A stretch of 64,000 nucleotides of DNA, taken from Octopus sinensis. Lineage: Eukaryota. The stretch is taken from NCBI RefSeq assembly GCF_006345805.1, contig NC_042998.1, positions 134,540,001 through 134,604,000 of the forward strand. Direction: 5' to 3'. The notes beneath the pieces were generated by a model. That model was not told the origin of the DNA and did no database searches. It was given only the letters and a program-made list of their open reading frames with translations. Below, one piece after another: positions 1 through 64,000 of this stretch. The position numbers and the translations under genes were made by a program. How positions within the stretch are numbered: position 1 is the first letter of the stretch; each line of letters starts with the position of its first letter.

Positions 1-33
1 TTATTTACTCAAATGGATTATACAAGTCTGATA

Positions 34-2029
34 TGAGGTTTGATGAATAGGTGTCTGGACTGGTGCTATAAAAACAAAACTACAACATGTACCAATTTGG
101 CATTTAATCTCCTTCAAAGTAGTCCCCTTCAGAGACCACATACTTAATCCAGTGCTGTTTCCATTGATGGAAGTATTCCTGGAACTTGTTTTCTGGGATA
201 ATCAGCAAATGCCTCATCGCATTCAGTTTGATTTCGTTGACATCCTGAAATCTTCCTTTCAAACGGGATTTGATTTTTGGAAATAGGAAAAAGTCACAAG
301 GGGCAAGATCTGGGGAATATGGTGGCTGTCGGACCTGGGGAATGCTGTGTCTAGCCAAAAACTGCTGCACAATTGCACCATGACAACACAATGGGCAGGT
401 GTGTTGTCATGGTGCAATTGCCACTCACCGGATGCATGCAATTGTGACGTTTTCTGGCGAATACCATCCCACAAACGCCACAGAATATTACGGTAGTACT
501 CTTTGTTTACCGTCTCACCAGGTGGAGCATACTTATGATGAACAATCCCCTTGTAGTTGAAGAAAACAGTCAACAGTATCTTCACATTACTTTAGTCTCA
601 GAAGTTGGGGTCTTCCACTGTGAAGGCTGAGCCTTCATTTTGGGGTTAGAGCCATAGATCCATCACCTATTATGACTGTTTTCCAAAAAGTTTTCATCGT
701 TCTTGACACCAGTGGTAGCTCATAGATAAAATTAGTTGGGGTGCTGCTTCAGAAAATTTTTAGGTGTTGTTTTAATATTGTGTAAAAGGAAACAAGCATA
801 TAAAAGGAATATTTATATATAAACTTGATCAGTTCACATTTTAATCACTGTGTTTAATTTGTTCACTGAATACCACTGCAAATTCCTTTTTCTTTTTTTT
901 TTTTTTTTTTTTTTTTCAAAAATACCTCCTAAATCGCAAAATAAGGGGCGCAAATCTATCCTATTTTTCAAATCCTAGCAGCAACACTGAAGCTGGAAGC
1001 AGGATAATAATCTAATTCTACACTTTATCACATTCAAGAACATAAATATGTTTTTAAGCACAACACATGTGGTGTCAAAGAGACACTACCTTTCACCAGG
1101 CACTGTTGTTCACACAGTACTCTCTTTCCCTAGCTTGAAGCTTCCTATCTTGGAAATGTGAGCATGTGCACAACAGCCAAACCTCACGTCACTGGAACTG
1201 TGAAGTATACAGTTCTATACAAGGATTTTTGTATTTTTTCATAAACTAGGGGATGGCTACTGACATTAAGCTTAAGGATTATATAATCAACAAGTATAAA
1301 GAAAGAATTAAAGAAAAAAGGACTCGTTATATTGAATGTTATCGATAACATCAAGTGGAAATAGGGGGTGCTGCAGTTCCACAGTGCCTATACATTAGCT
1401 GCTACTACTCAACACAATCAAGGAGATCTTGTACAACTGAAACCTGAGTGTCTTTTTGGTCAGCTGAAAGCAGTTTTGGCACAAACTTGGCAGACATGCA
1501 TCACTTACCCAAGTCTTCAGTGAATTATCACTGAGCTGAGCCGTAACTAATCTGCACATCCTCTGATAACTCACGGATGGTGATTTGATAATTTCCCCTC
1601 ACAGCTGCATGCACATCTGTGATGTTTTTCGCAGTTCTGCTGGCTGTAGGTCTCCCAGAATGTTCGTCACTATCGACATTTTTTTGGCTATCTTGGAAAC
1701 GTTTGAATCATTCATACACTTGTGTGTGGCTCATACACTTCGACTCCATACACTTTCTGCAACTTTGTGTTGTGCTCTGAGCAGGTATTGCCAAGCTTCT
1801 GGCAAAATTTGATGCAGATTCTCTGCTCAACTTACTCTGTCATGGTCAATGCGACAATCACGTGCTACATACATTTCTTCCAAGCACTGCTGTGAACAGT
1901 GGAAGTGAGGTAGAACTTAGTGTGCATGCACAGCAGAGTTCAAGGTCAGTCTATGCCAAGCAGCTTCACTCTGCGTGCTTTAGCTTCGTTACTATGCCAA
2001 CAGTCCAGATACTTATTGATCTGATTGTG
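34..2029 (-). mobile_element. Decayed mariner (Tc1/mariner) DNA transposon split by a nested insertion
   Basis: C-terminal half at 104-710 (HHDNTPAH, PPYSPDLAPCDFFLFPKIK, EGDYFEGD*). N-terminal half at ~1410-1850 (EQRICIKFCQKLG). Degenerate TIRs tgaggtttgatgaataggtgtctggactg / cagtccagatacttattgatctgattgtg flanked by TA. Frameshifts and stops. Confidence 0.85.
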
Positions 2030-2382
2030 TATATCCTTTAGGTTTATTTATGGGAAGCATTTTGAGTATGCATATAAAGGCTCCTATCTTTTATTATGTT
2101 GGCTACAGCATAATGATACCAACTTGTAATAGTAGTTTTATGGGGTTGTTCTGAGTTGTGTCAATATAATGTAAGATAAATATAGTAATAATCATTCGTG
2201 GATGAAATTTATAAATATTTTAATGTATTGACACAAATTACATGTTTCTTAAGATCATAGTCCATAGAATAAGTACCAAACTTAAAAAGATAAATACTCG
2301 GGTTGATTAATTCGGCTAATATTCCTCAAGGTGGTGCCCTGCTGCAATCTAATGACTGAAACTGTATATACATATCTATTAC

Positions 2383-2425
<43 letters not shown>

Positions 2426-3304
2426 TATTATATCTTTTACCTGCGTAAATTGGATTTTCTGTTTTGATAGGTATTTTTCCAATTTCTTTTTCATGATGGT
2501 AGTAGGGAACTTCTTGTGAAAAAGTTCCTTAAAAATTCATGATTCCCTCCCCTCTTATTCCTCACTATTTGAATCGATTTTGACCAATTTTTTTTCACTA
2601 CACTTTTAAAATCTATGGGAGAAGTCTTTATGATAAAAGAAAAAAAATTTGAAAAGCTTTTTAGATGAAAAGGTATATGAATAAAGGGAGATTTAGCTGT
2701 TTGTAGCACATCCCATGATCACCTGATATGTTCCGCGTTTCTTTCCTTTCCTCCACCTGATACCAAGTGAGTCCATGAGTGTGTGCGTGTGCACATAAAA
2801 AAGAACTTATTTACTAACAGAAAAGTATGTTGTTGAAAGAAAAAATTTTTTGAAAATTTATAACTTTTTTCAAATACCCCACCTCCATCCTTTACTCCTT
2901 TTATAATTTTAAAGTATTAGAGATCCTGAGAAGGTCATTCCTGGGATTTTTCCACAGTGATTCAAAAAAGGTATGTAAAAGATAATTTATTTTAATAGCA
3001 TACTTCCCTGTTAGTATGTTTTTTCTTACACAGACTGCTTTGTGTGGTGATGGTGGCGGTAATGGTGTTTTGAAATTTTAATTTTCAAAATTTTTCAACT
3101 AAATCTCCCTTAAATCACACCATTTTTTATCTGAAAATGCTTCTCCCATTGTTTTTAAGGGCATAGTTCAACAACAAAAAAATTGGTCAAAATCAGTTCA
3201 TATGGTGTGCGGAAAAGAATTGGAAAAATCTCCATCAAAATAAAGATGCAACTTATGTGGGTGTCCTTATCTGAAACTCCACTATTTACATATCTATTTT
3301 ATAT

Positions 3305-3355
<51 letters not shown>

Positions 3356-3903
3356 ATGTTGGCTATGTCTGATTTTGGGCAAGGATTTGCACAAACATAC
3401 ATGCATTCACACACATATATATAGGTGTGTGTGAATCTATCTGTCTGTCTGTCTCAGACTATTCTTTTCCTTCTCTCTGGATCTTTCCTCTTTCTGACAA
3501 AGAGCCATGCTCAAAATGTCACCCCACTCCCCTTTTTTCCATCTTAAACTGAGCGTCAACCTAATACATTCACAGTGTACACGTCCTTTTGACTTTTGTT
3601 GCTTTGGTTTTTATTTTTATTTTCAATCTGCCTATATATATTTATATATTGTTTTTGGATTTGGTTTGCAAGATTCTTTATATGAGTTTGTGTGTTGAAG
3701 TATATTCTGTTGTCTCCCCAGACATATTCTAATTCCAAGAAAGTTAGAGGTTATGAATCCCACCAACTAAAGGATAATATCTATCCAATATACTGCTGGT
3801 AGAATACCCAATTATTAATACACAAGTGCTTTTTCATTGCATGGCAATTACATTACGAGTTTAATAAATGGGTGAGGGTAAAATTATTTTACCATTAATT
3901 TAT

Positions 3904-4919
3904 AGAGCAATAAGAAAATGGAGGGGATCAATAGGTGGTATTCAACTTTTAGACATTATATTATGTCGGTTTATTTATTTACTAAAAGGACAATTATAAC
4001 TATACACATACATGTATAACATTATGCTTTACATATATAATATATAAAATATATAACATATAGCAATAGAAATTGGGATAATATCTTACAGTTGTTTCAG
4101 CTAAGAGGCAAAAATACCTCATTCTACTTTTATCCCCCAGTGGACTGAAGTAATTAGTAGATGAAATTGAGGTACTTGGATGTTGCTCTAGGCTTCATCA
4201 GAGATTTTAGAAAGTACATAAGGTTAAGATATAAATATACACACATATACATACTTTTACATATACATACATATACATAAATATACATAAATACATATAC
4301 CTACACTTAAATGTACATGCATATGTGCATGTATATGCATACAAATGAATCAATTATTATTAGATGCATTATATTTTTCATATTAGATAAAATATAAACA
4401 GAAGTGTGAGAAAGTTATTAGAGGAGTAATAATATTGTAAACTTTCTGATACCTCTGTTTATATTTTATCTAATATGAATAATATAATGCATCTAATAAT
4501 AATAATTAATTCAAGTGTAGGTATATGTATTTATGTATATGTAAAAGTAAGTATATGTGCATGTATTTATATTTATAACTTAACCTTATGTTCTTTCTAA
4601 AATCTCTGACGAAGCCTAGAGAAACACCCAAGTACCTCAATTTCATCTAATTACTTCAGTCCACTGGAGTGATAAAAGTGAGGTATTTTTGCCTCTTGGC
4701 TGAAGCAGTTGTAATATATTATCTCAATTTCTATTTCTATGTTATATATTTTAATAATTACTGATATTTTTATATTTTATATATTATATATGTAAAGCAT
4801 AATGTTATACATGTATGTATATTGTTATAATTTTCCTTTTAGTAAATAAATAGACATAATATGATGTCTAAAAGTTGATGAATACCACATATTGATCCCC
4901 TCCATTTTCTTATTGCTCT
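3904..4919. repeat. ~1-kb fold-back (long inverted repeat) element with a hammerhead motif in each arm
   Basis: agagcaataagaaaatggaggggatcaata (3904) is the reverse complement of the end at 4919. Arms match with indels through to a short central spacer near 4428-4440. Confidence 0.9.
4083..4205 (-). ncRNA. Type I hammerhead ribozyme motif (long helix II extension)
   Basis: Minus strand: ATCT-CTGATGA-AGC..(long hairpin)..GCT-GAAA-C AACT G-TA-AGAT. Helix I ATCT/AGAT, GUA cleavage triplet. Confidence 0.65.
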
Positions 4920-5375
4920 CTCTCTCTTTCTCTCTCTCTCTCTCTATTTCTCTCTATCTATCTATCTCGTCTTTCAGTGTCCATCTTCCATGTTGTTATT
5001 AGTTGGACAATTTTACATAGTCCAACACTTTAGAGGACTGCATCATGCTGTAGTGTCTGTTTTGACATGGTTTCTCTTGCTAGTTGGACACCCTAAGACA
5101 CCCTTCCTAATGTCAGAAACCCTACAGAGTATATTGGGTATTGTTTTCCACTGCACTGTATATATAAAAAGCACCCACTACACTCTCGGAGTGTTTGGCG
5201 TTAGGAAGGGCATCCAGCTGTAGAAACTCTGCTAGATCAAGACTGGAGCCTGGTGCAGCCATCTGGTTGCCAGCCCTCAGTCAAAACCGTCCAACCCATG
5301 TTAGCATGGAAAATGGATGTTAAATGATGATGATAATGATTATATATATATATATATATAATAATGAAATTAATT

Positions 5376-6150
5376 GTATACAGTGCTCAGGTGCACCACA
5401 ACTTGTCAGAAAGTGCATATAAAGTACATGCAGTAATGTAGAAATGTCTGGAAAGCGAACAATGTATGAGTCGGATACATGCTTGTGTGTGTATGGAGGG
5501 GAGAAAATCAGGTGTAGTGTTGGCGAATCTCAGGAAGCATGGAAGTTTTGAAGGATGCAGTGCTCCGACAACTAACAACTGATGCCGGCAGTTTGTTCCA
5601 TGCTTCAGCAACTCTCAGCGTGAAAAAATGTTTCCTGAAGTCATGGGAGCTGTGCTGTTTTCTTACTTTGTAAATATGTCCATTGGTGTTAGATGGGTGG
5701 AGTTTGAAAAGGTGCTCAGAGTTATTGTTTGTACGATGGTTGATAATTTTATGGGTGTCTGCCAAGTCAGCTGCCAGACGTCGGAGTTTCAATGTGTCCA
5801 TGCCCAGGGAAGTAAGGCGTTCAGGATATGGCAAATGCCTGATGGAGGGTATTCTTTTGGTTCCAGACGATTGATATCCTGGGCAAGATAGGGGTTCCAG
5901 ACCGGTGATGCAAATTCCAGGTGAGGTCTTACCATAGCTATATAAAGCCGCAGATAGATAGCCGGAGAGTGGCTCACAAAGGATTTGGTGAGTGATGCCA
6001 AGACACCCTCAGCCTTCTTGACAATTTTAGCGATGTGTTTTGTCCAACGCAAATCACTATATTGTAGGCACACTTGTGGGTGTATCGTTGTGAAGCCTGC
6101 CTCCCAATCATATGGTCTCAGTTTTGGTTCCTCTGCACAGCATCTTGGCA
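5376..6150 (-). mobile_element. CR1-type LINE 3' fragment
   Basis: RPHLEFASPVWNPYL, LGMDTLKLRRLAADL, RKHFFTLRVAEAWNKLP. Same 3' end as copies at 23.5 and 26.9 kb. Confidence 0.85.
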
Positions 6151-6347
6151 GATATCTTCTACTATAGCCTATGTCTAACCAAAGCATTGTGAAAGGATTT
6201 GGTAGATAGAAACTAAAAGAAACCCTTCCTATGTGTTTGTCTCAGAAGTGTAATATGTTATAAATCTGTCTTCTGGCTATGTCCAGCATTTCCGAATAGA
6301 ACTGAGCTGCAATAGCTAAACTAATATTTTGTTTGTCAAAGGAATGT

Positions 6348-6552
6348 TTAACTCTTTAGTATTTAAAACTGGTCATATCTGGTCAACATAATCTAACATT
6401 TTCATCTCAAACTGGCTGGTTCCATCCTCTCTCACTTACCCTACAATGTTATTCTAAAAAATAAACAATCCCAACATTGAAATCTCAAGGCTACAAACTA
6501 ATGCATGATTATTTCAAATTATACTTGACTAATTTGAATGCTAAAGGGTTAA
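6348..6552. mobile_element. piggyBac-like MITE
   Basis: TTAA-flanked ends ttaactctttagtatt / aatgctaaagggttaa. Related copy at 12742-13306. Confidence 0.55.
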
Positions 6553-7709
6553 GTGATTAATAAATGTTTGAAGTAAATTTACAGTTAATAAAGCCTCTCC
6601 TGTGAAATTAACATCTGACCCTAGACAGAATCATAATGGCTGTATATGTCTTTACCTCATATTTTTATTGAGAAATACTTAAATGTAATCTGACTCCATA
6701 ACATTTAATCTATGTTCTTTTTCTTTTTTTTTACATTATATTTTTCTCTCTTTCCTTTTTTAAATATAATTATTAATTGGTGAACTCCATGAAAATGCAT
6801 CATATTTTCCCTAAAGTTCTGGCTGGCCTGGTTTCCTATTATCAATATTAGTACTAAGTCATAATGCATACAGCCATCCCACTATTCAGTACCTCTCTGT
6901 CAGCCCTTACACCCATCGAACATTTTCTCTTTCCCTTCACATACATTCTCTTATCTTATTGACACCACTTAACAGATAAGCTCTTTTAATTTTTTGGTTG
7001 TTGTTCTCTCTCTCTCAGTATGATTATTAATCAAAATAAATATTAACCAGTAAACTCGATGACAGTATGTCTTATTTTCTTCCAAATTTATGTCTAGACA
7101 TGGATTCATATTGTATTTCAGTATCTCTATAACTATGAGGTCGTAATGCATGTAACCATCATGCTTGACTATATTCACTCCCTCTCTCTACTATGTGACC
7201 TCAGAATTCCTGGAGAAGGGAGAACACTCAATATGACCTAAAAATAAATGTACATTTATGTCAGGTCAGAGACCTAGTAACAAGAGGCCTGCTACTAATA
7301 ATGATATAAGCTCATACAACCTGTCTGTCGACAACTAAACCAGGAACCCAACAGTCATTCAATTAGTGTGTATATATATGTATGTGCATATACATGTGTA
7401 TGTAAAAGAACATTTACATTTGAGTGTGTGGAAGTGTTAGATAAATGTATGAGTGCACAGTAAAACCACTTGGAGAGGGGAAATTCCCAAATCCTGCCCC
7501 TACTGATTTGCAGGTATCTTTTTATTGAACAAGTGTAGGAAAAGTTCTCACAAAATCTGCCATTGTTTGTCACTGGATATTTAATTATAGTCCCACTAAG
7601 AGGGACTTAAACTAACTGGGTATTATATATTTAATTATAGATACTCACTGGGTGGAATATGTGTCATACAAGCACACATTGCATTAACGTGCAGATGTAC
7701 ATTGGGTAC

Positions 7710-8029
7710 TAGGGTGGAATGAAAATTAAAAAATTGTGGAAATTGAAAATGCCTGAGGGCTAAAATGTTATATTTGATTTACTAGAAAAATGCTGAATTT
7801 TCGTTGAGATTGATCAAGAGCATTTACTTCCTCAAGCCCCATAAACTCCGAAAATGGGGGACTTTTGTAAATTTTTTACAATAGCAGAATTTGGGGTATT
7901 TGAGGGAGTAAATGCCCATGACTGATCTAAGTGAAAATTTAGCATTTTTCTAGTAATAATATATAGCAAGATTTTAGGCCTCAGGAATTTTCAATTTCCA
8001 CAATTTTTTTTTATTTTCACTCCACCCTA
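7710..8029. mobile_element. Palindromic MITE, unit 1
   Basis: Ends tagggtggaatgaaaa / ttttcactccacccta, with long internal inverted arms. Confidence 0.8.
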
Positions 8030-8070
8030 GATTACACAATCTATACACCTGCACACACATACATGTCTGT

Positions 8071-8387
8071 TAGGGTGGAGTGAAAATAAGAAATTGTGGA
8101 AATTGAAAATGCTTGTGACCTAAAATCTTGCTATATATTATTACTAGAAAAATGCTAAATTTTTGCTTAGATCAGTCAAGGGCATTTACTCCCTCAAACC
8201 CCCAAACTCTACTATTATAATAAAATTACAAAACGTCTCCATTTTCGGAGTTTAGGGGGCTTGAGGGAGTAAATGCCCTTGATTGATCTCAGTAAAAATT
8301 TAGCTTTTTTCTAGTAATCAAATATAGCAACATTTTAGCCCTCAGACATTTTCAATTTCCACAATTTTTTATTTTCACTCTACCCTA
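8071..8387. mobile_element. Palindromic MITE, unit 2 (inverted relative to unit 1)
   Basis: Same ends. The asymmetric core (ctccgaaaatgg...) is reverse-complemented relative to unit 1. Confidence 0.8.
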
Positions 8388-11300
8388 TAAGGTACTGGCA
8401 TGTTTGTGTAGTTAAAAAGCTCGCTTTGCAACTATGTGGTTTTGGGTTCAATCCCACTGCACAGCACCTTGGGCAAGAGTTTTCTACTATAGCCCCAACT
8501 TGACCAATGCCATGTGAGTGGATTTGATAGACAGCTGTGGAAGCCTGTCATGTTTGTGTTTGTCCCCACTATTGCTTGATACCTAGCATTGAGTTGTTTG
8601 CAGTTTGGCCAAAGTGACTAATAGAATAAGTATCAAACTTCACAAAAATAAATATAGGGGTCGCTTTGCTTGACTAAACCCTCTAAGGTAGTACCCCTGC
8701 ATGGCCACCGTCCACTGACTGAAACAGATAAAAGCATATCTCATCACCTTATCTTCATTCTCTTTGTTTTTAAGAAAGCCTTTTGATGATGGAACAGTGT
8801 CAACATATGCTTAACCACTTGGAAGCACATAGTCACAAATCTGCACATCATAGGCACTGAGTGTCTTTTCTTTTACTCGTTTCAGTCATTTGACTGTGGC
8901 CGTCTTGAAGGGTTTTTGTTGAATAAATCGCCCCTCCCCACCCCCAGTACTAATTTTTTTTTTTAAACCTAGTACTTATTCTATCATACTCATTTGCTGA
9001 ACTGCTAAGTTATGGGGATGTAAACACACCAACACCAGTTGTCAAGCAGTGGTGGAGGAAAACAACAGATGTAAAGACACACACACACACACACACACAC
9101 ACACTCATATATATGATGGACTTCTTTCAGTTTTCATCTACCAGATCCACTCACAAAACTTTGGTCAGCCTGAGGCTATAATAGAAGACACTTGCCTATG
9201 GTGCTATGCAGTGAGACTGAACCTGGAACCATGTAGTTAGGAAGCAAGCTTCTTACCACACAGCCATGCCTGTTTTGGAACTGGCTTATTTGGGTGATGT
9301 TTTTTTGTGTCTGAGCCACCCTATTTAGAGTGTGCCCTGTTTATCTAGTTTTCAAGGAAGATGCTAGAGAAAGGTTGTCTGTCTAATTTCAGCTGCTTAA
9401 TTTACTGTGGCAAGAAAGGAAAAAGGTAATAATTATAGTATTAAATTATATGTAGAAGAAGCAATCACACTTAACCTCTGTTCTTGGATTTTGTTACATC
9501 TAATCAACCAGAACTTAAAACAGTGCAAGGTTACATGAGTTCATCCTAAGTGAAAATAACTTCACATAATCAGTTCCATAGTAACTAAAAAAAATTATAT
9601 TCACAATGTTAGCAATGTTTGCATCTTAGTGTCAAATTTGGCATCAATCATGGACTGTTATGTGATAAGTTCAAGCTTTCATTTTCGGGAAAGGTTTTAG
9701 GAATGGAATAACAGCTCATAAACCACATATGGGTAACCTTTTTCAAGAAGCAGACCACATGAGTTATGGCCCATTATTTGGTGGGCTGCACTACCAAAAC
9801 ATTTGAGGTAATTTTTTTATTAGGCATACCATTATGAAAGTCCCACTGGCCATAGGCTTCCCATGATTGTCCTAAATATATATTATAGATAAACTGGCAC
9901 AGCCAAACACTTGAAAAACTTTCACCATTCCTGGGAAAACTTTGGGGACTAAGTATACTCTTTGAGAGCTGAGATGTTTGGATTCAATGAAACGAAACAT
10001 AGTAATTGGTTTCATGGTAATAATGTTATGCTTAGCCATCTTCTAGAAATGAAAGACCTAAACTTGCAAAGTCAATTGCAAAATCTGTGTGGTTGGGAAG
10101 TTTATTTTATGTTCAGTCCTATTGCATGTCACCTTGGGCAAATGTTTTTTACTATGGCACCACCAAAGTGTTGTGAGTGGATTTTGTTGATGGAAACAAA
10201 ATAAATCCATGTGTGTGAGTGTGTGTCCTTGTCTTGACATCATATGATTGTTATAAACAAGTCATATCATACAAGTAGTGTCATTAATTTCTAATATTTT
10301 GCAAAAATCCGTCAAGCCATGCTCAGAAACCAGTGAAGATTGGCAACAGAAAGGGCATCTAGCTGTAGATCTGCCTCAATAAACTGTGTCCATCTAATTC
10401 ATGCAAGTATTGAAAAGTGGACATGAAAATGATAAGGAGATAACTGTGCAATGAGAGTCAAGGAAAATTCAAAACAAGAGGTAGTCCGATATCTCCCAGA
10501 AATTCAAATTCTGTACAATAGAAGACCTTAGATGTGTGTGTACACACATGTACATATCATCATTGTTTCACATCTGCTATCCTTAGGTTGGACAGTTCAA
10601 TAGGGTTGGAGGACCACATCTTGCTCCACTGTGTCAGTTTTTGCATGGTTTCTACAACTGGATGCCCTTCTTACTGTCAACTCCTTTATAGAGTGTACTG
10701 GGTGCATTTTTGTGATACTAACACTAACAAGATCACCATGCAGTCAGAAAGCTAAAGAGAGTATAGTGGCTTTATGCTAGGTGTTGAGAGGTTAAAGTAT
10801 GATAGAAGGGACAGGAACAGGTTTGTTGTTGTAGAGAAGATATCCCACATTATATATGGGTGGGTGAGAGTATTTGGGGTGGAACGTGGTGATGGTGAGA
10901 TGTCAGTGTATCCTCAGAAAATATGAAAGCAGAGACCATGGGGACAGAAGATCAATAAAAGTGTGTGTGTGTGTGTGTGTATACTTGTTGAACTTTAACT
11001 CCTCCTTCTACAATCCAGTTTAAGTGAAATAGCCAATTTATTTATGTTTTATATTTATTCATTCAATTATGATTAAATGCCTGCAAATCCAATTGTGTAA
11101 TATGCATTATATAACAGGCATGGCTATATCATTTTTTCTCATCCATGTCTATACATTATGTTTGTCACATGCTTGTTGTTGAAACAATCTTAAACTATGG
11201 AATAAAGTAATGCCAGCTACTCCATTCTTTACTTATTTTATACACGCACACACACGCACGCACACACACACACACACACACACACATTAATATATGCAAA

Positions 11301-11568
11301 TAAAGTGTGTGGGTGTGGTGGAAGTTAACTTGTGCCTGAGTACAACTACTTCTTGATACATGATAAATTTCTTGGATGTTTAAACTACCTTTTCTATGTT
11401 TTTTAGAGTATTAACTATTAAGGCTAAAACTGCTGCCATCTATTTAATGTATGCAGTATTATACACTTGACTACATTACCACAATTATTCACAGCTATTT
11501 AAAACCATATTTCATTGTACTATTATTGTTTAATATTTATTTTTATTGCCGATGCTGTTAACTCTTAG

Positions 11569-11675
11569 GATTACAATATATTTCATTGATCGAGATGGAG
11601 ACCGTATTACTGTGACTGCCAATATTGATGAAACACTTCTTGATGTGGCTCTGAGGAATGATATTGACCTTGAAG
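11569..11675 (+). CDS. FDX1: Mitochondrial ferredoxin, mutually exclusive exon A (ITIYFIDRDGDRITVTANIDETLLDVALRNDIDLE-G)
   Basis: AG acceptor at 11567-68, GT donor at 11676, 107 nt, phase 2 to 1. Splices in frame to [13 protein letters not shown] at 20756. FDX2-like N-terminal motif. Confidence 0.88.
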
Positions 11676-11738
11676 GTATTTATCTATCGATTCAATTTGC
11701 AGCAAAAGCTATTTTTCTTCCCCCTTTTTGTGTTTCAG

Positions 11739-11851
11739 GGTAACCATATATTTTGTGACCAGTGATGGCAACAAAATTGCAACAGAGGCCAAAGTAAATA
11801 GCACTTTGTTGGACTCTATTATTGACAACGACCTTGATTTTGATGGCTTCG
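11739..11851 (+). CDS. FDX1: Mitochondrial ferredoxin, mutually exclusive exon B (VTIYFVTSDGNKIATEAKVNSTLLDSIIDNDLDFDGF-G)
   Basis: Polypyrimidine tract plus CAG acceptor (11737-38), GTTAGT donor at 11852, 113 nt, phase 2 to 1. Matches the adrenodoxin NLDIDGFG motif. Not in the ORF track. Confidence 0.9.
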
Positions 11852-12741
11852 GTTAGTGATTTTCTATTTCTCTGCAGGAATATTTCATCTTCTCTCTAAA
11901 TTCTTCTCTCTTCTGTCTCAGTTTCATTTACCAAAATGTATTGCAATATAGACATTTATTCTTTGTAATATAGTGGAATTTGAAAACTGCCATATTCTCT
12001 CATGGAGCTGTATTATTGAGTTTATTCTTCCTTCATATGAACAATATGGCCAGATGGTTAAGAAATCTGCTTCACAACCATGATATCCCAGGTTCACTGC
12101 TTAGTATCTTAGGAAAATGTTGTTTTCTATAACTTTCAAGTGATCCGTAGTTTGAGTGAAAATGAATAAGCAAAAACTGTATAGAAATTTAACCAGTGGA
12201 TTGTACCTGTGATTCAAAAAAAAGCTTTATCTCACTCTGTCATGATGATTAAGTCTGAAAATTATATAAAGAGTACACATGACTGTGGAATACTCAGCCA
12301 TTTACACATTAATTCAGGAGCAGAAATTCAGTTGCTCAAACAACTGAATCCTCACTCTCGAATAATGGAGTTCTACCTCCACTATTCTTTCACTTTTCTT
12401 ACTTGCGTTGTGTTCAAGTAGGAATAAGTAGAATTCAGGGTCTTGTCTAGGACACAGTGCACCACCAATGCTAAGATATAAATACTTAGTTCTTTAACTG
12501 GGGTGTGAATAACTTATTTAATTGGTTATTACAGCATCACTATGTTATAATAATATGGGGTTATTCTGGTAAGTGTTTTCAGAGTTTAGATATTGTATTA
12601 AAATTCTCCATAAACCTCTTGTAAAAACTCTACATAAGCTTTTGATGATTACCATATTTGATGGCATGAAAGACGCATGAACATTATATATACCCCAATT
12701 TCAGCAGCACATGTTCAAGGAAAAAAAAAGTTTTTCATTCA

Positions 12742-13306
12742 TTAGCCCTTTAGCATTCAAATCACTCTGTCAAATGTGATGCTCACTTATCCATAATGTT
12801 TGAATTAAATATCCATTATCTTGTAGCTTTGAGATTTCAATAACATAATTGTTTATTTTTCAAATAATATTGTAGTGTAGGTGTGTGAGTGAAGGTATAT
12901 GGTTTAGTGATTAGAGTATTCAGCTCATGATCATAAAGTTGTGATAACTGGTAGTACATTGTGTCCTTGAGCAAGACACTTTATTTCATGTTGCTTCAGT
13001 CCACTAATATGGAAAAAAATTGTAGTACTTGTATTTCAAAAGGTCAGCCTTGTCACATCCTGTGTCATGCTGAATCTCCTTCAGAATTACATTAATGGTA
13101 TGTGTGTCTGTGGAGTGCTCAGCCACTTGCACATTAATTTCATGATCAAGTTGTTCCATTGATCGGATCAACCAGAACCCTTGTTGTTGTAACCAATGGA
13201 GTGCCAGTTAGTTAGTAGGTGTGTGAGATCAGATCTGTCCAGTTTTAACATAGAACAAATAGAATACTTGAGCTGGATATGGCCAATTTAAATGCTGAAG
13301 TGTTAA
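12742..13306. mobile_element. piggyBac-like MITE containing a nested SINE (12890-13214)
   Basis: Ends ccctttagcatt / aatgctgaagtgttaa. The inner SINE is flanked by the 13-bp direct repeat gtaggtgtgtgag (12877-89, 13215-27). Confidence 0.7.
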
Positions 13307-15399
13307 AGCGTGTATTATAGGCCCAGCTTCATATATAGGACCTAGAATGATGTTTTGAGACAATGTTTTTGAAAAAAGGGTCTTATATGCTATCAAATAA
13401 GTTAGTTTACATAAGATTTAGATTAATATACTATATGATGGCAGTGTTTCACATCTATAAACAATATCTTACAAGTAAACAGATTTGAAAAAACATTCTT
13501 TTTCACTTGTGATTTAATGTGCAAAGTGGATTTATATTTCACTGCATATATTCTAAGATTTTTTGATAAACCAGAATTTTTTTATTAGTGCAGTGATATA
13601 CAGGACTGGTAAATATCATGGTGTGGATAATTTAAACAAATAGCTCTTTGTAGCTTAGAATGCTTGCTCACTCTAAGCTTGCATGTTCATTCCTGCATGA
13701 CAGTTTATCTCTTAATGTGTCAACTGTTTTTCTCCAAGGAAATTTAGTTTGAATTGGCAGAGCTTAAAAAAAAAAGAAAACAATAAGTAGGGGAAAAGCC
13801 CATTAAAATTTATCCAATGGAAAATTTATATGCTTCTTAACAAACATTGAAATAAATACTCCAAACTTGATTCTAGTCACTACCTCCTGCAAACATGAAA
13901 ATGCTCACCAATGAGGGAACCTGTAAGTGCTTTCCTGACATATTAGAAATAACTACTAAAGCTCCATCAAATCACTCTTAACCTCTGAAGAAAAAATACC
14001 ACTTACATACGATAATATAGTTTGTGATGCAATGTCTGATAATAAGAGGAGTTTATCGTGGCTGCTCAACCAGGGCTGGCCAGGGGTTAAGAACAACACT
14101 AAAACCATAGGTACTGAGACACAAACTTCTATCTGTTTCCAACTAACATCTGTTTCCAACTAACCAACCTGACTACATATTCAGTTCCAACTTTGGCACA
14201 AAATCTGGTGCTTATGTTTATGTACTGTTCACTATTTCTGTTCAAAAAATTAACCATCATGATCAAAAAATTAACCATCATGTTTAATTAACCATCATGA
14301 TAAAAAAATTAACCATCTTTAAAATTCCTATCCCATGATTACCTCTCTCCAATTTTATATTGCTTTCTTAATTCTTTCAATCATATTTAATCCTTTCCAT
14401 TATCTTATATCCAATATCAGATTCCTTAAGCAATAATATACAAGTTCCCCTAAATCCCCAATTCCAATTTTCTTCATGAATTAATTCATCAAGATGAAGG
14501 CGGCAAATGTCCCTGAGCTTATATGTTATCATAGACTGATATTATTGAAATGCAATTAATGTTCTACTCAATATCTCTGGGTAGGTGTCTTTTGGGAAAA
14601 TGTGATTTGGAAGAGAATTCCAAAAGTTTAAAATTCTAGAGAGGAAGGACTGGTTAATGCAGCGTCTTTGAAATGAGACATTTTGAATAAATAAGAGCTT
14701 GCAAGATGAGTGAAAGTAGCAAGCAGTTTAGTTCAGAGAAGCTGGGGCTTTTGAAATAGAGATTAAGGTGTTGGTGAGTGAATATTTACCAATCATATAG
14801 ATTTGTTTTTTTTTTCTTTGTTTTTTTTTTTTGTACGTGTGTGTGCTTTAGAATGTTTGTATAACTGCAACACCATCCCTGATGCTAAATTTATTGGTCT
14901 TACCAGAGGGAGGTAGCTTTATGCTAGGAGATGTGGGGGTAAAATATGAGAGAAGGATCCAGGGTAGAACAGGACTCCTGCTGTAAAGGGGTCATTAGGC
15001 TACTCGCACTTTAGAGGAGAATGTGTAGGAAGTTGGGTGGTGCAAGAAATAAAAAAAAAAATAATGGTGATGAGGCATCTGGGTAAACCCTCAGGATATG
15101 GGATGAGTAGATGTTAGTGAGGGCTGAAAGAATTGGGGTTGTGGGTGGAGGCTGCAAGAGTGCGTGGGAGTGATGGGAATGAGTGAGGCAGTGAATAAAA
15201 TGAAGAATAAGTGTTGAGGGAATGATAAGTAGTGGAGATAGGGAGTAGTAGATGACAACTGTAGATATTGGGTAGGGTTGAGGGGTGGATGTAGTGAGTG
15301 GTGGATAAAGTTTTAATTGTGTATAGCCTAATACTAGACACAGTGAGGTATGAGATTATTTCTTTATTGTATGCAGTGTTTGGGTCTTTGTGTTATTGA

Positions 15400-16120
15400 A
15401 AGAGACAACAGCATCATGTAATTGATTCTGAGGTTTCTGTTCCTGAAAGCAGCTCAAGTTTAATGAGGCATCTAGGTTACATATAGAGGGCACTTCTGTG
15501 CAAAAGGTTATGGATTAGGGAAGAATGAATGTTATTAGAGATGTTGAGAAGAAGCAAGACATTACAGGGAGACAAGTGTAGGGGAGGACATAAACTCAAG
15601 ACACTCCAGAGTTGATAGTATGGGTCAGTGAGAGGCTAGTCAGCACACAGTGTTGGTATGATCTAACAGGAAGACTGTAGTCCAGGAGATAAAAAGATGG
15701 ATGAAGCCCATAAATAGGCAGCTTATCTAGTAATGCCAGACAAGGTCAAATATTTTGCTGATGTCAAGTACAACAACACTGTTTTTGGTGAAGTTCTCAA
15801 TTGCAAGGCACTGGTATTCTGTGGCATAGGAAACCAGGTCCCTTGTAGATCAAGCTTTATGGTAGCTGTACTGAAGAGGGAGAGAGACTTAAGGTATTGA
15901 AGACAGTGATAGTTAATTTTTTTAATGGCATAATCAGAGGCGGAAGAGCTGCATCCATGATGATTTTTCAGCACCTCCAAAACTAGCAGTAGGATGCCAT
16001 TTATTTGTTGCAGAAAAAAAAAGGTACTAACCATACCAGCCAACATCTTGAATATAAGAGATGAATCATTCTCCATCTGCTTATATAGAAGAAAATATAG
16101 TCCTTCATCTTTGAAACACA
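15400..16120 (-). mobile_element. Degenerate non-LTR retrotransposon fragment
   Basis: RT-like residual ORF 15723-16121 with many disruptions; clade not determinable by eye. Confidence 0.4.
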
Positions 16121-16363
16121 TCTCTTCACCTGATCTATTTGAATTATGAATGTGATAGTTAGTTCCCTAAAATAAACAATGACAATATGTAGAAAGTAAT
16201 GCCATTTATACTTGCATTTGTATCATTATCATCATATGTATATACACCTAAGTTCATATTCGTATGTACTAATAATACTTATTCCTGCAGTAAACTTAGA
16301 TATTTTCATTGTACTTAACCTGGCTTGACTTGTATAAAAGATAAGTTACAACTATATCCAAAT

Positions 16364-17126
16364 TTAATGTAAAGTATAAAAGCCATCTCAATATGGCTAA
16401 CCACAAAGCGGGGTGTTACTGTAGCTTTTTAGCCCCAGGAGATCGTCTCCAGCTGGCTTTAGACACACTTTCTGTACCCTTAAGGTATTTGCAAAGGGAG
16501 GCCATCCCTTTCTCGTAAGCCTGAGTGATACGCACCGGACCGGTTTCGAGATTATTGTCTCTTATCAACGGGCGGTAATCACCAGATCACGATGAAAGAC
16601 AAGGCCTGCAAATATATGAGTTTTTCTAGTGATGTCTGCCACTGATTTCGATGATCTCCTGGGGCTAAAAAGCTACAGTAACACCCCTCCTTTGTGGTTA
16701 GCCATATTGCGATGGCTTTTATACTTTACATTGTCGAGTGATTACTGTTTACATCTCGTTCTGAGAATTAATAATGCTTACAGTCAGTCTTTCGAAATCA
16801 GTGGCAGACATCACTAGAAAAACTCTTATATATTTGCAGGCCTTGTCTTTCATCATGATCTGGTGATTACCGCCCGTTGATAAGAGACAATAATCTAGAA
16901 AACCTGTCTGGTGCGTATCACTCAGGCTTACAAGAAAGGGATGGCCTCCCTTTGCAAATACCTTAAGGGCACAGAAAGTGTGTCTAAAGCCAGCTGGAAA
17001 CGATGATCTCCTGGGGCTAAAAAGCTACAGTAACACTCCCCTTTGTGGTTAGCCATATTGAGATGGCTTTTATACTTTACATTGTCGATGATTACTGTTT
17101 ACATCTCGTTCTGAGATTTAATAATG
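16364..17126. mobile_element. Non-coding fold-back element with 12-bp TSD and hammerhead motifs (Penelope-like/retrozyme-like)
   Basis: Direct repeat ctatatccaaat at 16352-63 and 17127-38. Inverted arms 16366-16651 / 16792-17083. Internal direct repeat ~16652-16777 / ~17003-17126. Confidence 0.85.
16535..16571 (-). ncRNA. Minimal type I hammerhead ribozyme, U3:A8 core variant
   Basis: Minus strand: CCG-TTGATAA-GAGA caataa TCTC-GAAA-CCG-GTC-CGG. Helix I CCG/CGG, helix II GAGA/TCTC, palindromic helix III ACCGGT, GUC triplet. Confidence 0.75.
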
Positions 17127-17519
17127 CTATATCCAAATCGTTGCTATCAAATTTATGACTGAAGATGCATGATGATATATTGGTATTTTATTACACATAT
17201 GTTGATAGGAACATCTTTTTCTTCTTAAATCTGGTCTAGGAATCTGGTTTGGTTATCATTGTCATTGGGTGATATATCTCCCAATGACTAGCACCCACAA
17301 GACTCAGTTGTTCTCCTTTACCAATTTTCAATAATCTTTTTGAAAATTCTTCACGAAATAATACAAAATTTACTAAAATGTATTGAAACAGTATTTTGCC
17401 TAAAAGAGAGATAAATTGAATTCTTTCCATTCTGTATTTGATGGCATAAAAGAGCAATGACATGTTAGATGCAGCCCAATTTCAGTAATGCATATTCAGG
17501 AAAAAAGTTTTTAGTATAT

Positions 17520-17940
17520 TAGGCGCAGGCTTGGCTGTGTGGTAAGTAACTTGCTTCTCAAGCACATAATTCCAGGTTCAGTCCCACTGTTTGGCACCTT
17601 GGACAAATGTCTTCTACTATAGCCTCAGGCCAACCAAAGCCTTGTTAGTTGATTTGGTAGACAGAAACACACACATACATACATACACGCACACACATAT
17701 ATATATGTATAGATTTATGTGTATGTCTGTGTTTGTCCACAACCACCATTGCTTGACAACTGATGTTGGTGTGTTTATGTCCCCATAACTTAGCAGTTTG
17801 GCAAAAGAAACCAATAGAATAAGTACTAGGCTTACAAAGAATAAGTCCTGGAGTTGGCTGCTTTGCCTAAAAAACCCTTTAAGGTGGTGCTCCAGCATGG
17901 TCACAATCAAAATGACAAGTAAAAAAAATAAGAGAATATT
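17520..17940 (+). mobile_element. tRNA-derived SINE
   Basis: Head aggcgcaggcttggctgtgtggt...ggttcagtcccactg, core tggacaaatgtcttctactatagcc, A-rich tail. Confidence 0.8.
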
Positions 17941-18389
17941 AGCTTATGGGTACCCCAACTTTGTATATAAGACCCAGGGTAAATTATTGAGACATTTTTC
18001 TGGGAAAAAGTGTCTTGTATACCATCAAATATGGTATTGATAGCTGACATAGAATATTCTTTTCTACTCTAGGCACAAGGCCCGAAATTTTTGGAGAGGG
18101 GGTTAATCAATTAGATGAGCCCCAGTACACAACTGGTACTTAATTTATCGACCCCAAAAGGATGAAAAGCAAAGTTGACCGCAGTGGAATTTGAACGCAA
18201 CGTAGACAGATGAAATATTGCTAAGCATTTCACCTGGCATGCTAACATGCTGACATGTAGAATATTGAGAACTAAATCCCACTACCAACACCACCAAAAT
18301 CTTTATGCTCCCTTGCCAATGTTTAGAGCTTTTTTTTCTTTTGTTTTTTCAATTAAGATATATGGCTTGTCTTTGTGTTCTTTCTGAAT

Positions 18390-18745
18390 TGCAATTTTGT
18401 TGTGATATGGCCCGACGGGCTTCCGTGCCGGTGGCATGTAAAAAGCACCATCCAATCGTGACCGTTTGCCAGCTTCACCTGGCCCCTGTGCCGGTGACAT
18501 GTAAAAAGCACCATCCGACCGTGGCCATTTGCCAGCCCCATCTGGCACCTGTGCCGGTGGCACGTAAAAAGCACCCACTACACTCACGGAGTGGTTGGCG
18601 TTAGGAAGGGCATCCAGCCGTAGAAACATTGCCAGACCAGACTGGGCCTGGTGCAGTCTTCTGGCTTCCCAGACCCCAGTTGAACCGTCCAACCCATGCT
18701 AGCATGGCAAGCAGACGCTAAATGATGATGATGATGATGATGATG
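18390..18745 (+). mobile_element. RTE-LINE 3' tail with tandem repeat units and (GAT)n end
   Basis: gtgccggtggcacgtaaaaagcacc units, then cactacactcacggagtggttggcgttaggaagggcatccag...(GAT)n. Confidence 0.75.
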
Positions 18746-18972
18746 GCACTTCTCCTTAAATTCTGAAATCATCTTCAAATGCAGCTTTTGTTGCAGCTTT
18801 CAACATTTAAATTATGGTTGAAAATGTCTAATTTAAATTATTTTAATAGAATTCTATATTTAAGAGATGAGGAATTATGTACCTTATTTACTTTTGGCGG
18901 ATATTTGTCCTCCTCTTGTTTGTTGTTAACACAACATTTTGGCTGATATACCAAGGTTCAAAATTTCCCTAA

Positions 18973-19018
18973 GACACCTGATGAAGGCTGGAGGGTATAT
19001 CAGCCGAAACGCTGTGTT
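18973..19018 (+). ncRNA. Minimal hammerhead motif, cleavage site mutated
   Basis: GACAC-CTGATGA-A-GGCTG..CAGCC-GAAA-CG-CT-GTGTT. The inverted copy at ~18928-18951 implies ancestral GAAACGTT. Confidence 0.65.
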
Positions 19019-19232
19019 AATGAACAAGATGAGGACAAATATCTGTCAAATGTAAATAATCTAAATATTTTAGTTACCTGAAAGCTGTTTTTTTATGCCA
19101 GTTTATTGAAGTAGTTAATTGCTGTGTCTTCAGTTTCTTTTTTTTCTTTTTTTCCCTGATAGCATCAGAAGATATATCATTTTCTGCTTAATTGAATCTT
19201 CTTGTTTTCAAAATCCTCTGATATATTTAAAC

Positions 19233-19316
<84 letters not shown>

Positions 19317-19341
19317 TAAGCAACAAGGATATCCAGAGGTA

Positions 19342-19430
19342 ATGCAGTACAATCGTTTCATGTGACTCCATTTAATTGAACAATGCAAACATTACATCAA
19401 TTTAAAATGTAGAGCAATCTTCAGCTGCAT
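19342..19430 (-). ncRNA. Type I hammerhead motif, imperfect helix II
   Basis: Minus strand: ATGCAG-CTGAAGA-..-GAAA-C GATT G-TA-CTGCAT. Perfect 6-bp helix I, GUA triplet. Confidence 0.6.
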
Positions 19431-19625
19431 AAAAATATAGAATGTAATTAAATTCTATATTCAAATGGAGTCGCATGAAACGATTGTACTGCATTACCTC
19501 TGCATATCCTTGTTGCTTATTTTAATTATAATCACCCCATTTTGAATTATATGGATAATAACCATACTAAATTCTGGTGCCTTCAACTTAAGTACCATAT
19601 TTATCTGAATCTAAATTTTACTAAA

Positions 19626-19678
<53 letters not shown>

Positions 19679-19880
19679 ATAAGATTATTTGAAATTTTAT
19701 ATATGCATGGCTGTATTGTAAGATACTTGCTTCCCAGCCACATGATTCTGGTTTCAGTCCCACTGTGTGGCACCTTGGCCAAGTGTCTTCTGCTATAGCC
19801 TTGGCCCAACCAAAGCTTTGTGAGTGGATTTAGTTGATGGAAACTGAAAGAAGCCCATCATATATATATATATATATATA

Positions 19881-19937
<57 letters not shown>

Positions 19938-20187
19938 ATGTATATCTATGTGTGTATGTCTTTGTATCTGTGTTTGTCCCCACCTCACTGCTTGACAAAG
20001 ATGTTGCTGTGTTTACATCCCTGTAACTTAGTAGTTCGGTGAAAGAGACTTATAGAATAAGTACTAGGCTTAAAAAAATAAGTCCTGGGGTTGATTTGTT
20101 TGACTAAAAGAAACCCTTCAAGACAGTACTCTAACATGGCTACAGTCAAATGACTGAAAAAAAAACGAAAAGAATATTTATATGTTA

Positions 20188-20223
<36 letters not shown>

Positions 20224-20755
20224 CGTACATGTATGTTTGTCTTTACACTTGTGTTGTATAAGATTATTCGAGTGTATTAGTTTTCATTATCTTTCTTAAC
20301 AACACTAACTTAAGAGTAGCATATGGAATCAACATTGCAAACATGCAGATATAAGATGTCCACCATGTTGGCTCCATTTAGATATCACTGTTTGATCAAC
20401 ACTGATGCTGTGACATACAATCCTAATATTTATACCTACAAACTTATTTTCCTTTTGAAAATAATTTTGTTTGCTGAAAAACCTTAGACGTCTTTACTTA
20501 ACAGTTGATCAACTTCAGTTTAGCTACATTACTATGTCGTCTTACATACACACCATTTTGTTGGTGAGCTCCCTTGTTCTGCTGTTCTTGTATAGTACCA
20601 ATGTAGGGGATTGGAAAATATTTGAATCAATATTCTAGCTGTGACTATTCTATTTTCTTTGGGATATGTTACCTTAAAGACATGTGATTTTTTTTTTGTT
20701 TTTTTTTACACATATATCAGTGAAATTTCTCATGTACTTTTGCTGTCTTTGTTAG

Positions 20756-20882
20756 GAGCCTGTGAAGGTACTATGGCCTGTTCCACTTGTCACGTAATAT
20801 TACCCAAACACATATACAATGCTGAATTACCATCAGATGAAGAACAAGATTTATTAGATATGGCCTATGGCTTAACAGATAC
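20756..20882 (+). CDS. FDX1: Mitochondrial ferredoxin exon with CxxxxxCxxC ([43 protein letters not shown])
   Basis: tttgttag acceptor, gtaagt donor. [2Fe-2S] Cys motif and acidic DEExDxLD helix of adrenodoxins. Confidence 0.95.
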
Positions 20883-21115
20883 GTAAGTACTTCTTCATTA
20901 TTTAATATTACAGCAGGATGTCTTTCAGACAGTAACTCCTCAAACAGGAGATTGGAGGAATTGTATAAATTCTATATATAAATTGTATAAATTTTATAAT
21001 TTTCCTAATTATTAACTATAAATACAATAGTTCAAGTTATTAAAGTAAAATAACTGATATCATTTCAAGTAAATACCTTTCTATCAACTGGTAACATTTT
21101 TGTCTCATTTTGTAG

Positions 21116-21212
21116 GTCTCGCCTTGGTTGTCAGGTTTATGTCACAGAGGATATGGACGGCGTTGAGATAAAGATTCCTACAGAAACAAACGATATACGA
21201 GGATTTTCTTAG
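21116..21212 (+). CDS. FDX1: Mitochondrial ferredoxin last exon (SRLGCQVYVTEDMDGVEIKIPTETNDIRGFS*)
   Basis: ttttgtag acceptor, in frame with the phase-2 donor at 20883. Fourth Cys in SRLGCQ. TAG at 21210-12. Confidence 0.95.
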
Positions 21213-21259
21213 AACTTGGTTGTTTAAATTTTATACATCCTGTAAAATAGTTTGAAGAA

Positions 21260-21273
21260 AATAAATTAATAAA
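21260..21273 (+). terminator. Candidate polyadenylation signals of the ferredoxin gene
   Basis: AATAAA at 21260-65 and 21268-73, ~50 nt after the stop, followed by T/GT-rich sequence. Confidence 0.55.
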
Positions 21274-22249
21274 ATTTCACTATAATCTTGTTCTAAATGC
21301 AGAATATTGTTTTGTACTTAAAAAAACAAAAAGTCTGTGATTGATATTTTTATGAGTCATCATTGTCATCATTATTTCTTGTTTTTCTTGTGTGAGGTTG
21401 AGGGAGATTTTCTACAGCCCATTGTCCTTGACCCTCACCTGTTTCCAAGCTAAGTAATATTTCCCATGGCCAGACATGATTTCCACAGAAAACTGGAAAC
21501 AAAAAACATTGCTTGTTTACAACCATGATGTCAAGACAGAGGAACACACACATAATATTAGCTTAACAAAGTCAGTTTTGGCATGGTTTTTACAGTTGGA
21601 TGCCCTTCCAAATGCCAACCAATTTACAGTATGGACTGAATGATTTTTATGTGATGCCAGCACTGGCTGGGTCACCAAGTAACTTGCAAGACAAATGTTC
21701 TTTGAGAGGAGAGAGGACATTGGAGGAGGTGATCTTGTGCCAGATGATGAAAGGTTAGTGTGACAGATAGAAACAGGTGTCTTGCTGTAGAGGAGGTACA
21801 TGGTTACCTGGCCAGGGAGGGAGAGAGTGATCAGGAATGAGGACAAAAGCAGGTGTGCTACTGTTGAGGAAATACATGGTTGCCCAGCCAGAGGGAAGAG
21901 AAAGAGAGTGGAAGACAACAAGAGTGCAAGAGAGAGATGGTGGCAAAGTGTCAGGGTGTACCCTTAAGGTACAGAGGTCATAATATAAGTGGCAGAGTAT
22001 TGCCAATGAAGTTTGAGTAGGAAGTAGAAACTTCACATGGATACATAATGTGGGGGTGGGAAATGTAGTGACTGGTGAAAACCTGGGTATATAGAGGACT
22101 ATAGGATAGCAATGATACAGTGAGGATAGGATTGGGGAATGAGATAAGCATGGTGCAAGAAAGAGGAAATGTGAAGAAGAGGGGAGACGCAGTTTGGTTT
22201 GCTGGGGTAGGGTATATGAAAAGTTTTATTGTTACACGTGGGTGGAACA

Positions 22250-22830
22250 CAGTGCTTCTAGAACTCAGTTTTGCTGATGCGGCCAAGTTTTCTCAAGAAC
22301 TTCATATTACCAGATATCTTGGTCCATTGTCATTTCCCCTGTAAGGCCCATCCTGTGATCAGTCCTCACCACTTTACTCCATGGCTTGCTGGGTCTCCTT
22401 CCGCAGGTACCATCCTTTTTCAGTAATTGGCACTTTATACAGCTGTCTTTATTCGTATGCATCACATGTCCAAACCAACATATTCTACTCACTTGCATGC
22501 TGCATTTATTCCTCTTATGCCCAACTTTTTTCTCAACACATTTGCACTTTGTCATACATGCACACTGAAGTTACACATCCAATAGAGCATACTGCCTTCA
22601 TTTCTCTCTAGTCTATGCATGTCTTCTGCAATCAGAGCTCATATTTCACTACCATGGAGTATAGGAATTTCTTTTCTAATTCTGTTACAGATTCTGCAAT
22701 AAGTGCAAGGTCATCAGCATATAATAGTTCCCATGGGCATCCACTTTTGAATTCTTCTGTTATAGTGTGGAGGACTATTATTGGACTGAGAACTGAACCC
22801 CTACTTGTACATTAAATGCATCACTGTATT
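22250..22830 (-). mobile_element. RTE-type LINE RT/3' fragment
   Basis: ELLYADDLALIA and GTCGRRPSKPWSKVV remnants. Confidence 0.75.
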
Positions 22831-23174
22831 CATGACCGACTCTCATGCTGTACGTGGTTCGTACATGTGTGTGTGTGTGTGTGTGTGCACACACGCACGT
22901 GCCCGCGCGTCATGTGCACATGTCAAACTTCAATAAATTAGCATAAATTTGGTTTGGAGAGGAGAGTAAATCTCGACAATTATTCTATTCATGAATCCTA
23001 TTTGTAAATTATGACTAAAAATAACATGTAAATTTACACTAGTTACCAAAGTATTGCATGTAAACTTACGCTAGTTACCAAAGTAAGTTATTAAAAAAAT
23101 AAAAGTACTAACCAAGAGAAATAACTCTATTGCTCCTGCTTATGCATATCTTGCTCTGCTTTTAAACAAATAAA

Positions 23175-23520
23175 ATAAGAGCACTCGGAGAGTGCAAACC
23201 TCTGCCAAGGCAACACCAACGTCCAATAATTAGCCAGAGATGATTTTTAAAATGAGAATATCTGAAATAAACTTGACTGCTCTCACAAACGAGAATATTA
23301 AAAATGAACCCAACCGCTCTAAAAAATTAAATAAAAAACAGGAAAAATAATCTAGAATCCTTGTCTGGCACTGGATCAATCCTAAAATCTAATCAGTTTG
23401 TGCCTGTCTAGAGGCCAAACATCCATGAAAGTTTCATGTAAATGCATCCAACAGTTCTTGAGATATCAAGAAACCCAACTAAAAACAATACCTCTGCCTT
23501 CACTAAGGTGGAGGTAATGA
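23175..23520 (+). mobile_element. Non-autonomous repeat with a 3' GC hairpin (Helitron-like); related copy at ~28044-28728
   Basis: Shared start agagcactcggagagtgcaaacctctgccaag and terminal hairpin acctc..cctt....aaggtggaggtaat. Confidence 0.45.
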
Positions 23521-23529
23521 TGAACTTAT

Positions 23530-25390
23530 TGTTTACAGTGCTCAAGTGCACTACAACTCATCAGAAAAGGTAACCTAAAGAGCATGTACACAGAATAATG
23601 CACAGAAAGTGAACAGTGAATGGGTCATTAAAAAAAACTGGGTTGGGGAATACTAGGTGTACTGTTGGCAAATTTTGGGAAGCATGGAAGTTTTGAAAGA
23701 TGGCTCGACAGCTAACATCTAATGCGAGCAGTTTATTTCATGCTTCAGTAATTCTGAATGAGAAAAGATCATTCCGAAAGACATGAATGCTGTGTTGTTT
23801 TTTGTTAGACATGGAATTCAAAAAGGTACCCAAAGTTGTTGTTGGAAAGATGGTGAATAATCTTGTGAGTGTCTACCAAGTTAGTTGGAGCTTTATTGTT
23901 TTCAGGCACAAGGAAGCAAGACATTCAGAAAATGGTAGATGTTTGACAACTGGTATTTGTCTGGTTGCATGTTTCTGATCAGTTTCCAGGAGATTAATGT
24001 GCTGAGTAAGATAGGGGGTTCCAGACTAGTGATGCAAACTCCAAGTGTGGACATACCATAGCCATGTACAGCTTTAAATAGATGGCTGGAGAGCAGCTGA
24101 CAAAGGTTTTACTGGGTGATGTTAAGGCACCTTCAGCTTTCTTGACAATTTTAGAAATGAGGTTTGTCCAACACAAATTGCTGTTGACAATAATGCCCAG
24201 GTCACATTCACAAACAAACTTCTTAAGATTAGTTTATTGAGTATGTAAAAGTTGGTTTTTTCCTCTCAAAATGCATGGTGATGCACTTTCCCGAGCCATC
24301 TTGTGTTGCTAATCAATAATCTAATGCTACATTGTTTCGAGGTTTGATAGCATATAGGGTCTATTCTTTTTATTTCAAGATACATCTTGATGTCACCTGC
24401 ATATTTCTACATTGTAACATTCTTCAAGTTGGCATCTAAGTCATTAACATATGCAACAAACAACAGTGGTCCAAGAACAGGTCCATGTGGTACACCAGAT
24501 GTCATTTCATAAGGTGCAGAATTTTGTCTTAGAACTGTGACTACCTACTTTTCGACCTAGGAGGAAGGACTTCAACTCATTACAGTGAGTTTTGCCATGA
24601 GTGGTTGTGTAGCACAAAGTCACAATATAAAACATCACCATCAGTGATTCAGGTGATGTCTTCCAGAGACTTGATGAGTTTGCCACAGCAGCTGGAGTTG
24701 GGAATAAATTCAAATTGTGAGCATCAAATAAGTCTGTGAGAGTTCCAGAAGTTCTAGAGTATTTCTCTGACACAGGACACCATCAGTTTGGTGGTACAGC
24801 TAGTAAGATTGATGTTACAGTTATTAACAGGTGAGATGCGATCATCCTTTTTGAACAGGAATGATGCTGGCAGTTTTCCACTGCTCTGGGTAACAGTTAA
24901 GACAGAACCCACCACATTTGAGAAGCAGATAAATAACACCATCAAGACCAGGAGAGGTATAGTTGTGCTTATTCTTGAGGTAACAAAGCAGCTTTGCTGG
25001 TGTAAACTTCACAGATGTTATAGAATTTGATGTCAGAGGTGGCAAAGATGGTACATTTTGATTTTCAGTAGTAAATATACCAAGGTAAGTGAAGCCACCA
25101 GCTATGAAAACAAATGACTGCTTTCCTAGATGCAGCTCTGAAGATATCAAAACGTTATGTCTTTTGGTAGCAGTTTTTGTGGGGGAAGGGGAAGGGTATG
25201 GTAAACAACTCCAATTAGAGTTGTTGACATGTTTATAAATATATCATAGAAAAATGACTTTAGTTGTAATTGGTTTAAGTCATCGCAAGGAATTGCTGAA
25301 AAGTTTGAACGAATGTTGACCATCACACCACTCCTATGACAATGTGGTCTTTGCAAAACAAGTTGTAACCAGCCATGTTAAAAACACCAT
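23530..25390 (-). mobile_element. CR1-type LINE, longer decayed fragment including RT
   Basis: PEQWKTASIIPVQKG, KYAGDIK (YADD-like), CPHLEFASLVWNP and the CR1 3' tail. Confidence 0.8.
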
Positions 25391-26911
25391 CACAGAGTTT
25401 CTGTGACTACAATGAAATCAGGATTGATACCTTTGACATAGGAGTCAAAAAGGTGGATCATGTGGCATAAACTTCAGATATTTAAGGACAGTAATTTGTA
25501 TCTGGATTTAAGACTATCATGATGATATTTAGGGGATGATGGATTGTTCTTGTTTAATTTCCCAGAGCTTTATACATTCTTTAATGCTATATTCACCATG
25601 TTCTTTGCTGGAAATTCCAACTGTTCCCTACATTTCCTCAGTATTTCAACAGAGTATATCTGACTCTGGAAGATTTTCAAATTATATATAAAATTGTGAT
25701 CAAATTATTTTGTTTTATTTTTTTAATTGATTTCTTATACTGGTAAAGGATAAATTATGAGCAAATAGACTTTTGAATATCTTCTGGTACTTATCTCATC
25801 ATCACGGTGGAATTTGAACTCAGAATGTAATGAGTCAGGAGAAATATCATGTAATATTTCTTCTGACATTCTAACAATTCTGCCACCTCACCGCCTTAAT
25901 GTATGAATAATGTGTTTGTGTCTGTTTACATTAATACTTCTCTGGAAATTGCCAAGTTACAAGCACTGACACTGGAGTTATGCCCCTTGGATTAGGATTA
26001 AAAGGCCACCTCAGGGTACTTGTAGAGCAGAGTTGGAGCTGAGATGAGATTGTGGAACGGGGTGGGGAAGCATGATTATGATGGGAAATGGAGATGGTGG
26101 AGAGGGTTGATTTTACAATTATGTGTGGTCACGTGTGTATATATATATATACAAGTAAGTGGACAAATGAAAGAAGGCCACTCAACAAATTTAATGGGAG
26201 TTACATGTATGGATCAAAACAGTTTGATTCAAGTTTGTTGGTACTCTTGAGTTTTAAGTGTGATGCTAGTCATCAGCCATTTTGAATTTGAATGACAGAA
26301 GTTGATTATTATTATTATTGTAAAGTGGACTGTGATTGGTCAAGAAAGGTCATGCGGTGTCATGGTTTGATGATGTGAGAATCACTGAGCTACAAGTAAT
26401 GATATCATTGTCATTTCTCCTGTCAACAAATCTACCATTGGCTTTGTACCTTTGAAAATATGTGGAATAAGAGACTGATTTCTTACATTAGCACAAATCC
26501 TCCAAAAGTAAGGGATCATGACAAGAAGGGCATCTGAGCATAAAACAATGTCTCAATAATTATCCGTCCTACCTATGCTAACATGGAGAAACAGACATAC
26601 AAAACAACAAATGAATGAATTATGTAGGCCTAGTATATCACCAGGTTTAACACAACCACTCAGTCACCAAGTTTACTCTATTTCAGGCATTTGGACTGCA
26701 TTCTAGTTCCATGTCCACCTATATTTTTCTACAGAGATGTTCTAAAGGGCATTGAGCATACAAATGTCACTGACCTGGGAGAGCCTATAAAAGTTATGGA
26801 CACTTCCTTGCCTCTTCTGATAGATTGTTACAGCAAAAACAATGCTTTCTTATTATGTTTTCATTCACCAAATCTGTAGCTGAATGTATATTAAAATAGT
26901 AATGAAATTAT

Positions 26912-27358
26912 TGTATACAGTGCTCGGGTGCACCACAAATGCAGTAATGTACAAATGTCTCGGAAGTGAACAGTGTGAGTCAGATACATGCTTGCGTGTA
27001 TATAGAAGGGAGAAAATCAGGTGTAGTGTTGGTGAATCTCAGGAAGCATGGAAGTTTTGAAGGATGCAGTGCTCTGACAACTAACAACTGATGCCGGCAG
27101 TTTGTTCCATACTTCAGCAACTCTTAGCATGAAAAAATGTTTCTGAAAGTCATGGGAGCTGTGCTGTTTTCTGACTTTGTAAACATGTTCACGTGTGTTA
27201 GACAGGTGGAGTTTGAAAAGGTGCTCAGAGTTATTGTTAGTAAGATGGTTAATAATTTTATAGGTGTCTGCCAAGTCAGCTGCCAGATGTCAGAGTTTCA
27301 GTGTAACCATGCCCAGGGAAGTAAAGCATTCAGAATATGGCAAATGCTTGATGGAGGG
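26912..27358 (-). mobile_element. CR1-type LINE 3' fragment
   Basis: Closely similar to 5376-5834 (KHFFMLRVAEVWNKLPASVVSC). Confidence 0.85.
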
Positions 27359-29532
27359 TCACTTCTTTCTCTCCTCCTTTCTCCTTTCCTCATTTTCTCT
27401 CTTCTCCCCACTTTCTCATTCCCTTCCCCATCCTCTCTTGCCTCTCTCTCACCACTTGTCTCTCTTTACCAACTGAGGTTGCCATGTATCTCTTCTCCAG
27501 AAGACACATGTTTCTGTTCCTCTGTCATACTGTTACCTTTCATCACCTGATACAAAGCTACCTCCCTCAATACTACTACCCACTCAGTTGAGGGATTTTG
27601 TCCAGCAAGTTACTTGGTCACCTCACTGGTGCTAGGGGCTATGTACAAAGCACTCATTCTGTATGGTGGTCAGCATTAGGATAGCATCCAACTAAAGAAT
27701 CCATGCCAAAGCAGACATTGGGGGCTTGGGGCAGTCCTCTGGTTCATCAGTTCCCATCTACTCATCTAACATATGCCAGCATGGAAAACAGATGTCCTAT
27801 GGTGGTGGTGGTGATAATGATTTCATATGCATATATGAAATGGGGAGGATGGACTAACTTCTTACATTAGCACAAGTCCTCCACAATTTATGGCAGTATT
27901 GCAAAAGAACCTGTAAGAAGGACATTTATGGTTTTGGTGAAGAATAATACTTTTAGTAGGGAAATCCAACTCTGACCCCTTAGTCTATGGAGCTCAACAT
28001 CAAAAACTGAGTGCTGTTGACAACTGTGAATCTATAAGATAACTAGAAAAGCACTCAGAGAGCACAGACCTCTGCCAAGCAGCTCATTTCCACCCATATA
28101 CATGCATGCTGAAAATCGCCCAATTTCCCAAACCAATGCTGGCAAAAACATAACCTCCTTGGCGGGGTTAAGAAAAAACACAGCCATATGATTTTTTTTT
28201 AAAATCCCTTTAAAAACAGGAATCATCTGAAGCAGTTATAATACATCAATGACAACAGCAAGCTAGTTTCACAGCGGCAGTGGAGGGAGCAAAGCCTGAT
28301 ATTTTTGAGTCAATCCCAATGGTCAAGGCTTGTCATGTCATCCTCAGCAGACCTCCACCAAGCAGCTCATTTTAAGATAGATACGCGAGTAAAATTACTA
28401 ATAGAAAAACAAAAACTTTGGAAACAGCAATGCCACCATAGGTTAAGTGGAAACGATGAACGTGTTTACAAGGGAGATAATCAAAGAACGTAACATTGCA
28501 ATACTTCATGTAAAGTAAATATAACAAATGAAAAATCCTTCAAGACTCCATAAAAATTCACGGATCACTACCAAAATTTCATCATCTGTTTCTTGTATCA
28601 TTACCAACTTTTCCTGCAAGTTTCATCAAATACTGTTCATAACTTTTTGAGTTATTTTGCACACAGACGGACAGACAGACAAACCAACGCTAATGAAAGC
28701 ATAACCTCCTTCCTTGGTGGAGGTAATTAAACAAATTTCCTTTGAAGTTTTACAATGAGTAGTTTGCCAGTTGTTATCAAGTTTGTGCTATACATGTTTA
28801 CAAAAATTAACAACAAATTAGAGTTAGTTTAATTGATTAATTGAATCAAGCTGTTTTTTTGTGTGTGTGTGTGTGTGTGTGTGTTGTTAAGTTTATTCAA
28901 TCTATGTACACATATGTTGTACAAGAGTAGATCATCTTTTTCCTTTGTAATGTGTATATAAACTTGTCAACATGTTTATTAAAATAGTAAGAAGTGCAAT
29001 GTTAATGGATTTTGCATCTTTTTTTTTTATCTGGATCACATAATTGTTGATTATTTTTTATAGTTTGTATAGCATACAAGAGAGAAGCCATAACAAAAGT
29101 TATTGTTGACATACTTTATAAAGATGGATGCATATAGAAAAACCTATGTATGCATTAGTTTCTAAAACTGGTACAATGCCGTGCATTTAGATCAACACTA
29201 ACAAAATAAAATACTTACGATTGATCATGCTCAATCTTAACAAGTATTTTATTTTGTTAACTTTACCATCCACCAGAAGGAGGAAAGACAAAGTGACACC
29301 TGCAGAATTTGAAATCAGAACATAAAAAGACATAACTAAATATGGCAAGGCATTTTGTTCCACTGTTTTTTATTCCATTTTGTTCCACTGTTTTTTGTTC
29401 CATCTTGCTCCACTATATAATAATAAATCGTCCACAGATAGGTGGTTTATTTTTAATGATTAATAAATTCTAATATCAATAGACATATCTATGGTTAAGA
29501 GGCTTGCTTCCCAACCCTGATGTGTGTGTGTG

Positions 29533-29594
<62 letters not shown>

Positions 29595-29856
29595 ACGTGT
29601 GTGTGTGTGCATGTGTCTAGATATAATGGCTGTAAATGAGAATCATTGTCATACTAGTAAGGTTACTTGTTTCTAACCTTCCATGAAAAACATGTTACAG
29701 TAGGGGGAAATATTACCTTGCTTGGAAACAGGTGAGGGTTGTTAACAGAAGGGAAATCCAGTCATAGAAAGTCTATTTCAATAAATTCTGTCTGACCCAT
29801 GCAAGTATGAGAATGAAAGAAATTAAATGATAATGATGATTAGCATATCTATATAT

Positions 29857-30022
29857 AGGCGCAGGAGTGGCTGTGTGGTAAGTAGCTTGCTAACCAACCA
29901 CATGGTTCCGGGTTCAGTCCCACTGCGTGGCATCTTGGGCAAGTGTCTTCTGCTATAGCCCCGGGCCGACCAATGCCTCGTGAGTGGATTTGGTAGATGG
30001 AAACTGAAAGAAGCCTGTTGTA

Positions 30023-30065
<43 letters not shown>

Positions 30066-30280
30066 ATGTGTGTTTGTGTGTCTGTGTTTGTCCCCCTAGC
30101 TTTGCTTGACAACCGATGCTGGTGTGTTTACGTCCCCGTCACTTAGCGGTTTGGCAAAGAGACCGATGGAATAAGTACTGGGCTTACAAAGAATAAGTCC
30201 CGGGGTCGATTTGCTCGACTAAAGGCGGTGCTCCAGCATGGCTGAAACATGTAAAAGAGTAAAAGAGTAAAGAGAGTATT
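29857..30280 (+). mobile_element. Young full-length tRNA-derived SINE
   Basis: CpG-intact head aggcgcaggagtggctgtgtggtaag...ggttccgggttcagtccc, core and (AAAGAGT)n tail. Closely similar copy at 33068-33478. Confidence 0.9.
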
Positions 30281-30339
30281 AATGATTGACTATAAATAGA
30301 TGATATATTTACAATAATTAATACATTTTAATATTAGTA

Positions 30340-30795
30340 CAAGGCGAGCAGCAAGCTAGTAGAATCATTAGCATGTGGGGCAAAATCTTAGCGACATTTT
30401 ATCTGTCTGCATGTTCTGAGTTCAAATTTTGCTGAGGTCAACTTTGTCTTTCATCCTTTTGGGGTCAATAAAATAAGTACCAGTTAAGCATGAGATTGAT
30501 GTAATTGACTTACCCACTCCCTGAAATTGCTGACCTTATGCTAAAAATTTGAAAGCAATATTAGCCCAAGGCAAGGCAGAGAGCTAGCTGAGTGGTTAGC
30601 ACTCCAAGCAAAATGCTTAGCAGCATTTCATCCATCTTTATGTTCTGAGTTCAAATTCCACTGAAGTCAATTTTGTCTATCATCCTTTAGGGGATGATAA
30701 AATAAGTACCAGCTGAGCACTGGGGCCAATGTAATTGACTGACTCCCTCCCCTTGAAATTGTTGGCTTTGTGCCAAAATTTGAAATCAATATTAG
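30340..30795 (+). mobile_element. Two tandem decayed SINEs of the second family
   Basis: Each has gttctgagttcaaatt...ctttcatcctttt ggggtcaataaaataagtaccag. Confidence 0.7.
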
Positions 30796-31948
30796 AACAA
30801 AACTATAATCAAAATTTTAAATATTAGTAGAAGAAGGGAACTGATTCCAATTCATGACTTACATATAACTCATAAGTTTAGTGGAATAACAAATTTTGAA
30901 AGTAAAAGTTTCTGTTTCTCTGCCATTTCTGCTACTCTACTACTATGTTATTTATATATTCTATTTATTTTACACATCAGGATTGTGGTCATGCTAGGGT
31001 ACCACCTTGGATGACGTAATTAATAAAAATGACCTCAGTACTTGCTTATCTGGTTCTTATTCTGTCAGGTCATTATTAGCTGAAGCCATAAGTTCAAGGC
31101 GTAAACAAACCAAAAGTTGTCAAGCAGTAAGTGATAATCATAGTGACACATTTGCATGTGTCATACATACATACATACATACATACATACATACATACAT
31201 ACATTTGCATGTGATATACATACATACATTTGCATGTGACATACATACATACATACATTTGCATGTGACATACATACATACATATATACATACATACATA
31301 CATATACATACATACATACATACATACATACATACAAATGTGGTTTGATCAATAAGTGTCCAGACTTATTGAAATTTTGAAGTTGTGATTTTCACCAATT
31401 TTTTTTCCGAATCAGAATCTCCATAGCCAAAAACATGGGTTTTCGTAAAAAAATATTTCTTTAAAATGGGGGAGGGGCTGGGTTACGTCTCCGCCATGTG
31501 CACCAAGTATTTATCGAATGCCACTGATTCATATATATATATATATAAAATATTCTTTTCTACTCTAGGCACAAGGCCCAAAATTTTGCGGGAGGGGGCC
31601 AGTTGATTAGATTGACACCAGTACACAGGTGGTACTTAATCTATCAACCCCAAAAAGATGATAGGCAAAGTCGACCTTGGCAGAATTTGAACTCGGAACA
31701 TAAAGACAGACGAAATACCACTATTTTGCCATCCTGCAAACGTTTCAATCAGCTTGCCAACTTATAAATATTATATCATATTATATTATATTATAATATA
31801 TATTATATTATATTATATATCATATCATATTATGTAGACATGCAATGTGAAAACTGCATTCCAAAAGGTTTGTGTCATTCTAGTTTTCTAAAATATTTAA
31901 AAAAGGGAATAGCTTTTAAGAAAATCTTTCTTCAAATTTTATATATGT

Positions 31949-31981
<33 letters not shown>

Positions 31982-33067
31982 TGCACACATGCACACACGC
32001 ACACACACACACACATATGTATGTATTTAAAAAGATTTTCATAAATGTCAGTAACTCTTTTTTGAAAATTATATACATACATACATACATACATACATAC
32101 ATACATACATGTATGTGTGTGCATGCATGTATGTGAGTGCATGTATGTGTGCATATGTGTGTGCATGTGTTTGAGCATCTGTGTTTCTTGGTGCATTTCT
32201 GTTTCTATGTCTGTTTATGTCCACCAGTGTATATCAGTGTGTTGTGTCCCTTTATGTCAAAGCATAACTTATTGATTTCATAAACAGAGATGAATGAAAT
32301 ATGTGTGATGCTAAAATAAATACTGCAGTTAATATGATTAATTAAAAGCCATGAAAGTTATACCAGCATGGACACTACTGAATGACTGAAATTAGCACAA
32401 AAAATAAAATAATACAAAGTACAAATCACTTTGTTGCATGCATGAAGTGCAAACCCCAGGAATTAATCTCTTTTTTCAGTTTAATTTCTGCTGCAAGCAT
32501 TGACGTGCAGACATTCAGACAAAGCATCAGCTGCATTAATCTCAGCAACCTGGGGTGAGCCTGCAAGTGACATGGCTTCTAGCTACTCCCCATAATTAAC
32601 TTATTTAACAATAACTTTCATAAAAGTTATTGAAAAATTAACAGAAAATATAATGTATTCTTTTATTCTTTCACTCGTTTCAGTCATTTGACTGCAGCCA
32701 TGCTGGAGCACCGACTTGAAGGGTTTTAATCAAAGAAATCAACCCCAGGATTTATTCTTTGTAAGCCAAGTACTTATTCTATTGGTCTCTTTTGCTGAAT
32801 TGCAAAGTTACAGGGACATAAACACACACGCATAAATATTCGTCCGCTGCTGCGTTCTGAGTTCAAATCCGCCGAGGTCGACTTTGCCTTTCATCCTTTC
32901 AGGGTCGATAAATTAAGTACCAGTTATGCACTGGGGTCGATGTAATCGACTTAATCTGTTTGTCCTTGTTTGTCCCCTCTATGTTCAGCCCTTTGTGGGC
33001 AATAAAAAAAAAAATATATATATATATAGGTGCAAGAGAGGCTATATAGGCACAGGAGTGGCTATAT

Positions 33068-33478
33068 AGGCGCAGGAGTGGCTGTGTGGTAAGTAGTTTA
33101 CTAACCAACCACATGGTTCCGGGTTCAGTCCCACTGCGTGGCACCTTGGGTAAGTGTCTTCTACTATAGCCTCGGGCCGACCAAAGCCTTGTGAGTGGAT
33201 TTGGTAGATGGAAACTGAAAGAAGCCCGTCGTATATATGTATATATATATATGTGTGTATGTTTGTGTGTCTGTGTTTGTCCCCCTAGCATTGCTTGACA
33301 ACCGATGCTGGTGTGTTTATGTCCCCGTTACTTAGTGGTTCAGCAAAAGAGACCGATAGAATAAGTACCGGGCTTACAAAAGAATAAGTCCCGGGGTCGA
33401 GTTGCTCGATTAAAGGTGGTGCTCTAGCATGGCAGCAGTCAAATGACTGAAACAAGTAAAAGAGTAAAAGAGTAAAAA
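33068..33478 (+). mobile_element. tRNA-derived SINE with duplicated 5' head
   Basis: tataggcacaggagtggc repeated immediately before the head; same body as 29857. Confidence 0.85.
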
Positions 33479-34196
33479 AGTATATGATGGGCTTCTTTCA
33501 GTTTTTGTCTACCAAATCTATTCACAAAGCTTCAGACATCCTGGGGTTATAGTAGATGCTTGCCCAAGCCAAGGCTATAGGTTTATAGTAGAAGACACTT
33601 GCCCTGCTTTCACCATGCATTTCTTAACCATGAGTTTCTTAACCACACAGCTATAGAAAATTTTTAGAAATAAAACAAAAAGGAAGGTGAGAAGCTAATG
33701 ATATAGATTACTTATAAAATGATATCAGCTTAGACATATTTAAAGATATCAACTTAAATATTTGAAGAAACAAATGGTGATAGCAGATTATGGTATATAG
33801 GTTCATGAAGAACAAATGTGTAGAGAATAAAAGAGAGCTGAAATTTTGCAGGAGAAGGTAAGTCAATTACATCAACCTCAGTGCTCAACAGGTACTTATT
33901 TTATTGACCTCAAAAGGACAAAAGACAAAATCAACTTTGGTGGAATTTGAACTCAGAATGTAAAGATGGATAAAATGCTGCTAAGTATTTTGCCCGGCTT
34001 GATAACAATTCTGCCTGCCCATTGTCTTTATGGAAGTATAAATACTGGAATAGTATTGTCAATCAATGACTATATTATTTACAATTTATAGTCTTTATCT
34101 AAAATTATAATCATTACTAGTATCTAGAATTTTATATTCCTTCTTGTGTATTTAGATCTTTTGCAGTTTATGTCTATAATTATATGAATATATATA

Positions 34197-34244
<48 letters not shown>

Positions 34245-34527
34245 TATATATGTATGTATGTATATATATAAAATGAGATAGGGGTTGTAACTTCAACCCT
34301 CCATGGGATAACATATATCCAATATACTGCTGTCAGTTATAATGTATATGTATTTTTATATCTTGTTATATTTATTTAGTTATATCTCATTATATTGATT
34401 GTAATTATTGTACTGTATTAATGTTTAATCTTAATGCTCTTGTGTAGTGTTTTAATAAAGTATATGATTCGGTATTATCTGATAGTTGATGAATGATTTA
34501 GATATATTTCTCCATTTTCTCATTTTG

Positions 34528-34574
<47 letters not shown>

Positions 34575-36049
34575 GTTGATATCATTATCAGCATTACCAT
34601 CATCATTGATTTAACAGGCACTTTTCCATGCTTATATGGGTAAAATTTTATACACATACACACTTATGTATGCATGTGTGTGAAAAAGAGTCCAAGGACA
34701 CTGATATCAATCTGGACATATTGATAGATTATAAGACTTAGACTTAAGAAAGAACTTAAGAAGTATCCCTTCAATAATCATATTCTACCCCCTACTTCTT
34801 GCATCATCTCAGTAGCTTGGTGCTGTGTAAAACTAAGCTTTTAAAACCACCTACTCTTATCAAGCGAATTTAGAAGGATTAGGTTCAGGGAAGTGGCTGG
34901 TGGTCTTAGAAGCCACTAAGCAGGCTTAATTCTTACTGGAAACTTAATCTATTTGTGAACCATATAGGTTCATAATATTAATTTCTAATATAGACATAAA
35001 AATATTAAGTTTTTGAAAAGAGCACACTTGGTTATATTAACATTATTACTTCACTGGTATTTATTTTATCAATCTTGGAAGGATGGAAAGTAAAATTGAT
35101 GAAAGCAAAAATTTAAATTTAAAAACGAGTAAATCCACAATTAAATGCTGTGAAGTATTTTGTTCAACATTGTACTGATTCTGGCAATCCACCCACTTCC
35201 TATTCTTACAAGGTAAATAATATTGGTGGTTAATGCCATTTTTTATAGTTTGAAGCAAGTAGGACATAAATCTTCACCTGGAGAAAGATATAGTTTTGTA
35301 GCTAACTTTACTCAGGAATTCAGGCACTTATAACTGACCACTAAGTAAATTATGTCATATAATAATAAATGGGAGGGAAAATAGAGAGAATTTCCAGGGT
35401 TACTTCCTGCATGAAAAACATATAGCTAAGTGAGGAATAATATACTTGATTTGTAGGCAATTTTATAACAATCTTTAAATTTGAACAAATTCAATTCCTT
35501 TTCATTTTCACTCAGTTGCACACAGATCATAGTTTATCTGAATGTAATTGACTTTACTCACAAACCAATTTCAGGCCTTGTGCTTATAGCAGGAAAGATT
35601 ATTATTATTATTGAGATTACAAGTGAGCAGAATAGTTAGAGCACTAGACAAAATGCCTAGCAGCATTTCTACTGGCTTTACATTCTTATTTCTTTACTGC
35701 CCACAAGGGGCTACACACAGAGGGGACAAACAAGGACAGACAAATGGATTAAGCCTAACTGGTACTTATTTAATTGACCCCGAAAAGATGAAAGGCAAAG
35801 TCGACCTCAGCAGAATTTGAACTCAGAACGTTACGGCAGACAAAATACTGCTAAGCATTTTGTCCAGCGTGCTAACAATTCTGCCAGCTCACCACCTATA
35901 AGTGGCTTTACATTCTGAGTTCAAATTCTGTCAAGGTATACTTTGCTTTATGCCCTTTTGGAGTTGATAAAGGGAAAAGAAAACACAAAATCTCACCCAA
36001 AGATTAAAATATTTTAAGAAATCAAAAAATATCCACAAGATTATGGCTG

Positions 36050-37400
36050 GGAGATAACTGTTAACTCAAAGCTGCTTTCACCACAGCCTCAAGATGGCTC
36101 AAGAACCTGGTGCTTATGTTCCTCACTGTGTCCCTGAGAAGATCTTCAAACACCTCCATGATTTTGACCAGGAGCTTGGCCTTGGTGTTGTAGACAGAGT
36201 GATTGGTATCTTTCTCAATTGTGCTCCACACAGAGTAATTCATGGGATTATAATCAGAGGAATTAGGAGGCCAGAAATTGGGGCTGAAGTTGTAGATTCT
36301 CCTACAACCACTTTTGACTCCTGAAAAGAGTCAAAAGTATGGCAATAAGTCAAAACAAGCTGTCACACATGGCCTTCCAGCAACAACTCTCCTTAGTCAG
36401 AGTTTGACCACAGTCTCCAGCAGTTTCACATTGAGACCATAACCTCGTGGCCTATGCCAGGGGCATAACCAGCCCACTTATGCATACCTTTTCCTTCTTT
36501 GGACACTAAACTCTGCTTGTGAAGACCTGTTGAGGCAAGTGAAATTGAAATCAAATTCGATGACTGGCATCCATGCTCGTGGGGTGCAAAGAGCACCATA
36601 CGAGTGTGATCGTTGACAGAGTGGCTAACCGGCTTCCGTGCCAGTGGCACATAAAAGACACCATTCGAGTGTGATCATTACCAGCATCGCCTTACTGGCA
36701 CTTGTGCTCCGTGCTAGTAGGGTGCTAAGAGCACCATCCGAGCATGATCATTGCCAGGCTAACTGGCTTCCTTGCCGGTGGCACATAAAAGGCACCATTC
36801 AAGCGTGATCATTACCAGCATCGCCTTACAGGCACTTGTGCCAGTGGCACATGTAAAAACATTTGAGCGAGGTCATTGCCAGTACCGCCTGACTGGTCAC
36901 TGTGCCGGTGGCACATTAAAGCACCCACTACACTCTCAGAGTGGTTGGTGTTAAGAAGGGCATCCAGCTGTAGAAAATCTGCTAGATCAAGATTGGAGCC
37001 TGGTGCAGCCATCTGGTTTTCCAGCCCTCAGTCAAATCGTCCAACCCATGCTAGCATGGAAAGCAGGTGTTAAATGATGATGATGATGATGATGATCTGA
37101 ATTGAGCCAAAGGCCCTATTCAAAGAGGTTGGGAAGCGTGACATCTCCCTCACTAAAGACACGCCTAAGGGGGAACTTGGTTTTCATAATATCCATGTCA
37201 TGTCTTACAGCCTTTACAGTGTTTGCAGAGCATTGAGCAGCAATTATGATGTTGGCACTTTGATACTTGATACTGATCATCATGATACAGGTGACTCTTT
37301 TCCAATATTCAGATGGCTTCCAGTCCTCCATGTCAACTAATTTTTTCTCAACTATAGCTTCAATCTTTATGTTCTCCAATGCCGTTGACTGTTCACCAAT
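36050..37400 (-). mobile_element. Decayed DD37D (maT-like) transposon interrupted by an RTE tail
   Basis: N-terminal WKPSEYWKRVT..CSANTVKAVRHDMD (37116-37379) and C-terminal NYSVWSTIEKDTN..FLSHLEAVV (36061-36243) resemble the 61-62 kb element. Confidence 0.6.
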
Positions 37401-37689
37401 GCATCAAGCTGTTCCTGAAAAAAGGAGACATAAAGTCATCAAATACAGCCTGAACACTCCATTTTTACCTTTTTAATTGTGTAAGTGTGTACATGTGTGA
37501 GTATATGTATGTATATATTAAATGTGTTGTGTGTACATGTGTATAGGTGTACGTGTGTATGTATGTATATGAGTGTAGGACTGTCTGGTGCATAAGTGCA
37601 ACTTTCATGCACACATCCCCTTCATTTATATGGATATGCATATGCTTGTATATTTGCAGTTGTAGGTGTGTGATAGAAGGATGTATCTG

Positions 37690-37732
<43 letters not shown>

Positions 37733-37895
37733 GTGTGTGTGTACATATATATATATACGGGAGTGTGAATATATGCCTATATATATATATATACACACAC
37801 ATATATTTATATGTATAAATGTCTAACTATATATGTATGCAACCATACACCTATGTGTATATGAGGATGAAGTTGCATTCACATATACATATATA

Positions 37896-37927
<32 letters not shown>

Positions 37928-38563
37928 AATACTATTATAATTAAGGGTATAGAAGAGACCATGCCTATGTTGAAAGTAGATGCTAAATCGTCAAACCACT
38001 TAAAAATTATCACTTTTATAGTACACAACATGTTGAAATCGAGAGAGTAGGCTCACAGAAATTCATAAAATAGTTAGCCTTGAATTGATCAATTTCTGGA
38101 TTTGTCCAGTAACTTTTCCTCATCAGCAAGGCATACATAGGGAAATAAACGAGATATTTATACATACCCACAGGAAAGTAAATGCAAAGCTACAGGTGCA
38201 TACAAATACCACAAATACATCTGCTTTGAATTTCATAGACTACCTCAGCACATGTATATGATCAGAGTAGTAAAGAAGTGACTAGACTGTCCTGAAGTAA
38301 ATGGAAATTATCAATTATAATTGAATAATTGTGTGTGTGTGTGTGTGTACCATTATCATCATTGCTTTCCATTCTGGCATGGGCTGGCTGGCTGGCTTGA
38401 TGTGAACCAATATACCAGAGGATCATGTCTTGCATCAGGTTAATTCAGTTTGGGCTTGGTTCCTATAGCTGGATGCTTTTCCTAAAACCAACCACATTAC
38501 AGAGTGTACTGGGTGCATTTTTACAAGGCACCAGACTTTTGAAGTTACCTTGCTCTCAGCAAG

Positions 38564-38601
<38 letters not shown>

Positions 38602-39001
38602 CGTGCGTGTGTGTGTGTGTGTGTCAACTCACCTCATATCAGGATTGCCTTTTATCAATCCTACCATGCCTTCCCCATATCAGCTGGCATATATTAGTAT
38701 CTGATATATATCATTGGTATAGGATCCTCCCCCCCCCCCCAACACAGACAGGTATAAGTGATGAACTTGACAGCGAAGCCACAATGCTGTAACACAAAGC
38801 ATTGTTAAAAGAAACAAACTATGGTAACAAGGAAGATATTGAGTGCTTCATTCAACAATGGATAGAGCAACCATAGTAATGAAAGGAATACTGTTGCTGC
38901 TGCTGATGATGATGATGATGTTTTCTACTTCTATTATAACTCCATTCACAACTAGAAGGTTTTAGAGAAAAAGTGATGATGATGATGATGATGATGATGA
39001 A

Positions 39002-39043
<42 letters not shown>

Positions 39044-39789
39044 AGTGGTGGTGATTATGATGGTGGTGGGGGTTGCAGTGGTGGTGATGATGATGCTCTT
39101 CTTCCACCTTTACTTTTCTTCTCTTGCTATGTTTTTGTATTAAGTAAAAGTCTAACATCGACAGACAATTACTTGTTACACTGGAAATGTTTTTAGAGTT
39201 TTCGGAAGTTGAAGACTCTAAATATAAATAAAACCGATTAATTTCCTGAAAACGCCTCTGTAAACAATGCTAAAAGCAGGCGTTATCTAAAGTAATCTTT
39301 CAGTTTTTAATCAACTTCTATCATCCTATCTCTTTTTTTGTTTGTTTCTTTCTCTATTTCCTTTCTACTTTTCTTTTCTTTCCCAGTGTCTTGCATTAGC
39401 TCTGTCTTCTTTCATTTCTAATTTACTTTAACCTCTCTCTGCCTATTTCTCTCTTGCCCCCTCTCTCTCTCTCTCTCTCACACACACATAGCAATTTTCT
39501 TTGTCTGCCTGCCTGCCTGTCTATTTGGGTCTCTCTCTCTCTCTTTCTCTTGTCTTTTTTCCTTTCTACATCTTATATCAGGGACTATTCTATCGTTTGT
39601 GTTTTATTGTTTTATTTAAATAATAATTCTCGATTACATATGGCATAAATTAGAAAAAAAATCAAATTATAAAAATGGACAAAGAACACAATTGAAAAAT
39701 TACCAAACAAAAAACACAACCCCCCCCCCCGAAAAAAAAAACAAAAACAATTCACCACCTTAGGCTGAAAATTTTGGGGTGCTGGGAAA

Positions 39790-41140
39790 CCTCTCTAATG
39801 ACTATTGAGGCATGCCAGTATGCTTGCAGCGTTGCCGTGGGTGATGTACTGGAACAACCAAGCACTCTTATGAGCTTCACCAGTTACCCCAGCTAGGCGA
39901 ACTGCCAGTGAAGACAGGAATCTCATAGTCAGTGGTCTGACCCCACCAAACATCTCGAATGCCACAGGATGGAAAGTGTAGATGGCCAACGGATCGTGGT
40001 ATTTTGGGATTTTATTCCGCTCTGCCGCAGAAGTTGTGGATCTTGCCCTGGCCGCAGCATCCAGAATTTGTGAAGAAGCAAAGTAATCGCTAACTGTGAC
40101 ATCCCAGACAAGGCATCTGCCTCTCAACCTAGGGGCACAGGGTGAAGCCATCAGGTCTTTTCCCATCACATCTGGACAACCAAGATGGTTCCAAGATGGA
40201 GGGGATGTTTGCCTGGGCCAAGTTCCTCTTGAGTATAAGGTTTAACTCCATATGTCATGTAAAGTGACCAGCATTCAGGCAACAAGAAAGGCCATGGAGA
40301 CCTGTGGAGTCAAGGAGTTTACCACAACAACAGCTCAAACCCAAGCATATGTCAGTTCCCACTCTGGAGCAATAGAGACACAAAGTTCATCCAAGCTGAG
40401 TAGGCCACCAACGTTATCCACAAGGATGGCATCAATCCAGTCACCTGAGTATTTGGCACTTGCAGACAGTAAGCGGCACCTTGAAAACTGGTCCGACTAA
40501 ATGAAGAGGGAGTCAAAGGTGGCCTTCGAAATTATGTTGTCCCAAGCTCTCTGACTCCATTAGTCCTCCAGCTTCTCAGAAGTAGACAAGCCCAATTCCC
40601 TCCAGTGTTGGAGTGCTTCATCTAACTCTCTGTTGGAACTGGTCTATGTTGGAGAGGAGATGTTGCTCACCAAGGTGGAACAGGCATGAGTGGAGGAAAG
40701 GAAGCAGGGGAGAGAGAGGGATGAACACTTACAAAGACCAAGACCCCCAAACTGCTTGGGCAATACAGCCTGATTGTAGGACATTGGAAAGAGTCTGACA
40801 CTTGACCAAGCATTTGAATCTCTTGAAGATTAGGTTGCCGAAGCATCAGAGGTAAGATGGCTATCGGTGAGAGGAGCTGACTCAGAGCAAATATAGAAGC
40901 TTAGGGATTGAAAGATAATTTCTAAGTATGAAGAAACCTTGATGGGGTTCAATTGCTTCAATATTTTTCAGCAATTGCTCAAGGGCAGCCACTGTTGACT
41001 GGAAGATGAACTCAAAGACAAGGTCAATAATTGGGGCTCCAAAGGATCACCAAACCAATGAAGGAGGGACTGAAATGGAAGGGAAGGACTCTGTAAATAG
41101 GTCTATAGTTTGTTGATGGGTGGTTGAGCATCTGTAACAA
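39790..41140 (-). mobile_element. CRE-clade non-LTR retrotransposon 3' fragment (CCHC finger plus restriction-like endonuclease)
   Basis: GAPI..RNYLSIPKLLYLL; CCCGKLLDSTGLHGLSC..H; EPSWLSRCDGKRPDGFTL..GRCLVWDVTVSD; PVAFE..GNAASILAC. Confidence 0.75.
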
Positions 41141-41159
41141 TTTCCTTCTAGACAAACAA

Positions 41160-41191
<32 letters not shown>

Positions 41192-42199
41192 CATCATCAT
41201 CATCAAACAGTACTACCACCTTCCTCACTATCATCATCATTACTGCTCTGTGTCTGCTCTGGGACTTTCAGAGGCAGTATTTTAGTCTTATAGCCAGATG
41301 CCCTTTCTCTTTCCAGTGCCAACACTCTCTCTCTCTCTCCTCCTCTCTCCCTCCCCCCTCACACACACACACACACACATCACCAGTAGTTAATATATCT
41401 GAAAAAGAAGCACACTAAAACATTTGACCAGTAATATATTTAGAAGGTTGTTTGTTATAGCTGTCAGAAAGTGACCATTGGTTTTGTACCTTTTTTAGCT
41501 GTCAGACTCAAATGGCTGAGTGGTAAGAAGTTAGCTTCCCAACCAATACCTTGTGAGTAAGTCTGGTAGATAAAAATTGAAATAAGGAGCCAATTGTATA
41601 AGGAGTAGACCTAAGAAAATGTAGGACAACATGGTGAGAAAGGATCTTCAGATGTTGGGCCTCACACAGGGGATCACAGGGTACCAAGACTTCTGGCAGT
41701 TTGCTGTGCTTGAGAAGACACATCTAGCTCGGTAAATACATGGTCATTCTTGAATACAGGCATGTCCCCTGCGTCCCTCTTCTGCTGAGTGTTCCTAATC
41801 TTCCAGGCTTGTGGGTGTTGGTGCCACATAAAAAACACCCATGCCTGTGCCATGTATGAGAGGATCCCTGCCAGTGCTGCGTAAAAGCAATCAGTACACT
41901 CTGTAAAGTGATTAGTGTTAGGAAGGGCATCCAAACATGGGGCCCAGGTAGCTCTCCAACTGATCAGCTCCTATCAAACTGGCCAACACGTGCTAGCATG
42001 GAACATGAGATGATGATGATGATGATGATGATATATAAATATGTATTTGTATATATATATGTACTTATACATACGTGTATATAAATATATAATTTCTATC
42101 TATTCATCAATTTATCTATCTATCTATATCTATCTATCTAGCTAGCTATATATCAGGCACTGAATAACATCTCCCCTCCCCATGCTTCCTCCTACATTC

Positions 42200-44690
42200 C
42201 TTTCCCAGTCTTTAGTGTTGGCACTGTCAATGTAGACATACTGAAAGGTAGATCTAGTTAGATTGCAGAAATGCTTGAATGGAGACGTGTTGATGTATGC
42301 TGCTTACAAGAGGTAAGGTGGTAAGAAGCTTCAGCCAGGGTCCTCACAGGCAAGGCACACAGGTATAAAATCTTCTGGGAAGGTAATAGTGATAGAGTAG
42401 GGGGTGTAGGCATACTCCTTGTGGAGAAATGAATGGATAAGGTCATAGAGATAGTCAGGGTGTGCAATAGGGTGCTTAAGCTCAGGCTAGTCTTGCAGAA
42501 TAGCATAGCTACAATTATCTCTGCCTAAGCCCCACAAGTGGGCCTACCAAATGATTGGAAGGATCACTTTTATGATACTCTTCTACAGACTACCTCAAAG
42601 ATGAGTGGCAATGACCTCATCTTTGCAGCTGGAGATTGTAATGGGCATGTTGGATGGCAATCCAGTATCTTCCATGGTGTTCATGGGGGCCATGGAATTG
42701 GTTCCTGAAATGAAGAGGGAACTAGGCTACTGGAGCTCTGTGATGCATGCAACCTATTAATCTGCAACAAAAACATCAGGAAGCCAGACAGCCACTTGAT
42801 AGCCTATCAATCAGGTAACTCTGCAAGCCAGATTGATTTCATCCTCACCAGACAGCAGGATGCAATGTTGCTCTTAAATACAAAGACCTTCCCTGTTGAA
42901 GAATGTACCCCCCAGCATAGACTAGCTATTAGTGACTTTAGACTCAGAGCTAGAAGGATGCCAAGAAGCAGACCAATCCAGAAAAGAAGGATTTGGAAGC
43001 TAAAGGATCCTTCATATGGTCAGAGATTTAGGGACAACCTCATTGAGAAATTTGATGAGAGGGAGGAGGAGCTACAGACTTCGGACATAGAGGCTAACTG
43101 GAAATTCCTATGGGACAGCTTACTGAGTGCCACGGACCAAATCTGCGGCTGGTGCAAAGTCCCTTCCAGACCTAGAGTAATGTGGTGGTGGAATAATATG
43201 GTAGATAAAGCCATTAGAACAAAGAAACAGGCCTGGAAAGCCTGGAAGAGTAGGGGTAGCAGGGAACTGTACCAGATAATCAGAAGGGAAGCTGGGCAAC
43301 AGATATGCATAGCCAAGGGAGAAGCAGAAAAGAAGTTTGCCAATGTTCAGCGATGTGAGGGCCAAAGAACTGAAGTATTTCGGATTGCAAGGCAGTGTGT
43401 GAGAAAAAATTGTGATGTCACAGGAGAGAAATGTGTCCAAAAGGATGATGGAGCATTTGCCTTTAATGATTCTGCAAAGAAAGAGGCTTGGAAAAACCAT
43501 TATGAAATGCTGCTGAATGTGGAAAATGAAAGGGAGGAGGAGAGCCTGCCAATGTTGACCCAGTAGAGGGACCAGCTACCCGATTAGATAGTACCCTGGT
43601 AGATAAAGCAATTAAGGTTATGAAGTCAGGAAAGCCCCCATACCACCAGGAATCAATGCTGAGATGCTTAAAATATCTGGTGGTGTGGATTATGGCCTAG
43701 TCACCCATATTGTAAACCAAATGGTTCATGAAGGAGTCATATCCAACTGTCATATCCATAGTCAACTGCTTCAAAGGTAAAGGTGATGATTTAGATAGAA
43801 ATAACTACAGGGGGTCGAACTGCTGGATCAGGTGATGAAGGTCATGGAGAGGGTCATAGCCCAACTAATTAGGGAGAGAGTCTGCTTAGATGAGATGCAG
43901 TTTGGTTTTGTGCCAGGTAGAAGCACCACTGATGCTATATTCCTGGTATGGAAACTGCAGGAGAAATACTTAGCCAAATATAAACCCCTATACTTGGCTT
44001 TTATTGACTTGGAAGGAACTCGTGGAAAAGGGAGACCCAGGAAGACATGGAATGAGGTGGTGAAGCATGACCTTCGAACATTGGGCCTCACAGAGGCAAT
44101 GATGAAAGACTGAAACCTCTGGAGATATGCTGTGATTGAGAAAACACAGCAAGTAAATTGAGATCACAGCCATAGCCTACACCAGTGTCGCATAACCAGC
44201 CCATTTAAAAAGTACCTTTCAATCATCAGACAACATTCTGTGCTTGAGGAGACCTATTGAGTCAAGTAAAATCAAAATCAAAATCAAATTGAATCAAATC
44301 ACATTCAAATGGAAATTGTAGTTGTGGCCAATGCCAGTGCTGCTTGACAGGCTCCCATGCTGGTGGCACACAATAAGCACCATTCGTGTGTGGGTCGTTG
44401 CCAGTGTCACCTGACTGGCTCCCCATGCCAGTGGTATGTAAAAAGCACCATCTGAACGTGGCTGACGCCAGTGCCGCCTGACTGGCTCCTGTGCTGGTGG
44501 CACATAAAAAGCACTCACTACACTCTTGGAGTGGTTGGTGTTAGGAAGGGCATCCAGCTGTAGAAACATTGCCAGATCAGAGTGGAGCCTGGTACGGCCT
44601 CCTGGCTTGCCAGTCCCCAGTCAAATCATCCAACCCATGCCAGTATGGAAAACAGACGTTAAATGATGATGATGATGATGATGGTGATAT
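42200..44690 (+). mobile_element. RTE-clade LINE with AP endonuclease, internally deleted RT and 3' UTR
   Basis: GTVNV..DVCCLQEVRW, GDCNGHVG, SQIDFILTR, QFGFVPGRSTTDAIF, AFIDLE fused to GTRGKGRPRKTW, repeat units and (GAT)n tail. Confidence 0.9.
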
Positions 44691-44697
44691 ATATATA

Positions 44698-44935
44698 CAG
44701 TAATCCCTTGAATATTGCAGATGTTACACTCCAAAACCCACCGCAATAGATAATAATCCACAAAGTAGAAACAGTACTATACTGCATATTTTTTTTTTAT
44801 TATTTTTATAATTTGTATATATTTATTTTATTATAGATGCAAAACAACACCACAGAGGAATCGACGTAAGCTTAAATAATAAACTGCAATAAGTGAACCA
44901 CATTAGGTGAACTGTGATATGGCAAGGGATGCTCT
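44698..44935. mobile_element. Tigger/pogo-like MITE
   Basis: TA-CAGTAATCCCTTG start and degenerate caagggat end. Confidence 0.5.
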
Positions 44936-45112
44936 TGTTTCTATTACTTTGGAAAGTTGAACTATGAACTTTAATCGGTCATACTGCATCACTACTTGAT
45001 ATCTTGTTGCTTATTTTGATTTTACCTTACTTCGAGCTGTGCAGATAATACAAGACTGACTTGGTGGTTCAACTTAAGTACCTAATTCAACTGAATCTCA
45101 ATTATTTCTTAA

Positions 45113-45172
<60 letters not shown>

Positions 45173-45204
45173 TTGGGCTTCTGTTGAGTATGAATAGATA
45201 ATTG

Positions 45205-45478
45205 AAAAGATTTGGAGTCAGTAAGAAGGAATACAGTGGGGCATTTACTTTCAATCTTTACAATTGTTTCTACACAACATAGTTCTCCAGGTGTGCTGGT
45301 ACATGATTATGCAACTGTTTCCTGGCATTATGAGAAGAAACAGAGCTGGATCTCATAATGCAGGGAAGTGGTTGCATAATCAAGTACCTGCACACCTGGA
45401 GAACTACATTGCGTAGAAACAATTGTAGTGATTGAAAATAAATGCCCAATCATACTCCTTGTTGGCTCCAAATCTTTT
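45205..45478. repeat. ~270-bp fold-back element with a degenerate hammerhead-like motif
   Basis: aaaagatttggag...ctccaaatctttt; arms pair throughout. Confidence 0.85.
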
Positions 45479-46150
45479 TAATTATATATATATATACTAG
45501 CAGTATCACCTGGCGTTGCTCGGGTTTGTTTCGACCCTTTAGAATTGGAAATTTTGAAAATTAAAAATTTTACATTGTAAATTTGAATGAAATTGGTTGT
45601 GTAGTTCTCAAGTTTTAGGGATTCACACAGACAGACAGACAGATATAGCAGAAAACACATGCCATGTTACCACACAGTGTGACTGAACTGAGGACCATGT
45701 GTTTTGGAACCAAGTTTGTTACCAGACAGCCACACCTGCACTTATATATATGTGTGTGTGTGTATATGTGTGCATGGGTGTATATATGTATGCATGTATA
45801 TATGTGCTTATATATGTGTACATATTACATGTACATATATGTATATATACATCTACACATACATGTATACATATTGAAGATAAGGCAGGTAAAACAGCTG
45901 GTGCATTGAGGATAGTGGTTGAGATGCTTAAAGCATCTGGTGAAGTAGGATATGGGTCAGTCACTTGAAAAGTCAATCAGATGATATAAGCAGCTATCAT
46001 TACTCAATGATTGCCATAATAACATCGTGATAAACTGCTATAAGGCAAAGATGATACAGTAGAGATAAGGAATGACAGAGACATCAAATTGTTGAGCCAT
46101 TTATGGAAATTATGAGAAAAAGTCACTACGAAATTGATTGAGAAAGAATT

Positions 46151-46663
46151 AACGTAAATCCTCGAGTATAATCCACATTGTTTTCCCAAAATTTAATGGT
46201 CAAAATCCCTAGTGCGTATTACACACGAGGTTAAAAATGAAGATTATTTTCTAAGCAATGTCCTAGTCTCTGTTTGCTGTTTGGCAGTGTTTATTCAGAC
46301 GCATTTTGTGATGTCGGGCATGAAAATACCTTAAGCTAAGCCTGAAAGCAATGAAGTCATAAAAGAATCATCCATAACTTGCAGTAAGCAACATTTATTA
46401 AACGTTATTACTGTTTTTTCTTTATTTTCTGCAAGCAAAATGCGCAAAAATGCTACGCGTTTGCATTATGTTATATATACAATAATAATAAAGGACATTA
46501 CCGTATACATTTTTACAAACCAAGGATGTTATATAGACCTACTTGACTCAAGTTAGAGAAGGGATGCGTATTATACACAAGGTTTAGTTTTTTCAGAGGT
46601 ACAGCCCCCTAAAAATCCCGTGTATTATACTCAAGGGTGGACTATACATGAGGATTTATGGTA
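46151..46663. mobile_element. pogo/Tc2-like MITE
   Basis: TIRs cgtaaatcctcgagtataatcc / ggactatacatgaggatttatggta. Confidence 0.65.
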
Positions 46664-48281
46664 TCATCAGATGTAACTTAGTTTTTTGCTAAGTTTCTAG
46701 TGGGATAACAACAGGAGAAATACTTAGATATGAGTAAGCCCCTATATTTAGCATTTGTTTTCTTGGAGAACAACTATAACTATGCCCCACACTGTAATTC
46801 TATAAGATAGAAGTTATTAACAAAACTAAGCTAAGATGAAAGGCTTGTGAAGACTATTCAAGTCATGTACAGTTAGTAAGATGAGAGACTGCAGTGAGTT
46901 CAACAATAAATTTAGCATAGAGGTAGGGGGATCCCTTGAGGTGTAGCCCACTGTCCCTTCTTTTTATTATGATTCTCTAAGCCATAGCAGATGAGTTTAA
47001 GACTGGCTACTTGTAAGATCTGTATGTTGATGACCTAGGTCTTGTAGATGAATCTGTAGACAGTATAGAGAAGAAATTCCTGTCGTGGAAGTAAACTCTG
47101 GAATTGAAAAATGTTAAAGGAAACTTAAAATGCTGACAGAATTAGTAGCATGTCACAAAATTTTCAATGGCATTCCAGTTCATCACAATCTGAGCTCAAA
47201 TTCCACTGGATCAACTTTGCCTTTCATCCTTTCAGATTTGATAAAATAAGGTACTAGTCAAGTACTGGTATTGTGGTTGGTTTAACTGACTTGTCTCCTT
47301 TCCTCAAAATGCCAGCCTTGGACCCTGAAGCAGAGAGGCATTCTGTTCAGGGAAATGTTGTGATCTTGGTCCTTTACATGCAATGGAAACAGAGTAACCA
47401 GCCTTATGAATCCCAAAACTCAAGAAAAGAAATTAAAAAAGTGAAAATTGATGCCAACAGTTTCATAAGGAAGTGCCAATCTCTCAAAGTGGATTGAATT
47501 TGTGCGATGAAGTACTGAAGGACAACCTCAGGATGCTGAAATTTTTGAATGAGATGACAAAGGACCAAGATACCTGACACCTTGCTGTACTTAAGAAAGC
47601 CTGTCCTCCACAGCGGAAGTATTAAGGTTGCTCCTGCTGGTGAAAAGGATTGGCTGGCACGAGTCCTGTGCCAATGCCACATAAAAAACACTTGTGCCGG
47701 CATCACGTAAAAGTGCTCATGCATGTGCCACAATAAAAGTACCCAGCATCACACTCTGTAAAGTAGCCAACCATAGAAACCAAGCGAAAACAGATTGGAG
47801 TCTGGTACAGCTCTGGTCAAACCATCCAACCCATGCCAGCAGGGGATACAGACGTTAAAGGATGATGATGATGATGACGACGACTACAACAACGACGATG
47901 ATGAACTTAGTAAATACCAAAGTAAGAAAGGAGGTGGAAACCCTGCCATCATCAGGGAAATAGTCATGTTTGATATGCAGAAAAGGAGTTGGTAGAAATT
48001 CTATACAGTGTACCCAGTGTAAACAATGGATGTGCAAGAGGGATAGTGCTACGTAGCTTAAGGAAGATAGTTTAATGTCAGTGGAAAAGCTTTGCTGAAG
48101 ATGTAATCTTTCTTTTGTCCAATTAAATATAGTACTTCTGATGTACTGAGATATATTCAGTTCAATATAACCTGTGTTACATGTTGATTCTTTGTCTAGC
48201 CGAATCAATACCTAATGCAAACAGTATAAAGCATACAAGCACACAAACAAACACACACACACACAAAATCATACACACTCA

Positions 48282-48377
<96 letters not shown>

Positions 48378-48889
48378 ATCATACACACTCACAAACACAC
48401 ACACAGCCACAACAACAACCTGCAGATCACAAATTGCATTGGTTACATCTGCAATATGTCACCTAGTCTCAACAAAACAAGACAAATAAATCAATTCTGA
48501 ATTGAAAACATACTTTGTTGGTAAATATTGTGAATAATATTTATAAGTGTTCATTGTATATGTTAAGAGACTGCATCATCACCATCGTCATCGTAGTTGT
48601 CGTCATCATTGTCATCATTGTTATCATCCTCACCATTGCTGTTGCATTGTTGCCATTGCAATCGCCTTTATCATTCTTGTCATTTTTGTTGTCATAGGTA
48701 GACGTGATATTTTGATATTTTGTAAAATTGTTGTTATTGTTGTTCTTTTTCTTCTTTACCTTCTCTTTTCCTTCTCCTCTGCCTTATTATTGTCATCATC
48801 ATCATCATCATCATTCTACTTTCACTCAAATTCATGAAAAACATGGTTGTTTTCAAGCAAATACATACATACACACATACATACATACA

Positions 48890-48944
<55 letters not shown>

Positions 48945-49155
48945 AATCAATATTAATCAATTAATCAATTTTTTTTGCCACCCTATATTGATTAATTATG
49001 AATTTTCTGGTTAATTCCGTAATGGAATCGACGGCTTATATTTATTTGCTGCCGATAAATTTGGCGCGAGTGCGATGATTTGAAAATTTTAGGTCAGATA
49101 TTAACTTGGCAGGGTCGGAAATGCCTCGTGAAAATATCTGTTCCGACTTGTGGCT

Positions 49156-49262
49156 ATTTCTTACTGAAGAATCTGAGGGCCTATGGAAGATTGGCTTGAT
49201 TTAATTTAATCAGGTTAGTTTACCATTAAACAGCAGATGAAACGGTGCATCGTATAAGAAAT
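49156..49262 (+). ncRNA. Apparently intact type I hammerhead ribozyme
   Basis: ATTTCTTA-CTGAAGA-ATCTG..58 nt..CAGAT-GAAA-CGG TGCA TCG-TA-TAAGAAAT. 8-bp helix I, 5-bp helix II, helix III, GUA triplet. Confidence 0.8.
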
Positions 49263-49562
49263 TACAGGGTAAATGTTTTTTTAATTTTCTCCTGTTTACG
49301 GAATTGACTTTTATTTGCGGTTGAAGCTTTGGCTGTTATTTCTAGTGGGTGAATGGCCTATTATGGCCGTTCCTTGATTGTTGATATATATATATATATA
49401 CACTCTCGGAGTGGTTGGCGTTAGGAAGGGCATCCAGCTGTAGAAACACTGCCAGATTAGACTGGGCCTGGCGCAGCCTTCTGGCTTCCCAGACCCCAGT
49501 TGAACCATCCAACCCATGCTAGCATGGAAAACAGACGTTAAATGATGATGATGATGATGATG

Positions 49563-49596
<34 letters not shown>

Positions 49597-49606
49597 TATA
49601 TATATC

Positions 49607-49661
<55 letters not shown>

Positions 49662-49901
49662 GCAATTGGTGTTTTCATTATCTTTCTCCTGCTAGTCTCA
49701 AATATCCTACAACAAGTAAAGGGGCCATGCTTCCGTCTTTGACTAAATTATAATTTAAAAACAAAATCATGTATCATTCATTCAAATCTCCTCTTCCTCA
49801 TCTCCAATTTTACTGTTTATTTTCTCCCTCATCTCATCCATGTATTCAATATTTCCTGTAAAAGTTAGCTGGTGTCTTGGGCAAGTTCAGTTTTGGTACC
49901 C

Positions 49902-49933
<32 letters not shown>

Positions 49934-49936
<3 letters not shown>

Positions 49937-50143
49937 TAAAGATAGATATGGCCAGTTTATAGGGTTCCCCTGGGTTTCACATCCATAAATCACTTAGCTT
50001 TACAGCATTTCTTCATACCTTAAACCCATTTGAGAGGCCACAGGTCAATAGGTTTAGGGTCTGAAAAAATGCTGTGAAGTTAAGCTCTTTATGAGCATGA
50101 AACCCAGGGTAACCCCATAAACTGACCATATCTATCTTTATCT
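49934..50143. repeat. 210-bp fold-back element with two damaged hammerhead copies
   Basis: agataaagataga...tctatctttatct. Right arm GGGT-CTGAAAA-A-ATGCT..AGCAT-GAAA-CCCAGG-GTA-ACCC. Confidence 0.85.
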
Positions 50144-50720
50144 ATATATTATACTGCTCTATAACTTAGAGTGTGCTTCTTTTTTGGATTTGTAATTTAT
50201 TGACGATATATATGTATATTGCTGTATTGTCCAGACTATCAGACACTGTTATACATCGCTGGTCACATTGTGCTTCTAGTTCTTCCTTAATTGCTCAATT
50301 CTTTTCTGTCTTGTTCCAGATGACTTAATTGAAAATTTAAAGAGAAAAGAAGCAGGATGGAAGGTATTTGTCTCAAAGTATGTGCTCAAAGCAAAGCTGG
50401 ACAAGACCGTATGTGTCAGACACTTCAGTAGCACTGTCCTACCTATGCTCTTCCATGCAAGTGAGACATAAGTTACTTTGAAGAGGGAAGAACATCAATT
50501 GGCTACGATATAAAGAGCAGATAAAAGGCCATGGAAAGATCCATGCATGGAATATCATAACAAAAACATTTCACTGTTGCAGTTGTTTGCATCTTCTGCA
50601 TTGGATGTTCCAAGTGCAATTGGATACTGAACTGTAAGGGATCATCAGGAGAACACTTTATTGCATTATGTCATGGAGATCAAAAGGAACCACACATTTA
50701 TCTTACTTAATATTGCAAGG

Positions 50721-50773
<53 letters not shown>

Positions 50774-53099
50774 CGCGCGTAGTTAAAGAGTTCACTTCTC
50801 AACCACATGGTTTTAGGTTCAGTTCCCCTGTATGACATCTTGGGCAAGTAACATGTCTTCTACTAGTCACAAGCTGATCAAAGTATTATGAATAGATCTG
50901 GTAGATGAAAACTAAAAGGAGTCTGCAGCATATGTGTATGTTGGTGTCTTCATGTCTTAACATTACAAAACAAGCATTGTACAAGCAGTGATCTTGTTTC
51001 CAGTCTTTCAGGAAAGCATGTCCAGCCTTGGAAACAAGAGATTGTTGACAACAGAAAGGGCATCTCTCTGTAGAAGATCTGTCTTGACGAATCCCATCTG
51101 ACCCATACAAGCATGGAAAAGTGGATGTCTAAAATAATGGGAATAATGAAGATAATAAAGATGATACTGACGAAGACGACTGTGACGACAACGCCAAGAG
51201 CAGTTGGGTGATAAAACCAGTATAATGTCTGACTGACATTGATCACAAATTTTGGCAAAAGGCCAGCAATTTCGAGAGTGGGGTGTAAGTCGATTACAAT
51301 ACTCAACTGGGGCTTATTTTAACGATCCTGAAAGGATAAAAGACGAAGTTAACTTCGTAGGAATTTGAACTTAAAACGTAAACACGGATGAACTGTCGCC
51401 AAGCATATTGTCCAGTGTGCTAACAATTCTGCCAGCTCACCGCCTACGTCTAACAAATATTAAGCAGTATTTAGTTGTGTTCCTTTAATTGCGAACTGCA
51501 AATCCTGCCCGCGTTTGCATTACCTTTCATTCTTTCGATGTCTTATAATATAAATATCAGTCGATAAAATTAATCCTGAGTTCAACGTGTAATCGACTAT
51601 TGAACAACCAATATAAATCAATAAATTTCCCATAAATTTGGTAATTTCTTCAGACCAATATTTGATGAAAAAAACAAAAACAGTTTAAAATAGAAGGGAG
51701 AAGTTTCCAATGCAATCTATGATACATTTACCCAATTTTAGCCCTTTTGTTACCAAATTTATCTTGAAATACACGACATTAGCTGCAATTAATTTTGAAA
51801 ATAATGAAGTGTTTAGTAAAATTAATCTTCTTGGAACGTAAGGTCTTTTCATTTGTGTTCGATTTCAAATGTTCAGAGTTGCCTCCCTTGCAGCCAAGTA
51901 CAAAATTTTGCTAATCTTAAACATTTTCCCTAATCACCCGTGTACTGAAAACGTTAGAAATTAACATGTTTATCTTTTCATTTGTTATAGGAATATATAT
52001 TGTTGTTGATGTTGATGTAGTTGTTGTTTCCTTTTTCTAATTCATAAAAATAGTATGTAAATATCATTTGATGAATCATACAGAACAATAGTTCCTCACC
52101 CCACCACCACCACCAGTTCTCGTTGAAAGTTCATAAAATAGTAACTCTGATTTGTTCAAATGATCCAAAGTCCATTCAACAATAAATGAATAGAGGACAC
52201 TATTACATGCGCACACAGATACAAATGTGTGAATGTGTGTGTGTGCCTCATCACCATCATCGTCATCATCATCACATTTAGCATCCTTCTTCCTTGCTGG
52301 CATGGGTTGGACGGTCCAATAGGATCCAACAAGCCAGAGGGCTGTTTTAAGTTCCAATGTCTGCTTTGATGTGGTCTCTATGGCTGGATTCTCTCTCTAA
52401 TGCCAACCACTTTACAAAAAGTGTACTGGGTGTGTTTTTTTTATCAACACATAGCTTTAGTGAGGTCACCAAGTAACTCTAAAAAAAACCCCTTGAATGA
52501 GTGAATGTGTGTGTGGGGGGTGAGTGGGTTGTAATATTACAGGAGGTGGCTTTATGCAACATCATAACTATACAGCAATAGATAGGCATGGCTGTATGGT
52601 TGAAAAGTTTGTTACCCAACCATCTGATTTCAGGCTTGATCCAAAAGTATAGCACCATAGGTGTCTTCTATTGTAGCTCTTGCCTTATTAATGCATTATG
52701 ACTTAATTTGGGAGATGGAAACAGTAAAAGTCTGTTTAGATATATTTGCATTATCAAATGGCACAAATTAGTAATGGTAAAGGTTTTAGTACATAGGAAA
52801 GAAGACAGGACCCTTGTATTTTCAGGGAAAGAACCTTGCTTAATAAGCATAAAAAAATAGTAAATATAAACTCCACAAGATGTACCCAATGTAAGTTATA
52901 GACATGCAAGAAATGTAGTGGAATCACAGACAGACAAACAGAAAAAGTAAGCTTTATATGTGATGGATGTACTGGAGCAGTAAGTACTAAAGTACTATGA
53001 GCACACCACCACAAATAGATTCTTTTAAATGTCCAGATGACTCACTAGAGTAGCTTTTGTTACCTAGGAGACATAATTAGCAAGAAAGGTAATTGCTCT

Positions 53100-54070
53100 G
53101 AAAGTATGAATATATTCTTTTCATGCTTTTGGTTTCCTCTTTCCCAGTTTTATATTGGGCCAGTAAATTGTTATTTGGTGGAATTGTTTATGTAGATCTC
53201 TTCACAAGGACAATAAGCTTTGTATATGCTTATTTACTTTGTCATTGTTTTGGACTTCATAACCTGCAACACTTCTTTTCAGATTTAGCAAACCCTTTTT
53301 TTTTTTTAATAATACTCTGCAAAGAATTAAAGCCTTGTTCAAGTTCTTGCCTGGTAAAATTTTCCTATAATTTGGTGACATCAAAACAGGTTAGTGATGA
53401 ATATTTTGTTTTCTTGTATTTCTTCTAGTCAGAATACAATCAACCATGTGCCATTTTATGGAACATGAGTGCATCTAAATTCCTTTGTAAATCTTTTAAT
53501 GTTAAAAAATGTGTTTCAACAGTCAAACTCAGTACTGTGTACATCTGTAGCCATTAGAATCGATTTTGATTGTTTCATCTCATGACATACTAAACAGTTA
53601 CATATTTCAGAATTTGACCACAAAACAGATTTTTGCTTTCACCAGAACATTGTTGGTGCATAGATACTGTTGAAGGTCATTGAGTGACCACAGAATGTAG
53701 ATATAAACATAGATATAAGATGGTAATTCAGTAAGATGGGAGACTAATGTTGACTTAACTGCAAAATCTAATCTAGATTCTCCTTTCAGGTTAAATGTCC
53801 TTCCATGCCAAAAAAATCATATAATCACCACTTCTTCTAGCATATTAACTCTCACCAGGTCTCAGCTCAGACAACAATGTCCATCCTATACTTAGCAAGT
53901 TTGAAAGTAATGTAATCAAGGTTCTTACATTCCAATTATCAACTAGAGTGTCAAATATGTGACTTTTTGTAGTTGCTTCAAGATGACCTTGGTGCATGCT
54001 GCATTTCCTCGGAAAACCTGCCAGAACAAACCTGTGAACTTGAGTCTTTAAAGCCCTAGCTGTCATTTAT
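53100..54070 (-). mobile_element. Decayed RTE-type LINE endonuclease fragment
   Basis: DNWNVRTL..LAKYRMDIVV*AET, resembling the GTWNVRTL..DIAALSET endonuclease start. Confidence 0.55.
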
Positions 54071-54098
54071 ATCATTTTGAGTTACATTTCATAAATTT

Positions 54099-54100
<2 letters not shown>

Positions 54101-54165
<65 letters not shown>

Positions 54166-54183
54166 TGTGTGTCTGTGTGTGTA

Positions 54184-54241
<58 letters not shown>

Positions 54242-54262
54242 TGTGTGTGTGTCTGTGTGTGT
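54101..54262. repeat. Long (TG)n microsatellite
   Basis: Direct reading; similar (CA)n at ~48289-48372 and 56257-56340. Confidence 0.95.
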
Positions 54263-54821
54263 TTTTAAGGTTACTAACAAACATTTCTTACTCAAAAGTA
54301 TGTATCAACCAAAAAATATATTAATGAATCTAAAATTACACATCTCTTGTTAATCTCAAAAGAAAGAGATTATAAGTCCGCAAAAATTAACTATCTACAT
54401 CAGAGGTTCCAACTTTTTTTAGTATGATGACTCATGCTGATATATCTCTAATCTGCCTTTTAATATATTTAAATAATAGCATACATGGGATGCATTTTTA
54501 ACATTTACCTTTCATCAATGACTCTTTTCAGTCGTTGGATGCCACCAATGCTGGGACATTGCCTTGAAGGGTTTAGTCAAACAAATAGATCCCATTTTTA
54601 TTTTTAAGTCTTTTACATATTTTATTGGGCTTATTTGCTGAACTGCCAACTTATGGGGGAATAAACAAACCAACACTAATTGTGAATCAGTGTGGGAGAC
54701 AAACACACACATGTAAATACATACATACATAAATACATACATACATACATACATACATACATACATACATACATACATACATACATACATACATACATAC
54801 ATACATACATACATGCATACA

Positions 54822-54853
<32 letters not shown>

Positions 54854-54859
54854 CCATAA

Positions 54860-55200
54860 GCAGTTGTCTGAAAATGTCATCATGGTATTATCTACCAATG
54901 AAACATGATGCTGTAGCTAGGACACTATAATGAAATCCGTCAGAAGGGTAATCCCAAGGACAAAGAAATAAAAACTCACAATATGGTAGAAGCCATACCC
55001 ACTCTTAATGAAAAGGAATATTTGTGGAATGTACCAGTGAAGACCTCAATAAAATGTAAGCATAACAGACCTGATATAATGATTTGAGATAGAAAAGAGA
55101 AACTTTGCACAGTTGTGGAAATTAGCTGCCCAACAGATGTAAACATAAAACTGAAGATCTGTAAAACTGTAAAACTTTCCAGAAGTTTATCATTTAAATA
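54860..55200 (+). mobile_element. RLE-type (R4/NeSL-like) retrotransposon C-terminal fragment
   Basis: HDAVARTLY..WNVPVKTSIKCKHNRPDIMI*DRKEKLCTVVEISCPTDVNI; flanked on both sides by (CATA)n. Confidence 0.65.
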
Positions 55201-55434
55201 CATACATACATACATACATACATACATACATACATACATACATACATACATACATACATACATACATACATACCCTGTTGTTGGTATCAAAATTCCAATG
55301 AAAGAAACTTAGACCTAGGTTAGAAACCGGTTCTTTCTCTATTGGCAAGAAATCTTGAAAGAAACTGAATGATAATATACATACACACACACATACATAC
55401 ATACATACATACATACATACATTACATACATACA

Positions 55435-55610
<176 letters not shown>

Positions 55611-56272
55611 GCATATATACATATACACACACACACACACAAATGCATACACACGCACAAATACATACACATTCTCATATTTATATATGAAGGGCTTCCT
55701 CAAAGTTTCTATCTATAAAATTCACTCACAAGATATTGGTTAGCACTGGGCTATAGTAGAAGGCACTTACTGAAGATGCTGAACAATGAGAGTGAACCCA
55801 AAACCTCATGGTTGCAAAGCAAGCACCTTGACCATGTAGCCACAGTCATCCCATTTGATATTTTTATTTAAAGAAATATTCCTCAGCTTTTTTTAAACCA
55901 TAAATGTTGTATTGTAACCATTATACCATGGCTTATTGTGTAGCATATTCATGAATATTTTATATTTGGTTAAATATTTCAAACAGTGAAAGGTTTTGTC
56001 TTCATAATTCTTTCAGAATGATTCCATGACCATTTAGTTGGAAAGTTTTTTTATCTTTTACTCGTTTCAGTCAAAAGGCTGTGGCCATGCTGGGGCACTG
56101 CCTTGAAGGGGTTTAGTCAAACAAATTGAACCCAGTACTTATTTTTTTCAAGTCTGGTACTTATTCTAGTGATATCTTTTTGCCAAGTAATTAAGTTACA
56201 GAGACATAAACAAACTAACACCAGTGGTCAGCAGAAGTAGAGGATAAACACAAACACACACACACACGCATG

Positions 56273-56343
<71 letters not shown>

Positions 56344-56627
56344 GGTAACTTGAGCTCTTACAAATAGAACCAAATCTCCCTTAAAGAACATCCTTTCATC
56401 AAATGATGATGCAGATTTACAGTATTTCAGGAAGAAAAACAAAAAAATCATGTGCTGGATCTGCTACATCAGAGGCAACTCTGGGCTAAACAAAACACAG
56501 ACAAACATACTTCACATAAAAAGATTATCATCTAAATAATACTAAGGAAGTTGACAGTGTATCTTTGAAGTTTTATTCCCTGGTAAAACTCCATGAATTT
56601 TAAACATTTTCTCATTATGCTCTAAGA

Positions 56628-59484
56628 CAGGGGTCTCCAAAGTTTTCCAGCGGAGGGCCACATTGCTGAATTTTTAAAGCTACGGGGGCCAAGGTTCTAA
56701 ATTATTTATTTTACCAAAATAATATAAATAAATAGTGAATTAATAATTAAAAAAGGTTATTTATTCAGTACATAATCACAATGTATATAATATCAGTAAC
56801 AATTAACATGTTTTTTTTAACTTTGATCAATAGGGGAAACATGAAATTGTTTCATTTCTGACAAAATTTTGTCCAACTGAGGTTCAAAATGAGTGGTTCC
56901 AATAACAAGCAATGCATTTAAATGTTCATCAGACAATTGTAATCTGTAGCAGGATTTTGTGTATTCCATCTTTGAAAAAGTCTTCTCACACAAATATGTG
57001 GTGCCAAAAACTGAAATGAATTCACAGGCAAACCTCCTTAAATGAAGAAATTGGTCGGATGGAAGGCATTTGTAGAATTCAATCAAATTTCCCTCTTTAT
57101 ATTTGTCCTTCAGGATGTCATTGGATTGCAAATCAATAACTTCCATTTGTAACTCAGAAGGTAAGTCTCCAATAACAGAGTTAAATGGATTTTCAAAAAT
57201 TCTTAGTTTTGAAGAACATGCATCAAGATCAGAAAAACGTTCTTCAAACTGTTGTTTCAAAGCTAAAATGACATCTTGAGCAAACAAGTTTGGAAATGGA
57301 GTGGCAGCTTCCTGTCTATATTTGTCACATCGTGAAAAATGAGTAAAGCAGCTTCTTGTTAACTGACTTTCAAATAGTATTAATTTCTTACGAAAAGCTT
57401 TCACCTTTGAGTACAAATCACAGATGAGTGAAGTTTCACCTTGTATCCGTAGGTTGAAATCATTGAGATGCATAGTTAAATCGGCTGAAAATGCTAATTT
57501 CCAGAGCCATTCACTGTCTTTGAGCAACACCTGTGAATGGTTTTTCTCATTTAAAAATATTTCAATTTCAGTTCGAAGCTCAAAAAATCTAGCCAGAATT
57601 TTTCCATAGCTAAGCCATCTTACTGAAGTATAGTAAGGTAGGTCTGGAAACTCAGCATTCATTTCCTCCAAGAAATCACGAAATTGGCGATGTTTGAGTC
57701 CATGAGATCTTATGTAGTTAACAGTGGAAATCACAGGATCTAATACAGATGATAAATCAAGATGCTTTCCACACAGTGCTTGCTGATGAAGAATACAATG
57801 CAATACCAAAGGTTTCAATCCACCGGAATTCTCAATTACTTTGTTAATTTGCCCAACTAAGCCCTTTTTGGTTCCACACATATTTCTGCCACCATCTGTT
57901 GTTATGCATTTTAGTTTTTTCCATTCCAAATTATACTCAGCCACTGACTTTTCCACTTCTCTAAAAATATCTATGCCTGTTGTTGTTCCATGCATGCTGT
58001 GCACAGATACAAGTTCCTCAGTAATCTCAAAATTGGCATTTATTCCTCTGATGAACAATAACAATTGGGATGTGTCTGATACATCAATTGACTCATCAAG
58101 TGCAACAGAAAAGCATACAAACTTGCTGGCTTTGTCTTTTAGCTGTGATTTAATATTTCTTTCAATATGTTCAACCCTACGAGCAACAGTGTTCGCAGAA
58201 AGACTAATTGCGGAAAATAAATCTACGTTTTCTGGACACATTTCCTTAGCTACCTCATTCAAGCACTTTTTAATAAGTTCACCATCTGTAAATGGCTTAC
58301 CTTTCTTCGCCAAAAGGTTAGCAACATGGAAGCTTGCTCTTGTTGCTCTCTCTTTTTCTACAGCCTTCTTCTTGAAAACAAACTGCATTGATGATAAATT
58401 CTTCTTTAATTTGTCAAATTTCTCTTTACGTAGCTGTCCAATGAATTGGTAGTACTGTGATGAATGCTTTTTTTCATAATGTCTCCGAATGTTGTACTCT
58501 TTAAGTACTGCAATTGTGTCGGTGCATATAACGCATAGTGCCTTGTTGTTTGACTCTATGACAAAATAGTCTATGTTCCATTGTTCCTTAAAAACTCTAC
58601 ACTCAGAGTCGATTTTTCGTTTTCTTCCTTGAGCTGACATTTTTACCATGGGTCGACAGATTTTGCTCGACGATATATGTAAAAGGACGAAACAAGTAAA
58701 AACAATATTCACAGGTCACTCGATACGTGCATTCACTTCGGCAGCGACGACGACAAATGACTCACACTTGTGCACAACGAAAACGCCAAGTCTGTGCTGA
58801 CTGACGGAATGCGCATCGAACTTTACTCCACGCTGATTGGCGACTGCACCAGGATTAGAAACCACCACACAACGTCAGGCTCAACCCTCTCTATTCATCG
58901 CTCGTGAGATGTAGGTAACATCGATAAATCGATATTTGTCTTCTTTTATTATACTAGGCACGGGACTTTTATTAACGTCATACTTGTCGTATCTGCTCTC
59001 TCGACAGTTGACGGAATAGGTTGACTTTTCTGCGACATCAATAAAGCTAGAAATTGAATCTCTGCTTCATTGTAAGCAGCACCATCCATCTCACTGACAA
59101 TCGCCTATTATCTAAGATGAATGATAGGTAGCTCCATAGTGAAGTTAATTCATTTTATGGTGGTTCTGATGGGTCAGTTAAAACGGGGGGAGTGGAAAAG
59201 AACCTATATTTACACTAAAGTTTAGTGTATAAATTTTTAATTCGCCGGCGCAATTTAAAGACATTAATTGATGGCAAATCAATTAGCGTCGTCTTGCGTC
59301 TATTTGCTGTACTATATTTGTCAAACGTATTAAAAGGGGTGTAAAGTATATTTGTTTTTGTATGATTTCGGCAAGGCTTGTTTTTCGACATTTGTTTTAT
59401 AATTTTGGAGGACAGCTCGGCGGGCCGGATTAAAAACCTTGGCGGGCCGAATTCGGTCCGCGGGCCGTACTTTGGAGACCCCTG
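56628..59484 (-). mobile_element. Intact autonomous-type hAT (Charlie-group) DNA transposon, 2,857 bp
   Basis: Perfect 16-bp TIR CAGGGGTCTCCAAAGT. Perfect 8-bp TSD CTCTAAGA (56620-27, 59485-92). Uninterrupted transposase ORF. Confidence 0.97.
56817..58649 (-). CDS. hAT transposase (~607-610 aa; ATG at 58649 or 58640)
   Basis: BED-like finger (CVIC..RHYEKKH), ALDESID (D), TTDGG (D), HCILH (CxxH), SVRWLS, TTYLCEKTFS (E). Confidence 0.92.
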   Translation of the reverse strand: MVKMSAQGRKRKIDSECRVFKEQWNIDYFVIESNNKALCVICTDTIAVLKEYNIRRHYEKKHSSQYYQFIGQLRKEKFDKLKKNLSSMQFVFKKKAVEKERATRASFHVANLLAKKGKPFTDGELIKKCLNEVAKEMCPENVDLFSAISLSANTVARRVEHIERNIKSQLKDKASKFVCFSVALDESIDVSDTSQLLLFIRGINANFEITEELVSVHSMHGTTTGIDIFREVEKSVAEYNLEWKKLKCITTDGGRNMCGTKKGLVGQINKVIENSGGLKPLVLHCILHQQALCGKHLDLSSVLDPVISTVNYIRSHGLKHRQFRDFLEEMNAEFPDLPYYTSVRWLSYGKILARFFELRTEIEIFLNEKNHSQVLLKDSEWLWKLAFSADLTMHLNDFNLRIQGETSLICDLYSKVKAFRKKLILFESQLTRSCFTHFSRCDKYRQEAATPFPNLFAQDVILALKQQFEERFSDLDACSSKLRIFENPFNSVIGDLPSELQMEVIDLQSNDILKDKYKEGNLIEFYKCLPSDQFLHLRRFACEFISVFGTTYLCEKTFSKMEYTKSCYRLQLSDEHLNALLVIGTTHFEPQLDKILSEMKQFHVSPIDQS

Positions 59485-60076
59485 CTCTAAGACATAAAGA
59501 TTATTCAGGCAGAATTGCCTCCCTTAGCAAAACACCTCGTTTTCGAGGTTATCTTTGTAATAAAAAGGAGTTGTAGTGCACAAAACATACTTTATTTGGG
59601 AACCGAAAGATTACTGAATCATTTGATACCTCATATGTCAAAATCAACAAATCACTTTTCGACTACATAAGGAACATACGCTCGTGTGTGCGCACACACG
59701 CACACAAACTCTGTTTCATATATATATATATAGATATCTGTATCCAGGCATTTTAGAAGCTACAATATTTCATTGTATTAATATTGCTATGTCTGCTTGC
59801 ATAATTATTGTCATAGTGAAAAATCAATATCAATAATTTATATCAGTGCTTAAATTCAGTTTTCATACTGATGGAAAATCTAACTCACACAGGATAAGAG
59901 GTCAATCTATTGCATGCATTTTCCTTGGAAAAATGAAAATGAATAAACAGCCCATTACAGATTGCCCAAAGCTATATGGTCTGCAATATGTATGTGTGTG
60001 TGTGTGTAAATATGCATGTACACATCCACACACATATGCATACATGTATATATAAAAATATATATACATATACACA

Positions 60077-60286
60077 TAATAAAGATTTTAAAAATGTTTA
60101 CTACCTGTGGCCTAATGTGTAGAAAAATTAGTCAATAGACAATAAATACAGTGTACATTTAAACACATAAAAGGTATCCTTCAGTGTTTAAATGTACACT
60201 GTATTTATATGAATAATATATAGTCTATTGACTAATTTTTCTACACACTAGGTCACAGGTAGTAAAAATTTCTAAAATCTTTATTA
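60077..60286. repeat. 210-bp fold-back element
   Basis: taataaagatttt...aaaatctttatta, with a perfect inner arm ataaatacagtgtacatttaaacac. Confidence 0.85.
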
Positions 60287-60944
60287 CCCTGATATTAATT
60301 ATTGATAATTTTTTTCTGGAGAATTGTTCGAAGAAATACATATACACATATATATATATTATAGACATTAAAAAAGAGAATGGAGAATTATATATTCTCA
60401 AAAGCTTTAAGAGTGACTCTAGGTTTAAATAATAACAGATTTATTGTTATATCATATTTCACAACGACCTCTGCTATTTTCTTTACATGCCTCCACACCT
60501 AAATTATACTTAGAATAAGACTGTCAAACACCGAACTTGTCAGTTTGCTTCAAAAAGTCCATAAATAAATAAGTAAAGCTGCAGAGATTCATATGCAATG
60601 GATGAATTTATTATGCATTTGAACAAACAAAACACAACTGGAAACCACATCTTAGGATATTTATGCAGTAGAAACATATTTGGACAGAGATTTAAACTGA
60701 ATGAATTGTATATAATACTGTAATAAACAAGCTTTTGAGGATGTACAATTCTTCATTCTTACTTTTGAAGCCTTGACCATACACTCTCTATACTGAATTT
60801 GGGATTTACTCATTGGTTGAAATACTGTGTAATTGTTTACCTTAAAGAATTTCTTGTCATTTCACATCATTTGATGTGGTTAACCAGAACTGGATTATAC
60901 TAGAGTGCTTGTAAGTTACCTGCCCAGATTCTAAATCTTGATTC

Positions 60945-60992
<48 letters not shown>

Positions 60993-61016
60993 GTATATAT
61001 TATATATATACACATA

Positions 61017-62236
61017 CCATGGAAAAGAGACATTACTGTCAGCTATACAGTATAGTAGGATCAGTTGGGCTCCATCTATGAGAAAACAGCATTATGATGC
61101 AATTCACTCTGCCAGAAATTTGGAAACGACATGCTGTACTGCTTGGTATTCGTGTCAGAAGCTCCAGTATGAACATTTCAGAGTGTTTGAGTGTCAATCT
61201 GAAGACGGTGCAGAGGATTTGGAAAGAGTTGGATGAGTCTAACAGTGATTGTGAAGATATGGCAGCTTGGAAAACTCACTCTGATTATTCTGATAAGAAA
61301 AGAACTCCTGAATTTGTTGGCAAGATTCAGGCCATGATTGACAATGATCCCTCCAAGTCAATCAGGTCCATTGCTAGGGACATGGGAGTGTCTGAGTTTC
61401 TTATCAGGTAGGTAGTGCATGAAGATATTTGGTATTCCTCATACAAGATGAGGAAGGGCCAGTTTTTATCCCAAGCCATCAAAGACAAGAGGAACGATTG
61501 TACTATGATGCTTTTGAACAAACTCAAGCATCCCCTCCAACCAAATATGCTTTGGTTTTTCTCAGACAAGAAAGATTTCTGCCAGGGTGAATACACAGAG
61601 CAACCATTGGCTTGCTGTGTCCCCGAAACATGTACTGAAAGTGATAAAGATCAAACATCCAGTCACCATCATAGAGTTTGGAGTGATTACTAGTGATGGT
61701 GACGATATGTCTCCATTCATCTTCCCACACAGCCTCAGACCCAACATGGAGGCCTACATCAAGTGCCTGGAGGAGGTAGTGCTGCCCTGGGTCAAGAGGG
61801 TGGTTGCTAGAAGACCCTATGTCTGGCAACAGGACTCTGTACCATGCCACACAAGCAGGAGAAAACAGTTATGGCTGGCAGACAATTTCTGTGACCTCAT
61901 CACCTCTAACATCTGGCCACTAAACTCCCCAGACTACAACTCCCTTGATAATTATGTGTGGTGTGCAGTTGAGTGAGAGGCCAACAAAACTCCTTGTAAA
62001 ACTAAAGATGAACTGAAGGCAAGCATTCACAAACTTAAACAAGACCATCCAGAAGAGTTGCAGGAGATTCCAAAGTCATCTGGAGGCCATGGTTGGTGAT
62101 TTTATAGAATAAATTTACTCTTTAATATTTCAAGATATTTTTTATGTAATTTTGGTAAATATATCTGTTAAAATGAGATGCCAGCATTATTTTTATTTTT
62201 GCATAATATGGATGACAATTTATTCACCGCACCCTG
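61017..62236 (+). mobile_element. Decayed DD37D (maT-like) Tc1/mariner transposon
   Basis: WFFSD, WQQDSVPCH..WPLNSPDYNSLD with 37 residues between the last two Asp. Right TIR-like end ttattcaccgcaccctg-TA. Stops and frameshifts. Confidence 0.85.
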
Positions 62237-62252
62237 TATGTATGTATGTGTG

Positions 62253-62293
<41 letters not shown>

Positions 62294-62297
62294 GAAA

Positions 62298-62526
62298 GGC
62301 GGCGAGCTGGCAGAAACGTTAGCACGCCGGGCAAAATGCGTAGCCATATTTCGTCTGCCGTTACGTTCTGAGTTCAAATTCCGTCGAGGTCGACTTTGCC
62401 TTTCATCCTTTCGGGGTCGATAAATTAAGTACCAGTTACGCACTGGGATCGATGTAATCAACTTAATCCGTTTGTCTGTCCTTGTTTGTCCCCTCTGTGT
62501 TTAGCCCCTTGTGGGTAGTAAAGAAA
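62298..62526 (+). mobile_element. Young tRNA-derived SINE (second family)
   Basis: ggcggcgagctggcagaaacg..gttctgagttcaaattcc..gcctttcatcctttcggggtcgataaa; CpGs intact. Confidence 0.85.
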
Positions 62527-63305
62527 TATATAAAAATATATATATATATATGTTAAATAAAGTTACAACATGGTCTGGTTTTCATTTTTTTTATTATTGA
62601 TGAACTGATGGCAAGGATTATGGAATCAAATATATATGCTAAATTTGGGGGTTTTTTCCCCTATACCCTTAATGCCCATTTAGATCTCATTATGACACCC
62701 TTTGTTTTCTATTTTAGGCTCCTTTAACTGACAATAATAAAATAGCTTATGTCACCCCTACCCTCCCTCTTTCTGGGAACATACTGACTTCTGAGATTTG
62801 TTTATGTAGTCATAGCGAATTTACAGCCATAGTAAATTAGGGTATTGGGAGAGTATCTGACATTAATTAATTCATTATCTGCAGCTAGAACTTCATTGTC
62901 AGTTCCAAGTGGTTTTAATTCTTAGTGGTAGTAGTATACTAGCTGCATTAGATCTTTTGGTGGTGATAAGGAGATAGATAAATGTAGTTTTATTACCACA
63001 CCATGACCCCCATTGTTATTCTTTTCTGCCATTCCAAATTATAGTTGGGTATTTTCTCCCTAAGTTCATTCTGCTACAATAAGAGCAACAAGCGTGTAAT
63101 TCTTTTATTCTCTAGTTCTGATGAAATATTTGCTAAAAAATGTTAATGGTGTATCCTGTATATTGAAAACCTGTATGGTTTTATGCATTCAAAGAAGGCG
63201 GTGTATTTCAAATTGATGTAATGTTTGCATTGTTCGATTAAATGGAGCTGCCTGAAACAGCCATAATTCACAAGTACCTTGACATCCTAGTTACTTATTT
63301 GCTGT

Positions 63306-63359
<54 letters not shown>

Positions 63360-64000
63360 ATGAGAACAGCTGTGTGTGGAAGTGCCACACCCTAACTGTG
63401 GAAGGGTCCTGTGGAAGAGGTAGACTCAGAAAGACATGGGACAAGGTAGTGAAGCATGAACTTCGAACATTGGGCCTTACAGAAGCAATGACAAGAGACC
63501 AAGACCTTTGGAGATATGCTGTGATTGAGAAGACTTGGCAACTAAAGTGAGATCGCAGCCATGGCTGGTGCCAGTGTTGCATGTCCAGTCCATTTAAAAG
63601 TGCCCTTTATGTGTCAGGCGATATGATATGCTTGAGAAGACTAGCTGTGGCCAGTGCCCTCTGATTGACTCCTGTGCCAGTGACATGTAAAAAGCACCAT
63701 TTGAGTGTGGTTGATGCCAGGTCTGCCCGACTGGATCCTGTGCTGGTGGCATGTAAAAAGCACCATCTGAACGTGGCTGATGCCAGTGCTCCCTGACTGG
63801 CTCCTGTGTTGGTGGCTGTAAAAACCACCATTTGAATGTGGCCGGTGCCACTAACCCCTGACTGGCTCCCGTGCTAGTGGCATGTAAAAAGTACTATCCG
63901 AATGTGATTGATGCCAGGCCCACTTGACTGGCTTCTGTGCCAGTGGTACATAAAAAGCACCCACTACACTCCCGGAGTGGTTGGCGTTAGGAAGGGCATC
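63360..64000 (+). mobile_element. RTE-LINE 3' end with a 66-bp tandem repeat UTR (runs off the window)
   Basis: EGSCGRGRLRKTWDKVVKHELRTLGL; repeat starts at 63650, 63716, 63782, 63847, 63913. Confidence 0.85.

Follow-up and report, generated by a model that had tools for sequence, protein, structure and literature searches.

Alpha-tropomyosin exons 2 and 3 are a mutually exclusive pair whose exclusion is sterically enforced. The homologous exons 6a and 6e of coq-2 are also mutually exclusive; they occur in helminths, annelids, and molluscs, and experiments have shown that the choice between them switches between ubiquinone and rhodoquinone synthesis (PMC7434440). The octopus locus described here resembles coq-2 (PMC7434440) in that tandem homologous mutually exclusive exons swap a core segment of a mitochondrial protein. 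In both cases one exon of the pair is universal, whereas its partner is confined to certain invertebrate phyla and may have arisen ancestrally or repeatedly. By analogy, coq-2 6a/6e is the closest functional counterpart of the octopus pair (PMC7434440). The two differ in that a functional switch is established for coq-2 only, the ferredoxin pair being known from sequence, and in taxon range, the nemertean Lineus having no A exon in its FDX1 gene.

The protein encoded by the octopus locus is the mitochondrial ferredoxin FDX1. Lipoylation, haem a synthesis, and mitochondrial P450s are fed by FDX1, and its choice of partner is treated as an open question in PMC12855868. The same paper names Glu133 and the C-terminus as determinants of FDX1 versus FDX2 specificity. 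The C-terminal tail of FDX2 is reported as required for FDX2 function in PMC11515921. The sequence comparisons presented below make it very likely that the octopus gene is an FDX1 orthologue in which tandem, mutually exclusive second coding exons specify two carriers of the FDX1 type and not a switch to FDX2, and that the pair goes back at least to the ancestor shared by cephalopods, bivalves, and gastropods.

Exon organization of the octopus FDX1 locus

The window, the whole 64-kb stretch of Octopus sinensis DNA that was analysed, matches O. sinensis chromosome CM016860.1 (GCA_006345805.1) with 100% identity and begins at base 3831 of the O. sinensis locus (L013). Exon 1, which encodes the presequence, lies outside the window, ∼2.8 kb upstream of base 1. 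The features of the gene within the window are as follows.

11569..11675, + strand: exon 2A of the FDX1/adrenodoxin orthologue, 107 nt, placed by sequence and splice sites
11676..11738, + strand: intron between exons A and B, 63 nt
11739..11851, + strand: exon 2B, 113 nt, placed by sequence and splice sites
20756..20882, + strand: shared exon 3, (G) plus 41 residues, with three of the four cluster cysteines, the acidic partner-docking helix DEEQDLLD, and ...AYGLTD
21116..21212, + strand: coding part of shared exon 4, (T)SRLGCQVYVTEDMDGVEIKIPTETNDIRGFS and a TAG stop, with the fourth cysteine

The product of exon A is (K)ITIYFIDRDGDRITVTANIDETLLDVALRNDIDLE(G), an insertion-less, cnidarian-like version of the segment, and the product of exon B is (K)VTIYFVTSDGNKIATEAKVNSTLLDSIIDNDLDFDGF(G), the canonical bilaterian adrenodoxin version with a two-residue 'GF' insertion before the cluster loop. 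Exon A is bordered by the acceptor ...ctcttag/G and the donor AAG/gtattt, and exon B by the acceptor ...gtgtttcag/G and the donor TCG/gttagt (slashes mark the exon borders). The exons are homologous (44% protein identity) and 63 nt apart, and their phases are identical, each consisting of 1 nt, n codons, and 1 nt. The first nucleotide of A or B finishes a codon begun upstream, and the final one opens a glycine codon that is finished by exon 3 ('GA GCC TGT GAA GGT..' = G-ACEGT). The initial annotation had given the coordinates, phases, and peptides of both exons correctly to the base, and its proposal of one gene with two homologous, mutually exclusive exons reaching up to the glycine before the first cluster cysteine was borne out.

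Exon 4 reads SRLGCQ...ETNDIRGFS, a C-terminus of the FDX1 type without the FDX2 tail, and is followed by two AATAAA signals (21260 and 21268). When human FDX1 was compared with the 64-kb window by tblastn, exon B (E value, 5e-9), exon A (5e-7), exon 3 (2e-14), and exon 4 (5e-5) were recovered. With both alternative exons and exons 3 and 4 matching human FDX1, chance resemblance is ruled out.

According to the proposed mechanism, splicing would take exon A or exon B, with no productive combination of both or neither. The lengths of the exons (107 and 113 nt) are both 2 modulo 3, so that inclusion of both, or omission of both, shifts the frame. A joined to B reads ..LEG and then a stop (GGG TAA at the junction), skipping of both gives K-S-L and then a stop, and either exon alone leaves the frame open into exon 3 (ACEGT). 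In Argonauta and Ruditapes the wrong combinations likewise meet premature stops, and each exon alone is in frame.

The intron between A and B has 63 nt in O. sinensis and O. bimaculoides, 81 nt in Argonauta, and 2940 nt in Ruditapes. As in alpha-tropomyosin exons 2 and 3, the octopus intron is very short (63 nt) and has a long pyrimidine tract, which by analogy would push the branch point toward the upstream donor; approximately 29 of the 63 nt are the pyrimidine tract of the exon B acceptor. With so little room between donor and branch point a steric block is plausible in octopods, and splicing of A to B across an intron of 63 to 81 nt is probably prevented in this way. The A-B intron of the clam FDX1 orthologue, at 2.9 kb, does not fit steric exclusion of the alpha-tropomyosin type, and the steric block is thus not a general mechanism. 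The one mechanism that holds in every species is therefore the frame rule with its premature stop. RNA pairing between introns, as a docking/selector system, was also considered, but only short and imperfect inverted repeats were found and these were rejected as evidence.

Two blocks of noncoding sequence are kept between Octopus and Argonauta and are putative splicing control elements: one just upstream of the exon A acceptor (GTGTTTAATATT.ATT.TTTATTG) and one downstream of exon B (TTTATTTACCAAA). A (CA)n microsatellite is located at 11240-11290, ∼280 nt upstream of exon A. Elsewhere in the window, an intact ORF of 631 aa (56817-58712, - strand) matches a Spin-doc zinc finger (E value, 6e-9) and a hAT C-terminal dimerisation domain (1e-5), with a weak match to DUF4371; by these domains it is a transposase of the hAT type, either a domesticated gene or an autonomous element. 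Three further ORFs (42796-43566, +; 61587-61976, +; 5789-6187, -) are repeat-like and have no Pfam match; by eye they resemble, respectively, a LINE ORF fragment, the C-terminus of a Tc1/mariner transposase, and the tail of a reverse transcriptase.

Isoforms, conservation, and selection

The products assembled from the window are identical to RefSeq proteins (P0001 for exon A and P0002 for exon B). The exon A form is isoform X2, named '2Fe-2S ferredoxin', with 155 aa (XP_036355365.1 in O. sinensis and XP_014769561.1 in O. bimaculoides), and the exon B form is isoform X1, named 'adrenodoxin', with 157 aa. Since RefSeq lists both products, the exon pair was already known to databases, and the earlier remark that no description existed holds only insofar as no paper on the pair was found in the full-text literature searched. 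The pair is an instance of mutually exclusive tandem exons in a well-known protein.

The Octopus isoforms rest on RefSeq models from two Octopus species, and the transcript proof comes from the A form of a cuttlefish. This protein (P0003; P0363 is FDX1 of Acanthosepion pharaonis) is encoded by an uninterrupted ORF of 165 aa on 22 independent Logan RNA-assembly contigs, which are direct evidence for splicing of exon A to exon 3 in a cephalopod. No full-length cuttlefish B form was among the matches listed in the search with isoform B. It may be that A is the major form in those cuttlefish samples, assembly effects being the alternative reason.

The initial annotation had asked whether the exons are conserved in relatives. 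Species with the pair were found among the cephalopods, the bivalves, and the heterobranch gastropods and are listed here.

O. bimaculoides: locus L014, tandem A then B
Argonauta hians: locus L003, tandem A then B
Acanthosepion (cuttlefish): fused A+B gene model P0121
Ruditapes (clam): locus L001, isoforms P0010 and P0177
Mytilus: A-type isoform P0006, fused model P0147
Physella: A-type isoform P0007
Plakobranchus: fused model P0149

Both exons are open, with intact splice sites, in O. sinensis, O. bimaculoides, and Argonauta hians, and the same order of A then B, the same lengths of 107 and 113 nt, and canonical sites are found in Argonauta and Ruditapes. The presence of the pair in cephalopods, bivalves, and gastropods indicates that it is at least as old as their common ancestor and was later lost in some lineages. 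Exon A is absent, with B only, from the fully sequenced loci of Haliotis, the chiton Liolophura, Lingula, Lineus, Ptychodera, and the tick Dermacentor, and the locus of the sea anemone Actinia has a single exon, of the A type only; none of these seven loci has a gap able to hide an exon.

Between Octopus and Argonauta, exon A has a dN of 0.078 and a dS of 0.69 (dN/dS, 0.11), and exon B has a dN of 0.188 and a dS of 0.49 (dN/dS, 0.38). Both exons are kept by selection; exon A is under strong purifying selection, and the constraint on it is stronger than that on exon B. Mean identity is 63% among mollusc A exons and 61% among mollusc B exons, and A and B within one species are 25 to 56% identical. 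Splicing of one exon only, together with neutral decay of the other or its absence in relatives, would have spoken against a functional pair; for exon A the low dN/dS and the presence of the pair in other molluscs are the opposite of decay and absence.

O. bimaculoides (exon A at L014 8713-8819) is identical to the window at every base of exon B and differs from O. sinensis in exon A (11569-11675) at two positions, both of which change the protein (T to A and N to S). Some deposited models, of 181 to 194 aa, fuse A with part or all of B (P0121 from Acanthosepion, P0147 from Mytilus edulis, and P0149 from Plakobranchus). In Argonauta, exon A (L003 17485-17591) is intact and unannotated, the annotated form being B only. 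Automatic annotation thus often mishandles the locus in several molluscs, either through fused A+B models or by missing exon A.

Comparison of the exons with FDX1, FDX2, and other ferredoxins

Judged by sequence, both isoforms are mitochondrial [2Fe-2S] ferredoxins of the FDX1/adrenodoxin type. Pfam Fer2 (PF00111) matches both, and the Cys-x5-Cys-x2-Cys ... Cys columns are invariant in the alignments. Adrenodoxins are the best solved-structure matches of both isoforms (bovine 1AYF/1CJE and human 3P1M; 122.6 bits for isoform A and 132.9 bits for isoform B). Octopus and vertebrate FDX1 have in common the cysteine pattern Cys-x5-Cys-x2-Cys...Cys, the ACEGT loop, the acidic helix D-E-E-x-D-x-L-D, and the ..D-x-R C-terminal region. 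The D-x-D-G-F-G loop of vertebrate FDX1 is shared with isoform B, whereas exon A lacks the two-residue insertion and has Ala for Val/Ile in helix 1. Only the B type was seen among the vertebrate FDX1 sequences retrieved (loci not scanned); the octopus adds the alternative exon. Exon B was correctly recognized in the initial annotation as canonical FDX1, its 'D-G-F-G' loop being found in 23/23 aligned bilaterian FDX1 proteins.

In the same annotation exon A had been taken for an FDX2-like exon, and isoform A for a possible chimera of FDX2 and FDX1. The FDX1 and FDX2 motifs that it quoted agree with database sequences (P0159 and P0351). The reading itself was not supported by an alignment of 55 sequences, comprising mollusc A and B segments, other bilaterian FDX1, cnidarian FDX1-type, FDX2 (from vertebrates, molluscs, corals, and insects), fungal and protist Yah1-type, and bacterial ferredoxins. 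The mean identities of the mollusc exon A segment to the other groups were as follows.

Cnidarian FDX1-type: 57%
Mollusc exon B: 43%
Yah1-type and bacterial: 41.5%
Other bilaterian FDX1: 40%
FDX2: 39%

A neighbour-joining exon tree (500 bootstraps, 39 columns; weakly resolved) placed exon A with FDX2 in 1% of bootstraps and with mollusc exon B in 0%; in the same weak tree the FDX2 clade was recovered in 79% and the insertion-bearing clade in 38%. The exon-level phylogeny that had been called for thus did not group exon A with FDX2. As far as these sequences go, the tree excludes both groupings, and it cannot date the duplication.

The cnidarian FDX1-type proteins (Actinia P0020, Rhopilema P0023, Xenia P0025, and Sanderia P0005) are like exon A in having FIDRDGD, LLDVA, and NDIDLE-G with no insertion, and the rest of these proteins is FDX1-like. 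Actinia, the only cnidarian locus scanned, differs from the octopus in having no B exon, and hence no alternative splicing of that segment occurs there. The two-residue 'GF/GY' insertion before Ala-Cys is present in exon B and in all 23 aligned bilaterian FDX1 sequences; it is missing from exon A and from all aligned cnidarian, FDX2, Yah1-type, and bacterial sequences. The end in 'LEG' without 'GF', which had been taken as a mark of FDX2, is found in every ferredoxin group of the class except bilaterian FDX1, and is thus an ancestral state that does not distinguish FDX2. By its sequence states, exon A is the ancestral form, lacking the insertion, and exon B has the bilaterian 'GF' immediately ahead of the first cluster cysteine.

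The shared exons also lack the features that define FDX2. The FDX2 signature in helix 1, L-Y/H-L-A-H/Q-R-x-G, is not in exon A, which has LLDVALRND; the metazoan FDX2 signature ACEASLAC(S/T)TCHVYV is not in exon 3; ACEASLACSTCHVYV of FDX2 is not in the shared exons; and the FDX2 tail TRNFYVDGHxPxPH (TRNF-x-VDG-x-x-P-x-PH) is missing, the gene ending ..IPTETNDIRGFS. This tail was present in every FDX2 retrieved, including those of Ostrea, Elysia, corals, and a shark. Exons 3 and 4 are 66 to 69% identical to bilaterian FDX1 and 47% identical to FDX2, which upholds the earlier description of the downstream exons as FDX1-type. One of the two motifs on which that description relied, 'AYGLTD', does not, since A-F/Y-G-L-T also occurs in fungal, protist, and bacterial proteins and is therefore ancestral and not FDX1-specific. 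Both of the specificity determinants named in PMC12855868, Glu133 and the C-terminus, fall outside the swapped exon 2.

The presence of a separate FDX2 gene was a further point raised in the initial annotation. A synthetic ancestral-like FDX2 probe was used to search a protein database, and the best 120 matches were listed. True FDX2 was recovered from Ostrea edulis (P0262), Elysia chlorotica (P0281), corals, and insects, so that the molluscs and cnidarians checked carry FDX2 as a separate gene; an Octopus FDX2 was not among the best 120 matches listed for this probe.

FDX2 structures scored 93.8 bits with isoform A and 68.1 bits with isoform B, and exon A raised the scores to FDX2, Yah1, Etp1, and a bacterial ferredoxin alike, the uniform rise that is expected of an ancestral-like segment. 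AlphaFold models compared by Foldseek have the same fold for both isoforms, with TM-scores to FDX1 and FDX2 that are about equal (0.81-0.82) and that consequently do not discriminate between the two. FDX2 and Yah1-type proteins (human 2Y5C and 8RMC; Ostrea P0262) have the same fold as the octopus protein (TM, 0.82) and, like exon A, no insertion before the first cysteine. They differ from it in that L-Y-L-A-H-R-x-G, ACEASLACSTCHVYV, and the TRNFYVDGHxPxPH tail all belong to FDX2.

Differences between the isoforms, their possible role, and their age

The swapped segment corresponds to residues 7-44 of bovine adrenodoxin and takes in the first two beta strands together with helix 1 and the D39-I-D41-G-F43-G44 loop, which leads into Ala45-Cys46. 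Its predicted pLDDT is ∼87-94 in both isoforms (AlphaFold). The fixed differences between A and B are D-R-D-G-D versus variable residues in the first turn, Ala versus Val/Ile in helix 1, L-E versus I-D, and the two-residue insertion; they are concentrated in helix 1 and the cluster loop. The presequence, the cysteine ligands (three in exon 3 and the fourth in exon 4), the docking helix DEEQDLLD, and the C-terminus are common to both isoforms. Both exons retain Asp39, a residue at which adrenodoxin touches its reductase in the crystal structure of the complex (PMC7593955).

Several explanations of the pair can be weighed against these data. If exon A were derived from FDX2 or resembled it, the chimera might serve FDX2 partners in Fe-S cluster assembly and perhaps replace a separate FDX2 gene. 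The end in LEG without 'GF' and F-x-D-R-x-G are indeed shared with FDX2, and the score of the human FDX2 structure rises from 68 to 94 bits with exon A. However, the shared states are ancestral, being present also in cnidarian FDX1-type, Yah1-type, and bacterial ferredoxins, and adrenodoxin is still the best match of isoform A. The higher identity to cnidarian FDX1-type proteins than to FDX2 (57% versus 39%), the grouping with FDX2 in only 1% of bootstraps, the separate true FDX2 of the oyster and the sea slug, and the lack of L-Y-L-A-H-R-x-G in exon A and of ACEASLACSTCHVYV and the tail in the shared exons, the tail being functionally required according to PMC11515921, make this explanation very improbable. 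There is even less reason to regard exon A (or B) as a dead or decaying duplicate, or the second isoform as an artefact of gene prediction, which would have almost no likelihood. The weak pyrimidine tract of the exon A acceptor, the unannotated exon A of Argonauta, and the loci with the B exon alone (Haliotis, a chiton, Lingula, Lineus, Ptychodera, and a tick) would fit such a duplicate. Yet in three octopod genomes and a clam the frame of exon A is open and its splice sites are canonical, its dN/dS of 0.11 at a dS of 0.69 is tighter than that of exon B, mollusc A exons are as conserved as B exons (63% versus 61% mean identity), and mRNA of the A form was assembled in 22 independent cuttlefish runs. 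For exon A, the selection and transcript data refute this explanation.

Both isoforms could also be made and be functionally interchangeable, with the pair kept for regulatory or historical reasons such as tissue-specific control of splicing. Whole phyla have a single type (A in cnidarians, B in most bilaterians), which implies that either type may suffice for all FDX1 tasks; the isoforms have their docking helix, cysteine ligands, and C-terminus in common, and exon A was lost in several mollusc lineages. Against interchangeability, A and B have been kept distinct since the cephalopod-bivalve-gastropod ancestor, with 25 to 56% identity within a species versus ∼60% for each type across classes, and helix 1 and the cluster loop are where the fixed differences concentrate. 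It seems unlikely, on balance, that the isoforms are equivalent. A role as two electron carriers appears most likely because the swapped loop adjoins the cluster and the reductase-contacting Asp39. As proposed here, one gene would give rise to two FDX1-type electron carriers that differ at the cluster-proximal surface, isoform B having the canonical bilaterian 'D-G-F-G' loop and isoform A the shorter 'L-E-G' loop with Ala in helix 1, as in cnidarian FDX1-type proteins and every other ferredoxin of the class. These carriers might differ in redox tuning, in the FDX1 clients that they favour (mitochondrial P450s, lipoyl synthase, or haem a synthesis), or in reductase; a switch to FDX2-type Fe-S assembly would not be part of the proposal. 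The pair amounts to a natural exchange of the N-terminal half, cluster-entry loop included, while the docking helix and the C-terminus stay constant, and comparison of the isoforms would probe what the bilaterian 'GF' insertion does.

A more far-reaching version, in which the duplication predated the last common ancestor of bilaterians and survived only in conchiferan molluscs, and in which the isoforms route electrons to different FDX1 clients, is possible but doubtful. Wherever a diagnostic position has the derived B state in all bilaterian FDX1 proteins, exon A is ancestral (it has Ala in helix 1 and L-E in place of I-D, and it lacks GF), and its lack of derived states that are common to protostome and deuterostome FDX1 favours an old origin. 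The distribution among taxa favours an origin within conchiferans, which needs one gain and few losses versus many losses. With a conchiferan origin, a small and probably structurally coupled set of characters would have reverted to the ancestral state. At alignment columns 4 and 29, exon A has the residues of mollusc exon B and not those of cnidarian FDX1-type proteins, and these common residues are possibly derived. If the pre-bilaterian origin were true, the octopus gene would hold both the 'before' and the 'after' of the change from which the adrenodoxin-type cluster loop arose.

Among other A-type FDX1-like sequences, six from ENA assemblies (P0008, P0009, P0014, P0017, P0024, and P0037) have ACGGTL for ACEGTL in the cluster loop, and the contigs of P0008 and P0037 are both 346,028 bp. 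A further A-type FDX1-like transcript (P0011, a Logan contig of 929 nt) has the 'EGW' motif, the other examples of which are proteins from mussel, chiton, and nemertean; if its source were a non-mollusc bilaterian, the range of the A type would widen.
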